Source: Parcubacteria group bacterium CG_4_9_14_0_2_um_filter_35_11 (GTDB taxonomy: Bacteria; Patescibacteriota; Minisyncoccia; Minisyncoccales; GCA-002788555). Taken from it: a stretch of DNA of 25,265 nucleotides. Positions 1 through 25,265 of the stretch are shown piece after piece. The DNA lies in NCBI GenBank assembly GCA_002788555.1, contig PFRL01000055.1, positions 1-25,265 of the forward strand. The letters run 5' to 3'. Numbering within the stretch: position 1 is the stretch's first letter; each line of letters opens with the position of its first letter. The notes under the pieces were generated by a model. It saw only the letters and a list, made by a program, of their open reading frames with translations. It was not told where the DNA came from and made no database searches. The position numbers and the translations under genes were made by a program.

Positions 1-1709
<1,709 letters not shown>

Positions 1710-1997
1710 TTACTCTATAATTGCTAAAATGTCTTCACCTTTTGCAATCAAATATTTTTTATCATCGACCTTTATTTCGTCAGGACCATATTTTCTGAAG
1801 AGGACAATGTTTCCCTTTTTAACTCCTGGCTCAACTATTTTCCCAGAAGATAAATGTTTGCCTGGTCCGACGGCAATAACTTTTCCCTGCTGAGGCTCTT
1901 TTTCAGCCGTATCAGGAAGAACAATTCCTCCTTTCGATTTTTTTTCTTCTTCTAAAGGTTCAATTAAAATATAATCTTGAAGAGGTTTTATTTTCAT
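1710..1997 (-). CDS. groES: Co-chaperonin GroES
   Basis: 95 aa, MKIKPLQDYILIE...GGIVLPDTA.KEPQQGKVIAVGPG...GNIVLFRKYG; adjacent to groEL. Confidence 0.99.
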   Translation of the reverse strand: MKIKPLQDYILIEPLEEEKKSKGGIVLPDTAEKEPQQGKVIAVGPGKHLSSGKIVEPGVKKGNIVLFRKYGPDEIKVDDKKYLIAKGEDILAIIE

Positions 1998-2004
1998 AAA
2001 TCTT

Positions 2005-2166
2005 CTACTAATTTACGAATAGCTTACGAATATACCCGAAAGCGGTGTACGAATATAAATGCGCTTTCGGATACGAATTTCTTTAAGTTATTCGTAGCCG
2101 ATTGCCTAAATTCACAAATTCGTACTCTGGCAATCGGTATATTCGTACTGATTCGTAAATTCGTAG
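2005..2166 (-). repeat. Structured groES 5' leader of nested inverted repeats (TACGAAT x4, ATTCGTA x5)
   Basis: Stems read from the sequence: 2005-2020/2151-2166 (15 of 16 bp), 2025-2035/2137-2147 (11 bp), 2036-2044/2062-2070 (9 bp), 2072-2078/2090-2096 (7 bp), 2098-2106/2129-2137 (9 bp). Confidence 0.85.
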
Positions 2167-2170
2167 TGTA

Positions 2171-2197
2171 TTAGCAGTCTCGACCTTTAAGTGCTAA
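2171..2197. promoter_or_regulatory. CIRCE operator (HrcA binding site)
   Basis: TTAGCAGTC-N9-AAGTGCTAA versus the consensus TTAGCACTC-N9-GAGTGCTAA, one mismatch per arm. It sits just downstream of a sigma70-type promoter and upstream of groES. Confidence 0.92.
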
Positions 2198-2203
2198 ATC
2201 AAA

Positions 2204-2231
2204 ATTTTAGAAGATTTTAAAATCTTGTCAA
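2204..2231 (-). promoter_or_regulatory. Sigma70/SigA-type promoter of groESL
   Basis: Minus strand TTGACA (2231-2226), 16-nt spacer, TAAAAT (2209-2204), with CIRCE starting about 7 nt further on. Confidence 0.8.
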
Positions 2232-2245
2232 GTCTCCTCCAACAA

Positions 2246-3949
2246 TTATTTTGTGAAATACCATTTTAAGACCTCCTTTGCAATTGGAAGAGCTATTTTT
2301 TCTCCACTGCCTCCATATTCTATCATTACTAATAAAAGAATTTTTGGTTTCTCATAAGGGGCGAAAGAAACAAACCAGGCGTGGGGTTCTTTATTGCCAG
2401 GCGCTTCAGCAGTCCCTGTTTTTCCAGCCGAACTTACCGGTAAAGATAAAAGTTGCCGACAAGAACCAGTCAAAACACACTCCCTCATTGCTTTTCTGAC
2501 GCTCTCAATATTCTCTTTTTGAATAAAATTTTCTCTCAAAACTTTGGGGTTGATATCTACAATTGTTTTTCCGCCCAAATTGACAATTTTATTGACAATT
2601 TGAGGCTGGTATATCTTCCCTCCGTTAGCAATAGACGATAAAGCCACTGCTAAATGTAATGGCGTAGTAAAGAAATACCCCTGACCTATCGAAACATCAT
2701 AGACATCGGCAACAGACCACTGTCTTTTTTCTATTTTCTCTTTTTTCTCTTTAAACCACTGAGGGGTTGGGATAAAACTAACCTTCTCGCCAGGAATATC
2801 TATTTTCAGTTCTTCCTCAAGATAAAAAAAATCTAAATATTTTTTAATCCGGGAGATTCCCAGTCCATCAATATCGCCATACCCTCCTCCTACCGTAAAA
2901 AAATAGACATTACAGGATTGGGCAATTGCTTTATCCAAGCTAGTTATACCATGTGTCCTCCAGTCTTTTTTGATAGAGGGCTTTAATGGATTCCAAGGAT
3001 TAGGAATAATTACTCTTCCTTGGCAATTAATTTGGGTCTTGGGAGTAATTATTCTTTCTTCTAGGCCTGCCGCTGCGATAAGCGGTTTTATTGTTGAGCC
3101 AGAAGGATAAAGGCCGGAAAGCACCCAATTAGGATTGTTAATCTTCTTCTCCTTTTCTAATTTCGCTAGCTTCTCTTCTGATAATCTTTGAGAATAAACA
3201 TTATTATCGTCTGAAGGCAGAGAGACCAAAGCTAAAATACTGCCATCTTGAGGATTTAAAGCTATGGCCGCGGCATTTTTATTTCCCGCTCTTTTTTTTA
3301 TCTCATCATAAATTTTCTTTTGAAGTTTTACATTAATATTGAGAATAAGATTATCCCCTTGTAAAGGCTCTTTTTTTAACTTGTCTGACAAAAGTTCTCC
3401 TTTGGCATTGATTATTTTCTCTCTCATCCCTTTTTCTCCTCTTAAATACTCCTCGTAGGTTTTTTCTAAACCATTTTTTCCTATCCAGTCACCGAGCTGA
3501 TAGTAAGTAGGATCACTTTCTATTTCTTCTTCAGCAGCTTCTCGGGTATAACCAAGAATCGGAGAGAAATAGAAATTTTCCGGATAATATCGAAGAAAAG
3601 ATTTCTTTTCTTCTTTATCTTTCTTCTCAATGTTTTTTACTAAAGGAAAGTTGTCTTGAGAGTAGATGATTCCCCGTGGAGCTTCTGTATAAACGACTCT
3701 TAAATAATTATCTGTAGCTCGAGCGGTAAATTCTCCTCCTTTTATTTCTATCAAATAAAAAGCCCTTACAAAAAGCGAGAGTGAAAAGATTGAGAGAAAA
3801 ATAAAAATAATAAGAAAAACCGTATCTTTAATAGGAACTTCGAGCCTTCCTTTCTCTTCCTTTTTTGTTTCTTCTGAATCAAGTAAAGTTTCTTCCGGTT
3901 CCAATTCCTCTTTAATTTGAGTTCTCACTTTGTATTTATATTTTTCCAT
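2246..3949 (-). CDS. mrdA: Class B penicillin-binding protein (PBP2/MrdA-like transpeptidase)
   Basis: N-terminal TM helix; catalytic motifs SxxK (GSTIKP), SxN (QSCNVYF) and KTG (AGKTGTAE); G(K)xGLE pedestal motif. Confidence 0.9.
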   Translation of the reverse strand: MEKYKYKVRTQIKEELEPEETLLDSEETKKEEKGRLEVPIKDTVFLIIFIFLSIFSLSLFVRAFYLIEIKGGEFTARATDNYLRVVYTEAPRGIIYSQDNFPLVKNIEKKDKEEKKSFLRYYPENFYFSPILGYTREAAEEEIESDPTYYQLGDWIGKNGLEKTYEEYLRGEKGMREKIINAKGELLSDKLKKEPLQGDNLILNINVKLQKKIYDEIKKRAGNKNAAAIALNPQDGSILALVSLPSDDNNVYSQRLSEEKLAKLEKEKKINNPNWVLSGLYPSGSTIKPLIAAAGLEERIITPKTQINCQGRVIIPNPWNPLKPSIKKDWRTHGITSLDKAIAQSCNVYFFTVGGGYGDIDGLGISRIKKYLDFFYLEEELKIDIPGEKVSFIPTPQWFKEKKEKIEKRQWSVADVYDVSIGQGYFFTTPLHLAVALSSIANGGKIYQPQIVNKIVNLGGKTIVDINPKVLRENFIQKENIESVRKAMRECVLTGSCRQLLSLPVSSAGKTGTAEAPGNKEPHAWFVSFAPYEKPKILLLVMIEYGGSGEKIALPIAKEVLKWYFTK

Positions 3950-4004
3950 ATATCTGTCCTCAAATTATATTAAAAAATTCTCTCTAAAAAGAGAACGTGC
4001 CTTT

Positions 4005-4382
4005 TCAGAACTTTAGGGGTTCCCTTTTCAATTTTTCTATTTCCTCTTCAATTTCGGACCTTATTTCTTCGGGAATAGGTATTGCTTTGCCGACCGGACT
4101 TCTGCCCGGGTAGCGCCAGCAGGAAATAATTCTAATTTTTGATTTCTTATTACTAAAATCTAATATTTTTTGATACATCACCCAAATTTCATGAGGCCGC
4201 TTTTTAGAGCCAGCTAGTTGCATTATGGCAATTGTTTCGGGAGCAATTCCTTCTTCTACTCTTTTTGGATTCCTCCAAACTCTTTTAACTCTACTCTCTG
4301 AGAGTCCATAAAATTTCATTTTTTCAATTGAGTGTTTTGTCCAAGAAAGTTCTCTTGTCCCCCTGGGAATTCTAAACTTCAT
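4005..4382 (-). CDS. Hypothetical protein, possibly DUF4258/RelE-BrnT-like fold
   Basis: Open frame; likely start is MKFRIP at 4382 (track start 4403). The pattern WTKHS..KM...GLS..RV......P...E...IWVMYQ...RIIS.WR resembles DUF4258-type small RNase folds (recognition from memory only). Confidence 0.6.
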   Translation of the reverse strand: MKFRIPRGTRELSWTKHSIEKMKFYGLSESRVKRVWRNPKRVEEGIAPETIAIMQLAGSKKRPHEIWVMYQKILDFSNKKSKIRIISCWRYPGRSPVGKAIPIPEEIRSEIEEEIEKLKREPLKF

Positions 4383-4442
4383 ATCCAAAATGACGCAAGA
4401 CAAATTCTTTACCGAAATTTTTTTAAAAAGACATTTATAAAA

Positions 4443-5321
4443 TTAAGCTTCGCACCAAGCACAAATTAAACTACCAGGACCAACGTGGGCTCCAATTACA
4501 GCTGAAATAGGATGTAAAAAAGCAATCTCGATATTCTCCAATTTCGTTTCAATCATCTCCTTTAGCCTTTGGGTATCTTTCAAATTATCGGCGTGGGTGA
4601 GTGCTACTTTAATCTTTTTGCCAATTTTTCTTTCTTTTTCCGTTTCTTTCTCGATCTCGCGGAGCAAGGCCGTCGGTCTGTCTTTAGCTCTCATTTTCAG
4701 GGCGACTGAAGTAACTACTCCGTCTTTTAACCCCAAAAGAGGTCTCATGCCAATTTTAGCCATCTGCCTTACTAAAGAAGCCAGTGTATGAGTCATCCTT
4801 CCACCGGCTTCTAGCCATTTGGGATCTTCCAGCATTCCAAAAAGGTGAATTTTAGGGGTGAATTCTTTTAATATTTTTATAATCTCTTCTACTTTGTAAC
4901 CACTTTCAATTAATTCAACTGCTTTAAAAACAAAGAGTCCTTCGCCAGCAGTAACATTGAGGGAATCGATAACAAAAACTCTTTTTTGTTCATCTTCTTT
5001 TAGTAAACCTCTTGCCTGAAGGGCTGAATTATAACCTCCGGAAATCCCAGAAGAAAGAGTGGTGCAGAGGATTTTCGCAGAATTTTTAAGTCTTTCTTCA
5101 AAATTTTTTTTAAAAGTCCAGGGAGAAGGCTGCGAAGTCTTGGGAAAAGTTTTAAGCCCTCGCTCTTTTGCCTCTCTCATTTTTTGATAAATATTTTCTC
5201 CGGGAATATTTTCGCTTCCTTCCCAATTTATAATATAAGGAACAACTATTATTTGGTATTTTTTAATTAGCTCTTCAGGCACATCGGCACTTTCTCCGAT
5301 TATTAATCCGATTTTTCCCAT
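4443..5321 (-). CDS. DegV/FakB family fatty-acid-binding protein (copy 1)
   Basis: 292 aa with KTSQPS, SSGISGGYNSA, IDS, GGRM and IGAHVGPG motifs. Confidence 0.93.
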   Translation of the reverse strand: MGKIGLIIGESADVPEELIKKYQIIVVPYIINWEGSENIPGENIYQKMREAKERGLKTFPKTSQPSPWTFKKNFEERLKNSAKILCTTLSSGISGGYNSALQARGLLKEDEQKRVFVIDSLNVTAGEGLFVFKAVELIESGYKVEEIIKILKEFTPKIHLFGMLEDPKWLEAGGRMTHTLASLVRQMAKIGMRPLLGLKDGVVTSVALKMRAKDRPTALLREIEKETEKERKIGKKIKVALTHADNLKDTQRLKEMIETKLENIEIAFLHPISAVIGAHVGPGSLICAWCEA

Positions 5322-5379
5322 AACAATGCAATTTTATAAACCTGATTTATTTTGACCTTTTTATCTTAAAATTTTTTAA

Positions 5380-6261
5380 TTAAATTTCGCACCAGGCGCA
5401 AACTAAAGTTCCTGGTCCGACAATACTTCCAATGACATTATCAATTAAATTTAAAAAGGTTATCTCAATATTTTGGAACTCTTTTTGGAGCATTTCTTTT
5501 AATTTTTGAGCCTCGCTTGGGCAATCACCGTGGGTGATTACTATCCTAATTTTTTTACCCAATTTTCTTATTTTCTTTGTTTTTAAATCAAATTCTTTGA
5601 AAAGGGCACTGGGAACATCTTTGACTCCTGTCCTTATCCCAATGGCTGTGATTATTCCTTTTTTGACTCCAAGGAGAGGCCTCACACCAAGCTTGGACAT
5701 TTGTCTGACCCAGTTAGCTAAAAGATGAGAGATCCTTCCGCTAGCTTCTAGCCACTTGGGGTCTTCAAGCATACCAATAAGATGGATTTTGGGAATTAAT
5801 TTTTCCAATGCCATTATAATTTCTTCTATCTTTGCTCTCCCCTCTCTCAGGAAATCTATAGCCTTTAAGACAAGAAGGGCTTTACCTGCACTTCCATTTA
5901 AGGAATCAAGAACAAAGACTCTTTTTGAGTCCTCCTCCCCGAGGAAATTTTTCGCTTGGATTGCTGAATTATAAGTGCCTGAAAGTTTTGAGGTAATGGT
6001 AACACAAAGGATTTTCTCAAATTTTTCTAACTCTCTTTTGAAAATGCCGAGAAAATCTTTTGGGGAAGGTTGAGAGGTTTTAGTAAAGCTTTTAATTCCT
6101 CTTTTTTCTGCCGCTCTCATCTTCTGAAAAATATTTTTGCCTGGTAATTTCTCTACCTCTGGCCAATTAATCTTCAAAGGTACTACTGCTATTTGGTGTT
6201 TTTCAATTATCTCTCGGGGTAAATCAGCTCCTCCGTCAATAATAAGTCCAATTTCCCCCAT
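5380..6261 (-). CDS. DegV/FakB family fatty-acid-binding protein (copy 2)
   Basis: KTSQPS, TSKLSGTYNSA, LDS, SGRI and IGSIVGPG motifs. Start placed at MGEIGLII (6261) by alignment to copy 1 (MGKIGLII), which also removes the overlap with the HAD gene. Confidence 0.93.
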   Translation of the reverse strand: MGEIGLIIDGGADLPREIIEKHQIAVVPLKINWPEVEKLPGKNIFQKMRAAEKRGIKSFTKTSQPSPKDFLGIFKRELEKFEKILCVTITSKLSGTYNSAIQAKNFLGEEDSKRVFVLDSLNGSAGKALLVLKAIDFLREGRAKIEEIIMALEKLIPKIHLIGMLEDPKWLEASGRISHLLANWVRQMSKLGVRPLLGVKKGIITAIGIRTGVKDVPSALFKEFDLKTKKIRKLGKKIRIVITHGDCPSEAQKLKEMLQKEFQNIEITFLNLIDNVIGSIVGPGTLVCAWCEI

Positions 6262-6269
6262 AGTTTTAA

Positions 6270-7064
6270 TTAAGATTGCAAGGTCTCCCAACTGTTTTTA
6301 GAGGCGATTTTTAATAACTCTTTATCTGGCTCAACTACTACTGGATGACCCACTAATTTTAACATTGGCAAATCAAAAATGCTATCTGAATAAGCAAAAC
6401 TTTCTTTAAAATTAACTTTTAATTTTTTTTGGGAAAGAAAGTTTTCCAATTTTTCTACTTTTTGTTTGCCAAAACATAAAGGAGGAACAATTCTGCCAGA
6501 GAATTTATCTTTTTTAATTTCCAATTTTGTACCAATTGCGAAGTTGATATTAAGTTGATTTGCAATAATATTTAAAAGTCCCTGAAAACTTCCAGAAAGC
6601 AAAATAGTGGAAAAACCTTTTTTTTGATGTTCTTTTAGTCTTTTTAGAATATTCTTTTTTATACTTGGCAGAAGATATTCCTTGGCTAACCATTGAAAAA
6701 AAATAGAAGTTTTTCTTTGATTTTTTCCTTTTATCATTGTCGCTATATCTTGCCCCCAACTTTTATAATATTCTTCTTGAGAAAGAAAACCAATCTTCCA
6801 AAAAGGAATCAAGGCCATATGATAAAATATATACCAAAAAACTGGAAAGAGATTCTCTTTTTCTTTTAAATTGTATTTAACAATACCTAACCAGACATGG
6901 CGGCTTACTAAAGTCCCATCCAAATCAAAAATGGCAACCTTTACCCCGTTAGAAAGCTCCACCTTTTGGGATGGAGATGAATTAGATATTCCACCCTTGT
7001 TTCTAGAGAGAATGGAACCTGAAGCCATATTCCTTCTAACGGGGTTTACTTCCTGGTTTCTCAT
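6270..7064 (-). CDS. HAD-IB family hydrolase (phosphoserine phosphatase-like) with a 35-aa N-terminal insertion
   Basis: Motif I FDLDGTL, motif II LLSGS, motif III Lys (GKQK), motif IV YSDSIFD, then HPVVV.PD. Confidence 0.9.
   Translation of the reverse strand: MRNQEVNPVRRNMASGSILSRNKGGISNSSPSQKVELSNGVKVAIFDLDGTLVSRHVWLGIVKYNLKEKENLFPVFWYIFYHMALIPFWKIGFLSQEEYYKSWGQDIATMIKGKNQRKTSIFFQWLAKEYLLPSIKKNILKRLKEHQKKGFSTILLSGSFQGLLNIIANQLNINFAIGTKLEIKKDKFSGRIVPPLCFGKQKVEKLENFLSQKKLKVNFKESFAYSDSIFDLPMLKLVGHPVVVEPDKELLKIASKNSWETLQS
6940..7048. mobile_element. MITE-like element: 101 bp, 11-bp terminal inverted repeats, 4-bp TTTA direct repeats, in frame inside the HAD gene
   Basis: TTTA(6940-43) | CCCCGTTAGAA(6944-54) ... 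TTCTAACGGGG(7034-44) | TTTA(7045-48). Removing the element plus one TTTA (105 bp, 35 codons) restores MRNQEVKVAIFDLDGT. Confidence 0.75.
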
Positions 7065-7067
7065 GTT

Positions 7068-7505
7068 TTAACTAATTTTTCTATGCGAGAAAAGGTTCTC
7101 AATTCTTCTTTTTTGACTAAAAGTAAAATGATGAACTGTGGGCATCCTCTTTTTTCTGTTATTGGAGATTGCTTTTTGACCACCCAAATAGAATCCTATA
7201 TGATAGTGACCCTTTTGCTTCTCCCATAAAATAATGCTTCCTTCTTTTGGTTTTTTTATTTCAAACCAGCCGGATTTTCTCATATCCTTTATTGTCCCGT
7301 CAACTGTTAGGTGAGGAGATTTAATTAGATTAAAATGGTAAAGGATTGATGAGACAAAGAAGGCACAAGAACGTCTTCCTTTGTCAGTTAAATTTATTTT
7401 TTTATTTTTAATTTTGCCGAAAAAATCACGGAAAATTTTTGTCCCCTGGCTATTTTTAATCATTGAAAGATAATTATCCTTGAAAAGAATTTGAATCTTT
7501 TCCAT
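7068..7505 (-). CDS. Small NlpC/P60-like (papain-fold) protein
   Basis: SCAFFVS nucleophile-Cys motif, G.I.LWE strand and GHYHIGFYLG His motif; no signal peptide seen. Confidence 0.6.
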   Translation of the reverse strand: MEKIQILFKDNYLSMIKNSQGTKIFRDFFGKIKNKKINLTDKGRRSCAFFVSSILYHFNLIKSPHLTVDGTIKDMRKSGWFEIKKPKEGSIILWEKQKGHYHIGFYLGGQKAISNNRKKRMPTVHHFTFSQKRRIENLFSHRKIS

Positions 7506-7509
7506 AAAG

Positions 7510-8736
7510 TTATTTGGTACTTATCTTAGCGAACCGCCTTTTACCGACTTTTATAACCATTTTTTCTTTGATTGTAATCTTCTCCCTCCAATCTTCCATA
7601 ACTTTACCATCTATTTCTACTCCCTTTTGCAAAATTAGTCTTTTTGCTTCACTTTTTGATTTAGCGAACTTTAAATCAATCAGAAGATTAACTAAAGGAT
7701 AGAATTTGTGAGGAATAATAAAAATTGGCATTTTAGAAGGGACTTTTTTCTTTTTGAAAACTTGTTCAAATTCTCTCTTAGCAATTTTTGAACTTTTTTC
7801 TCCATGGTAGAGAGCCACTATCTCTTGGGCCAATTTTGCTTTAACTTTGGCAGGGTTTATCTTTTTCATCTTTAGTAATTTTTCTATTCTTTGAATCTCT
7901 CTGCCAGGAACCTCGGTACATAACTCAAAACAGGTAATTATTACTTCGTCAGGCAAAGCCATTACTTTGCCATATATTTCTGGGGCTGAGTTATCAAGAG
8001 CAATAAAATTGCCTTCACTTTTGGACATTAATTTCTTTTTAGTTTTTGGATTGACAAGAAGCTTAGTTGCAATCACCAATTTTTCTCTTTTCTGATAAAT
8101 TTTTACCAGGTCTCTACCTATAAGCATATTAAATGTCTGGTCGTTCCCGCCAATCTCAATATCAGCATTTAGCGCTACCGAGTCATAACCTTGTAAAAGA
8201 GGGTATAAAAATTCATGGAGATAAATTTCTTTTCCTTCTTTTATTCTTTTTTGGAACATATCTCTTTTTATCAGCTTACCAATGGTAATTTTTGAGGTAA
8301 GACCAATTATTTTTTCGAAGGTTAATTTCGAAAGCCATCTGCTATTGAATTTTATTTCTACCGGATTTTCTTTGGAATAAAAATCTAAAATCCTTCCTGC
8401 CTGATGTTCATAACTCTTACAATTGTAGAGAATATCTTTTTTGAGCATTGCCTTCCTTAATGACAATCTGCCTGTCGGATCGCCAATCTGGGCTGTAAAA
8501 TCTCCAGTTAAAAAGACAACTTTGTGCCCCAGCTGTTGAAATTTCTTTAATAAAAGAAAATTGGTAGAGTGGCCGAGATGTAATTTTGGTCCGGTAGGAT
8601 CAATACCAATATAAATAGTTAATCTTCTTCCGGAAGCTAAAAATCTTTTCAAAGCTACCTTTGAAGGCCAGATTTTCTCAATATAACGAGAAGAGAGAAT
8701 TTCTTCTATTGTTTTAGGACTGCCATCTATTTTCAT
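7510..8736 (-). CDS. tyrS: Tyrosyl-tRNA synthetase
   Basis: YIGIDPTG..LHLGH, EFLYPLLQGYD, GG.DQTFN, (L)MSKS and a C-terminal S4 domain. Start likely MKIDG at 8736 rather than 8784. Confidence 0.97.
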   Translation of the reverse strand: MKIDGSPKTIEEILSSRYIEKIWPSKVALKRFLASGRRLTIYIGIDPTGPKLHLGHSTNFLLLKKFQQLGHKVVFLTGDFTAQIGDPTGRLSLRKAMLKKDILYNCKSYEHQAGRILDFYSKENPVEIKFNSRWLSKLTFEKIIGLTSKITIGKLIKRDMFQKRIKEGKEIYLHEFLYPLLQGYDSVALNADIEIGGNDQTFNMLIGRDLVKIYQKREKLVIATKLLVNPKTKKKLMSKSEGNFIALDNSAPEIYGKVMALPDEVIITCFELCTEVPGREIQRIEKLLKMKKINPAKVKAKLAQEIVALYHGEKSSKIAKREFEQVFKKKKVPSKMPIFIIPHKFYPLVNLLIDLKFAKSKSEAKRLILQKGVEIDGKVMEDWREKITIKEKMVIKVGKRRFAKISTK

Positions 8737-8869
8737 AGTAAAATTGATAAGGAAATTGATTTCTATAATTATAAATGATAGCATAAATTATACTTTTGAC
8801 CAATAATTAAAAACCCCATTTTGATATAGCGGGGGTAAGAAATTTAATCTTTTTGTGGGAAATTCTAAA

Positions 8870-8888
8870 CTTTGCGCTTTGCGCAAAG
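8870..8888. repeat. Perfect hairpin CTTTGCGC-TTT-GCGCAAAG downstream of tRNA-Ala
   Basis: 8-bp stem, 3-nt loop, at the edge of a GC-rich patch. Could be a terminator-like or REP-like element. Confidence 0.5.
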
Positions 8889-8949
8889 CCACCGAGCCGA
8901 GCAGCGAAGCCGCGAGGCAATCCTCTCATCAAACGGCGAAAGTTGCGAT

Positions 8950-9023
8950 TGGTGGACCCGCGGGGACTTGAACCCCGGACTCATCCATGCCATGGATGCG
9001 TGTTACCACTATACCACGGGCCC
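8950..9023 (-). tRNA. tRNA-Ala(GGC)
   Basis: GGGCCCG acceptor with G3:U70, anticodon arm CATCC-ATGGCAT-GGATG, T arm CGGGG-TTCAAGT-CCCCG, A73, encoded CCA. Confidence 0.96.
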
Positions 9024-9062
9024 TCTTCGCTTCACTCAGAGTAGACTACAAGTTCACACTGA

Positions 9063-9081
9063 GGTGGTCTCTAAGACCACC
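9063..9081. repeat. Perfect hairpin GGTGGTCT-CTA-AGACCACC between the two tRNAs
   Basis: 8-bp stem and 3-nt loop, starting 4 nt past the tRNA-Arg discriminator. Confidence 0.5.
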
Positions 9082-9085
9082 GAAG

Positions 9086-9160
9086 TGCCCCCAGGAGGAC
9101 TCGAACCTCCAACCTTTCCCTTAGGACGGGACTGCTCTAATCCAATTGAGCTACGGGGGC
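9086..9160 (-). tRNA. tRNA-Arg(CCT), CCA not encoded
   Basis: GCCCCCG/TGGGGGC acceptor, D arm GCTC-AATTGGATTA-GAGC with the Arg identity A20, anticodon loop GT-CCT-AA, T arm GGAGG-TTCGAGT-CCTCC. Confidence 0.93.
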
Positions 9161-9171
9161 TTATTTATTAA

Positions 9172-9798
9172 TTAACGTTTTATAATTTTCTCTTCGTAGA
9201 ATTGATCAATTAATGATTGAATTAACTTCAAAAAATTACCTCCCTTTTTTATAGTTATTCTGCACATTCCATATTTAGTTTTACCTCTCGTACTCCCATC
9301 GTTAAATCTTATAATAAATCTATGCTTTGGAATTCTAGTAATTTTAGACCAATAATTTAAACATTCGGACCTATTCATACCAGAGAATATCCTCAAAGTT
9401 GGTTTAATATCTTTTTCTTGTACATTGAATACCTTTCTTAATACAAATAAGTAAGTTTGAATCATTCTTCCATCTGAATTAATGAATTCGCAACTTCTCT
9501 TACTCCCCTCTCCCCAGTACAGTATAGAGACAACGATAGCAAGCTCTCGATATTCGCCTCGCAATAATTCTTGGGCACGATCTCGCGCTTTTTGCCAATA
9601 AATTTTTGTTCGTTTTGCGCTCCCTCCTTGTTTAGCTTTTAATATAGGAATATATTTCGGCACAACTCTCACGCCTTGAATATGATACCATACGGTAGTT
9701 TTAGGTATGGATAGCTCTGCGACTAATTCATTAATACTATATCCTTTTCTTCTTAACTGTTCTAATTTTTTTATCTTATCTGTTGAATGAACTCTCAT
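9172..9798 (-). CDS. HTH plus LAGLIDADG-like protein adjacent to tRNA
   Basis: N-terminal HTH (LRRKGYSINELVAELSIPKTTVWYHI), then a degenerate LAGLIDADG helix (SILYWGEGSK), F.NSD..MI and YW....IP...F. Confidence 0.65.
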   Translation of the reverse strand: MRVHSTDKIKKLEQLRRKGYSINELVAELSIPKTTVWYHIQGVRVVPKYIPILKAKQGGSAKRTKIYWQKARDRAQELLRGEYRELAIVVSILYWGEGSKRSCEFINSDGRMIQTYLFVLRKVFNVQEKDIKPTLRIFSGMNRSECLNYWSKITRIPKHRFIIRFNDGSTRGKTKYGMCRITIKKGGNFLKLIQSLIDQFYEEKIIKR

Positions 9799-9804
9799 TA
9801 TTAT

Positions 9805-9813
9805 AGTGTATCA
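9805..9813 (-). promoter_or_regulatory. Candidate extended -10 promoter for a leaderless transcript of the LAGLIDADG-like gene
   Basis: Minus strand TG-A-TACACT (TGnTAnnnT) lies 6 nt before the ATG at 9798; no Shine-Dalgarno sequence seen. Confidence 0.45.
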
Positions 9814-9843
9814 CACAAACTAGAAAGAGCCAATGTCTTATTA

Positions 9844-9893
9844 TTAGAAGTTCGATGTTCTATTCGAAGTTCTATCCGTTGAACTACGAGAGC
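9844..9893 (-). pseudogene. 5'-half remnant of a tRNA-Arg-like gene with an internal 12-nt duplication
   Basis: GCTCTCG-TA-GTTC-AACGGATA-GAAC (acceptor 5' strand and intact D arm), tandem ATAGAACTTCGA/ATAGAACATCGA, then A-CT-TCT-AA. No T arm or 3' acceptor strand follows. Confidence 0.7.
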
Positions 9894-10437
9894 GAGACCT
9901 TAAAATCTCCTTGCCCTTACTTAAATTAGAAACAATAGTTATCTGGTCGTTTGGTATATAATGAAGACTATCTTCTTTATCTCTTATCGCTGTTTTCCGC
10001 AAAGTGAAATCCTCAACTTTTCCTTCTATATTTCCAATTTTGACTTTATCTCCTACCCGAAATTGGTCCTCAATTAAAATAAAAATCCCAGAAATATAAG
10101 CCTTAACTAAGGTCTGTGAGCCAAAACCTACTGCCACACCGATAATCCCAGCGCCGGTTAAAAGCGGGGTGATATTCACTCCAAATTCATCCAAAATCAT
10201 AAAAAGGACTACAAAGATTATTAAAATTCGCAAGGCATTGGTCAAAAGTTCATATAAGGTCTTGGTTCTTTTTTGAATTGCCTCTCCGTCTCTTATCTCG
10301 TATTTTTTCTCAGTGATTTTTTTTATCCATTTTTCTCCGAATTTCTTGAAAAAATGATAAAGAAAATAGCCAGAGACAGCAATGACTAAGATTTTTATTC
10401 CCGAAACGAAAAACCATTCCAAAAAATCTATTTCCAT
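9844..10437 (-). CDS. mscS: Small-conductance mechanosensitive channel (MscS family)
   Basis: TM segments, LLTGAGIIGVAVGFGSQ.L, GIFILIEDQFRVGD.V.I, G.VE..TLR.T..R and IPN. Confidence 0.92.
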   Translation of the reverse strand: MEIDFLEWFFVSGIKILVIAVSGYFLYHFFKKFGEKWIKKITEKKYEIRDGEAIQKRTKTLYELLTNALRILIIFVVLFMILDEFGVNITPLLTGAGIIGVAVGFGSQTLVKAYISGIFILIEDQFRVGDKVKIGNIEGKVEDFTLRKTAIRDKEDSLHYIPNDQITIVSNLSKGKEILRSRSRSSTDRTSNRTSNF

Positions 10438-10440
10438 AAC

Positions 10441-11373
10441 TTAAGTTTTTAATTTTTTAAGATACCTATAAGCCGAGAGGGCAGCTTTGGCTCCTTCACC
10501 GGCAGCAATTACTACTTGTTTATATTCTACATCACTGGCATCCCCAGCAGCAAAAAGACCTGGCATTGTTGTTTCGCAGGTTCTGAGATTAATTTCAATC
10601 TCATCTAACTTATTAATCAAATGATCAAACTTCACCAAATCTTTTACAAAAGAGGTGGCCGGGCGAGAACCAATTTCGACAAAAACCCCTTCGACATCTA
10701 TGGATTTCTTTTCCTTCAATTTTAAATCTTGATAAACTACCGAATTCACAAATTTATCTCCTCTTATTTCTTTCAAGAGAGCATTAGTTATGACTTCTAT
10801 TTTTCCTGTCTTTTTTGCCTTTTCCTGATTAGCCTCAAAGGCCTTCACTGCTGATCCATATTCTAAAATATAAATTTTTTTAGCAAAACCTGCTAAAAAC
10901 AAGGCTGCTTCAAAGCCAGCATTCCCTCCTCCGATTACGGCCACGCTCTTTCTTTTAAAGAGTGGCCCGTCGCAGGTCGTACAATAGCTCACTCCTTTGC
11001 CAATAAATTCTCTTTCTCCCGGAACTTTTAACGGCCTTGGGTCTACTCCGGAAGCAACAATTACTGCCTTTGATTGATACTCTTTTTTGTTCTCAGTAAG
11101 AATCTTAAAATTTTCGTTAGTCTTCCTTACTCTTACTACTATCTCTTTTTTGGTATCAATTTTAAATTTTTCAAGATGCACTTTAAATCTTTGGAGCAAG
11201 TCTGCCCCTGAAATTTCTGAAAAACCAGGGTAGTTTTCAACCGGCACAGTCTTCCTGGCTATTTGTCCACCAAACTCTTTAGTAATTAATAAAGTTTTTA
11301 GATTTTGCCTCGCCCCGTAAATTCCCGCAGTAATACCCGCGGGGCCTCCCCCGATTATAATTAAGTCATACAT
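10441..11373 (-). CDS. trxB: Thioredoxin-disulfide reductase
   Basis: IIGGGPAG FAD motif, GVSYCTTCDG redox CxxC, VIGGGNAG and GLFAAGD. Confidence 0.92.
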   Translation of the reverse strand: MYDLIIIGGGPAGITAGIYGARQNLKTLLITKEFGGQIARKTVPVENYPGFSEISGADLLQRFKVHLEKFKIDTKKEIVVRVRKTNENFKILTENKKEYQSKAVIVASGVDPRPLKVPGEREFIGKGVSYCTTCDGPLFKRKSVAVIGGGNAGFEAALFLAGFAKKIYILEYGSAVKAFEANQEKAKKTGKIEVITNALLKEIRGDKFVNSVVYQDLKLKEKKSIDVEGVFVEIGSRPATSFVKDLVKFDHLINKLDEIEINLRTCETTMPGLFAAGDASDVEYKQVVIAAGEGAKAALSAYRYLKKLKT

Positions 11374-11394
11374 AGTTGTTTGCTATTAGTTATT

Positions 11395-12672
11395 TTAATG
11401 GGTAGCACAAGAGATGCAAGGATCGTAAGCCCGGATGAGGGCTCGAATTTTTCTTATTCTCTCATCTGGTGAGACCTTTAAAAGATTACCAAGATAAACT
11501 TTCAGGTCCTCTTCAAGATTGTTTAAAAATTGAGCAGTAGGGGTAATAATATCACAATCTAAAATTCTACCATTTGTATCAACCTCAAAATAAGTGAAAA
11601 GGGTGCCTCTTGGTGCTTCCATTGCCGAGAGACTACTTCCTTTTTGAATTTTTAATTTAAAAGGTCTTTCTTTCAAATCTTGCTTTAAAATTTCCTGGAT
11701 TAATTTTCCTATTTTTTTAAGAAAATGCAGAATTTCTATTGTCTGACAAAAAAGATTATAGAAAGTATTCTCAAAGAATTTTTCACTTGTTAGATTATGA
11801 TTTTTAAAAAAAATCCCAAGACTTTTTTTTGCTTCGTCAGACAACAAATCTTGATTATTTTTAATTCTGGCAATGGCTCCGAGCATATAAGGCTTACCTA
11901 GGTGTTTTACCCTTTTAACTGGTGGCCTTCTAAGGTCCTCTTCTATTTTACTTGAAAAGAAATCACCGATAGAGAAGGTTTTTGGGGTAAGAATATACTC
12001 TCCTTGGTAAAAGGCATATTCCTTCTTCGGAGAGAGAGAAACGAAATTTGTTTTTCTTTGAAGAGAAGGGTAAGAAAGATTTTGAAAGGTTTTTACTAAA
12101 AATAAAGCGGCATCGTAAACCTCACTTAAATCTTTAGAGAGTTTTTGAATGTCTCTTTTATCGGGTAATTTGGAAAAACCTCCGATTTGAGGCCTCATAG
12201 GATGGATTGCTCTTCCACCGATTATTTCAGTTACTCTTAAAGAAAATTCTCTTATTTTTAGAGCGGCTCTTGCTTCTTTTTTAAATCTTTTCATTAAGTC
12301 TAAATCATTTTCGATATTGAAAAAATCAGGTAAGGCAAGAAAAAAAAGATGGAGAGCATGACTCTGGATAATCTGAGCAGCCAACAACAATTTCCTCAAA
12401 AGCGTGGTTAAAGACGAGGGTTTTACTTCTAAGGTATTCTCCAGGGCCCGACAGGCATTTAAAATATGAACAACCGGACAAATTCCGCAAATTCTGGAGA
12501 CAACTATCGGTACTTCCTCTACTCTTCTTCCAATTAAGATTCCTTCAATCTGACGAAGTCCCAATAAAGTCTGGAGTCTTAATTTCTCAATTTTCCCATC
12601 CCGACTTACCTCTGCCCAAAAACCGGCTTCTCCTTCGATTTTATGAATATGAGGAATAATAATTTTTTTCAT
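11395..12672 (-). CDS. [NiFe]-hydrogenase large subunit (group 3b-like)
   Basis: L1 RICGICPVVH, GGRAIHP, EAPRG and L2 YDPCISCATH ending at the stop codon. Confidence 0.93.
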   Translation of the reverse strand: MKKIIIPHIHKIEGEAGFWAEVSRDGKIEKLRLQTLLGLRQIEGILIGRRVEEVPIVVSRICGICPVVHILNACRALENTLEVKPSSLTTLLRKLLLAAQIIQSHALHLFFLALPDFFNIENDLDLMKRFKKEARAALKIREFSLRVTEIIGGRAIHPMRPQIGGFSKLPDKRDIQKLSKDLSEVYDAALFLVKTFQNLSYPSLQRKTNFVSLSPKKEYAFYQGEYILTPKTFSIGDFFSSKIEEDLRRPPVKRVKHLGKPYMLGAIARIKNNQDLLSDEAKKSLGIFFKNHNLTSEKFFENTFYNLFCQTIEILHFLKKIGKLIQEILKQDLKERPFKLKIQKGSSLSAMEAPRGTLFTYFEVDTNGRILDCDIITPTAQFLNNLEEDLKVYLGNLLKVSPDERIRKIRALIRAYDPCISCATH

Positions 12673-13421
12673 AAAAATTTCTTCACATCATCTTTTATAC
12701 CAAAAATCTCAAGGTTTTCTTCGATTTCCTCCTGGGAGCGTATTCTTTTCAAAAAAATTATAAAATTCTTGGGATTGATATTTTTAAAGATGCCTCGACA
12801 ACCGTAGCACATCACTCTTGATTTTGGACAAATTGCTCTACAACCAGCAAGAGTTATTGGACCAAGACAGGGTTCTTTTTTTCTTAAAAGACAATCTTTA
12901 GTCCCGGCAAGAGGACACTCAGTACAAACTGGTTTTTGAGGAATTTCTGGGATTTTTCCCTCAACGAGCTCATTAGCTAATCGTAAAAATTCTTCCCCAT
13001 TTATTGGGCAGCCGGGTATAGAAAAATCCACTTTGACAAAATTATCGATTTCTTTAATTTCAGGATTAGCAATGTTATCAACATGTTTATAAATAATCCG
13101 AATCGTTTTCTCCTTATTCTGGTAATTTTTCATTTCGGGTATCCCTCCCAAGGCAGCACAATTGCCAAGAGCCACCAATATCTTAGCTTTCTCTCTTGCT
13201 TCTTTTAAGATTTTAAAATCATCTTTGGTAATAGGGTTTCCTTCGATAAAAGCGATATCGAAAAGGTCACATTTTAAGGACTCTTCTTCTAAAAGACTGC
13301 ACTGAGCAAGCTCGACTTTTCGCAAAAAATTAAAGAATTTTTCACCTAAGTTAAATAAAGCAAACTGACATCCTTCGCAAGAAGTTAAAGAGAAAATGGC
13401 AATTTTGGGTTTTTTTCTCAT
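12669..13421 (-). CDS. [NiFe]-hydrogenase small subunit (group 3b delta-like)
   Basis: LTSCEGC, IEG, G.CA..GG, IPGCP and distal cluster ligands C..C...C...C.G.....C...C......CYGCRG; ATGA overlap with the large subunit. Confidence 0.92.
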   Translation of the reverse strand: MRKKPKIAIFSLTSCEGCQFALFNLGEKFFNFLRKVELAQCSLLEEESLKCDLFDIAFIEGNPITKDDFKILKEAREKAKILVALGNCAALGGIPEMKNYQNKEKTIRIIYKHVDNIANPEIKEIDNFVKVDFSIPGCPINGEEFLRLANELVEGKIPEIPQKPVCTECPLAGTKDCLLRKKEPCLGPITLAGCRAICPKSRVMCYGCRGIFKNINPKNFIIFLKRIRSQEEIEENLEIFGIKDDVKKFL

Positions 13422-14158
13422 TGAAGATTTTTAGGATTTCTGAAACTATTTATGGTTTTTTGGGTATATTTTTTAAGATTCTTTGCCTCTTTTTTATTTA
13501 AAACTTGGATGGCATAATTCCAATGAAAGGAAACTTGGTTGCCTAATTTAATTTTTGGCAAAATGTTTTTATCCCAAATAAGATATTTCTTTTTAAGGTT
13601 GCCAAGGTGGGGCTTTTTATTAAATGTTAACGGTTGGTATTCTACCTTTATCTCGTTTTGCGCCTTATCTATTTTTCTCACCTTGCCCCAGCCAATTCGA
13701 CAAAGGTCAACTAATTTTTTAGTAAGAACTATTCTGCCAGAGACGGAGCCTATTACAAGAACGTGAAAACTATGATGGGGCTTGGACCCTGGTGGAACTG
13801 TCTTGGCTCTTAATTTGGCTTCTTTTTCTTCCAGTAAACCCTCAGTAGAAAAATCATGAACAATCATTTTTTTTAATCCAGGAGTTTTTACTTTTTCTAA
13901 GAGTTGATTACCAATCCAATAGGCCTTAACCACTCTTTTTTCAAAAGGATCCTTGATTTTGTTAGCCCTGGCAATTAATTTATAGTAAGGAAAGGCTCCC
14001 TTAAAATTTTTTAGAAGTTTTCTAATTTCCCCTTTGGGAATGTCTTTGCCAGAAATATAATCCAAAAGAATTTTCTTTGCTGTTTTTTCTTGGGGGCCAC
14101 AAAAACCGAGTCGATGGGTAACAATTCCATAAAGAGCGGCTAATTTAAGACCGGACAT
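13418..14158 (-). CDS. DUF6390-like hydrogenase-associated protein
   Basis: LGFCGP, F.GA.PYY..IA, AYWIGN.LL, PHHSFHV, D.CRIGWG.V and VSFHW motifs; 4-nt overlap with the small subunit. Family name recalled, not searched. Confidence 0.7.
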   Translation of the reverse strand: MSGLKLAALYGIVTHRLGFCGPQEKTAKKILLDYISGKDIPKGEIRKLLKNFKGAFPYYKLIARANKIKDPFEKRVVKAYWIGNQLLEKVKTPGLKKMIVHDFSTEGLLEEKEAKLRAKTVPPGSKPHHSFHVLVIGSVSGRIVLTKKLVDLCRIGWGKVRKIDKAQNEIKVEYQPLTFNKKPHLGNLKKKYLIWDKNILPKIKLGNQVSFHWNYAIQVLNKKEAKNLKKYTQKTINSFRNPKNLQ

Positions 14159-14240
14159 AAACCCAGTAGTACAATTTATAATTTTAAATTCCCAAGTATC
14201 ACAATTATTATTCTAAATTGCACTATTGATTTTAGCATTT

Positions 14241-15152
14241 TTATGGTTGTAATACTGGATAAATTAATTTTTTAACCAATCGCCAACTTTCTTTAAGACC
14301 TATGACAAAAACTACTCCTGAAATCATAAAAAAACCTGCCAAAATTTCCTGGAAACTCACTTTCCCACCAGAAATCAAAGAAACTAAAGTGGTCACTGGA
14401 GATCCCAAAAGTAAGATTACTGTTGCTTGAGAAACTGGTATATATTTAAGCCCACTATACCAAGTTATTACATAACCAAAAAGGAGAATTGAGGTAACTA
14501 TTACCCAACCAATTTGCTTTAAAACAAGGTCGGATAATAAAGGCAACTGACTAGTAGCTCCAAAAAAAATCAAAATAAACAAAGAACCGAAAAACATTCG
14601 AGCCCAAGCTACAGTCCTACCTTGAAGTTTTTCTGACCTTAAAACGTACTTAGAAATCGTATTCTCTACCGCCCAAAAAAGAGTGGCTGAAAAAACCAAA
14701 AAATCTCCTAAGTTTGGCGAGAAAGTTAACTTTTTCAACAATAATAGACTGCCCAAAATTAAAAATAGTCCTCCCAAAAAAAACTTTTTATCAATCTTTT
14801 CTTTCAAAAAGACAAAACTCAGGACTGCTACATAGATAAACATTGTCTTGTGCCAAAAAGCTGCTTGAGCCGGACCAGTTAGGGAAAGTCCTTTGAAAAA
14901 TAGTAAAAAAGGAATACTTCCCCCTACTAAACCAATAATTATTAATAAGAACCAATGTTTCTTAGTTAAATGTTTTAAGACCTTCCAATCCTTGAACGCT
15001 AATAAAACTCCTGTCAGAAAAAGAGCGACAATAGAATTTTTCAGCCAAGCAAAAATATAAGGGTTGATAACGCTTACCCCGAATTTGTTAATAAAAATTG
15101 AAAAGCCCGAAATAATGGCAGTAAAAATGACTAAGAAGTAACCTTTTTTCAT
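14241..15152 (-). CDS. EamA/DMT family transporter
   Basis: About 10 hydrophobic segments in two repeats, including LSFVFLKEKI and W..GLK....S.AT. Confidence 0.88.
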   Translation of the reverse strand: MKKGYFLVIFTAIISGFSIFINKFGVSVINPYIFAWLKNSIVALFLTGVLLAFKDWKVLKHLTKKHWFLLIIIGLVGGSIPFLLFFKGLSLTGPAQAAFWHKTMFIYVAVLSFVFLKEKIDKKFFLGGLFLILGSLLLLKKLTFSPNLGDFLVFSATLFWAVENTISKYVLRSEKLQGRTVAWARMFFGSLFILIFFGATSQLPLLSDLVLKQIGWVIVTSILLFGYVITWYSGLKYIPVSQATVILLLGSPVTTLVSLISGGKVSFQEILAGFFMISGVVFVIGLKESWRLVKKLIYPVLQP

Positions 15153-15156
15153 ATAC

Positions 15157-15357
15157 TTATTTCTTGATTAGATTAATTATTTCTTTTGCTTCTTTTTTTG
15201 TTATTTTTCCGACAATAAAGTTGTTTTGTAAAATTACGTAATCTCCTACTTTCACTCTAATTAAAGAGCCTCTAACCTCTTTTTGTCGACCATCTTCTTC
15301 TGTAATAATCTTTTGATTTTTGATTTTCTTTATCTTGGCTGGTAAAGTAATACACAT
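15157..15357 (-). CDS. hypC: HypC/HupF family hydrogenase maturation chaperone
   Basis: Start reassigned to MCITLPAKI (15357), giving the obligatory N-terminal Cys; OB-fold KVGDYVI motif. Confidence 0.82.
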   Translation of the reverse strand: MCITLPAKIKKIKNQKIITEEDGRQKEVRGSLIRVKVGDYVILQNNFIVGKITKKEAKEIINLIKK

Positions 15358-15390
15358 TTTATATTTGTTTTCTGTTGGTATACCCAAGAA

Positions 15391-16908
15391 CTAATAAATA
15401 TCCTTCTGGTTTTGATAACTGATGGCTTCGGCTAACTGTTCCCGATTAATATCTTCTTTACCTTCAAGGTCGCTAATGGTCCTAGCTACCTTTAGAATTT
15501 TGTGGTAAGAGCGGGGAGAGAGACTCAATCTCCGCATTGCCTGGCGCAAAAGGTCTTTGGAGCAAATATCAATTTTACAATATTCTTGAATTTTTTGTAA
15601 CGGTATCTCACTATTCAAAAATCCTCTGGATTCTTGGATGGTCCTAGATTCTTCTACTCTTCTCCGAATATTTTTACTCTCTTCTGCTACGATTTTTGAG
15701 GTCAATTTCTCAAAACCAATTCTCGGGACTTCAATTTTGATATCAATCCTATCAAGGATTGGTCCAGAAATCTTCCGGCGGTACCTTGTAATCTGAGAAG
15801 GTAAGCAAGTACATTCTTTTTGAGGATCGCTGAGATAACCGCAGGGACAAGGGTTAGAAGCGGCAACCAGAGTAAATCTGGCAGGAAAAATTACGCTCTC
15901 CTCGGCTCGCGCCACCAAGACCTTCCCATCTTCCATGGGTTGGCGAAGGGCCTCAATTACATCGCGGTGAAATTCTGGAAATTCATCTAGAAATAAAACG
16001 CCACGGTGAGCTAAAGTAATTTCTCCTGGACGAATATGGGAGCCTCCGCCAATCAAAGCTGCAGCCGAAGAAGAGTGGTGAGGACTTCGAAAAGGGCGTT
16101 TAATTATAATAGAGTTCTTTGAGGCTAAAAGCCCAGCAACACTATAGATTTTTGTTACTTCTAAAATTTCTTCTTTGGCCATCCTTGGCAAAATTGAGGG
16201 GAGAGCCCGAGAAAGTAAAGTTTTACCTGAGCCTGGTGGCCCCATCATAAAAATATTATGCCCACCGGCAGCAGCAATCTCCAAGGCTCTTTTGATGCTT
16301 TCTTGCCCTTGAACATAGGCAAAATCAATCTCAGGATATTCTTGGGCAGGAATATCCTCTGCTCCTTTACCAGTTAGTATATAGTTTTCTGTTTTCCCTT
16401 CTAAAATTTTAAGAAGACCCTTAAGGTTTTCTACTGCTAAAATTCGAAGCCCTTTTACCAATTCTGCTTCTTTCTGATTTTCCTTTGGTAAAACTAAAAG
16501 CTTATTTTCTTGCCTTGCTAAAATGGCTGTTGAGAGTGCTCCTCTTACTTTTCGTATTGAGCCATCTAAAGAAAGTTCTCCCATAAAAATTTTATCACTT
16601 GTCTTAAACTTTTTTACTTGTCCCGATGCCAATAAAAAACCCAAGGCTATCGGAAGGTCATAAATCGCTCCTTGTTTTTTTATCTCGGCTGGAGCAAGAT
16701 TCACAGTAATGCGACGATTATGATGCTGAGGTGGCTTCCCTCCGCTATTTTTAATTGCCGAGGAAACTCTTTCTTTTGACTCTTCTACCGCTTTATCGGG
16801 AAGACCTACAATAGAAAAAGCATGAAGACCTGAGGTAAAATCAACTTCAACTTCGATTATTCTGGCATCGAGCCCAATAAAAGCTGAGGAAAAAATTTTA
16901 ACAGCCAT
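15391..16908 (-). CDS. comM: ComM/YifB Mg-chelatase-like AAA+ ATPase
   Basis: IVGLPD..V.ES.ERV, NLAPA..KK.G..YDLPIA, Walker A GPPGSGKT, PFRSPHH, GVLFLDEF and NPCPCG. Start likely MAVKIF at 16908. Confidence 0.95.
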   Translation of the reverse strand: MAVKIFSSAFIGLDARIIEVEVDFTSGLHAFSIVGLPDKAVEESKERVSSAIKNSGGKPPQHHNRRITVNLAPAEIKKQGAIYDLPIALGFLLASGQVKKFKTSDKIFMGELSLDGSIRKVRGALSTAILARQENKLLVLPKENQKEAELVKGLRILAVENLKGLLKILEGKTENYILTGKGAEDIPAQEYPEIDFAYVQGQESIKRALEIAAAGGHNIFMMGPPGSGKTLLSRALPSILPRMAKEEILEVTKIYSVAGLLASKNSIIIKRPFRSPHHSSSAAALIGGGSHIRPGEITLAHRGVLFLDEFPEFHRDVIEALRQPMEDGKVLVARAEESVIFPARFTLVAASNPCPCGYLSDPQKECTCLPSQITRYRRKISGPILDRIDIKIEVPRIGFEKLTSKIVAEESKNIRRRVEESRTIQESRGFLNSEIPLQKIQEYCKIDICSKDLLRQAMRRLSLSPRSYHKILKVARTISDLEGKEDINREQLAEAISYQNQKDIY

Positions 16909-16933
16909 ATTTAAGAATAATTTAAAATCCTTT

Positions 16934-17794
16934 TTATATAATAGGGCGACAGGCAGCAATTAAAGTACCGGGACCAGAATTCGCTCCTACTATAGGAGGA
17001 GCTAGAGAAACAAAAGCAACTTCTGCTTTTAATTCTCTTTCTATTTTTTCTTTTAAACTATAAGCTAACCCAATATTATTAGTGTAATTTATTCCAACCT
17101 TCATGTTAGTTTTATAATATCTTCTAATTTTCTGAGAATGACATTGAAGTTGACGAAAAATAGCCTTAAAAACATCCCCACTTCCAAAATTAAATCCAGC
17201 GAACCCCACTACTCCTTTTTTGATTCCAACAATAGGCTGAATACCCAGGCTCTTTAATGTTTGGAAAAGCCAAGCCTGTTTTTGACTCATTCTTCCTATT
17301 TTTTCTACCCAAAAAGTATTTTTTAAAAAAGCGACCATTTTAATTTCTCGCTTTAGACTTTCGAGTCTCCTTTTGATTTCTTTTATCTCTTGATGTCCCT
17401 TAATTAATTCTAATGCTTTTAAAACAAAAAGACCTTCGCTGGCTGCCGCATGTCCCGAATCGATTAATTCTATCTTTAAAGAATCCGACATAAACCCTTT
17501 GGCTTGAAATGCCGAATTGTAGGTACCGGATAAGCGACTACTTAAAGTGATAACGACAACTTTCTGAAATCCCTCTAATAATCTTTTGTATGCTTTAATA
17601 AAGTCCCCTGGCGATGGGGCTGAGGTTTTAGGATGGGCTTTAGTTTCTTCCATTATCTGATAAAGGTTTTTCTCTGGAAATTTCTCTGCTTCTGCGAAAA
17701 AGAGTTTTGTCTTGACTATTTCTATTTGATATTCTCTGATGATTTTTTCTGGTAGAGAACAAATATCATCTACAACGATGCCAATATTATCCAT
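16934..17794 (-). CDS. DegV/FakB family fatty-acid-binding protein (copy 3)
   Basis: KTSAPS, SSRLSGTYNSA, IDS, GRM and VGANSGPG motifs. Confidence 0.9.
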   Translation of the reverse strand: MDNIGIVVDDICSLPEKIIREYQIEIVKTKLFFAEAEKFPEKNLYQIMEETKAHPKTSAPSPGDFIKAYKRLLEGFQKVVVITLSSRLSGTYNSAFQAKGFMSDSLKIELIDSGHAAASEGLFVLKALELIKGHQEIKEIKRRLESLKREIKMVAFLKNTFWVEKIGRMSQKQAWLFQTLKSLGIQPIVGIKKGVVGFAGFNFGSGDVFKAIFRQLQCHSQKIRRYYKTNMKVGINYTNNIGLAYSLKEKIERELKAEVAFVSLAPPIVGANSGPGTLIAACRPII

Positions 17795-17827
17795 GAAAAA
17801 AATATAAATTTAAGAATGGAATTAGTC

Positions 17828-19375
17828 TTAGAGAGGAATATTGCCGTGCTTTCGTAGAATCTTTTCTTCTTTTTTATCTAAAAGTGATTCCAGACATTTG
17901 GTCAAAACGCTGGTTGTGTCTTTTGGATTAATTATCATATCCACCTGCCCAAGTTTTGCTGCCTGATAAGGGTTTAGAAAAAATTCTTCCAGCTCTTTTA
18001 TTTTTTCTTTCTCCATCCTCTTAGGATCTTTGCTTTCAGCTAATTCTTTTTTGCAGATTATTTTTACCGCTTGAGCAGGTCCCATCACGGCAATCTGAGC
18101 GGACACCCAAGAAATAACTTTATCATAGCCAAGGTAGCGTGAAGCAAGAGCAATATAAGCTCCTCCAAAAGCTTTCCTTAAAATTAGGCTAAGTTTGGGT
18201 ACAGTAGCTTCGGAAAAAGCGTATAAAACTTTTGCTCCATGGCGGATTATTCCTTGGTGTTCCTGGTCAGCTCCGGGAAGATAGCCAGGAGTATCTACTA
18301 AATTAATTAAGGGAATATTGAAGGCGTCACAGAATCTAACAAAACGAGCAACTTTATCAGAGGAGTTAATATCAAGAGTCCCTGCCATAAACTTCGTCTG
18401 ATTGGCAACAATACCTACCACATTCCCAGCCAGTCTTACAAATCCAACTACCACACTGGGAGCAAAACCAGGCTGGATTTCTAAAAAGGAATTTCTATCA
18501 AATATTTCAAAAATAACTTCTCTCATATCATAACCTTTCTCTTCCTCTTCCGGGACTATTTTTAAGAGAGCGTAATTTTCTTTCTCGAAGAATTCCGAAA
18601 AAATACTTTTTTGCCTGGGAGGGTCTTCAAGATTGTTTTGAGGAAGATAAGATAAAAGTTTTTTAACACCGTTAAAACAATCTTCTTCGTTGTTAAAAAC
18701 GAGATGACAACAGCCACTTTTGACACTGTGAACAGCAGCACCTCCTAATTTATCAAAAGATATTTCTTCGCCAGTTACCGATTTAATTACTTCGGGTCCG
18801 GTAATATACATTTGAGAAATACCATTAACCATAAAAACAAAGTCTGAAAGCCCGGGAGCGTATGAAGCTCCTCCCGCTGATGGTCCGACAACCACACTGA
18901 TTTGAGGGATAACGCCTGAGGCTTTAATCATAGAGTTAAAAATAGCCGCATAGCTATCCAGGCTTGAAATTCCTTCTTGGATTCTTGCTCCACCACTATC
19001 GATTATCCCGATAATGGGCGAACCTGTTTTCCTTGCCAACTCGATGACCTTGACGATTTTTTTGCCGTGCATTTCTCCTAACGATCCTCCCATTTTTGCA
19101 AAATCCTGAGAATAAACATAAACTTGACGATTATTTATCTTCCCAAAACCACTAACTACCGCATCTCCCGGGACTCTTTTTCGGTCCATACCAAACCTTG
19201 AAAAACGACTTTCTACAAAAAGATCTAATTCTACAAAAGTTTCCGGATCAAAGAGCAAGTTAATCCTTTCCCTGGCAGAGAGTTTTCCTTTTTTATGCTG
19301 TTTTTCAGCAAATTCGGGATTTTCCAGCTCAGAATTTTTTTCACTTAGTTTTGCTATCTCTTTTTTGAAATTCAT
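17828..19375 (-). CDS. Acyl-CoA carboxylase carboxyltransferase (single-chain PccB/MmdA type)
   Basis: GKL.ARERI..LFD, QDF...GGSLG, DSGGARIQEG, GPSAGG..Y, DTPGYLPG..QE..GIIRHGAK and KHGNIPL. Confidence 0.95.
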   Translation of the reverse strand: MNFKKEIAKLSEKNSELENPEFAEKQHKKGKLSARERINLLFDPETFVELDLFVESRFSRFGMDRKRVPGDAVVSGFGKINNRQVYVYSQDFAKMGGSLGEMHGKKIVKVIELARKTGSPIIGIIDSGGARIQEGISSLDSYAAIFNSMIKASGVIPQISVVVGPSAGGASYAPGLSDFVFMVNGISQMYITGPEVIKSVTGEEISFDKLGGAAVHSVKSGCCHLVFNNEEDCFNGVKKLLSYLPQNNLEDPPRQKSIFSEFFEKENYALLKIVPEEEEKGYDMREVIFEIFDRNSFLEIQPGFAPSVVVGFVRLAGNVVGIVANQTKFMAGTLDINSSDKVARFVRFCDAFNIPLINLVDTPGYLPGADQEHQGIIRHGAKVLYAFSEATVPKLSLILRKAFGGAYIALASRYLGYDKVISWVSAQIAVMGPAQAVKIICKKELAESKDPKRMEKEKIKELEEFFLNPYQAAKLGQVDMIINPKDTTSVLTKCLESLLDKKEEKILRKHGNIPL

Positions 19376-19385
19376 AGTGGTTTTT

Positions 19386-19413
19386 CCCCACTACCAATGT
19401 ATTGGTGTGGGGG
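19386..19413. repeat. Intergenic hairpin CCCCAC-T-ACCAAT-GT-ATTGGT-GTGGGG
   Basis: Near-perfect inverted repeat filling the gap between birA and the carboxyltransferase gene. Confidence 0.6.
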
Positions 19414-19414
19414 T

Positions 19415-20161
19415 TTAGGTAAGCTCGAGGCTTCCTTCTAAAATTTTAATTATTTTATCTTCCTTTAATTTAATCATAATAGCTCCATCTTTGTCAAAAT
19501 CCAAGACCGTTCCAGGAACTTTTTTATTTTGGACGACTGCCCTAATCTTCCGTCCTATTAAAATTTCATATTTTTTATATTCCTTCAAAATTTCTCTATT
19601 GTTCTTTTTCAAAAACTCTCTAAATAACTTAAGAAATAAACTTAGAATCTCTTTATTATCTACATTTTTGCCCTGTTCTTTTACAACGGAGGTGGCTTCT
19701 GGAGATAAATATTTAGGAAAACTTTTTATATTGGTATTAATCCCCACTCCTGCTATTGAAGTTCGAGATTTTTCCCCGACTATATTTTCTACTAAAATCC
19801 CAGCGACTTTTTTAAAAGCGGGCTTTTTTTGAAAATAGGAAGGGGCTAAAATATCATTTGGCCATTTAATTACTGCTTTAAGACTAGATTTTTCTCTTAT
19901 TGTTTTAACTACTGCTATTGCTGTAACAAAAGGCAAAAGTTGAAGTTTTTTGACCGAGATTTTTGGCAAAATTAAGGAAAAATACAAGCCTCCTGCTGGA
20001 GAGAACCAAAATCTTTTTCCTTTTCCGTAGCCTTTGCTTTGAGAGTTGGCTAAGACCACTGTCCAGCCGTGCAAATTATTTTTAGCTATTTCTTTTGCTT
20101 TAAGGTTGGTGGAGCCAATCTTGGGATAAAATAAAAAACAAATTTGATTAGAATTTCGCAT
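19415..20161 (-). CDS. birA: Biotin-protein ligase (class I, no HTH)
   Basis: STN, V.A..Q..G.G, W.SP.GGLYFS, KWPND, KVAGIL.E, GVGIN and a C-terminal SH3-like domain. Confidence 0.9.
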   Translation of the reverse strand: MRNSNQICFLFYPKIGSTNLKAKEIAKNNLHGWTVVLANSQSKGYGKGKRFWFSPAGGLYFSLILPKISVKKLQLLPFVTAIAVVKTIREKSSLKAVIKWPNDILAPSYFQKKPAFKKVAGILVENIVGEKSRTSIAGVGINTNIKSFPKYLSPEATSVVKEQGKNVDNKEILSLFLKLFREFLKKNNREILKEYKKYEILIGRKIRAVVQNKKVPGTVLDFDKDGAIMIKLKEDKIIKILEGSLELT

Positions 20162-20190
20162 ATAAAGGGTTGACGAAATTTTTCATAAAA

Positions 20191-20607
20191 TCATTCAAGG
20201 ATTATTAATTTCTCGCCACTATTTACAAATTGTTTTTCTTTGACTTCGATTTCTTTTACTCTCCCGTAACTTTCGGAGATAATTTCGTTTTCCATCTTCA
20301 TTGCCACCAAAGTAATGACTGGCTGACCAATCCTTATTGTCTCACCATCTTTGACATGAATTTTTGAAACAATACCAGCAATGGGAGTTTTAATTTCTTT
20401 TTCTTGGGGAAGATTAGGTACTACTTCACTTTTTCTAATACTTTCAAGCGAAGGATAATCTTTCCTTTCGATAAGGACCAACCTGTCAAATTCATCTTTA
20501 CTAAAAAAATAATCTTCATTTTCTACTCTTACTTTGAGAAGATTCTCTTTAATTTCAGAAATTTCAATGTTATAGGATTTATCTTTTAAGAAAATTTTAG
20601 TTTTCAT
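20191..20607 (-). CDS. accB: Biotin carboxyl carrier protein
   Basis: IK.PI.G.V...V..G..I..GQ....L.AMKMENEI biotinylation motif. Confidence 0.9.
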   Translation of the reverse strand: MKTKIFLKDKSYNIEISEIKENLLKVRVENEDYFFSKDEFDRLVLIERKDYPSLESIRKSEVVPNLPQEKEIKTPIAGIVSKIHVKDGETIRIGQPVITLVAMKMENEIISESYGRVKEIEVKEKQFVNSGEKLIILE

Positions 20608-20625
20608 AACTTCCAGCTAAATCTT

Positions 20626-22182
20626 TTAACGAAAGTTTTCTTCTTCTAAAAATTTCTGCCGGTTAATTATCTTCCACTTATTAATTCTATTCTCCTTTCT
20701 ATTAGTTTCTTGAATCTCTTGGAAAAAATGGGCAACTATTAGAGCTATTTCTTTTTTTGTTATCTTTTCGGGAGTTTCTTTAAAAGTAACTTCTTTTTTA
20801 ATCTTGGCTTTAGCTTCTCTAACCTTTTCTATAATATTATTTTCTTGAATAAACGAGGTAGAAAGATTCCCTTCAATGAAATTTTTATTTTGAAGAACAA
20901 TTTTAAAAAAAGGTATTAAAGTAGGGATGCCTTCGATAATGAATTCGTCAAAAGCTCTCCGGGCCCTTGAGATAACTGACTGACGATCTTTATCAAAGAT
21001 AATAAGTTTTGCTATCAAACTATCAAAATAAGGAAATATTCTCTGGCCAACATGACAGAAACTATGAATTTCTATCCCTTTTCCTCCGGGAGGTAGATAG
21101 TGAGTGACAGTTCCAGTCCGAGGGCCAAAATCCTCAGTAGCTTCTTCGGCGCAAATTCTAAATTCCATTGCCCAATTCGACATTTTAATCTTTCTTTGCT
21201 TTAAATCCAATTTTTCACCTTGGGCAATCTTAATTTGCTCCTTAACTAAATCAATTCCTGCTACTAGCTCAGTGACAGGGTGCTCAACTTGTAACCTTGG
21301 GTTAACTTCGATAAAGTAGAAATTCTTTTTACTATCAACTAAAAACTCGACTGTTCCTAAACTCTCATAATTGAAGTATTCTCCAATTTTAACAGCGAAT
21401 TTCCCCATTTTCTTTCTTAATTTTTTGTCCAGAAAAGGCGAGGGAGCTTCTTCAATTAGTTTTTGAAAACGACGCTGGACTGAACATTCTCTTTCTCCAA
21501 GATGCAATACCTTTCCTTTACCGTCACCGACAATTTGGAATTCGATGTGACGAGGCTTTTCTAAACACTTTTCAAAAAAAACCATATCGCTCCCGAAAGC
21601 AGTTTTTGCCATTCTTTTTATCCTTTGAAAATTCATTAATAATTTTTCTTGGTCTCTATCTTTTATAACGGCAATACCTATTCCTCCTCCGCCATCGGCT
21701 GCCTTTAATAAGAAGGGTATGTCCGTTTTTTTAGCTATTTTCAGACATTCTATTTCGTTCTGAATAGGTCTTGGAGTACCATTTAATAATGGACAGCCAA
21801 TTTTTTGAGCAATTTTCCTTGCCTCAAGTTTATTACCTAATTTCCTCAAAGTTTCTCCCTTGGGACCAATAAATTTAATATCATTTTTTTCGCAAAAATC
21901 AGCAAAATCTCCATTTTCAGCCAAAAATCCATATCCCGGGTGAATGGCATCAACATCAGCTTCCTTGGCAATTTCAATCAGTTTTCTTTGGTCCAAATAC
22001 CCTAAAATTCCTTCTTCTTCCAAATAATAAAACTCATCAGCTAATTTCGTTTCCAAAAAGTGCTCTTCTTGACCTTTCTGGGGACAAAGAGCCACTGTTT
22101 TAATTCCCATCTCTTTGCAGGCTCGAATAATCCTTAAAGCTATTTCTCCTCTATTAGCAATGAGAATCTTTTTAATCTCCAT
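20626..22182 (-). CDS. accC: Biotin carboxylase
   Basis: KILIANRGEIALR, IHPGYGFLAEN, KA..GGGG.G, RHIE.Q, ERECSVQRR.QKLIEEAPSP and E.NPRLQVEHPVTE. Confidence 0.97.
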   Translation of the reverse strand: MEIKKILIANRGEIALRIIRACKEMGIKTVALCPQKGQEEHFLETKLADEFYYLEEEGILGYLDQRKLIEIAKEADVDAIHPGYGFLAENGDFADFCEKNDIKFIGPKGETLRKLGNKLEARKIAQKIGCPLLNGTPRPIQNEIECLKIAKKTDIPFLLKAADGGGGIGIAVIKDRDQEKLLMNFQRIKRMAKTAFGSDMVFFEKCLEKPRHIEFQIVGDGKGKVLHLGERECSVQRRFQKLIEEAPSPFLDKKLRKKMGKFAVKIGEYFNYESLGTVEFLVDSKKNFYFIEVNPRLQVEHPVTELVAGIDLVKEQIKIAQGEKLDLKQRKIKMSNWAMEFRICAEEATEDFGPRTGTVTHYLPPGGKGIEIHSFCHVGQRIFPYFDSLIAKLIIFDKDRQSVISRARRAFDEFIIEGIPTLIPFFKIVLQNKNFIEGNLSTSFIQENNIIEKVREAKAKIKKEVTFKETPEKITKKEIALIVAHFFQEIQETNRKENRINKWKIINRQKFLEEENFR

Positions 22183-22195
22183 AGAGAGTATTATT

Positions 22196-22846
22196 TTAAT
22201 GAAAATAGGGATAACCTTTACCGCAGAGCGGAGAGAGCGCCGTCATAACTTTATCAGTAACTTTTCTCAAAATCTGCTCATATTCTCTTTTGGGAAAAGT
22301 AGAGATATCCCCTTCCTCTATAATATCAGAAAAATAAATGGGCTTGCCTATTCTTATAATTCTTTTAAGACTTTTATCTTTGTTCAAAACTCCAACGGGG
22401 ACGACGGGCACTTCTGTCTTTATCGCTAATTCTGCCACTCCCGTCTTTCCCTTTTTTAGAGTTTCACTTCTATTAGTACCTCCTTCTGGATAAATAACAA
22501 TAATTTTACCTTTTTTTAAATATTGAATGACTTTTTTTAAAACTTCTCTCCTGTTTTTGCTTTTTCTATTTACGGTGATAGTTTCAGTAAAAAAATAAAG
22601 CGGACCAAAAAAGAGGGGGTGATAAGGCGTCTCCATCTTACCAATAAAATGAACTTTCTCAAATTGACTTTTAAAAGGAATGGCAATAAAAAAATGGTCG
22701 AAATAACTCTGGTGATTAGCAGCAATGATGAAGTTTTTACCGTGAAGAATATTTTCTTCTCCTTCGATCTTTTCAATAAAAAATTTTTCGATAATGGGAG
22801 CGAGGATATATCTTGCCAAAATGGAAAAACTTTTTTTCATAAACAA
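22196..22846 (-). CDS. plsC: 1-acyl-sn-glycerol-3-phosphate acyltransferase (PlsC family)
   Basis: NHQSYFD (HxxxxD), FIGK, IYPEGG and GVA.LA......VP. Start may be the second Met (22840). Confidence 0.88.
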   Translation of the reverse strand: MFMKKSFSILARYILAPIIEKFFIEKIEGEENILHGKNFIIAANHQSYFDHFFIAIPFKSQFEKVHFIGKMETPYHPLFFGPLYFFTETITVNRKSKNRREVLKKVIQYLKKGKIIVIYPEGGTNRSETLKKGKTGVAELAIKTEVPVVPVGVLNKDKSLKRIIRIGKPIYFSDIIEEGDISTFPKREYEQILRKVTDKVMTALSPLCGKGYPYFH

Positions 22847-22854
22847 GTTACCAC

Positions 22855-23796
22855 TTAATCGAGCTCCGCCATTGCCCCCTGAAGAATTTCTTTTGTTTCT
22901 TTCATAATCTCTTCAACTACCTCTTGGCAACTTTTAATTTCAGAGATTCCGGCTGCCGAGATACCAGCCAAAAGAGGAATATTTTCCACGTTTTCTCCGC
23001 CAATTGAACCAGCAATTTTTTCGGCTTTTAATTCTTCTGGAAAGGCTCCTTTTTCTTCTAGTTTTTTCCAGTTTTCTGATAATTTATTTTTTATTAATCG
23101 GATTGGGTGACCGGTAAATTTCAAGACTACTTCAATGTCATCGGCCGTAGATTCCCTGATTCTTTTTTTGTAGGCTTTTGAGACAATAGCTTCAGTTGTT
23201 GCCAAAAATCTTGTCCCCATCTGAATTCCGTCAGCCCCTAACAAAAATGCGGCGGCAACAGTTCTACCATCGTAAATACCACCGGCTGCAATTAAGGGGG
23301 TTTTCTTTAATAATTTTTTTGCTTGAGGAATTAAACAAAAGGTGGTATTTTGGCCAATATGGCCTCCCGATTCTAGCCCTTCGACTACTACCGCGTCAGC
23401 ACCATTTTGTTCCATTTTTTTAGCTAATCGAGGAGAAGGAACGACTGGAATAATTTTAATTCCAGCGGCCTGAAAATAAGGAAACAAAGGTAAAGGATTG
23501 CCGCCTCCGGTAAAAACGATTGGCGCCTGGCAACGAATAACTACCTTTACTAATTCTTCCATCTTAGGATTTTGTAAAAATAAGTTAACAGCGAAAGGAT
23601 TTTTTGTTAATCCCCTCGTTTTTTTAATTTGGCCTTCTAACCATTGAGCCGACATTAATCCTGAACCAATTGTACCCAAACCCCCACTATTAGAAACCGC
23701 TGAAACTAAATTAGATTCGGAAATCCCGGCCATTCCTCCTTGGATAATTGGGTATTTTATCCCCAAGAGTTTTACCAAAGAATTATTTTCGAACAT
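22855..23796 (-). CDS. fabK: FMN-dependent enoyl-ACP reductase II (FabK / nitronate monooxygenase family)
   Basis: YPIIQGGM, VS..GGLG.IG, EG.ESGGH, IAAGGI.DG and QMGTRF. FabK is preferred because it is overlap-coupled to fabZ. Confidence 0.78.
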   Translation of the reverse strand: MFENNSLVKLLGIKYPIIQGGMAGISESNLVSAVSNSGGLGTIGSGLMSAQWLEGQIKKTRGLTKNPFAVNLFLQNPKMEELVKVVIRCQAPIVFTGGGNPLPLFPYFQAAGIKIIPVVPSPRLAKKMEQNGADAVVVEGLESGGHIGQNTTFCLIPQAKKLLKKTPLIAAGGIYDGRTVAAAFLLGADGIQMGTRFLATTEAIVSKAYKKRIRESTADDIEVVLKFTGHPIRLIKNKLSENWKKLEEKGAFPEELKAEKIAGSIGGENVENIPLLAGISAAGISEIKSCQEVVEEIMKETKEILQGAMAELD

Positions 23797-24268
23797 ATTT
23801 CTTATTAAATTCTTCTTTTTTGACCGTTGCCACAGAAAATCTTGCCTCGCATTTTAACTCTTCTCCAACAAAAGCCTGACCTTTGATGTGGGAAATTTTA
23901 AAAGTAAAAGATCCGGGAGGCATACCATAGATGCCTAAGATTACATCTTTTAAAATAATTTTATCACCTGGGAAAATTGGCTGCGAAAATTGAACTCCTC
24001 TTACGTCATAAGCCAGAAAATGATAATTTTTGTGGTCTTTCCCTAATTTTTCTCTTAAAAATATAGTAGAGAGTTGACCTAAAGCTTCTATTACCAGGAC
24101 TCCTGGCATTATCGGAAAATCAACAAAATGACCTTTAAAATAATAATCGTTTTTAGAGGTTTGATAAAAGCCCGCAATTTTATTTCCGCTAATCTCCTCA
24201 ACCCCATCAACAAATAAAAATGGCTCGTCGTAAGGGATAATCTTTTTAACTTCTTCTTTAGATAACAT
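23783..24268 (-). CDS. fabZ: 3-hydroxyacyl-ACP dehydratase (FabZ-like hot-dog fold)
   Basis: IP...PFLFVD, F.GHF...PIMPGVL.IEA..Q with the catalytic His and Glu retained, and F...I.PGD. Confidence 0.85.
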   Translation of the reverse strand: MLSKEEVKKIIPYDEPFLFVDGVEEISGNKIAGFYQTSKNDYYFKGHFVDFPIMPGVLVIEALGQLSTIFLREKLGKDHKNYHFLAYDVRGVQFSQPIFPGDKIILKDVILGIYGMPPGSFTFKISHIKGQAFVGEELKCEARFSVATVKKEEFNKKYVRK

Positions 24269-24274
24269 AAGCTA

Positions 24275-25265
24275 TTAAAAAGATGGAATTTTTGTTTTCC
24301 CTGTGTTAACTATCAACATTTTTTTATTTTTGGGTACTTTATCTCTTATTTGCAACATTAAAGCTAAACCAGCAATTCCCGATGGTTCACAATTTATTCC
24401 TTGAGACTTAGCTATCTCCAAGGCTTCATCTAAATATTCTTCTTTTAATAAATGGACGTCAGATTCTGGGCCACAAAATGCCGCCGTTCGATATAACCTA
24501 ATCCACTGTTCATCATAATGGACAAAGGGCAAATGGGGAGAATAAAGTTTGTCTGCTTTACTATTGGGATTATTAGTAGTAACCCCGAGGAAATTACATC
24601 TCCTTAAAATCCCAACGTCACCTTTAAACCTAGGATCATGAATTCTTGTCGAAACTTCTTTTTTATTGATATTTAATATATTTTCATATAAATTTCCGGT
24701 TCCAAAAGGAATAAAGCAATAGTCTGGAGAGTTGTTTATTATTTCATAACTTAACCAATCATAAAATCTGGTTGTTGGATCTAGGGCTTCATTTGAAGTA
24801 ATATCTAATCCTTCACGATTGTGAGTTAAAATAAGAATTTCTCTCCAGCTAAAAGATTTCTTTGATAAGTCAGTTTCATAAAGTTCGCAACCTAATTTTT
24901 TGAGAGATTTTAGGGCAATTGACTCGATAAATTTTCTGTCATACAAAACTTTCAAATTTGGTAATTTATATTTTTTCAGTACTGTCTGAATAGCAATCGC
25001 AGCTGAACCAAAACTGATAATGGACATCCGAGGCAGAGAACCTTTAAATTGTCCTCTTTTTTTAGCTAATAAAAAGTCTCGATAGGTCACTACCATTTCC
25101 CATGCCATTCTGTCCTTATGAGTTCCGGTGGGGTTAACGCTCTCATCTTTTAACCAAACATTATTAAAGCCCGGAACTTCTATCTTATGGGTTGGGGTGG
25201 CAGGAAATTTAGGACTATCCGGAGGAAATTCTGGATTATTGGGATCGTTTTCCGAAGGGACAACT
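24275..25265 (-). CDS. PLP-dependent fold-type-II enzyme (threonine synthase/dehydratase-like); 5' end beyond the window
   Basis: The frame is open from the window edge through ...VWLKDESVNPTGTHKDRMAW (PLP lysine), so the track start at 25108 is internal. Also FIPFGTGNL, CEPSGIAGLA and LIVNTG. Confidence 0.82.
   Translation of the reverse strand, partial: VVPSENDPNNPEFPPDSPKFPATPTHKIEVPGFNNVWLKDESVNPTGTHKDRMAWEMVVTYRDFLLAKKRGQFKGSLPRMSIISFGSAAIAIQTVLKKYKLPNLKVLYDRKFIESIALKSLKKLGCELYETDLSKKSFSWREILILTHNREGLDITSNEALDPTTRFYDWLSYEIINNSPDYCFIPFGTGNLYENILNINKKEVSTRIHDPRFKGDVGILRRCNFLGVTTNNPNSKADKLYSPHLPFVHYDEQWIRLYRTAAFCGPESDVHLLKEEYLDEALEIAKSQGINCEPSGIAGLALMLQIRDKVPKNKKMLIVNTGKTKIPSF

Follow-up and report, generated by a model that had tools for sequence, protein, structure and literature searches.

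The groES leader hairpin of a Parcubacteria group genome is a member of a dispersed heptamer-array repeat family whose arms elsewhere bracket a nuclease gene

The long hairpin in the groES leader of Parcubacteria group bacterium CG_4_9_14_0_2_um_filter_35_11 belongs, as demonstrated by nucleotide comparison of its arms, to a dispersed repeat family whose arms elsewhere bracket a nuclease gene. It is probably a gene-less copy of a dispersed palindromic element, with arms as in GxxExxY cassettes, that was inserted between the CIRCE inverted repeat and the start codon. The earlier note on this DNA had read the structure either as a thermosensor or switch layered on HrcA control or as a domesticated repeat element. 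The first of these readings was not supported; of the second, the repeat element stood, while domestication found no support.

The whole stretch of DNA analysed (the window; 25,265 nucleotides) is contig C45 of the source genome (G000), whose assembly of 543 kb in 58 contigs has 35% GC, is 87.6% complete and has a coding share of 90%. The features of the groES-groEL locus are listed in Table 1. A gene encoding a PBP-type transpeptidase ends at 2246 on the upstream side of groES, and the position of the predicted groES promoter is conserved in relatives. As both the promoter and CIRCE lie upstream of the leader element, the element should be transcribed. CIRCE is found at the groES promoter, as is characteristic of the CIRCE/HrcA regulon. 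HrcA itself (PF01628) was not detected in the 87.6% complete G000 assembly and was found in four of seven relatives from the same family. No enrichment of Shine-Dalgarno sequences was observed in G000, with GGAG present at -20 to -3 in 23 of 565 gene starts versus 29 of 565 in a control window, and neither groES nor groEL has a Shine-Dalgarno sequence.

Table 1. Features of the groES-groEL locus in the window.
Feature	Positions	Strand	Remarks
groEL CDS	2..1588	-	Pfam Cpn60_TCP1; continues beyond the window edge
Second family copy, groES-groEL spacer	1589..1709	-	canonical 4+4 heptamer palindrome with a 45-nt loop
groES CDS	1710..1997	-	95 aa; Pfam Cpn10; ATG at 1997
Heptamer-array palindromic element, groES leader	2005..2166	-	identified by fold and by arm identity with the L036 cassette
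CIRCE inverted repeat	2171..2197	-	single one found in the G000 genome
Predicted sigma-70-type promoter	2204..2231	-	TTGACA 2231-2226, 16-nt spacer, TAAAAT 2209-2204; 11/12 match

Every structural element listed in the earlier note was recovered at the coordinates given there, with minus as the sense strand. Nine heptamers (TACGAAT/ATTCGTA) are present in the leader at 2014-2165, four on the plus strand and five on the minus strand. The window as a whole contains 13 copies of TACGAAT, compared with 2.0 expected and a count that 0 of 100 shuffles attained, and the remaining four copies are all located in the groES-groEL spacer. In the leader, the basal stem pairs 2005-2020 with 2151-2166 (15 of 16 positions complementary; -8 to -23 from the ATG), and a second stem of 11 bp pairs 2025-2035 with 2137-2147. 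These are followed by inner hairpins at 2098-2106/2129-2137 (9 bp), 2072-2078/2090-2096 (7 bp) and 2036-2044/2062-2070 (9 bp), and the loop heptamers at 2048-2054 and 2118-2124 are mutually complementary. The predicted minimum free energy (MFE) of the sense strand is -61.9 kcal/mol versus -32.2 +/- 3.9 for shuffled sequences (z -7.65). The proposed four-way junction reached -61.4, compared with -63.1 for the MFE rod of the same 192 nt, and the two folds have the basal stems in common; with such nearly equal energies, both are plausible. The claim that the initiation region is buried was borne out in part, as the stem covers -23 to -8 but includes neither the start codon nor positions -1 to -7.

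The outer arms of the leader element (2005-2035 and 2137-2166) are canonical TACGAAT arrays. In the interior (2036-2136), two GC-rich hairpins of 9 bp each accompany a central mini-hairpin made of TACGAAT/ATTCGTA; this interior is 72% identical to part of an element upstream of rpsD (G000:C40:21020-21097). This match marks the groES leader copy as composite, and its interior would have been expanded, probably by nesting.

Melting was predicted for a model transcript that begins at the predicted start and extends to +30. The probability of positions -23 to -8 being unpaired rose from 0.07 at 10 °C through 0.09 (37 °C) and 0.13 (55 °C) to 0.51 at 85 °C, meaning that the basal stem is predicted to be paired from 10 to 55 °C and to be half open only near 85 °C, with no melting at physiological temperatures. 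An RNA thermometer or switch, in which the basal stem would mask the initiation region in the cold and open upon heat shock and in which the heptamers and kissing loops would provide alternative states, is therefore highly improbable, as a hairpin that does not melt at physiological temperatures is not a thermometer. It is true that the element sits in a heat-shock leader directly after CIRCE, that its stem spans -8 to -23, that alternative folds of the leader are close in energy and that, where a Shine-Dalgarno sequence is missing, local structure could matter. However, given the lack of Shine-Dalgarno enrichment in G000, there is no such sequence for the stem to mask, and the start codon is outside the stem. 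Furthermore, most orthologous groES leaders lack the structure, and a scan of positions 1500-2400 against Rfam at a permissive E-value returned chance-level matches only, none of which reached the threshold. The same repeat also recurs across the genome before genes of unrelated function, an outcome that the earlier note had listed as a refutation.

The antisense fold of the leader element is as stable as the sense fold (-60.8 versus -61.9), which likewise speaks against a thermosensor. Of about 15 co-directionally placed family copies, 9 had the more stable fold on the sense strand and 6 on the antisense strand, and no sign of RNA-specific optimisation was seen. Genome-wide, G·U/A·C strand asymmetry showed a weak bias that was limited to strongly folded spacers (p = 0.04). 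Known RNA thermometers, such as ROSE and fourU, resemble the groES leader in that heat-shock genes carry them in the 5' leader as a hairpin next to the start codon. They are short imperfect helices that mask the Shine-Dalgarno sequence or the AUG and melt at 30-45 °C. In contrast, the groES leader helix is about 27 bp long, is predicted to remain stable to beyond 75 °C and does not include the AUG, and orthologous leaders do not conserve it.

Within G000, clusters of at least three TACGAAT heptamers were found at nine loci; with the degenerate motif T[AG]C[N]AAT, about 18-20 loci have arrays, of which nearly all are intergenic. The copies share a common plan of approximately four direct heptamers at 7-10-nt spacing, a loop and inverted heptamers; most have the outer ends CTAC...GTAG, and their 3' end lies approximately 4-9 nt before the next ATG. 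Genes downstream of these copies include groES, groEL, dnaJ, infB, ssb, rplK, rplL, rplM, rpsD, rpsM, rpoA, pgk, smpB, yidC and a UPF0102 nuclease-like gene. The copy in the groES-groEL spacer, whose GTAG end is 8 nt before the groEL ATG, has arms that are identical to those of the leader copy at 31 of 36 and 32 of 40 positions. Its loop holds a promoter-like match on the minus strand (TTGTAA-16-TATAAT, 10/12; 1634-1661), from which groEL could obtain a start of its own inside the right arm. One further element (G000:C55:5660-5769) fills the entire 110-nt divergent spacer between the UPF0102 gene (YraN-like nuclease) and smpB, with GTAG 6-7 nt from both ATGs and no obvious room for promoters.

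Arrays of a similar kind are also built from other heptamer words in G000. A CAACTA-type heptamer-array palindrome surrounds a terminator-like hairpin before a tRNA (G000:C53:4462-4604), and a TCCCGA-type palindrome is present at G000:C46:2965-3042. A different repeat family occurs at contig ends (G000:C9:3949-4107 and G000:C41:7503-7700), where CACGCTTAGCGTG palindromes are repeated in tandem about every 37 nt. Two other candidate identities for the heptamers were considered and rejected. They are unlike -35/-10 hexamers, and the canonical promoter lies upstream, which argues against a promoter function. TIGR-Tas arrays were rejected because the heptamers are only 0-4 nt apart, leaving no room for spacers.

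Several known systems of dispersed repeats provide a frame for these observations. Like miniature elements (MITEs) of the Correia/NEMIS type in Neisseria, the family has inverted-repeat ends, a length of about 100-160 bp and positions beside genes where it is predicted to be co-transcribed, and it shows presence or absence at orthologous sites. Indeed, terminal inverted repeats and multiple dispersed copies were both found, and empty orthologous sites exist in the groES leaders of relatives. Correia hairpins have been reported to be RNase III substrates. Unlike Correia/NEMIS, the heptamer-array element has no visible target-site duplication and has arms with an internal heptamer periodicity, and its putative parent carries a nuclease of unknown function rather than a recognised transposase. 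By reading, no direct repeat was seen in the flanks of the leader copy (...ATACA|CTAC... and ...GTAG|AAGA...) or in those of the relative L062.

The REP/BIME/REPIN sequences of Proteobacteria and their RAYT genes are similar in being short dispersed extragenic palindromes at gene junctions within operons that are transcribed as hairpins, as is predicted for the family here, and in that gene-less copies far outnumber the small associated gene. They make no target-site duplication, and none is visible here. REP consensus sequences contain GTAG, which the terminal GTAG/CTAC of most heptamer-array copies recalls. The two differ in that REP is a single imperfect palindrome whereas the arms here are tandem heptamers. 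Moreover, RAYT (PF01797) was not found in G000, and the associated gene in relatives encodes a PD-(D/E)XK-fold GxxExxY protein, not an HUH (Y1) transposase.

A third comparison is provided by the heptameric simple sequence repeats (GGGNATC) of Xanthomonas and Nostoc. They show a preference for about four 7-nt units, are mostly transcribed and are over-represented between co-directional open reading frames, no more than 50 bp from gene ends (Rehm et al. 2015, PMC4692102). The family described here has the 7-nt units, their number of about four and the location between co-directional open reading frames near gene ends in common with these repeats. In contrast, the GGGNATC repeats are G-rich, quadruplex-forming and one-armed, whereas TACGAAT arrays are AT-rich and come as inverted arm pairs that form hairpins. 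A literature search returned no paper with the array sequences and no published description of the family.

The family extends across the order. Tandem TACRAAT pairs were detected in 80 of 151 sampled genomes, with up to 180 per genome; with the reversed pattern as a control, most genomes gave about 0-1. In the sister genome G005, arrays precede recO-like, hsp20, rplE, rpsS, gap, mreB, dnaB, groEL, smpB, gltX and rml genes, and only the positions at groEL and smpB are common to G000 and G005. The groES leader itself is variable. CIRCE and the ATG are separated by 173 nt in the window versus 8-27 nt in ten relatives (G002, G036, G004, L055, L058-L061, L067 and L068). In L053, the closest of the relatives found (GroES 91% identical), there is a CAACTA-type palindrome in the groES leader, a word that also makes up the C53 palindrome of G000, and a TACNAAT element in the groES-groEL spacer. 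A CTCGAAT-type palindrome occupies the leader site in G007, and canonical 100-nt TACGAAT elements are found in the groES leaders of L062, L063 and L066 (72-74% identical). From these states among relatives, it appears that the groES site was empty ancestrally and was hit or replaced repeatedly. In L062 (metagenome contig Ga0078972_1004425; GroES 74% identical), the leader and spacer copies look identical over approximately 94 nt by eye. Seven conspecific contigs from other samples all had identical leaders, and none showed an empty-site allele.

Arms like those of the leader element are also found around small genes encoding GxxExxY proteins (TIGR04256/PF13366; PDDEXK_3, PD-(D/E)XK fold), which were detected in 40 of the 151 genomes. 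The function of PDDEXK_3 is listed as 'Unknown' (PMC3424549). Inverted heptamer arrays were present on both flanks in 21 of 24 GxxExxY genes that were fetched, and inverted shared 7-mers flanking these 24 genes numbered 315, compared with 79 in a reversed control. The heptamer word differs from cassette to cassette, and TACNAAT-type arms were present at six of the fetched genes. The closest correspondence was provided by the GxxExxY cassette L036 (genome G104), whose arms, 441 nt apart, are identical to the outer arms of the groES leader element at 30 of 32 and 30 of 35 positions. Two cassettes from the same family as G000 (L028 and L025) have arms similar to those of the leader, and the leader element itself follows the plan of cassette arms, with two inverted arms of about 3-4 seven-nt words at 7-10-nt spacing.

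By hand count, a GxxExxY gene was present in 22 of 41 genomes with at least five TACRAAT arrays versus 18 of 110 with fewer, a comparison that is descriptive only, as related genomes are not independent. No GxxExxY gene was matched in the 87.6% complete G000 assembly, and full cassettes (forward and reverse arrays 300-800 nt apart) were not found there. With neither GxxExxY nor RAYT in G000, any mobilising enzyme is missing or unassembled. In the repeat-rich genome G071, an array scan for cassettes across twelve contigs (about 200 kb) detected half-elements and compact 64-nt palindromes but nothing else. The scan did not flag a weaker GxxExxY match that lies on the first of these contigs, and the cassette L024 on contig 39 has arms of another heptamer family. 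At G071 loci L010-L020, the 64-nt heptamer palindromes are near-identical and have a copy of a second palindromic repeat (ATGTTCAGATCCCGGCTTCGAACAT) on either side. The arms of the heptamer palindromes are always TACAAAT versus ATTCGTA, giving G·U pairing on one strand only.

The sharp conservation of the heptamer across many families of the order, its regular 7-10-nt spacing and the strand-independent symmetry of the arrays are features that would also be expected of DNA-level iterons, that is, operators through which a regulator or nucleoid protein would co-control the flanked genes. Such a role is very unlikely, as the heptamer word at the same site varies by lineage (CAACTA in L053, CTCGAAT in G007), array loci are non-orthologous between genomes and the arrays at groES lie downstream of the promoter. 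Furthermore, arrays flank the nuclease gene as inverted arms, which fits an element-encoded protein better than a host regulator.

The family may have been exapted as an RNA module at gene junctions, where it would act as an mRNA stabiliser, an insulator or an RNase III processing site; with no Shine-Dalgarno sequences in use, hairpins would then determine how strongly groES, groEL and genes for other abundant proteins are expressed. This reading, which overlaps with that of a gene-less element copy, is unlikely. The lack of Shine-Dalgarno enrichment and the presence of an RNase III gene in G000 are compatible with it, about half of the intergenic regions of at least 50 nt (116 of 239) fold with z below -3, and heptamer palindromes recur in the groES leader and spacer of several lineages. 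The distance from the end of a copy to the start codon is fixed at 4-9 nt, and many copies lie ahead of genes for ribosomal proteins, chaperones and translation factors; in so compact a genome, however, an insertion between genes cannot avoid lying next to both a stop and a start codon. Comparison of L049 with positions 1-3497 of the window revealed 0 differences in the 657 nt of leader, groES and spacer versus 20 in flanking coding DNA, a pattern that weakly hints at constraint. Against an exapted module, many close relatives have no element at all at the same sites, the positions in G000 and G005 differ except at groEL and smpB, and a sense-strand bias in stability was not evident among the family copies and was weak genome-wide.

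A more specific proposal combines mobility with function. GxxExxY nuclease-based homing or copying would place palindromes specifically just upstream of start codons. There, in Patescibacteria that do without Shine-Dalgarno sequences, they would be recruited as leader or insulator modules that RNase III processes. We regard this as unlikely. If true, the groES module would detach the CIRCE-bearing 5' end of the transcript and set chaperonin output, the large GxxExxY family would receive its first role, and the repeated hits of the same site in separate lineages would be explained.

In the preferred reading, that of a gene-less copy of a dispersed element, each arm is an array of about four TAC-N-AAT heptamers placed 7-10 nt apart, and a GxxExxY nuclease that is absent from the assembly would mobilise these arms or have done so formerly. 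The element would have been inserted into a groES leader that was originally about 10-25 nt long, and a sister copy fills the groES-groEL spacer. The leader element would be transcribed together with groES and form a very stable hairpin whose end lies 7 nt from the ATG. The basal helix of about 27 bp is presumably tolerated because the start codon stays free, and it may be cut by the RNase III of this genome. Other long hairpin insertions are cut by RNase III. The leader copy would then be maintained passively or be at most mildly useful. Points against this reading are that no gene for a mobilising enzyme was found in G000, and that neither a target-site duplication nor a presence/absence polymorphism was seen. 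In addition, highly expressed genes for translation and chaperones follow many of the copies, and separate lineages have repeatedly acquired an element at the groES leader site; this bias and repetition could reflect targeting, or a leader hairpin may be selected for and not merely tolerated.

For groES, the result is deflationary, in that the leader does not contain a new thermosensor; the promoter and CIRCE are probably all that heat-shock control relies on in this organism. Regulatory-RNA prediction in such genomes will need to mask the family first. Overall, genomes of the candidate phyla radiation, despite their extreme reduction, carry a prolific family of hairpin-forming repeats that repeatedly occupies the few bases between regulatory sites and the start codons of essential genes and that has its arms in common with cassettes encoding a nuclease-fold protein of unknown function.

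Follow-up and report, generated by a model that had tools for sequence, protein, structure and literature searches.

The window analysed here, a stretch of 25,265 nt, carries a 101-nt inverted-repeat element inserted in frame near the start of a HAD hydrolase gene. This observation, made in the first-pass annotation, was confirmed. We interpret the element as a non-autonomous copy within the HAD gene that was most likely moved by a nuclease acting in trans, and we put the probability of this reading as a whole at roughly 75%. Positions 6944–7044 are a gene-less copy of a cut-or-copy mobile DNA family, defined by terminal inverted repeats of 11–13 bp beginning CCCCGTTAGAA and by a 4-bp target-site duplication. 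The element entered the sequence TAAA (gene strand) of a HAD-IB gene, and the host frame passes both of its ends without a stop (NPVR...SNGV), so that the gene stays open. The product would be a hydrolase extended at its N-terminus by 35 residues, probably disordered, before the catalytic DxDGT strand. The insert probably has no function for the host and persists because the position tolerates insertion; the copy in the window is a passive and probably harmless passenger.

The features of the locus are as follows.

6270..7064, minus strand: HAD-IB (TIGR01490-type) hydrolase gene, 264 aa, with the insert placed after codon 6 and before codon 42

6940..6943: first copy of the target-site duplication, TTTA (gene strand: TAAA), identical to 7045–7048

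6944..6954, plus strand: left terminal inverted repeat CCCCGTTAGAA; exact occurrences in the genome 39, expected 0.12

6955..7033: element interior of 79 nt, belonging to a ~100-nt subfamily, non-coding by itself

7034..7044, plus strand: right terminal inverted repeat TTCTAACGGGG

7045..7048: second copy of the target-site duplication, TTTA

7068..7505, minus strand: NlpC/P60-like gene upstream of the HAD gene, its stop codon 3 nt before the HAD ATG

An NlpC/P60-like neighbour was also present at the metagenome locus L104.

On the plus strand, the order of the parts is TTTA-CCCCGTTAGAA-(79 nt)-TTCTAACGGGG-TTTA. A repeat finder showed that the two arms are 100% complementary over 11 bp and lie 79 nt apart, and the arm length is 12 bp if the adjoining A/T pair from the flanks is included. 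A scan of the window for the 11-mer matched only these two arms. The 101-nt element and one TTTA add 105 nt, or 35 codons, between codons 6 and 7 of the HAD gene, at TAAA on the gene strand. The insert translates in the gene frame to NPVRRNMASGSILSRNKGGISNSSPSQKVELSNGV, with no stop codon. Deleting 6944–7048 in silico gave the protein start MRNQEV-KVAIFDLDGT, which fits the ortholog consensus MxNxExKVAIFDLDGT; the empty site would read ...CAGGAAGTAAAGGTTGCC... The 11-bp repeats, the flanking TTTA copies, the added length of 105 bp, the normal HAD start after excision and the open frame had all been claimed in the first-pass annotation, and all of them held. Its statement that the window contains no transposase was also borne out.

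The RNA of the element folds into a strong hairpin (−41 kcal/mol). A hairpin of this strength in the mRNA could lower HAD expression. The Rfam search of the element matched no family. Along its entire length, the interior shared approximately 71% identity with G000:C6:13456-13552 and with G071:C12:7018-7118. Full-length relatives of the ~100-nt subfamily were found on contigs C6, C25 and C1 of this genome and in G071, a genome of another family; the covariation term for the internal fold of the subfamily was approximately 0, from five sequences only. No similarity was found between the interior of the window element and the nuclease-bearing units described below, and the window element is therefore not a deletion derivative of such a unit.

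The product of the host gene matched the Pfam family HAD (PF12710, E = 4e-21) over residues 44–236, and the JGI names of its homologs give the TIGR01490 family. Nearly all of the 120 homologs listed are 223–230 aa long and aligned from query residue 39–42 onwards. The 35-aa segment was absent from more than 80 orthologs. An alignment of 16 sequences placed the 35 residues only in relatives of 99% and 82% identity, and the remaining sequences begin with the consensus. The relative of 67% identity has a short N-terminus of 10 residues, and the short form was also present in three genomes of the same order and at approximately 60 metagenome loci. The 82% relative looks like a mosaic, with ends near-identical to the window protein and a middle like that of the 67% relative, and it was therefore not counted as independent evidence. 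The alignments indicate that the 35-residue segment is foreign to the HAD gene. If the segment were instead an N-terminal extension native to this lineage, such as a targeting peptide, its presence in two database proteins (99% and 82% identical) would be explained. This explanation is effectively refuted by the short N-terminus of the more than 80 orthologs, the 67% relative and the three same-order genomes included, and by perfect inverted ends and a duplication that bound the segment and belong to a family with 34 loci in the genome.

The invariant residues of the HAD family were all retained in the window protein in the ortholog alignment. The AlphaFold2 model was confident for residues 41–264, and residues 1–38 had a pLDDT below 50, a low confidence that partly reflects the absence of aligned homologs in this part. 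The model of residues 1–38 fits a floppy tail before strand 1, away from the active site. The stretch from the element to the catalytic Asp contains no start codon; any enzyme made would therefore include some residues encoded by the element. The HAD ATG lies 3 nt past the upstream stop, which supports use of the native start. We infer that the protein is made with the insert.

The N-terminus of the HAD gene is a repeated landing site. At the metagenome locus L115, a family member of 88 nt sits on the HAD start codon with the duplication TGAA, and the empty allele is represented by L137. The old ATG of L115 now opens a 22-codon ORF, the end of which overlaps, as ATGA, a new ATG provided by the element (MKISNGVNNSIKK...). 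HAD orthologs of 242 aa carry a different hairpin of 45 nt, in frame at codon 8. The new ATG supplied by the sister element at L115 speaks for another explanation of the window locus, in which the insert is only partly translated, from an internal ATG (codon 13) or GTG (codon 35), or the hairpin effectively silences the gene. An AAGGA just upstream of the internal ATG would suit internal initiation, and the strong RNA fold would suit silencing. We regard this explanation as improbable: the native ATG is placed for coupled translation with the upstream gene, the frame is open, a start codon is missing between the element and the essential Asp, and the HAD core has kept its invariant residues.

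The genome assembly comprises 543.5 kb in 58 contigs, with a GC content of 35% and a completeness of 87.6%, and the names of protein homologs assign it to Patescibacteria/Parcubacteria. The exact copies of the 11-mer, for which the expected number was calculated from base composition, nearly always formed facing pairs; with one mismatch allowed there were 76 copies in the genome, again almost always in facing pairs. These pairs define 34 unique family loci of 28–174 nt, 16 of which are hairpins of 28–33 nt with unconserved loops. A perfect 4-bp direct repeat stood directly outside the ends at 20 of the 34 loci (0.18 expected by chance), and repeats matching at three or more of the four positions at 28. 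The repeats vary by locus (TAAA, TTTA, TCAA, TTGA, TTCA, TTTG), and at control offsets of 4–16 nt from the ends only 0–1 were counted. Such copy-specific repeats, far above chance, are therefore the signature of a target-site duplication. The proposal of a non-autonomous family was thus supported by ends that recur throughout the genome, many pairs with their own duplication. Neither outcome that the first-pass annotation had named as refuting it was observed: the orthologs lack the segment, and the terminal repeats have many other copies.

Most copies lie in short intergenic spacers, several directly after stop codons. Seven of the 34 loci fell within ORFs of at least 100 aa versus 29.5 expected, and the minimum of 2000 random placements was 22. 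The lengths of all 34 loci showed no bias to multiples of three (13:14:7 by length modulo 3). Among the seven genic copies, six measured a multiple of three, and the boundaries of the seventh (C22:10526-10556) are uncertain. The multiple-of-three rule is thus confined to genic copies, as expected under selection. The earlier suggestion that the family tolerates or favours in-frame insertion therefore stood in its first part, in view of the in-frame genic copies, and failed in its second, in view of the shortage of genic copies. No clear case of a gene split out of frame by a copy was found among the 34 loci. Excision in silico fused short open frames at only two loci (C15:3523 and C24:11315), and these fusions look like chance.

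Besides the HAD gene, the genes with in-frame copies include the following four.

C53:5254-5285: YbeY, inserted peptide FTPLDNKENLTG, 12 residues

C52:3345-3376: class-V aminotransferase (Aminotran_5), inserted peptide NPIRKSSISNGA

C42:2380-2438: DUF5661 protein, 21 residues inserted, 6 aa from the start

C25:10487-10620: pilin-like gene, 46 residues inserted in the leader

The copy on C25 restores ...GFTIVEAM... after itself, so that the cleavage motif is kept; the N_methyl Pfam match of this pilin-like gene is weak (E = 0.01). The ends of the family can be read in two of the three frames on each strand, as FTPLE...LTGF or xPVR...SNGV, and the third frame meets TAG/TAA.

The position of most copies in short spacers, some of them directly after stop codons, together with conserved stems and unconserved short loops, could also suit structures that serve the host, such as terminators, REP-like sites with a RAYT, uptake sequences or RNA-processing stems. 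Introns removed at the RNA level are a related idea. We consider these explanations very improbable. Host-functional structures do not account for copy-specific 4-bp duplications, for filled and empty alleles or for copies inside coding regions, and the stems showed neither a following T-run nor an Rfam match, with no Y1 transposase found in the genome. An intron would not require the host frame to stay open, which every clear genic copy ensures. Integron attC sites and Xer/dif-like sites were also considered on account of the GTTAGAA/TTCTAAC cores and the 28-bp forms. They were ruled out by a core order inverted relative to attC, by spacers of 3–150 nt and by the flanking duplications. A DNA-uptake sequence was ruled out by the low density and the duplications.

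The family extends far beyond this genome. Of 301 genomes sampled from the same order, 90 contained the exact end pair, with its ends 5–135 nt apart, and these matches covered 79 of 200 genera, with up to 40 pairs per genome; the reversed-pattern control gave 0 in the 301 genomes. The two hairpin-richest genomes were G277 (40) and G280 (30). Across genomes the stems of the hairpins were conserved and the short loops were not. The duplications in other genomes included CCCG, CAAG, CATA and TATG, and the first three of these were among the perfect 4-bp repeats that flanked eight of 12 examples. End pairs were also present in at least 120 contigs of species-representative genomes from many phyla, and 51 of 81 short hairpins in these contigs had perfect 4-bp repeats. 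Among the matches listed were Omnitrophota, Planctomycetota, Nitrospirota, Thermodesulfobacteriota, Gammaproteobacteria, Elusimicrobia, Clostridia, several Patescibacteria lineages and one Aenigmatarchaeota MAG. End pairs can also enclose other sequences, such as a tRNA (G134:C54:1721-1826 and G104:C53:1369-1475). The motif of the ends was absent from the searchable literature, in which only unrelated primers matched.

A candidate autonomous partner was found in other genomes. The units at L056 (282 bp) and L053 (285 bp) have the ends of the family and a single ORF each, which starts approximately 20 nt from the left end and encodes an 85-aa GIY-YIG protein (PF01541). The stop codon TAA of this ORF is the TAA within the right end TTCTAACGGGG. 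Nucleases of at least 75% identity occurred in 10 of the 301 genomes, and all 10 were bounded by CCCCGTTAGAA ends, in units of 280–287 bp; seven of these units had perfect 4-bp duplications (TCAA, TTGA, TGAA, TATG, TGGA). Taken together, the units seen in at least 10 other genomes of the order span 278–287 bp. Nucleases at 46–59% identity had altered ends (ACTCCGTTAGAAATTT, ACCCCGTTAGAGAT, ATCCCGTTAGAAAT, CTCCGTTAAAAATTTT, CCCCGTAGGAAATAA and CCCCGTACCACAGC). The ends thus vary in step with the nuclease clade, and this points to the nuclease as the probable mobilising enzyme. An autonomous-looking element with the same ends, as sought after the first-pass annotation, exists in other genomes, and it encodes a GIY-YIG nuclease, not a classical transposase of an insertion sequence.

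The nuclease clade comprised more than 120 clusters at 73% identity or above. The catalytic residues Y5, Y15, G17, R25, H29 and E61 were invariant in 21 aligned GIY-YIG sequences, of which 18 belong to the clade and three are small ORFs of this genome. In the PDB, the unit nuclease was closest in sequence to UPF0213 proteins (1zg2, E = 5e-7) and SLX1, and in NCBIfam it had only a sub-threshold match to a group I intron endonuclease. Hairpins were present in seven of 10 genomes with the nuclease clade versus 83 of 291 without it (Fisher p = 0.009, a support overstated by the kinship of the genomes). In approximately 1.9 Mb of locus sequence, four longer end pairs of 1.5–3.7 kb, all with TAAA/TTTA, contained ordinary genes (glycosyltransferase, DUF2304, DUF1559); each appears to consist of two separate hairpins paired by chance.

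The present genome, at 87.6% completeness, yielded no nuclease unit with such ends. The genome has four small GIY-YIG genes, 43–48% identical to the clade, and UvrC, and none of these five genes is repeat-bounded. The close nuclease clade was also absent from G277 and G280, and searches of the present genome for Y1 (PF01797), DDE_Tnp_1, rve and TnpB gave no family match. The copies in this genome may be relics; alternatively, the 12% missing from the assembly may encode a nuclease that serves them, or a paralog may cross-mobilise them.

These results also bear on the explanation that the GIY-YIG gene rides along as cargo, or is an independent selfish homing gene, and that another enzyme, a classical transposase or a host factor encoded elsewhere, moves both the hairpins and the 282-bp units. 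Hairpin-rich genomes without the close clade, this one included, would suit such an enzyme, as would end pairs that enclose other things such as a tRNA. To our knowledge, strand transfer is not a known activity of GIY-YIG enzymes. Known members leave overhangs of 1–2 nt, so a 4-bp duplication made by such an enzyme has no demonstrated chemistry, which also favours the cargo explanation. We nevertheless hold it to be unlikely, given the covariation of the ends with the nuclease clade, an ORF that fills the unit and has its stop within the right end, and the lack of any of the four transposase matches in this genome. In addition, the duplication-bounded units of 200–500 bp in approximately 1.9 Mb of locus sequence were all nuclease units, except two gene-less ones (266 and 493 bp). 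We therefore favour movement of the family in trans, most likely by the 85-residue single-domain GIY-YIG nuclease.

The Rickettsia palindromic elements (RPEs), reportedly described by Ogata et al. in 2000, are short palindromes that lie in frame within housekeeping genes, where they lengthen the protein by a peptide segment and do not destroy it. The present family is alike in its in-frame residence in HAD, YbeY, Aminotran_5, DUF5661 and pilin-like genes. It differs from RPEs in host phylum and probably in sequence, and also in its defined 11-bp ends, 4-bp duplication, candidate autonomous partner and mostly intergenic copies. The resemblance extends to behaviour only.

Bacterial MITEs (such as Correia/NEMIS, RUP and ERIC) have inverted ends, a target duplication, no coding capacity and many copies, with a partner that shares only their ends. 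The present family resembles them in its terminal inverted repeats, duplications that differ between copies, dispersed gene-less copies and empty sites. It differs in that its candidate partner, found in other genomes, is a 282-bp GIY-YIG unit and not an insertion sequence with a DDE transposase, that members are as short as 28–33 bp, and that the same ends occur in many phyla. The element is a MITE in behaviour and RPE-like in its effect on the protein, and it is probably a member of neither sequence family.

REP/REPIN sequences with their RAYT and derivatives of IS200/IS605 are likewise dispersed repeats with the shape of a hairpin, and are thought to move as folded single strands with the enzyme acting in trans. 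Insertion of the IS200/IS605 type makes no target duplication. In the present case, no Y1/HUH enzyme (PF01797) was found in the genome and a 4-bp duplication is present, so both the REP/RAYT and the IS200/IS605 models fail.

GIY-YIG genes have been described within non-intron insertions of CPR rRNA genes, which are short and scattered over non-conserved sites (Tsurumaki et al. 2024, PMC11270868). The present family is similar in having small GIY-YIG genes within short non-intron insertions in Patescibacteria. Inverted ends, duplications and gene-less derivatives are not mentioned for the rRNA insertions (PMC11270868).

The nearest published system is Ssn/SRM. SsnA of Neisseria meningitidis belongs to the GIY-YIG single-strand-specific nucleases of approximately 94 aa (Chenal et al. 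2025, PMC11893778). The genes of Ssn nucleases are flanked by the NTS/SRM hairpin, which is dispersed through the genome, and the enzymes cut a few nucleotides 5′ of their hairpin; the authors likened the NTS-ssnA-NTS arrangement to the architecture of an insertion sequence (PMC11893778). Both systems have a small, single-domain GIY-YIG gene (approximately 90 residues there, 85 here) between copies of a hairpin repeat, here in other genomes only. The hairpin sequence of the present family is unrelated, and the SRM consensus HGTCWY...RNCYNB matched none of the 34 elements and nothing in the whole genome. The present family also differs in its true terminal inverted repeats, 4-bp duplications and filled and empty alleles, none of which has been reported for Ssn, and in elements of up to 174 nt with varied interiors. 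By analogy with Ssn, we speculate that the GIY-YIG nuclease might produce the 4-bp duplication through a nick in each strand, 4 nt beyond the base of the folded hairpin.

The window offers a clean natural case of a mobile hairpin turned into a part of a protein, in a genome of approximately 0.55 Mb, and it is relevant to the origin of peptide segments in streamlined symbionts. The interest of the window copy rests in its family. Its ends lead to elements with letter-perfect termini across many phyla, for which the only candidate enzyme is an 85-residue GIY-YIG nuclease. If this nuclease moves the elements, it would represent a new catalytic class for DNA transposition, and the inverted ends, duplications and filled and empty sites would provide evidence of mobility for what the 2025 work on Ssn hypothesised. 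A sequence-specific nuclease this small, with a hairpin as its defined target, could also have biotechnological value. We think it possible, at somewhat less than even odds, that the 278–287-bp unit is a DNA transposon that needs no helper and belongs to a new enzymatic class, and that it makes 4-bp duplications, mobilises gene-less hairpins and has spread by horizontal transfer. If so, the nuclease unit would be the smallest autonomous transposable element known. Its range would cover Patescibacteria and a dozen or more further phyla, with DPANN archaea possibly among them, and it would have repeatedly furnished host genes with new peptide segments and even with new start codons.

The N-terminus of the HAD gene family has received hairpins repeatedly. 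The landings found in metagenome orthologs of the window's HAD-IB hydrolase were as follows.

Hairpin insertions in HAD orthologs
L115:1100-1330 (Ga0172364_10102396): 88-nt member of the window element's family, on the start codon of the ortholog
L108:1460-1510, also L119, L109 and L115, compared with L105: second, different 45-nt hairpin (TCCTTCGGC...GTCGAAGGG), in frame at codon 8

The 88-nt element is flanked by a TGAA duplication, and comparison of L115 with L137 showed that the latter is the empty allele of this site. From the old ATG of L115 there now runs a 22-codon ORF, whose end overlaps (ATGA) a new ATG within the element; the element thus provides the working start (MKISNGVNNSIKK...). 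The 45-nt hairpin adds the peptide IVLRQVQDNPEQSRR to 242-aa HAD orthologs, and its position at codon 8 brings the total to three independent hairpin insertions in the first 8 codons of this gene family. The insert of the window's HAD gene is also present in P0002, a HAD protein 82% identical to the window protein. Alignment with the window protein and the 67% relative P0003 showed that both ends of P0002 are near-identical to the former and that its middle part resembles the latter; P0002 appears to be either an allele produced by recombination or a chimera of the assembly.

Other in-frame copies were located in the window's own genome assembly (G000).

In-frame copies in G000
C25:10487-10620 (= L098:501-634): 134-nt copy, leader of a pilin-like gene
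C53:5254-5285: copy in YbeY
C52:3345-3376: copy in a class-V aminotransferase (cysteine desulfurase-like)
C42:2380-2438: copy in a DUF5661 protein
C22:10526-10556: copy in a DegT-like aminotransferase; boundaries uncertain because one end has a 1-nt shift

The copies in C53, C52, C42 and C22 add 12–21 residues. The C25 copy re-forms the G|FTIVE motif downstream of itself (…EGFTPLE…LTGFTIVEAMIAIFIL…), and a prepilin peptidase would therefore probably cut off the insert together with the leader; the N_methyl Pfam match of this host gene is weak (E = 0.01).

A different palindrome (GGCACGCTAAGCGTGCC) occurs in tandem copies at C9:3533-3730 of G000, directly upstream of one of this assembly's small GIY-YIG genes (C9:3732-3938, minus strand). 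The two may form a second nuclease-hairpin pair.

In two genomes of different families, paired family ends enclose a complete tRNA gene with GCA in the anticodon region (G134:C54:1721-1826, L049; G104:C53:1369-1475). The L049 ends lack a matching 4-bp duplication. The tRNA gene could have been captured as cargo, the whole could be a composite, or the two ends could stem from insertions that took place separately.

Among the matches listed (loci L184-L263), MAGs assigned to about a dozen phyla, and one assigned to a DPANN archaeon (L212; JAUXAV010000067.1, Aenigmatarchaeota MAG), contain the hairpin letter for letter, phylum assignments of single contigs being open to binning errors. Subfamilies of ~130 nt and ~110 nt with the family ends recur in same-order genomes (G133, G041, G084, G073, G180, G189 and G013). 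Their interiors, such as GTCTGTCTTATATAAC...CAGAC and CAGAAAAAA...TTTTTTCTG, are internally hairpinned and well conserved across several genera, and they might be structured passengers.

Follow-up and report, generated by a model that had tools for sequence, protein, structure and literature searches.

The locus analysed here raises the question of how a 208-aa protein-coding gene came to lie between a tRNA-like fragment and an intact tRNA-Arg gene, and whether these parts form a minimal mobile unit that targets tRNA genes. The window was positions 1 to 25,265 of contig PFRL01000055.1, to which all positions refer, and the genes of the locus were all located on the (-) strand. An mscS-like gene of 197 aa (9844..10437; Pfam MS_channel_2nd 8e-20, MS_channel_1st 2e-13) precedes the 208-aa ORF (9172..9798), and the stop codon of the ORF lies 11 nt from the start of a complete tRNA-Arg(CCT) gene (9085..9160; ARAGORN and Rfam, 56.9 bits), as the original prediction had stated. 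This tRNA gene was the sole copy found in the genome. The conserved downstream neighbour, tRNA-Ala(GGC) (8950..9023; ARAGORN and Rfam, 56.1 bits), lies outside the module. DNA similarity to the cassettes of other genomes placed the common module at 9085..9863; it spans ~0.8 kb and consists, in order, of an operator-like repeat and promoter, the ORF, and a tRNA abutting the stop codon. No integrase was found between mscS and tyrS, and the module has no candidate mobility gene besides the ORF, as in the original proposal.

The Rfam tRNA covariance model did not report the fragment, even when the fragment lay at the end of the searched stretch; therefore, a profile of the 5' part was used. This profile, built from the first 25 nt of 50 tRNA-Arg(CCT) genes, matched 9893-9869 on the (-) strand (nhmmer, 24.7 bits, E=1.1e-5), which was the second-best match in the whole 543-kb genome and outscored the intact Arg(CCT) gene. 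The matched stretch corresponds to tRNA positions 1-25, comprising the acceptor 5' strand, the D stem and the D loop. Positions 7-25 were identical (19/19) to the tRNA-Arg(CCT) gene found at the syntenic place after mscS in a sister genus (G002), and the D arm of the fragment is the type seen most often among native genes of the order. The tRNA likeness ended after the D stem; beyond this point the sequence did not resemble native tRNAs, lacked an anticodon stem and aligned instead with the region upstream of the ORF in two relatives (L001 and L002). The profile score and synteny identify 9893-9869 as a genuine stump, left from the 5' part of the tRNA-Arg(CCT) gene that once resided here.

This result revises the earlier description of the remnant as 38 nt of tRNA that end in an Arg(TCT) anticodon loop, at which the element was thought to have inserted. 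The remnant itself stands, with 25 nt derived from tRNA; the supposed anticodon loop is part of the conserved promoter/operator region of the ORF, and the junction lies after the D stem, at about position 25/26. An Arg(TCT) origin was ruled out by an intact Arg(TCT) gene on contig C30 and by the syntenic native CCT gene, and the proposed switch of isoacceptor was rejected because the ancestral syntenic tRNA gene is CCT. The reported pairing of the remnant acceptor strand with TGGGGGC by three G:U pairs is true but uninformative. The 12-nt tandem duplication, TAGAAC-N-TCGAA, was recovered by TRF at 9851..9875 on the (-) strand (period 12, 2.1 copies, 92% matches, score 43), and it doubles the TAGAAC box discussed below.

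The last ~17 codons of mscS run across the stump into the left end of the cassette, and the CT-rich acceptor 7-mer of the stump might partly be the mscS 3' end. In the sister genera, mscS ends in ...SNLSKGKEILKSKSPR* or similar just before tRNA-Arg(CCT). A truncation of mscS was therefore ruled out, as the sister genera have an equally short form and only the tail is altered here.

Of the 48 Arg(CCT) loci, 5 have a 5' stump, in each case on the strand of the ORF and 60-107 nt upstream of it, and the loci that bear stumps all fall within the clade nearest to the ORF of the window. Similar fragments were seen at the same offset in L001, L002, L005 and L007, and a paralog of the Lys clade has a tRNA-Lys-like 5' fragment upstream (E 0.08). 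A D-arm weight matrix gave strong scores in the window, L001 and L002 only. The possibility that a whole old tRNA had decayed into the promoter was ruled out, since a T-arm weight matrix scored no better upstream of the ORFs than in shuffled controls (observed mean -6.6 vs null -5.5). No orphan 3' half of the old tRNA was found anywhere in the genome, and no Rfam match to a group I intron was obtained at the locus.

The state before the arrival of the module was identified in two sister genera. One genome (G001) has the order trxB-mscS-tRNA-Arg(CCT)-tRNA-Ala(GGC)-tyrS without the ORF, and in the other (G002) mscS is directly followed by tRNA-Arg(CCT), again without the ORF. Both are clean empty sites of the kind that had been predicted (mscS, then tRNA-Arg), and they provide the presence/absence polymorphism of free-standing homing endonuclease genes. 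The module displaced a resident tRNA-Arg(CCT) gene and left its first 25 nt directly after mscS, and the central claim of the original prediction, that an incoming unit displaced the resident gene and left a 5' part behind, is upheld by the stump together with the empty sites. The sequence is present in 24 aquifer metagenomes. An empty-site allele was not found in the assembled contigs of four metagenomes with this organism, although contigs lose rare variants. In one low-depth metagenome record, probably from another organism, 9158 is connected to 9873 by 21 other letters. No copy or relative of the module was found in viral contigs and phage records.

The distribution of the ORF was surveyed, and its identity was compared with that of TyrRS, used as a single housekeeping marker. 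An ortholog was present in 1 of 60 relatives and in none of the seven genomes of the same family, and the nearest relative by TyrRS (G001, 67%) is without the ORF. ORF identity was 61-77% across genome pairs with a TyrRS identity of 40-50%, reaching 77% in a pair with 45% TyrRS identity. The ORF of the window formed a clade with L001 and with L002, a Gribaldobacteria locus, with 100/99 support and short branches. The Arg(CCT) clade is patchy, yet far more conserved than housekeeping proteins. The similarity and phylogeny of the ORF are out of step with those of the host, indicating horizontal spread.

What the module carries was assessed from its limits and from the tRNA itself. Blastn matched 9863-9086 in L002 (77%), 9804-9085 in L001 (80%) and 9798-9085 in L003, L005 and L006; the block was continuous through the ORF to the last tRNA base, 9085, and the flanks beyond the module had no match. 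The intact tRNA shared 87-89% identity with its ORF-linked counterparts in L001 and L002 vs 70-81% with the natives of the same family, and each half taken separately gave 85-94% vs 61-85%. Among the window, L001 and L002, the ORF-linked tRNAs agree to 87-92% in both halves, and the natives of the same family agree to 71-76%, in a comparison of 76 nt that is too short for a firm tree. A tRNA of the "spare" type also occurs in an ORF-free genome (G013). These similarities suggest that a whole tRNA, not just a 5' half, came with the unit. The earlier suggestion that the unit supplied a new promoter and 5' half was thus correct in part, the tRNA being apparently whole, with both halves like those of L001 and L002. 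The intact tRNA may also be chimeric, with the crossover close to its 3' acceptor strand.

On another contig of the same genome (C5), an ORF-less inverted-repeat cassette with a spare tRNA-Arg(CCG) interrupts the resident gene. As in the module, a resident tRNA is broken and a spare with the same anticodon is supplied; the C5 cassette is without an ORF, whereas the module has one and keeps only the 5' 25 nt of the resident gene.

The association of the ORF with tRNA genes extends across the protein family. Orthologs abut tRNA-Arg(CCT) in 48/48 loci examined, a number that, like the other locus counts, overstates the support because related genomes are non-independent. The paralog clades abut tRNAs for Tyr, Trp, Lys, Gln or Arg(GCG). 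Among the 48 ORFs of the Arg(CCT) clade, the ends range from 45 nt inside the tRNA to 24 nt before it, with one at +68. In the protein tree the Arg(CCT) clade received a support of 99/97 and the Tyr clade 100/100, and the tRNA labels required 8 changes vs 30.7 with shuffled labels. These results showed that the family is strictly bound to tRNA genes and that each tRNA identity has its own clade.

LAGLIDADG homing endonucleases perform site-specific double-strand cleavage and leave 4-nt 3' overhangs. In the 208-aa protein, an N-terminal HTH (residues 1-46) is followed by a helical linker and then by one LAGLIDADG-type domain (~80-206), which contains the motif MLYW[AG]EG.K. E97 and G98 of this motif, and also N107, were invariant in 77 members down to 25% identity. 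In the predicted structure, the core domain appears to adopt the LAGLIDADG-type fold, with a predicted interface helix that ends in the conserved acidic, putatively metal-binding residue. E97 falls at the place of Asp21 of I-DmoI, as judged from the aligned ranges (81-200 vs 5-98) and not residue by residue. The structure comparison of this model gave a Z of at most 6.6, which is middling, and one of the two top matches was WhiA, a non-nuclease regulator. Foldseek against the PDB returned no LAGLIDADG match. Pfam gave only weak HTH matches for the ORF, 23 orthologs and 10 paralogs, NCBIfam gave HTH only, and a profile of 25 members matched only HTH domains among PDB sequences; the protein therefore matched no LAGLIDADG sequence profile, neither Pfam LAGLIDADG_1/2/3 nor a PDB sequence. 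The HTH/LAGLIDADG-like label first given to the gene is accordingly carried by profiles for its HTH half and by structure comparison for its fold.

The region upstream of the ORF contains a conserved promoter and a repeat that overlaps it. The best conserved upstream feature among 38 non-redundant loci was TGnTAtAAT at -15 to -7, and by this conservation the ORF promoter was placed at 9800..9833 on the (-) strand, with a -35-like TTGGCT (9833-9828), TG (9813-9812), a -10 TACACT (9810-9805) and an overlapping TATAAT (9805-9800). The candidate promoter in the window is weak, with 8/12 consensus positions and no entry in the promoter-scan list, and its status rests on conservation across the family; to this extent the extended -10 promoter originally proposed was supported. 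The ORF mRNA is probably leaderless because the -10 ends 6 nt before the ATG and a Shine-Dalgarno is absent. Of the 47 loci listed, ~23 have an exact TAGAAC at a distance of 44-76 nt from the downstream ATG, 17 of them at -60 to -65, and most of the remaining loci have variants with one mismatch. GTTCTA or a one-mismatch variant was found at -26 to -33 in ~20/47 loci. In the window, TAGAAC at -64 (9857..9862), which occupies the family-wide position and would be the left half of an operator, is paired with TTCTA at -28, within the right half TTTCTA (9821..9826; complement of TAGAAA) in the promoter spacer. The inverted repeat is ~42 bp wide and overlaps the promoter. Its half-sites lie 36 bp apart, and the D-arm and T-arm motifs of the tRNA gene 32-33 bp apart. 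RNA structure upstream of the ORF was not predicted and was ruled out by an MFE z of +0.75; therefore, the putative inverted repeat would act on DNA. The TAGAAC box has the sequence of the 3' strand of the D stem of native tRNA-Arg(CCT), and in L001 and L002 that of the D-stem strand of their own stumps.

Homing endonucleases have been described in introns, in inteins and in the genomes of phages. With a probability of about 0.55, we consider the module to be a free-standing, probably self-repressing homing endonuclease gene that carries a spare tRNA. The module has the look of a selfish homing gene because closely related bacteria retain an untouched site. In the proposed mechanism, a homodimeric homing endonuclease would cut tRNA-Arg(CCT) genes that lack the ORF, and with a module-bearing copy as repair template the ORF would be copied along with its tRNA; a left crossover within the D-arm homology would produce the stump. 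The tRNA would be transcribed solely from the ORF promoter and freed by RNase P. Binding of the HTH domains to TAGAAC/TTCTA over the promoter would repress the gene, with an operator half-site that would be the D-arm sequence of the native target, just as the I-TevI operator resembles its homing site. Degraded copies occurred in 2/47 loci (L039 and L044), in line with the prediction of a homing cycle. Against the homing reading count the middling Z and the lack of LAGLIDADG profile matches, the structural match to WhiA, the spare-type tRNA of the ORF-free genome G013, the glutaredoxin-like gene that precedes the module in several lineages, and the negative results for an empty-site allele in the metagenome contigs and for copies in viral contigs and phage records. 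The ATAGAAC D arm, as in native genes, which 13 of the 48 ORF-linked tRNAs have, also counts against it. Escape of the spare from cutting by an altered D arm (GGATTAGAGC vs GGATAGAAC) was rejected as a general explanation on the same count; the contrast holds in the five stump-bearing loci, one ORF-free genome has a GGATTAGAGC D arm, and protection of the spare in this way is a weak hypothesis.

The closest known parallel is SegB of phage T4, a free-standing homing endonuclease of the GIY-YIG family encoded among the clustered tRNA genes of T4, whose recognition site includes a conserved tRNA gene motif and which is co-inherited with neighbouring tRNA genes at the expense of the recipient tRNA region (PMC2330249). 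The module likewise has a free-standing, putative endonuclease gene next to a tRNA gene. SegB is phage-borne and acts in co-infection, whereas the LAGLIDADG-type protein is encoded in a cellular Patescibacteria genome, and SegB shows none of three features of the module family: fusion to one tRNA, a stump, and a radiation with one clade per tRNA. I-TevI and other T4 intron endonucleases are autorepressors whose operator overlaps their own promoter and resembles the homing site (PMC2988022). The half-site TAGAAC at -64, at which the protein would bind to repress its gene, is similarly the D-arm sequence of the native tRNA; I-TevI is a monomeric GIY-YIG enzyme in an intron, in contrast to the homodimer with two HTH arms on a ~42-bp inverted repeat proposed here. 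Compared with I-CreI, I-DmoI (2vs8), I-Tsp061I and I-Vdi141I, the protein has no sequence-profile membership and its motif is MLYW[AG]EG. It differs further from the I-CreI/I-DmoI type by an additional N-terminal Tc3/resolvase-like HTH, by a gene outside introns and inteins, and by a model strand order of a-b-a-b-a-b-b-a in place of the canonical a-b-b-a-b-b-a. Islands and phages that carry an integrase also land in tRNA genes, keep the gene whole and leave a partial copy; they duplicate the 3' end, encode a tyrosine integrase and are kilobases long, whereas the module has a 5' stump and an apparently whole tRNA, with neither a tyrosine/serine integrase nor a duplicated tRNA 3' end. In the literature searched, no description was found of a tRNA-5'-linked, spare-carrying, stump-leaving endonuclease family in cellular genomes.

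WhiA is a promoter-binding transcription factor on a LAGLIDADG scaffold, whose two LAGLIDADG domains are degenerate and lack the catalytic acids; its HTH is C-terminal, and it is a conserved single-copy housekeeping gene. It is possible, although unlikely, that the ORF encodes a domesticated WhiA-like DNA-binding regulator that has lost nuclease activity and acts on its own promoter, thereby also governing expression of the co-transcribed tRNA-Arg(CCU). The module would then be kept because the tRNA depends on the ORF promoter, and its patchiness would reflect old invasions, vertical descent and loss. The tie of WhiA/DUF199 (3hyi, 8dy9) for the top structural match, with its LAGLIDADG-type fold and HTH, fits a regulator, as do the fixed inverted repeat over the promoter and the tRNA-ORF gap of -45 to +24 nt, which leaves no room for a promoter of the tRNA's own. 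The ORF is also intact in 44/47 loci with a near-constant length, and the glutaredoxin-like gene that precedes the module is shared by several lineages, which is suggestive of a long period of vertical retention. The 208-aa protein nevertheless departs from a WhiA-type regulator in having one domain, an N-terminal HTH, an invariant Glu and a patchy multi-paralog distribution. WhiA-type domains are without the acidic residue of the LAGLIDADG motif, which, with G98 and N107, is invariant in 77/77 members here. The ortholog in 1/60 relatives, the 77% identity vs 45% for TyrRS, and the fresh stump vs empty sites in sister genera also argue against a regulator, and paralog clades each locked to a different tRNA fit target-specific nucleases.

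It is rather improbable that the ORF was a passive hitch-hiker, in a block of ORF and tRNA that arrived through DNA uptake followed by ordinary recombination, homologous or illegitimate, with the conserved tRNA as homology arm, no role of the ORF in transfer and the stump as a recombination scar. tRNA genes do offer short conserved homology, and replacement of a tRNA is possible without the ORF because the ORF-less spare tRNA-Arg(CCG) cassette occurs in the same genome; such an arrival leaves unaccounted for both the nuclease-type invariance of the motif and the presence of one family, in tRNA-specific clades, at tRNA 5' ends in 48/48 and most paralog loci. That the fragment resembles a tRNA by chance, or is one part of a split or intron-containing tRNA with its other half elsewhere, is very improbable and was largely refuted, as the silence of the Rfam model and the CT-rich acceptor 7-mer overlapping the mscS end are set against the genome-wide E value, the 19/19 syntenic match, the fragments at the same offset in four relatives, and a downstream tRNA that is complete alone (56.9 bits) in a genome without an orphan 3' half, so that no pieces join to one tRNA.

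The stump and module here and the untouched sites of the sister genera form a clean before/after pair, and the homing idea is therefore directly testable, as native alleles, spare and operator can all be offered as substrates. If the homing endonuclease reading is right, it would explain part of the tRNA landscape of Patescibacteria, including relic fragments, nested genes and alike tRNAs in distant lineages, and it would provide compact nucleases that regulate themselves and recognize long, tRNA-specific sites. A bolder version, which we hold only tentatively, is that the element cuts the resident gene and brings the spare, with different tRNAs captured by different clades; the replacement tRNA would be expressible only from the endonuclease promoter, and the host would be locked into keeping the selfish gene. 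If this is true, the tRNA genes of ultra-small bacteria would be a battlefield of gene-drive-like elements, and these elements would contribute to the turnover of tRNA sequences and give rise to stumps and nested tRNA relics.

The source genome is of the Patescibacteria type (543 kb, 35% GC, 87.6% complete, 58 contigs), and every feature of the locus lies on the minus strand. A thioredoxin-reductase-like gene is followed by an mscS-like gene (10437-9844), a tRNA-like fragment beginning at 9893, the 208-aa ORF (9798-9172), a tRNA-Arg(CCT) gene located 11 nt past the ORF stop codon (9160-9085), a tRNA-Ala(GGC) gene (9023-8950) and finally tyrS. The original prediction had looked to relatives with an empty site, and two sister genera within the window's family provide these, with an intact tRNA-Arg(CCT) directly 3' of mscS. 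The first (G001) has the order trxB-mscS-tRNA-Arg(CCT)-tRNA-Ala(GGC)-tyrS without the ORF, and the second (G002) has mscS-tRNA-Arg(CCT), also without it. The resident tRNA gene was replaced by a unit of ORF and tRNA. A second tRNA-Arg 3' end (…CTCCTTCTAGGGGCAC), matching that of the G001 tRNA, was observed ~190 nt 3' of the G002 tRNA-Arg(CCT) (L084, contig C1) and resembles a scar left by a further insertion 3' of that tRNA.

The fragment beginning at 9893 was not reported by the Rfam tRNA model, even when it was made the terminal part of the searched sequence. A profile of the first 25 nt of 50 tRNA-Arg(CCT) genes was run on both strands of the whole genome, and 9893-9869 ranked second among its matches, above the intact Arg(CCT) gene (24.7 bits, E=1.1e-5 for that search space). 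Positions 7-25 of this stump are identical to the G002 tRNA-Arg(CCT), and its D arm (GTTC / AAYGGATA / GAAC) is the commonest type in the ORF-free tRNA-Arg(CCT) genes of the order. Together with the empty sites, these likenesses identify the stump as the 5' end of the tRNA-Arg(CCT) gene that once occupied the site, and we consider the comparison with the sister genera decisive for the fragment being real. The predicted 5' tRNA fragment upstream of the ORF thus stands, but its similarity to native tRNAs ends past the D stem. The proposed extension to the anticodon loop fails, as the stretch including 'CTTCTAA' has no anticodon stem; the sequence after the D stem aligns with the matching region 5' of the ORF at two other occupied loci (L001 and L002). 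As judged from these alignments, the junction is exactly past the D stem. The 12-nt tandem duplication was borne out by TRF (9851-9875). The isoacceptor switch did not occur, since CCT was already the ancestral anticodon here and the genome has an intact Arg(TCT) gene elsewhere. No orphan 3' half of the old tRNA was found anywhere in the genome. A truncated mscS was rejected; the gene is whole except for its tail, which is replaced by read-through into the stump.

DNA similarity to other occupied loci forms one block only; it starts at 9863 or 9804, and its far limit, 9085, is the last base of the tRNA. In both halves, the tRNAs that accompany the ORF in the window, L001 and L002 share 87-92% identity, while the syntenic native tRNA genes of the window's family share 71-76% among themselves and 70-81% with the window's tRNA. 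Over a length of only 76 nt, this difference suggests that the ORF and a complete tRNA were imported together. The window's tRNA contains a single wobble, G7:T66, a possible trace of a crossover close to the 3' acceptor strand, so the tRNA may be a partial chimera. In G013, an ORF-free genome of the same order, tRNA-Arg(CCT) (L117, G013:C2:62357-62431) is 92% identical to these three ORF-linked tRNAs and shares their GGATTAGAGC D arm; this likeness tempers the case for import, and the G013 gene marks either the lineage from which that tRNA type came or a site that lost the ORF and kept the spare.

The distribution of the family is patchy yet conserved. Of 60 relatives, one yielded an ortholog, and the seven other genomes of the window's family yielded none; in G001, the closest relative by TyrRS (67%), the site is empty. 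The ORFs are 61-77% identical between genomes whose TyrRS identity is 40-50%. No phage copies were found among viral contigs and phage records. The window sequence was detected in 24 aquifer or groundwater metagenomes; the contigs of four of these covered the locus without differences and contained no empty-site allele, which says little because contigs hide rare variants. One low-depth contig (2.9) of metagenome run X24 matches as far as 9158, at the tRNA-Arg 5' end, and picks up again at 9873, in the stump D arm, with 21 unrelated letters in between; it probably derives from another organism with two tRNA-like pieces, a rearranged allele being possible.

Linkage to tRNA genes was assessed in 80 loci from species-representative genomes plus the window. 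The original prediction called for a test of how often homologs are flanked by a 5' tRNA fragment and a cognate intact tRNA. The intact gene was found throughout the window's clade, with tRNA-Arg(CCT) 3' of the ORF on the same strand in 48/48 members. Searching the 81 loci with the 5' profile (E <0.1, unannotated, same strand) gave stumps 60-107 nt 5' of the ORF at five loci of the clade closest to the window (the window, L001, L002, L005 and L007). The one further match, a weak tRNA-Lys-like 5' fragment (L072:2848-2871, E=0.08) 130 nt 5' of a Lys-clade paralog ORF, suggests that stumps extend beyond the Arg(CCT) clade. Across the 48 loci, the stop codon lies between 45 nt inside the tRNA and 24 nt before it, apart from a single locus at +68, and the conserved TAG at tRNA positions 8-10 is the stop of nine ORFs. 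This T8-A9-G10 stop, ending the ORF 10 nt inside the tRNA, was seen at L020, L022, L023, L025-L028, L041, L043 and several paralog loci; in other family ORFs the stop is a TAA formed from the CCT anticodon plus AA, with an overlap of 38-45 nt.

Distant members are placed likewise ahead of tRNA-Tyr(GTA), Trp(CCA), Arg(GCG), Lys(CTT) and Gln(TTG), and a further clade lies ahead of tRNA-Ala(GGC) at two loci from relatives. In the maximum-likelihood tree the Arg(CCT) and Tyr sets each form a clade (support 99/97 and 100/100, respectively), and the tRNA labels required 8 changes, against 30.7 when shuffled. Protein clade is strictly tied to tRNA identity. The window's tRNA-Ala(GGC) (8950-9023) is of a short-D-loop type (GGTATAGTGGTAACAC), and the G001 gene at the same place differs (GCTCAGTTGGTTAGAGC). 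At L100 and L106, in the related genomes G028 and G051, the ORF family is represented by a paralog that lies between a native tRNA-Arg(CCT) and a short-D-loop tRNA-Ala(GGC). Given this shared type, the window's tRNA-Ala may be the spare that remained when an Ala-specific cassette lost its ORF.

The GC-rich spacer 3' of tRNA-Ala, together with the tRNA-Ala 3' part (8856-8983), showed a summed contig word depth of 70-400 against 4-11 in its flanks across four metagenomes. Many organisms or copies therefore share it, and it may be a small element located 3' of tRNA genes. The spacer is missing in G001, where tyrS begins directly after tRNA-Ala. Elsewhere in the source genome (C5:1914-2119, minus strand, equal to L092:215-420), a resident tRNA-Arg(CCG) is broken in its T loop by a ~110-nt insert with 12-nt terminal inverted repeats (CCCTGCACCAAA / TTTGGTGCAGGG), which contains a complete, different tRNA-Arg(CCG) and no ORF. 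Gene and insert together fold into a cloverleaf whose T loop bears a long stem (MFE -71.9, z=-4.6); the gene is uninterrupted in G001, and G030 has a similar nesting.

The region 5' of the ORFs has a rigid layout consisting of TAGAAC or a one-mismatch variant (-60 to -65), a -35-like element (TTGCTA/TTGGCT), xTTCTA (-27 to -31) and TGnTAtAAT (-15 to -7), followed by the ATG. No Shine-Dalgarno sequence precedes this ATG, an indication of a leaderless mRNA. An inverted repeat ~42 bp wide, made up of TAGAAC and TTCTA, is centred at the -35 region, and no RNA fold was predicted for the control region; paralog clades have their own promoter-proximal inverted repeats. TAGAAC corresponds to the D-stem 3' strand of native tRNA-Arg(CCT), and at L001 and L002 this strand of the stump itself forms the box. 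The window differs in that the 12-nt duplication parts the stump's copy (9874-9869) from the canonical copy (9862-9857). At loci where another gene abuts the box the stump is absent, so TAGAAC is part of the functional unit. A whole decayed tRNA underlying the promoter was considered and found unsupported.

The family comprises 321 homologs, nearly all of 205-215 aa (58-88% identity in the top 120). Sequence searches of Pfam, NCBIfam and PDB showed only a weak HTH match at the N terminus, resembling the HTH of Tc3, Sleeping Beauty and resolvases. In a structure comparison, residues 1-46 were matched by HTH domains, and I-Vdi141I and I-Tsp061I appeared lower down within the top 16 matches; AlphaFold DB clusters annotated as LAGLIDADG/DOD homing endonucleases matched with E values of 1e-7 to 1e-3. 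At the end of the domain's first helix is the motif MLYW[AG]EG.K, and residues Y94, E97, G98, N107, W150 and G177 do not vary among 77 family members with identities as low as 25%. We accept the predicted LAGLIDADG-type fold with its acidic residue kept, and regard the 208-aa protein as a putative nuclease. The main rival explanation is a domesticated, WhiA-like regulator instead of a homing endonuclease. The ORF is intact also in lineages where inheritance looks vertical.

In the proposed homing mechanism, a homodimeric endonuclease would cut ORF-free tRNA-Arg(CCT) genes and repair would copy the unit, with a left crossover in D-arm homology leaving the stump. A D-arm difference between spare and native genes, a tentative basis for the spare's escape from cutting, is seen at the five stump-bearing loci and does not hold in general. 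The ORF's promoter would then drive expression of the tRNA, and the protein would repress itself at an operator mimicking half of its own target. I-TevI likewise represses itself at an operator resembling its homing site (PMC2988022); the closest precedent for tRNA-gene targeting is T4 SegB (PMC2330249). No published description of an HTH-LAGLIDADG family beside tRNA genes was found in the literature searched. New at this locus are the syntenic empty sites in sister genera, the exact placing of the junction after the D stem, the delimitation of the module at the last tRNA base, and a fixed arrangement of TAGAAC and TTCTA that matches the D arm of the native gene.

Follow-up and report, generated by a model that had tools for sequence, protein, structure and literature searches.

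A HypC–permease–DUF6390 gene set as a candidate reduced maturation module for [NiFe] hydrogenases in Patescibacteria

Our data show that a tiny groundwater bacterium, Parcubacteria group bacterium CG_4_9_14_0_2_um_filter_35_11, encodes the two catalytic subunits of a [NiFe] hydrogenase beside three genes for a HypC-type chaperone, an EamA-type permease and a DUF6390 protein. HypD, HypE and HypF are lacking in this genome and in 33 related genomes, which suggests that the metal centre is probably obtained in these organisms via an undescribed route. From gene content, homology, invariant residues, distribution and a gene fusion, we propose that DUF6390 derives from HypC and that it receives and carries an active-site metal unit supplied by an importer, standing in for HypD, HypE and HypF; we give this proposal an even chance of being right.

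The genes lie on the minus strand of a 25,265-nucleotide stretch of DNA (contig PFRL01000055.1; "the window" denotes this whole stretch), as five co-directional open reading frames matching the family profiles HupF_HypC, EamA, DUF6390, Oxidored_q6 and NiFeSe_Hases (Table 1). An earlier note on this DNA had described five co-directional hydrogenase-module genes, three of them joined by 4-nt overlaps, and the reading frames and profiles bear this out: the overlaps fall at the DUF6390/small-subunit and small/large-subunit junctions, while HypC and EamA are separated by 4 nt, and EamA and DUF6390 by 82 nt. The note had also stated that no flavoprotein lies nearby, which is incorrect, as a 310-aa Pyr_redox_2 gene begins 21 nt after the large-subunit stop codon. 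With that error, its observation as a whole holds and is partly confirmed.

Table 1 Features of the hydrogenase locus, in window positions.
Feature	Position	Strand	Evidence
hypC, HypC-type chaperone, 66 aa	15157..15357	-	PF01455, 54.6 bits (cut-off 28.5)
EamA/DMT permease, 303 aa	14241..15152	-	PF00892, 6.1e-33; two EamA repeats
DUF6390 protein, 246 aa	13418..14158	-	PF19927, 138.5 bits (cut-off 25), full-length match, residues 2-238
DUF6390 N-terminal all-helical domain, residues 1-150	13709..14158	-	invariant Cys20-Gly21, His128/His129/His132
DUF6390 C-terminal HypC-homologous OB domain and helix, residues 153-237	13448..13702	-	hhalign, VIA-align; invariant Cys153, His212-Trp213
[NiFe] hydrogenase small subunit, 250 aa	12669..13421	-	PF01058
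[NiFe] hydrogenase large subunit, 425 aa	11395..12672	-	PF00374
Thioredoxin-reductase-type flavoprotein, 310 aa, Pyr_redox_2	10441..11373	-	profile matches

All four Ni-Fe cysteines of the large subunit are intact (L1, RICGICPVVH; L2, DPCISCATH), as are the ligand motifs of its relatives, and the small subunit contains 12 cysteines in a spacing that suits three Fe-S clusters. The histidine of DPCISCATH (DPCxxCxxH) is the last residue of the large subunit, which lacks a C-terminal extension, since the stop codon follows directly; 64 of 79 related large subunits terminate at the same histidine. The best NCBIfam matches are sulfhydrogenase alpha for the large subunit (232.8 bits against a cut-off of 880) and sulfhydrogenase delta for the small subunit (160.2 bits against 500), neither of which reaches equivalog level (HydA and HydD, respectively). 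We read the enzyme as a two-subunit, group-3b-related cytoplasmic [NiFe] hydrogenase, the relation holding at clade level only. Both subunits find their closest family matches in the group 3b sulfhydrogenases I and II of Pyrococcus furiosus (HydBGDA, ShyBCDA), which agree with them in length, L1/L2 motifs and the three-cluster small subunit, but the scores here fall far under the equivalog cut-offs, the C-terminal extension is missing, and no beta or gamma subunit was found in the assembly. Enzymes of this group have four subunits, including an Fe-S beta and a FAD/NAD(P) gamma subunit, and the earlier note had proposed a genome check for hydB and hydG: tblastn searches of the 87.62%-complete assembly with beta and gamma subunits from related loci found neither of them, and tblastn also found no HycI-like protease there. 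Many relatives do carry beta and gamma subunits.

The enzyme belongs to the same clade, and its host to the same phylum, as the group-3b-related hyd1/hyd2 hydrogenases of CPR bacteria (Jaffe et al, 2020, BMC Biol, PMC7304191). Its small subunit is full-length, as in hyd1, but beta and gamma subunits are missing here. That paper describes a hypC-like family (fam002) and PF07992 flavoproteins close to these genes, notes that beta and gamma are missing in some cases, and leaves the function of the two-subunit enzymes open; its passage on these genes mentions neither a permease nor a DUF6390-like protein, and the word "maturation" does not occur in the paper. The flavoprotein in our window, the only copy in the assembly, is a possible electron partner of the hydrogenase. 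It scores 325.2 bits against the thioredoxin reductase profile TIGR01292 (cut-off 343.45) and has a CTTC active site, and by eye it has EYGSAVK in place of the HRRxxxR NADPH motif. The two closest module-bearing relatives do not share this adjacency, and a flavoprotein of the thioredoxin-reductase type or of a 412-aa type lies within four ORFs of DUF6390 at 20 of 63 loci.

DUF6390 is an unstudied protein, and our literature search found no published paper that mentions it. An AlphaFold model of the protein (pLDDT 93.5, pTM 0.91), together with profile alignments, indicates that it is a helical domain fused to a true HypC homologue; the earlier note missed this HypC-homologous domain and its retained cysteine and histidine. 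The rear domain aligns with HypC in hhalign (probability 95.6%, E = 1.2e-8, 66 columns), with Cys153 placed on HypC Cys2, and superimposes on HypC structure 2z1c_A in VIA-align over 71 of 71 residues (Z = 6.8, rmsd 1.8 Å). It shares the OB barrel and C-terminal helix of HypC, HybG, HupF and HoxL, and His212 aligns with HypC His51. In contrast to these chaperones, the rear domain matches the Pfam HypC profile weakly and below its cut-off (PF01455, 15.1 bits against 28.5), and Cys153 is internal rather than a free N-terminal cysteine, since it is preceded by a helical domain of 150 residues that has an invariant cysteine and histidine cluster of its own. In HupF, the extension relative to HypC is C-terminal rather than N-terminal. 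Folded alone, the helical domain has a pLDDT of 86.3, and a comparison with solved structures gave no clear PDB match (best Z = 5.1, to carrier-protein-like helices, not significant). In 81 DUF6390 sequences from Patescibacteria, DPANN and Actinomycetota, Cys20, His129, Cys153, His212 and Trp213 are invariant. The motifs FCGP, HHSFH, LCRIGW and FHW, which the earlier note had picked out as potential metal ligands, all coincide with the family's invariant positions.

The stand-alone HypC starts with Met-Cys at position 15357, within a longer TTG-initiated ORF, and begins MCITLP. By its PF01455 match it is a member of the HypC/HybG/HupF/HoxL chaperones (structures 2z1c, 3vyr and 2ot2), though it falls under the stricter TIGR00074 cut-off (39.9 against 48). 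HypC residues C2 and H51 are the proposed iron ligands, and their exchange abolishes activity (PMC12134894). Cys2 is present here and invariant in 30 orthologues, but the conserved His51 is replaced by glutamine (GDYVILQNN against GDYVLVHxG), as had been noticed from the sequence. Across 60 HypC orthologues, many of those from the module have Q, S, K, Y or N here, while the HypD-linked ones have histidine.

Six Hyp proteins have been described as necessary for anaerobic cofactor synthesis (PMC12134894, PMC12130793). A search for hypABDEF, as the earlier note had suggested, found no match to HypA, HypB, HypD or HypE in the assembly (543,537 bases, 58 contigs), and HypF matched only housekeeping fragments, namely stand-alone acylphosphatase, TsaC-like and TsaD-like genes. 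We identified DUF6390 in 34 genomes of a 401-genome sample of the phylum; HypD was found in 0 of 34, and HypB, HypE and HypF were over cut-off in 0 of 34. An 84-aa, zinc-finger-less mini-HypA occurs in 16 of 34 relatives, over the family cut-off in nine, and is absent here. The hyp and beta/gamma genes could in principle sit in the unassembled 12% of this fragmented genome, but we consider this very improbable: the same absence recurs in 33 other DUF6390-bearing genomes, completeness is 90% or higher for 30 of the 34, assemblies of one, three and four contigs are among them, and hyp genes were readily detected elsewhere in the phylum, in 17 genomes.

Among 81 hydrogenase-bearing Patescibacteria, the 33 with DUF6390 include none with HypD, HypE or HypF, while the 48 without DUF6390 include 17 with HypD, 15 of which also have HypE; because of these finds, the searches can be taken as able to detect hyp genes in the phylum. 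DUF6390 and HypD/HypE are thus mutually exclusive in this set, which bears on the co-occurrence of DUF6390 with hypD absence that the earlier note had proposed to test (zero overlap; hypergeometric value 3.3e-5, uncorrected for kinship and with counts that overstate independence because the genomes are related). This exclusion and the missing hyp genes lend support to the note's suggestion that DUF6390 may be a HypC-linked scaffold in a non-canonical maturation route. Within one family, moreover, we found hydrogenases with identities of 93% and 88% in the large subunit and of 90% and 87% in the small subunit that lie beside hypC-EamA-DUF6390 in one genome and beside a hyp set in two others, the latter comprising hypC-hypD-hypE plus hypC-miniHypF. 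DNA homology ends at the large-subunit stop codon, and the contig behind this case is 5.1 kb long and comes from a MAG with 90% completeness.

Permease and DUF6390 are also closely associated: the permease lies within two ORFs of DUF6390 at 59 of 63 judgeable loci (94%), and in one lineage (P0252) the two form a single fused protein of 563 aa, which occurs beside a hydrogenase on two contigs. This near-constant adjacency and the fusion favor the note's idea that EamA may act as an importer in maturation. Two observations count against our proposal: the conserved polar residues of the permease include no cysteine and only one histidine, and in the two closest relatives HypC and DUF6390 occur with no permease between them. 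Outside Patescibacteria, a Chloroflexota MAG, an Acidimicrobiia MAG and a metagenomic contig each have DUF6390 next to HypC and an ABC importer, and neither MAG shows HypD, HypE or HypF. The importers of the Chloroflexota locus and the metagenomic contig are of the Nik/Opp type (family 5, NikA/OppA-type), and that of the Acidimicrobiia MAG, by our own reading of its architecture, appears to belong to the kind of binding-protein ABC importers among which iron(III) carriers are found, not to the Nik type. Three mycobacteria have DUF6390, no adjacent importer, and HypD, HypE and HypF; there, DUF6390 sits inside full hyp clusters with HypC, HypD, HypE and HypF. Because of this coexistence, DUF6390 is not in itself a substitute for HypD. 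In some proteins DUF6390 is fused to DNA-binding domains (HTH-DUF6390, GntR-type); nickel sensing would account for these fusions and the Nik/Opp-type importers no less well.

The main alternative to our proposal is a nickel route, in which DUF6390 would receive, chaperone or sense nickel: the metal, free or in a complex, would reach it from the permease and be inserted into the large subunit via its HypC-like docking domain, so replacing HypA, HypB or SlyD and not HypD, HypE and HypF. The lack of any HypB over cut-off and the occurrence of HypA only as the mini form, the family-5 importers, the ligand-sensing domain suggested by the HTH and GntR-type fusions, and an invariant cysteine- and histidine-rich set that would suit nickel all speak for it. 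We nevertheless regard it as unlikely, at about one chance in four. It leaves unexplained both the exclusion between DUF6390 and HypD/HypE and the swap of hypD, hypE and miniHypF for EamA-DUF6390, and the origin of the Fe(CN)2CO unit would stay unexplained as well. The conserved cysteine and histidine of the rear domain correspond to HypC's iron ligands, the Acidimicrobiia importer does not look like a Nik system, and we know of no DMT permease that carries nickel.

Less probable still is that DUF6390 is no more than an additional HypC paralogue dedicated to this enzyme, comparable to HybG, HupF or HoxL, and serves to hold or protect the apo large subunit, with the permease unrelated and the hydrogenases either non-working or supplied with cofactor by an unrecognised, unlinked pathway. 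The HypC homology would fit such a role, as would the occurrence of DUF6390 alongside a full Hyp set in mycobacteria, the function that Jaffe et al (2020) leave open for two-subunit CPR enzymes, and 31 hydrogenase-bearing Patescibacteria that have neither HypD nor a recognisable DUF6390. These 31 genomes also count against our own proposal, although in several of them an unclassified protein of 250-260 aa occupies the place of DUF6390. Yet the permease fusion and 94% adjacency are hard to attribute to chance, the invariant cysteine and histidine cluster of the front domain would be superfluous for a mere holder, many lineages retain all four Ni-Fe cysteines, and the overlap with HypD and HypE is zero.

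We return to DUF6390 as a carrier of an imported metal unit, with HypC-EamA-DUF6390 as the hydrogenase's own reduced maturation module in place of HypD, HypE and HypF. The rear domain keeps HypC's two iron-holding residues, Cys153 for Cys2 and His212 for His51, and the front domain adds Cys20 and His128/His129/His132; together, these residues probably make up a single metal site. Something that the cell cannot make would be brought in from outside by the permease or, in other phyla, by an ABC importer. A point against the proposal is that no module gene resembles a cyanide- or CO-forming enzyme. DUF6390 would take this cargo on the cytoplasmic side and pass it to the apo large subunit, directly or via the small HypC. 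As the cargo we favour an iron unit or precursors of its CN/CO ligands, with nickel as the alternative. The large subunit would need no proteolytic processing, because it ends at its last ligand motif. The canonical scaffold of HypC and HypD with HypE and HypF (PMC12134894, PMC12130793) presumably shares the underlying task, in which iron is held by cysteine and histidine ligands and handed to the apo large subunit. Unlike that assembly line, the module here has no HypD, HypE or HypF, no [4Fe-4S] motifs and no ATP-using domain, and includes a membrane permease. In its most specific and more tentative form, the proposal is that Patescibacteria, DPANN archaea and some Chloroflexota and Acidimicrobiia could have working [NiFe] hydrogenases through DUF6390-docked import of a ready-made iron-ligand unit, or of a CN/CO-ligand precursor, from a host or the surroundings, placed by DUF6390 and HypC without HypD, HypE or HypF. 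This would amount to salvage of an organometallic cofactor rather than its synthesis, and we think it about one-quarter likely.

Whole lineages keep intact catalytic subunits without HypD, HypE and HypF, always with the same small gene set, a module of three genes in about 2 kb. If this set suffices, the Ni-Fe(CN)2CO site could be loaded in a much simpler way than known, or part of the cofactor could be taken up. Such a module would be relevant to hydrogenase engineering, for which it would offer a minimal maturation kit, and would bear on how H2 metabolism is read from the genomes of ultra-small symbionts and on the dependence of these organisms on their hosts.

The hydrogenase genes of this Patescibacteria (CPR) assembly (543,537 bases, 58 contigs, 87.62% complete) lie in a run of five on the minus strand between 15357 and 11395. 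An overlap of 4 nt joins the DUF6390 gene to the small-subunit gene, and another of 4 nt joins that gene to the large-subunit gene. The large subunit carries the motif RICGICPVVH and stops immediately after a C-terminal DPCISCATH, and therefore needs no endopeptidase step; the same ending is found in 64 of 79 related large subunits. Among families, Pyrococcus sulfhydrogenase gives the closest matches (its alpha and delta subunits), with scores so far under the equivalog cut-offs that we describe the enzyme as related to group 3b rather than as a verified member of it. In region 9000-17000 the coding (minus) strand showed nothing resembling a terminator, and promoter-like matches there were uninformative; the DNA is AT-rich. 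The stretch is present in 24 groundwater or aquifer DNA runs, with 0 RNA runs listed. At five other loci (L025, L027, L029, L033 and L063) the large-subunit ORF is 563-566 aa long and no small-subunit ORF is labelled separately nearby; these may be small-large fusions. At two more (L004 and L011, in genomes G264 and G133), ~10 kb of other genes separate the small- and large-subunit genes, and HypC-EamA-DUF6390 still adjoins the small subunit.

Genes of the hydrogenase locus, and orphan proteins encoded at other Patescibacteria loci (L numbers)
Feature	Position	Strand	Size and features
hypC	15357..15157	-	66 aa from Met-Cys start within longer TTG ORF
EamA/DMT permease	15152..14241	-	303 aa
DUF6390 protein	14158..13418	-	246 aa; PF19927, 138.5 bits
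[NiFe] small subunit	13421..12669	-	250 aa; 12 Cys, spacing fits three Fe-S clusters
[NiFe] large subunit	12672..11395	-	425 aa
Thioredoxin-reductase-type flavoprotein	10441-11373		310 aa; CTTC site
Longer orphan proteins	L104:10398-11174, L105:10509-11294, L108:10007-10765, L110:4915-5676		250-260 aa
Shorter orphan proteins	L102, L103, L115		~205 aa

The earlier note had found neither hypABDEF nor beta and gamma subunits near these genes, and both absences hold across the whole assembly. A genome-wide search gave no match to HypA, HypB, HypD or HypE, and the HypF model matched only housekeeping-type genes (stand-alone acylphosphatase, TsaC-like and TsaD-like); tblastn with queries from related loci found no beta or gamma subunit and no HycI-like ORF. 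We surveyed 401 Patescibacteria genomes, 81 of them with a NiFe large subunit. DUF6390 is carried by 34 of the 401, of which 33 belong to the 81; 30 of the 34 are at least 90% complete, and assemblies of 1, 3 and 4 contigs are among them. None of the 33 has HypD, nor HypE or HypF over the cut-off. Another 17 genomes have HypD (full-length in 14) and no DUF6390, with HypE in 15, and 31 have neither DUF6390 nor HypD, and no HypE. Re-checking the other 48 hydrogenase genomes with a purpose-built DUF6390 profile gave 0/48. The association of DUF6390 with hypD absence raised in the earlier note is thus borne out as mutual exclusion across the 81 genomes (overlap 0; hypergeometric value 3.3e-5, uncorrected for kinship). 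Because HypD and HypE are found in other Patescibacteria, hyp genes are detectable in the phylum, with zero overlap with DUF6390. We rejected an assembly gap as the cause of the missing hyp genes, since DUF6390 relatives show the same absence and other genomes of the phylum have the genes.

A mini-HypA of 84-85 aa lies 3' of the large-subunit gene at L020:3195-3449 (G226) and also at L007, L014 and L015. It starts MHD or MHE, covers HypA positions 1-70 only and is missing the zinc finger. At E <= 0.001 it matches in 16 of the 34 relatives that carry the module, the two closest included, and 9 of these exceed the family cut-off; the window's own assembly gives no match.

An AlphaFold model of DUF6390 (pLDDT 93.5, pTM 0.91) is all-helical over residues 1-153, followed by a beta barrel (156-220) and a helix (222-237). 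The rear domain superposes on Thermococcus HypC (2z1c_A; Z 6.8, rmsd 1.8 A, 71/71 residues), and profile-profile comparison with 30 HypCs gave a probability of 95.6% (E 1.2e-8). The profile alignment matches Cys153 to HypC Cys2 and His212 to the His51 position; C2 and H51, with HypD C41, are the proposed iron ligands, and their exchange kills activity (PMC12134894). The HypC-type chaperone HybG has been examined by native mass spectrometry for a +136 Da Fe(CN)2CO adduct (PMC8692609). Across 81 DUF6390 sequences, drawn from Patescibacteria, DPANN and Actinomycetota, five residues never vary (Cys20, His129, Cys153, His212 and Trp213), and 79 keep His128 and His132. The module's stand-alone HypC often lacks His51, with Gln in the window and Ser, Lys, Tyr or Asn elsewhere; HypCs adjoining HypD retain it. 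A complex prediction for DUF6390 and HypC (score 0.09, mark 0.32) counts neither for nor against pairing. Foldseek with the whole model against the PDB returned only OB-fold proteins, matching the rear domain. When the front domain was folded by itself (pLDDT 86.3), VIA-align against 48,161 solved chains gave nothing convincing (top Z 5.1, carrier-protein-like helices). We identified no established fold in it, which is not proof of a new one.

Among 63 judgeable loci with DUF6390, an EamA permease lies at most 2 ORFs away in 59, HypC at most 4 in 41, the large subunit at most 6 in 55, and a flavoprotein at most 4 in 20. A 563-aa EamA-DUF6390 fusion on two contigs adjoins a HycI-like ORF and a hydrogenase. 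Beyond Patescibacteria and DPANN, ABC importers take the permease's place: a Chloroflexota MAG has HypC-DUF6390 followed by a family-5 (NikA/OppA-type) ABC system, an Acidimicrobiia MAG has DUF6390 followed by an importer whose permease is a fused double protein and whose ATPase carries a TOBE domain, and a metagenomic contig has an HTH-DUF6390 fusion flanked by family-5 (NikA/OppA-type) systems. We found no HypD, E or F in the assembled part of either MAG, and no HypD in five module-bearing DPANN genomes. In Mycobacterium lehmannii, DUF6390 sits without an importer in a canonical cluster (hycI-hypC-hypF-DUF6390-hypC-SIS-hypE-hypD), next to the gene for a large subunit of 609 aa. HypD, E and F were present in each of the three mycobacteria examined. 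The pattern is therefore that HypD/E/F are missing where DUF6390 comes with an importer, and the full Hyp set is present where it comes without one. In the Chloroflexota cluster with DUF6390 (L071:3436-5176), NifU-like, DUF5947 and DUF6084 genes lie between a ~600-aa large subunit and HycI.

In some fusion proteins (P0220, P0237, AFDB A0A7V5EYB9) DUF6390 follows an XRE-type HTH domain or a region named GntR-type, or precedes a NUDIX domain; the XRE-type fusion, of 367 aa, lies in a hydrogenase cluster between two Nik/Opp-type ABC systems. These fusions suggest that DUF6390 can act as a ligand-sensing domain. The main rival reading, that DUF6390 handles nickel, draws on its Nik-type neighbors, on the HTH and GntR fusions and on the missing HypA and HypB, but leaves the exclusion between DUF6390 and HypD/HypE unexplained.

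A natural locus swap occurs within family f71. Genome G356 has hypC-EamA-DUF6390 convergent on the large- and small-subunit genes, and at the same place G185 and G276 have hypC-hypD-hypE plus hypC and a Kae1-like mini-HypF of 418-472 aa. Identities to G356 are 93% and 88% for the large and 90% and 87% for the small subunits, the higher of the two being to a genome of another genus, and DNA homology between the swapped loci ends at the large-subunit stop codon. As a caveat, the G356 contig is only 5.1 kb and the MAG 90% complete. Shortened HypFs of 418-472 aa occur in HypD/HypE-bearing Patescibacteria (L111:5825-7243, L113:4311-5567) and by eye comprise the Kae1-like C-terminal part only.

The earlier note's claim that no flavoprotein lies nearby failed, as it had overlooked the thioredoxin-reductase-type (TrxR) gene beginning 21 nt downstream of the large subunit. 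This gene is the sole TrxR of the assembly, and by eye its product is missing the HRRxxxR NADPH motif (IYILEYGSAVKAFE). We did not adopt a reading in which it would pass electrons from H2 to thioredoxin. TrxR lies on a separate contig in the two closest module-bearing relatives, and adjacency in the window is therefore treated as unproven; it does recur in other lineages. Contig C19 of the same assembly has a glutaredoxin-like gene with CPYC. Elsewhere, L005:6110-7348 and its counterparts (L006, L009, L013 and L017) encode a 412-418-aa Pyr_redox_2 plus Rubredoxin_C/Reductase_C flavoprotein beside EamA-DUF6390; in these clusters the small subunit is short (159-181 aa), and DUF6390 is separated from the large subunit by a weakly HycI-like ORF of 124-143 aa.

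In some Patescibacteria with neither HypD nor DUF6390, unclassified orphan proteins stand next to EamA and/or HypC in the position otherwise taken by DUF6390. Inspection by eye shows HypC-like motifs in them, for example GQNIFHHFGV or CLGKIGKIVE...GDYVAVHF. Neither size class matched Pfam, and hhalign against DUF6390 gave a non-significant probability of ~1%. In an Atlas feature search with the orphans, clusters of DUF6390 and HypC took ranks two to four (0.82-0.85), a likeness that we take as a lead only.

Reviews treat all six Hyp proteins as required (PMC12134894, PMC12130793). Jaffe et al (2020; PMC7304191) describe CPR hyd1 and hyd2 clades and note PF07992 flavoproteins and a hypC-like family in their vicinity; the word "maturation" is nowhere in the paper. 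We found no mention of DUF6390 in the literature searched. Three observations count against replacement of HypD/E/F: mycobacteria have DUF6390 together with a complete Hyp set, 31 hydrogenase genomes lack both HypD and a recognisable DUF6390, and no permease separates hypC from DUF6390 in the two closest relatives. On balance, DUF6390 looks like a putative ligand- or metal-binding carrier of HypC descent that, with an importer, seems to replace the supply side of maturation (HypD/E/F). Given that no enzyme-like domain occurs in the module, the simplest reading is uptake, in which the importer would bring in an iron unit or ligand precursors for the hydrogenase site.

Follow-up and report, generated by a model that had tools for sequence, protein, structure and literature searches.

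A conserved lipid gene block in a groundwater Patescibacteria genome and a possible ACP-free route to its acyl chains

Described systems closest to the locus

The nearest described gene sets are those of Nealsonbacteria, in which Probst et al. 2020 (ISME J, PMC7242380) found FASII homologues, PlsY and PlsC without ACP, AcpS, FabD or PlsX, and for which they hypothesized an ACP-independent route. The locus analyzed here shares with these sets the phylum, the order-level group, the aquifer/groundwater habitat and the gene content, and an initial annotation of this DNA overrated its novelty, since both gene content and the ACP-independent idea had been published. The section 'Lysolipids and CPR bacteria' of that paper, however, gives no gene order and makes no mention of a thiolase, a carboxylase, CoA-completing genes or a FakA-DegV fusion; it left open the origin of the acyl-phosphate, to which the Fak fusion found here offers an answer on paper.

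A working archaeal synthase acting on CoA, composed of thiolase/DUF35/KR/DH plus ER, has been described in Sulfolobus acidocaldarius (Schmerling et al. 2024, bioRxiv 10.1101/2024.07.05.601840), and malonyl-CoA proved not to be a substrate of its thiolase. Judged from its genes, the Patescibacteria cluster would resemble this system in using CoA thioesters in place of ACP, and it has an SCP2/archaeal-type thiolase, for which a DUF35-like partner is predicted, an SDR ketoreductase and a separate enoyl reductase. The two differ in the dehydratase (MaoC in S. acidocaldarius versus the hot-dog, FabA-like FabZ), in the enoyl reductase (MDR versus FMN-dependent FabK), in the fusion of the DUF35-like module to a LarA-like DUF362 domain and in the ester-lipid acyltransferases that share the Patescibacteria operon. 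Moreover, the Patescibacteria cluster consistently includes an acyl-CoA carboxylase, whereas the archaeal synthase does not need malonyl-CoA.

Two bacterial pathways are also related. The Firmicutes FakAB-PlsX-PlsY-PlsC pathway (PMC10146087, PMC9136124) shares DegV/FakB, a Dak2-type kinase domain, the acyl-phosphate-using PlsY and PlsC with this locus, but the kinase here is the N-terminal part of FakA fused to a DegV domain, and PlsX and ACP are missing, so that PlsC cannot take acyl-ACP. FabK-type FASII of Clostridia and Streptococcus (7L00, 2Z6I) likewise has FabZ, FabK and FabG with catalytic residues; unlike it, the present system contains no ACP, AcpS, FabD, FabH or FabF, and its carboxylase consists of BC, BCCP and a single 515-aa CT (PccB) rather than AccABCD.

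The gene block and its setting in related genomes

The window, i.e., the whole stretch of 25,265 nucleotides that was analyzed, ends in a series of tightly packed, co-directional genes, which are summarized in Table 1. The eight genes named in the initial annotation were all found in place on the minus strand, each backed by Pfam and NCBIfam models, while a ninth, the PALP-fold gene lying 6 bp upstream of FabZ, had not been named there. Intergenic gaps from DegV to FabK are 33, 39, 29, 18, 13 and 8 bp, and overlaps occur between FabK and FabZ (14 bp) and between DegV and ComM (26 bp). It had also been stated correctly that acpP, fabD, fabH, fabF, fabG, fakA, plsX and plsY are absent from the window. 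Of these, fabG and three copies of plsY sit elsewhere in the genome, as does fakA in the form of a fusion with degV.

Table 1. Features of the lipid gene block and additional DegV genes on the same contig
Feature	Position	Strand	Basis and remarks
PALP-fold gene (cysteine/threonine synthase-like)	24275..25264	-	PF00291, 63 bits; cut by contig end, ~12 codons missing
FabZ-type 3-hydroxyacyl dehydratase, 161 aa	23783..24268	-	PF07977 and FabZ models, below equivalog cut-offs
FabK-type FMN enoyl reductase, 313 aa	22855..23796	-	TIGR03151, 314 bits, under the equivalog cut-off of 453
PlsC-type lysophosphatidate acyltransferase, 216 aa	22196..22846	-	PF01553, 99 bits
Biotin carboxylase subunit (BC) of acyl-CoA carboxylase, 518 aa	20626..22182	-	PF02786, PF00289, PF02785; PRK08654, 588 bits
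Biotin carboxyl carrier protein (BCCP), 138 aa	20191..20607	-	PF00364; AMKM biotinylation motif
Biotin-protein ligase, BirA catalytic domain only, no HTH domain	19415..20161	-	TIGR00121, 163 bits, above cut-off
Carboxyltransferase (CT), PccB/AccB (PccB/MmdA) type, 515 aa	17828..19375	-	PF01039 (Carboxyl_trans), 580 bits
DegV/FakB-type fatty-acid-binding protein, 286 aa; closes the block	16934..17794	-	PF02645 and TIGR00762, above cut-off
Two more tandem DegV/FakB paralogues, outside 16934-25265	4443..6291	-	PF02645, 173-175 bits

The source is a groundwater bacterium whose genome (0.54 Mb, 87.6% complete) is placed in Patescibacteria (CPR), in the same order as Nealsonbacteria. This agreed with the lineage suggested in the initial annotation, as all 40 sampled relatives in the order have genomes of 0.3-0.9 Mb, and contigs bearing the titles Patescibacteria, Paceibacterales, Parcubacteria or Nealsonbacteria carry the nearest homologues of FabK (63-82% identity), with the exception of a few that are probably mislabeled. 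In two other aquifer/groundwater runs, Logan contigs of 6.5-8.7 kb reproduced the span from DegV to FabZ with 1-5 differences. Thus, independent metagenome assemblies give the same block, and the chimeric contig that had been considered as an objection was ruled out. A search for RNA runs carrying the block DNA found none.

In Nealsonbacteria-related Paceibacteria, the block belongs to a conserved lipid supercluster of ~17 kb, of which the window holds the downstream half to two-thirds. Its order in more than 15 genomes is FakA(N)-DegV, thiolase, DUF359 kinase (on the opposite strand), in some cases a radical SAM gene, DUF362 and BioY, followed by FabG, FabZ, FabK, PlsC, BC, BCCP, BirA, CT, PlsY and DegV. 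The front part in the window genome lies on contigs C3 and C48, the latter carrying an archaeal-type thiolase, a dephospho-CoA kinase/PPAT fusion, a B12 radical-SAM gene, a DUF35-like/DUF362 fusion, BioY and the start of FabG, full-length copies of which are present in relatives. Among 41 genomes, FabK, thiolase and CT were detected in 9, 10 and 11, respectively, in nearly the same set, while HMG-CoA synthase was found in only 5; these counts indicated that the thiolase tracks the lipid module and not mevalonate.

Enzyme assignments and the search for ACP machinery

FabZ retains the catalytic His47 and Glu61 in GHF..PGVLviEALGQ, and its best PDB match is the anammox amxFabZ (7QV0, 84 bits); in several relatives (L016, L017, L018, L021 and L044) a second domain, NMO/enoyl-reductase-like, is joined to it in one protein. 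The initial annotation had raised the concern that FabK might group with nitronate monooxygenases. In comparisons with the PDB, it scored 216-256 bits against five of the six solved FabK sequences (including 7L00, 5GVH and 2Z6I) and 199 bits against 4IQL, versus at most 142 bits against nitronate monooxygenases (142 to the PA1024-type enzyme). It keeps the GGHIG histidine and falls inside the FabK tree, in a patescibacterial clade of 22 rows with an SH-aLRT of 100. Thus, it groups with the true FabKs, and its score under the TIGR03151 cut-off (Table 1) points to a divergent FabK clade.

All parts of a biotin-dependent carboxylase of the acetyl-CoA carboxylase kind are present, i.e., BC, BCCP with the biotinyl-lysine motif, CT and biotin ligase; its substrate may be acetyl-, propionyl- or a longer acyl-CoA. 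The CT matches 1VRG, 1X0U and 1XNW in the PDB at 552-609 bits and, with GGAYI in the alignment, has Ile at the position of Asp422 in S. coelicolor PccB. As Diacovich reportedly found in 2004, Ile stands at this position in acetyl-CoA-accepting enzymes, and it would be compatible with acetyl-CoA as the predicted substrate. PlsC carries the HX4D motif as HQSYFD and the PEGG motif within YPEGG, and T. maritima PlsC (5KYM) is its best PDB match. The genome further encodes a second PlsC, six DegV copies including that of the window, and an acetate-CoA ligase with a match above cut-off.

The thiolase on C48 (PRK06064, 322 bits) is most similar in the PDB to the archaeal-type acetyl-CoA acetyltransferases 7YVY and 6ESQ, and by sequence this SCP2/archaeal-type enzyme is the only candidate for the condensing enzyme. 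In its putative partner, the DUF362 protein, C-x2-C-x10-C-x2-C is invariant in 11 sequences, which is the canonical DUF35 ribbon motif (PMC12329534). Pfam did not detect PF01796 or PF12172 (DUF35) in this protein; all Foldseek matches of its modeled N terminus were DUF35 partners of thiolases, at weak scores (E of 6e-3, TM to target of 0.33-0.40, with low pLDDT in this region). In the FakA(N)-DegV fusion, the Dak2 kinase domain scored 118 bits; residues 7-297 match positions 6-309 of the 549-position FakA model and are followed by a DegV domain, which replaces the middle and C-terminal FakA domains, and the protein is predicted to be a kinase.

The initial annotation had proposed a genome-wide HMM search. 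In the window genome, this search found no ACP, AcpS, FabD, FabF, FabH or PlsX, and there was no match to PF00550 (ACP), PF01648 (AcpS/Sfp-type transferase), PF00698 (FabD), or PF00109 and PF08541 (FabH, FabF/B). It did recover FabG, the FakA(N)-DegV fusion, PlsY, a CdsA-like gene and CDP-alcohol transferases. ACP was found neither in the 9 FabK-bearing genomes among the 41 relatives nor in 8 further cluster-bearing genomes, including the closed CP179887.1, and AcpS was not found in the 8 cluster-bearing genomes tested, the closed one included. Local HMMs run on the closed genome likewise found no ACP, FabD, FabF or PlsX, and the FabH model gave only weak matches there, which fell on the thiolase of the cluster and on HMG-CoA synthase. 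ACP is the defining component of FASII. Since even the closed relative lacks ACP, AcpS, FabD and KAS, the suggestion that the block is the tail of a rare FASII pathway was rejected. FabG, FabZ and an enoyl reductase of FASII type, with catalytic residues, are all present.

A candidate route and its alternatives

The identities of the genes, their conserved order and co-occurrence, and the lack of ACP machinery are direct observations, and their best reading, which we hold with middling confidence, is an ACP-free, CoA-based chain building that feeds Fak, PlsY and PlsC; we infer CoA as the carrier, the thiolase as the condensing enzyme, a flux toward synthesis and the PlsC donor. Acetate would be activated by the acetate-CoA ligase, and CoA would be finished from phosphopantetheine by the cluster-encoded archaeal-type PPAT/dephospho-CoA kinase. 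The thiolase, probably held by the DUF35-like/DUF362 fusion, would condense acyl-CoA units, and the CoA-thioester chain may then be reduced, dehydrated and reduced again by FabG, FabZ and FabK without an acyl carrier protein. Malonyl-CoA would come from the biotin carboxylase set (BC, BCCP and CT with BirA and BioY). DegV proteins would bind acids, whether finished or scavenged, for phosphorylation by the FakA(N)-DegV fusion, after which PlsY would acylate glycerol-3-phosphate, PlsC would add the second chain, presumably from acyl-CoA, and the CdsA-like enzyme and CDP-alcohol transferases would act.

The intact catalytic motifs in FabZ, FabK, PlsC and BCCP argue for this ACP-free reading, as do the acetate-CoA ligase, the Ile in CT, the DUF35-type ribbon motif of the DUF362 protein and the working archaeal precedent. 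Against it, no substrates other than ACP-bound ones are, to our knowledge, known for FabZ and FabK in the systems studied so far. The thiolase has HDAF in place of the HDCF with the catalytic cysteine of SCP2-type thiolases, and in the closed genome, which holds a single thiolase, this enzyme must also supply HMG-CoA synthase. Because the thiolase of the archaeal system does not use malonyl-CoA, the conserved carboxylase is left without an explained role. Also weighing against this reading are the missing Pfam match and weak fold match of the DUF35-like module, the result that glycerol-3-phosphate dehydrogenase was searched for and not found, the incompleteness of the window genome and the non-independence of the kin genomes as samples.

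The best alternative, which we consider unlikely, is scavenging and remodeling without de novo synthesis: fatty acids or lysolipids of neighbors would enter through DegV, FakA-DegV, PlsY and PlsC, and FabG, FabZ, FabK and thiolase would merely tune the chain length or saturation of imports. The six DegV copies, the FakA(N)-DegV fusion and the three PlsY constitute a full scavenging route that could meet the lipid need without synthesis, Fak genes occur in 14 of the 41 relatives (five of them without detected FabK), lysolipids are enriched in CPR cells with lipids thought to be host derived (PMC7242380), and there is no proven malonyl-CoA condensing enzyme. Remodeling, however, still requires a thioester carrier, so the ACP problem stays, and it is synthesis that calls for an acetate-CoA ligase, a carboxylase accompanied by BirA and BioY, and genes that complete CoA. 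Thiolase, CT and FabK also form a co-occurring module, and in the relative G011, whose genome is 100% complete, the cluster is present while Dak2 gave no match. The uptake-and-modify option of the initial annotation, moreover, overlooked the thiolase, FabG, CoA-salvage genes, BioY and the FakA-DegV fusion on other contigs, which together with the acetate-CoA ligase make up a possible acetate-to-lipid route.

It is quite doubtful that the system is a novel hybrid form of ACP-free fatty-acid synthase, self-sufficient and ATP-driven, in which the archaeal-type thiolase, having lost the base cysteine of HDCF (now HDAF) and gained an invariant Cys-His-Asn stretch, condenses acyl-CoA and malonyl-CoA decarboxylatively. 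Such a condensation would explain the conserved carboxylase, and if the synthase were self-sufficient, these Patescibacteria would be independent of host lipids, e.g., on methanogenic archaea, which lack fatty-acid lipids.

A non-membrane role appears improbable. Thiolase, FabG, FabZ and FabK do correspond to acetyl-CoA to butyryl-CoA chemistry, and a reversed beta-oxidation/butyrate-type electron sink, or a small acyl product, would suit this organism, which is fermentative and encodes a hydrogenase on the contig of the block. The acyltransferases would then be neighbors by chance, but PlsC, PlsY, DegV, FakA fusion, CdsA-like and CDP-alcohol transferase genes lie within or next to the block in many genomes, CT and PlsY are fused in one of them, and an electron sink needs no carboxylase. 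Least probable of all is a disguised FASII, with an unrecognized condensing enzyme and a carrier too divergent to see or replaced by another small protein or cofactor, for although the ACP dependence of FabZ and FabK, the ease with which short proteins are missed and the function-unassigned cluster proteins (DUF362, radical-SAM, PALP or OCD) speak for it, PF00550 and the local ACP HMM were negative in 17 genomes with the cluster, including a closed one, no AcpS/Sfp-type transferase or FabD was found, and the small ORFs within the cluster of one relative encode a nucleotidyltransferase/HEPN pair instead of ACP.

The PALP-fold gene occupies its position upstream of FabZ in the window genome only; the clusters of relatives and genome G041 contain no homologue, and its matches in the PDB are weak. 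In the ESM Atlas, its protein belongs to a family common to Minisyncoccota and DPANN archaea.

The lipid gene block and its host genome

The 25,265-bp window makes up contig C45 in full and has all its long open reading frames on the minus strand; the lipid gene block described in the initial annotation (FabZ, FabK, PlsC, biotin carboxylase [BC], BCCP, BirA, carboxyltransferase [CT], and DegV) was borne out (see the table below). Genes of the block overlap or are spaced by 6 to 39 bp, and a scan for promoters and terminators gave matches no more numerous than in shuffled sequence. FabZ keeps its catalytic signature (GHF..PGVLviEALGQ), FabK keeps GGHIG and aligns over its full length to solved FabKs, the PlsC-type acyltransferase has HQSYFD and YPEGG motifs, and BCCP carries the AMKM motif. 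The CT (515 aa) is of the PccB type and has an Ile aligned with Asp422 of S. coelicolor PccB; Ile at this position was reportedly associated with acetyl-CoA acceptance by Diacovich et al. in 2004. The PALP-fold gene was found solely in this genome and is absent from the relatives' clusters compared.

The assignment to Patescibacteria held, given the labels of the FabK homologues and the small genomes of the relatives. The 58 contigs of the assembly total 543,537 bp at a completeness of 87.6%, and genome size was 0.3 to 0.9 Mb in 40 of 40 sampled relatives of the same order. The closest FabK homologues share 63 to 82% identity and come from contigs titled Patescibacteria, Paceibacterales, Parcubacteria, or Nealsonbacteria, the closed chromosome CP179887.1 (689,429 bp) among them, and homologues beyond this group share at most 47% identity and belong to Bacillota, Bacteroidota, and others. 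One close homologue is carried by a contig labelled Diapherotrites archaeon (L034).

A chimeric contig, which would have undercut the initial annotation, and mis-binning were ruled out, since GC is even across the window, ComM, TrxR, and TyrS adjoin the cluster also in a same-family relative (locus L018), and independent contigs of 6.5 to 8.7 kb with 1 to 5 differences span DegV to FabZ. The window DNA is present in at least 24 metagenome runs made in 2017 on aquifer or groundwater samples, and these contigs came from 2 of them. The window DNA was found in no RNA run; one sediment metatranscriptome held only short pieces of ~80 to 85% identity from relatives, which do not show transcription.

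Coordinates of lipid-related and neighboring features in the window's genome (contigs C45, C3, and C48) and in related genomes
Sequence	Position	Strand	Feature
C45 (window)	16934-25265	minus	Lipid gene block, in transcription order: PALP-fold gene (cut at contig end), FabZ, FabK, PlsC-type acyltransferase, BC, BCCP, BirA-type ligase, CT, DegV
C45	24275-25264	minus	PALP-fold gene
C45	4443-6291	minus	Two further DegV genes
C45	11395-14158	minus	[NiFe]-hydrogenase large and small subunits with DUF6390 gene; adjoin thioredoxin reductase and EamA transporter
C3 (L108)	1697-2908		GT4 glycosyltransferase
C3 (L108)	2954-4711		FakA(N)-DegV fusion
C48 (L107)	111-1268		Archaeal-type thiolase
C48	1258-2175	minus	DUF359/PPAT fusion
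C48	2237-3760		B12-binding radical-SAM/DUF4070 protein
C48	3769-4836		DUF362 protein
C48			BioY
C48			FabG start (first 113 codons; contig end cuts the rest)
L020 (genome G035)	5907-6538		Nucleotidyltransferase/HepT (MNT-HEPN) toxin-antitoxin-like pair
L022 (PETJ01000018.1)	496-2787		CT and PlsY in one 763-aa frame
CP179887.1	~509.6-526.1 kb		Gene block of the closed genome

Lipid genes beyond the window

Among the genes that the initial annotation had proposed to look for in the rest of the genome, a FakA-type Dak2 kinase, PlsY (3 copies), a CdsA-like gene, and the start of FabG were found, whereas ACP (PF00550), FabD, KAS I/II (FabF), KAS III (FabH), and PlsX gave no match in the genome search, and neither did AcpS. 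The genome also encodes a second PlsC, two CDP-alcohol phosphatidyltransferases, six DegV proteins in total, and, on contig C35, an acetate-CoA ligase scoring above the curated cut-off; no glycerol-3-phosphate dehydrogenase was found in the search for lipid genes. The Dak2 domain is on contig C3, where ~300 aa from the FakA N terminus are joined to a complete DegV/FakB domain. The middle and C-terminal domains usual in FakA are absent, and the same protein (~595 aa) also heads the cluster in relatives. Just upstream lies a GT4 glycosyltransferase that weakly matches diacylglycerol glycosyltransferases.

Contig C48 (5,954 bp) carries six further genes, listed in the table in their order. The DUF359 gene, on the strand opposite to its neighbors and overlapping both, encodes an archaeal-type GTP-dependent dephospho-CoA kinase fused to an archaeal-type PPAT, and its place between the thiolase and the rest of the cluster is conserved in at least 5 genomes (C48; also loci L033, L035, L039, and L044). 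The radical-SAM protein, present in the clusters of some relatives only, weakly matches the "lipid biosynthesis B12-binding/radical SAM" (ladderane-cluster) family as well as P-/C-methyltransferases, and could modify acyl chains.

In more than 15 related genomes, contiguous pieces give the order FakA(N)-DegV, thiolase, DUF359 kinase (opposite strand), sometimes radical-SAM, DUF362, BioY, FabG, FabZ, FabK, one or two PlsC, BC, BCCP, BirA, CT, PlsY, DegV, and PlsY. Based on this synteny, C3, C48, and C45 most likely belong to a single locus. In the closed genome the block has CdsA-like and CDP-alcohol transferase genes beside it, and mevalonate genes lie directly upstream of the cluster in some genomes.

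Several variants were seen. In loci L016, L017, L018, L021, L039, and L044, FabZ (~500 aa) is fused to a second NMO/FabK-like domain, ~34% identical to FabK, which forms its own clade in the FabK tree, and a gene of the ornithine cyclodeaminase (OCD)/mu-crystallin family often follows the fusion, ahead of FabK. An SbnA/SbnB-like pairing of the PALP and OCD genes was dropped, as the two never occur together in the genomes compared: PALP is in the window's genome only and OCD in other genomes only. The joint CT-PlsY frame in a Ca. Nealsonbacteria MAG contig could be a genuine fusion or could stem from a sequencing error in the MAG; elsewhere PlsY starts 20 to 60 bp after CT. In L020 an insertion consisting of the MNT-HEPN pair and a gene of 440 aa separates BirA from CT.

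The initial annotation would have been weakened had FabK grouped with nitronate monooxygenases. This identity was rejected by the alignment to solved FabKs and by the FabK tree, in which all 22 patescibacterial sequences group in a single clade (SH-aLRT 100), set off by a long stem within the true FabKs. The tree did not resolve their sister group, and it names no donor. None of 300 genomes sampled evenly across the phylum had the window-type FabK, and two distant FabKs (42 to 45% identity) were present in 0.9-Mb genomes. Among 41 genomes of the order, which are kin and many incomplete, so that the counts describe a pattern rather than statistics, FabK occurred in 9, thiolase in 10, and CT in 11, in nearly the same genomes, compared with 5 for HMG-CoA synthase and 14 for Dak2 kinase. 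This co-occurrence indicated that thiolase and carboxylase belong to the module and that Fak is more widespread. It also weakened the reading that the thiolase serves mevalonate synthesis alone, since HMG-CoA synthase was found in only half as many genomes as the thiolase, although the closed genome does have a single thiolase together with a full mevalonate set.

In alignment, the patescibacterial thiolases, including that on C48, show HDAF in place of the catalytic HDCF of SCP2-type thiolases, together with an invariant Cys367-His368-Asn369 before the IGG loop that the two nearest solved archaeal-type thiolases do not have. These features may bear on the role of the carboxylase discussed below; a decarboxylative condensation would be a speculative interpretation of them. 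No paper was found on PDB entry 7YVY.

Absence of a carrier protein

Of the 41 relatives, the 9 that carry FabK gave no PF00550 match, and the 3 relatives with a match all have no FabK. ACP was likewise absent from 8 further cluster-bearing genomes, and AcpS from 8 tested ones, the closed genome being included in both cases. Local HMMs, based on canonical fabK clusters in other phyla and checked by Pfam, detected no ACP, FabD, FabF, or PlsX in either the window's genome or the closed one, and the FabH HMM touched only the cluster thiolase and HMG-CoA synthase, the sole thiolase-fold proteins of the closed genome. Small ORFs inside the relatives' clusters were considered as a hidden ACP and rejected, the candidates being the MNT/HEPN pair. 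Given the absence of ACP, AcpS, FabD, and KAS, the FASII reading fails on its defining features, and the suggestion that the block is the tail of a rare FASII pathway was not upheld.

Proposed chain building on CoA and rival readings

The nearest precedent known to work is the fatty-acid synthase of the archaeon Sulfolobus acidocaldarius, in which a DUF35 protein holds a ketothiolase, an SDR ketoreductase, and a dehydratase, with a separate enoyl reductase, and chains are built on CoA; on the most likely reading, the same logic here would use bacterial FabG, FabZ, and FabK. A candidate for the DUF35 part is the DUF362 protein. Pfam detected DUF362 only and no DUF35 in it, but its N terminus has an invariant C-x2-C-x10-C-x2-C, the canonical spacing of the DUF35 ribbon (PMC12329534). 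In its AlphaFold model (mean pLDDT 71.6, lower at the N terminus), the C-terminal part matches LarA-like racemases (E ~2e-5), and the first ~100 residues match only DUF35 proteins on thiolase-fold enzymes (E 6e-3 to 3e-2), namely, 7PXP_A, 6ESQ_F (25% identity), MucABC, ChsH2, and PhlB. Overall, a DUF35-DUF362 fusion is rated as likely but not settled.

The CoA-completing enzymes, the genes for biotin uptake and attachment, and the acetate-CoA ligase elsewhere in the genome point to CoA thioesters derived from acetate. The Fak fusion would supply acyl-phosphate for PlsY without PlsX, which would answer the acyl-phosphate question of Probst et al. 2020, which would leave acyl-CoA or acyl-phosphate as the donor that PlsC must use. 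This scheme is weakest at the carboxylase, which is a constant part of the cluster although no user of malonyl-CoA could be identified; the archaeal thiolase of the S. acidocaldarius system was shown not to use it.

The main rival is that the block only scavenges and remodels fatty acids. All scavenging genes are present, yet remodelling would still require a thioester carrier. A carrier protein that escaped our searches is possible, but no evidence supports it. A role as a fermentative electron sink is at odds with the interleaved acyltransferases and with the carboxylase.

The standard view is that CPR bacteria cannot make membrane lipids (PMC7242380; PMC13293708), and a 2026 review describes phospholipid genes as incomplete in the phylum. 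Probst et al. 2020 (PMC7242380), working on the same kind of aquifer samples in which the window DNA occurs, reported some Nealsonbacteria near complete for fatty-acid and phospholipid pathways with AcpS, FabD, and PlsX lacking, and raised an ACP-independent pathway; we found no later paper extending this. The finding is real and merits a bench test, but its outline is not new. To our knowledge, the cluster anatomy, the closed-genome absences, the co-occurrence pattern, the CoA-salvage genes, and the Fak fusion are additions to the printed account. A compact, conserved, and complete-looking acetate-to-phospholipid block without ACP offers a direct test of the source of CPR lipids, most of its about fifteen genes encoding soluble enzymes of small size that are amenable to expression and to assays on acyl-CoA. 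If chains are indeed built on CoA, the block would represent the first fatty-acid synthase of a bacterium to work independently of ACP, would connect parts of bacterial FASII with the archaeal thiolase system, and would bear on debates on the "lipid divide"; if the block does not work as a synthase, its role would be to scavenge and remodel, and the standard view would be upheld.

In the ESM Atlas, the PALP and DUF362 proteins belong to families mainly common to Minisyncoccota and DPANN archaea (Nanobdellota and Woesearchaeota).
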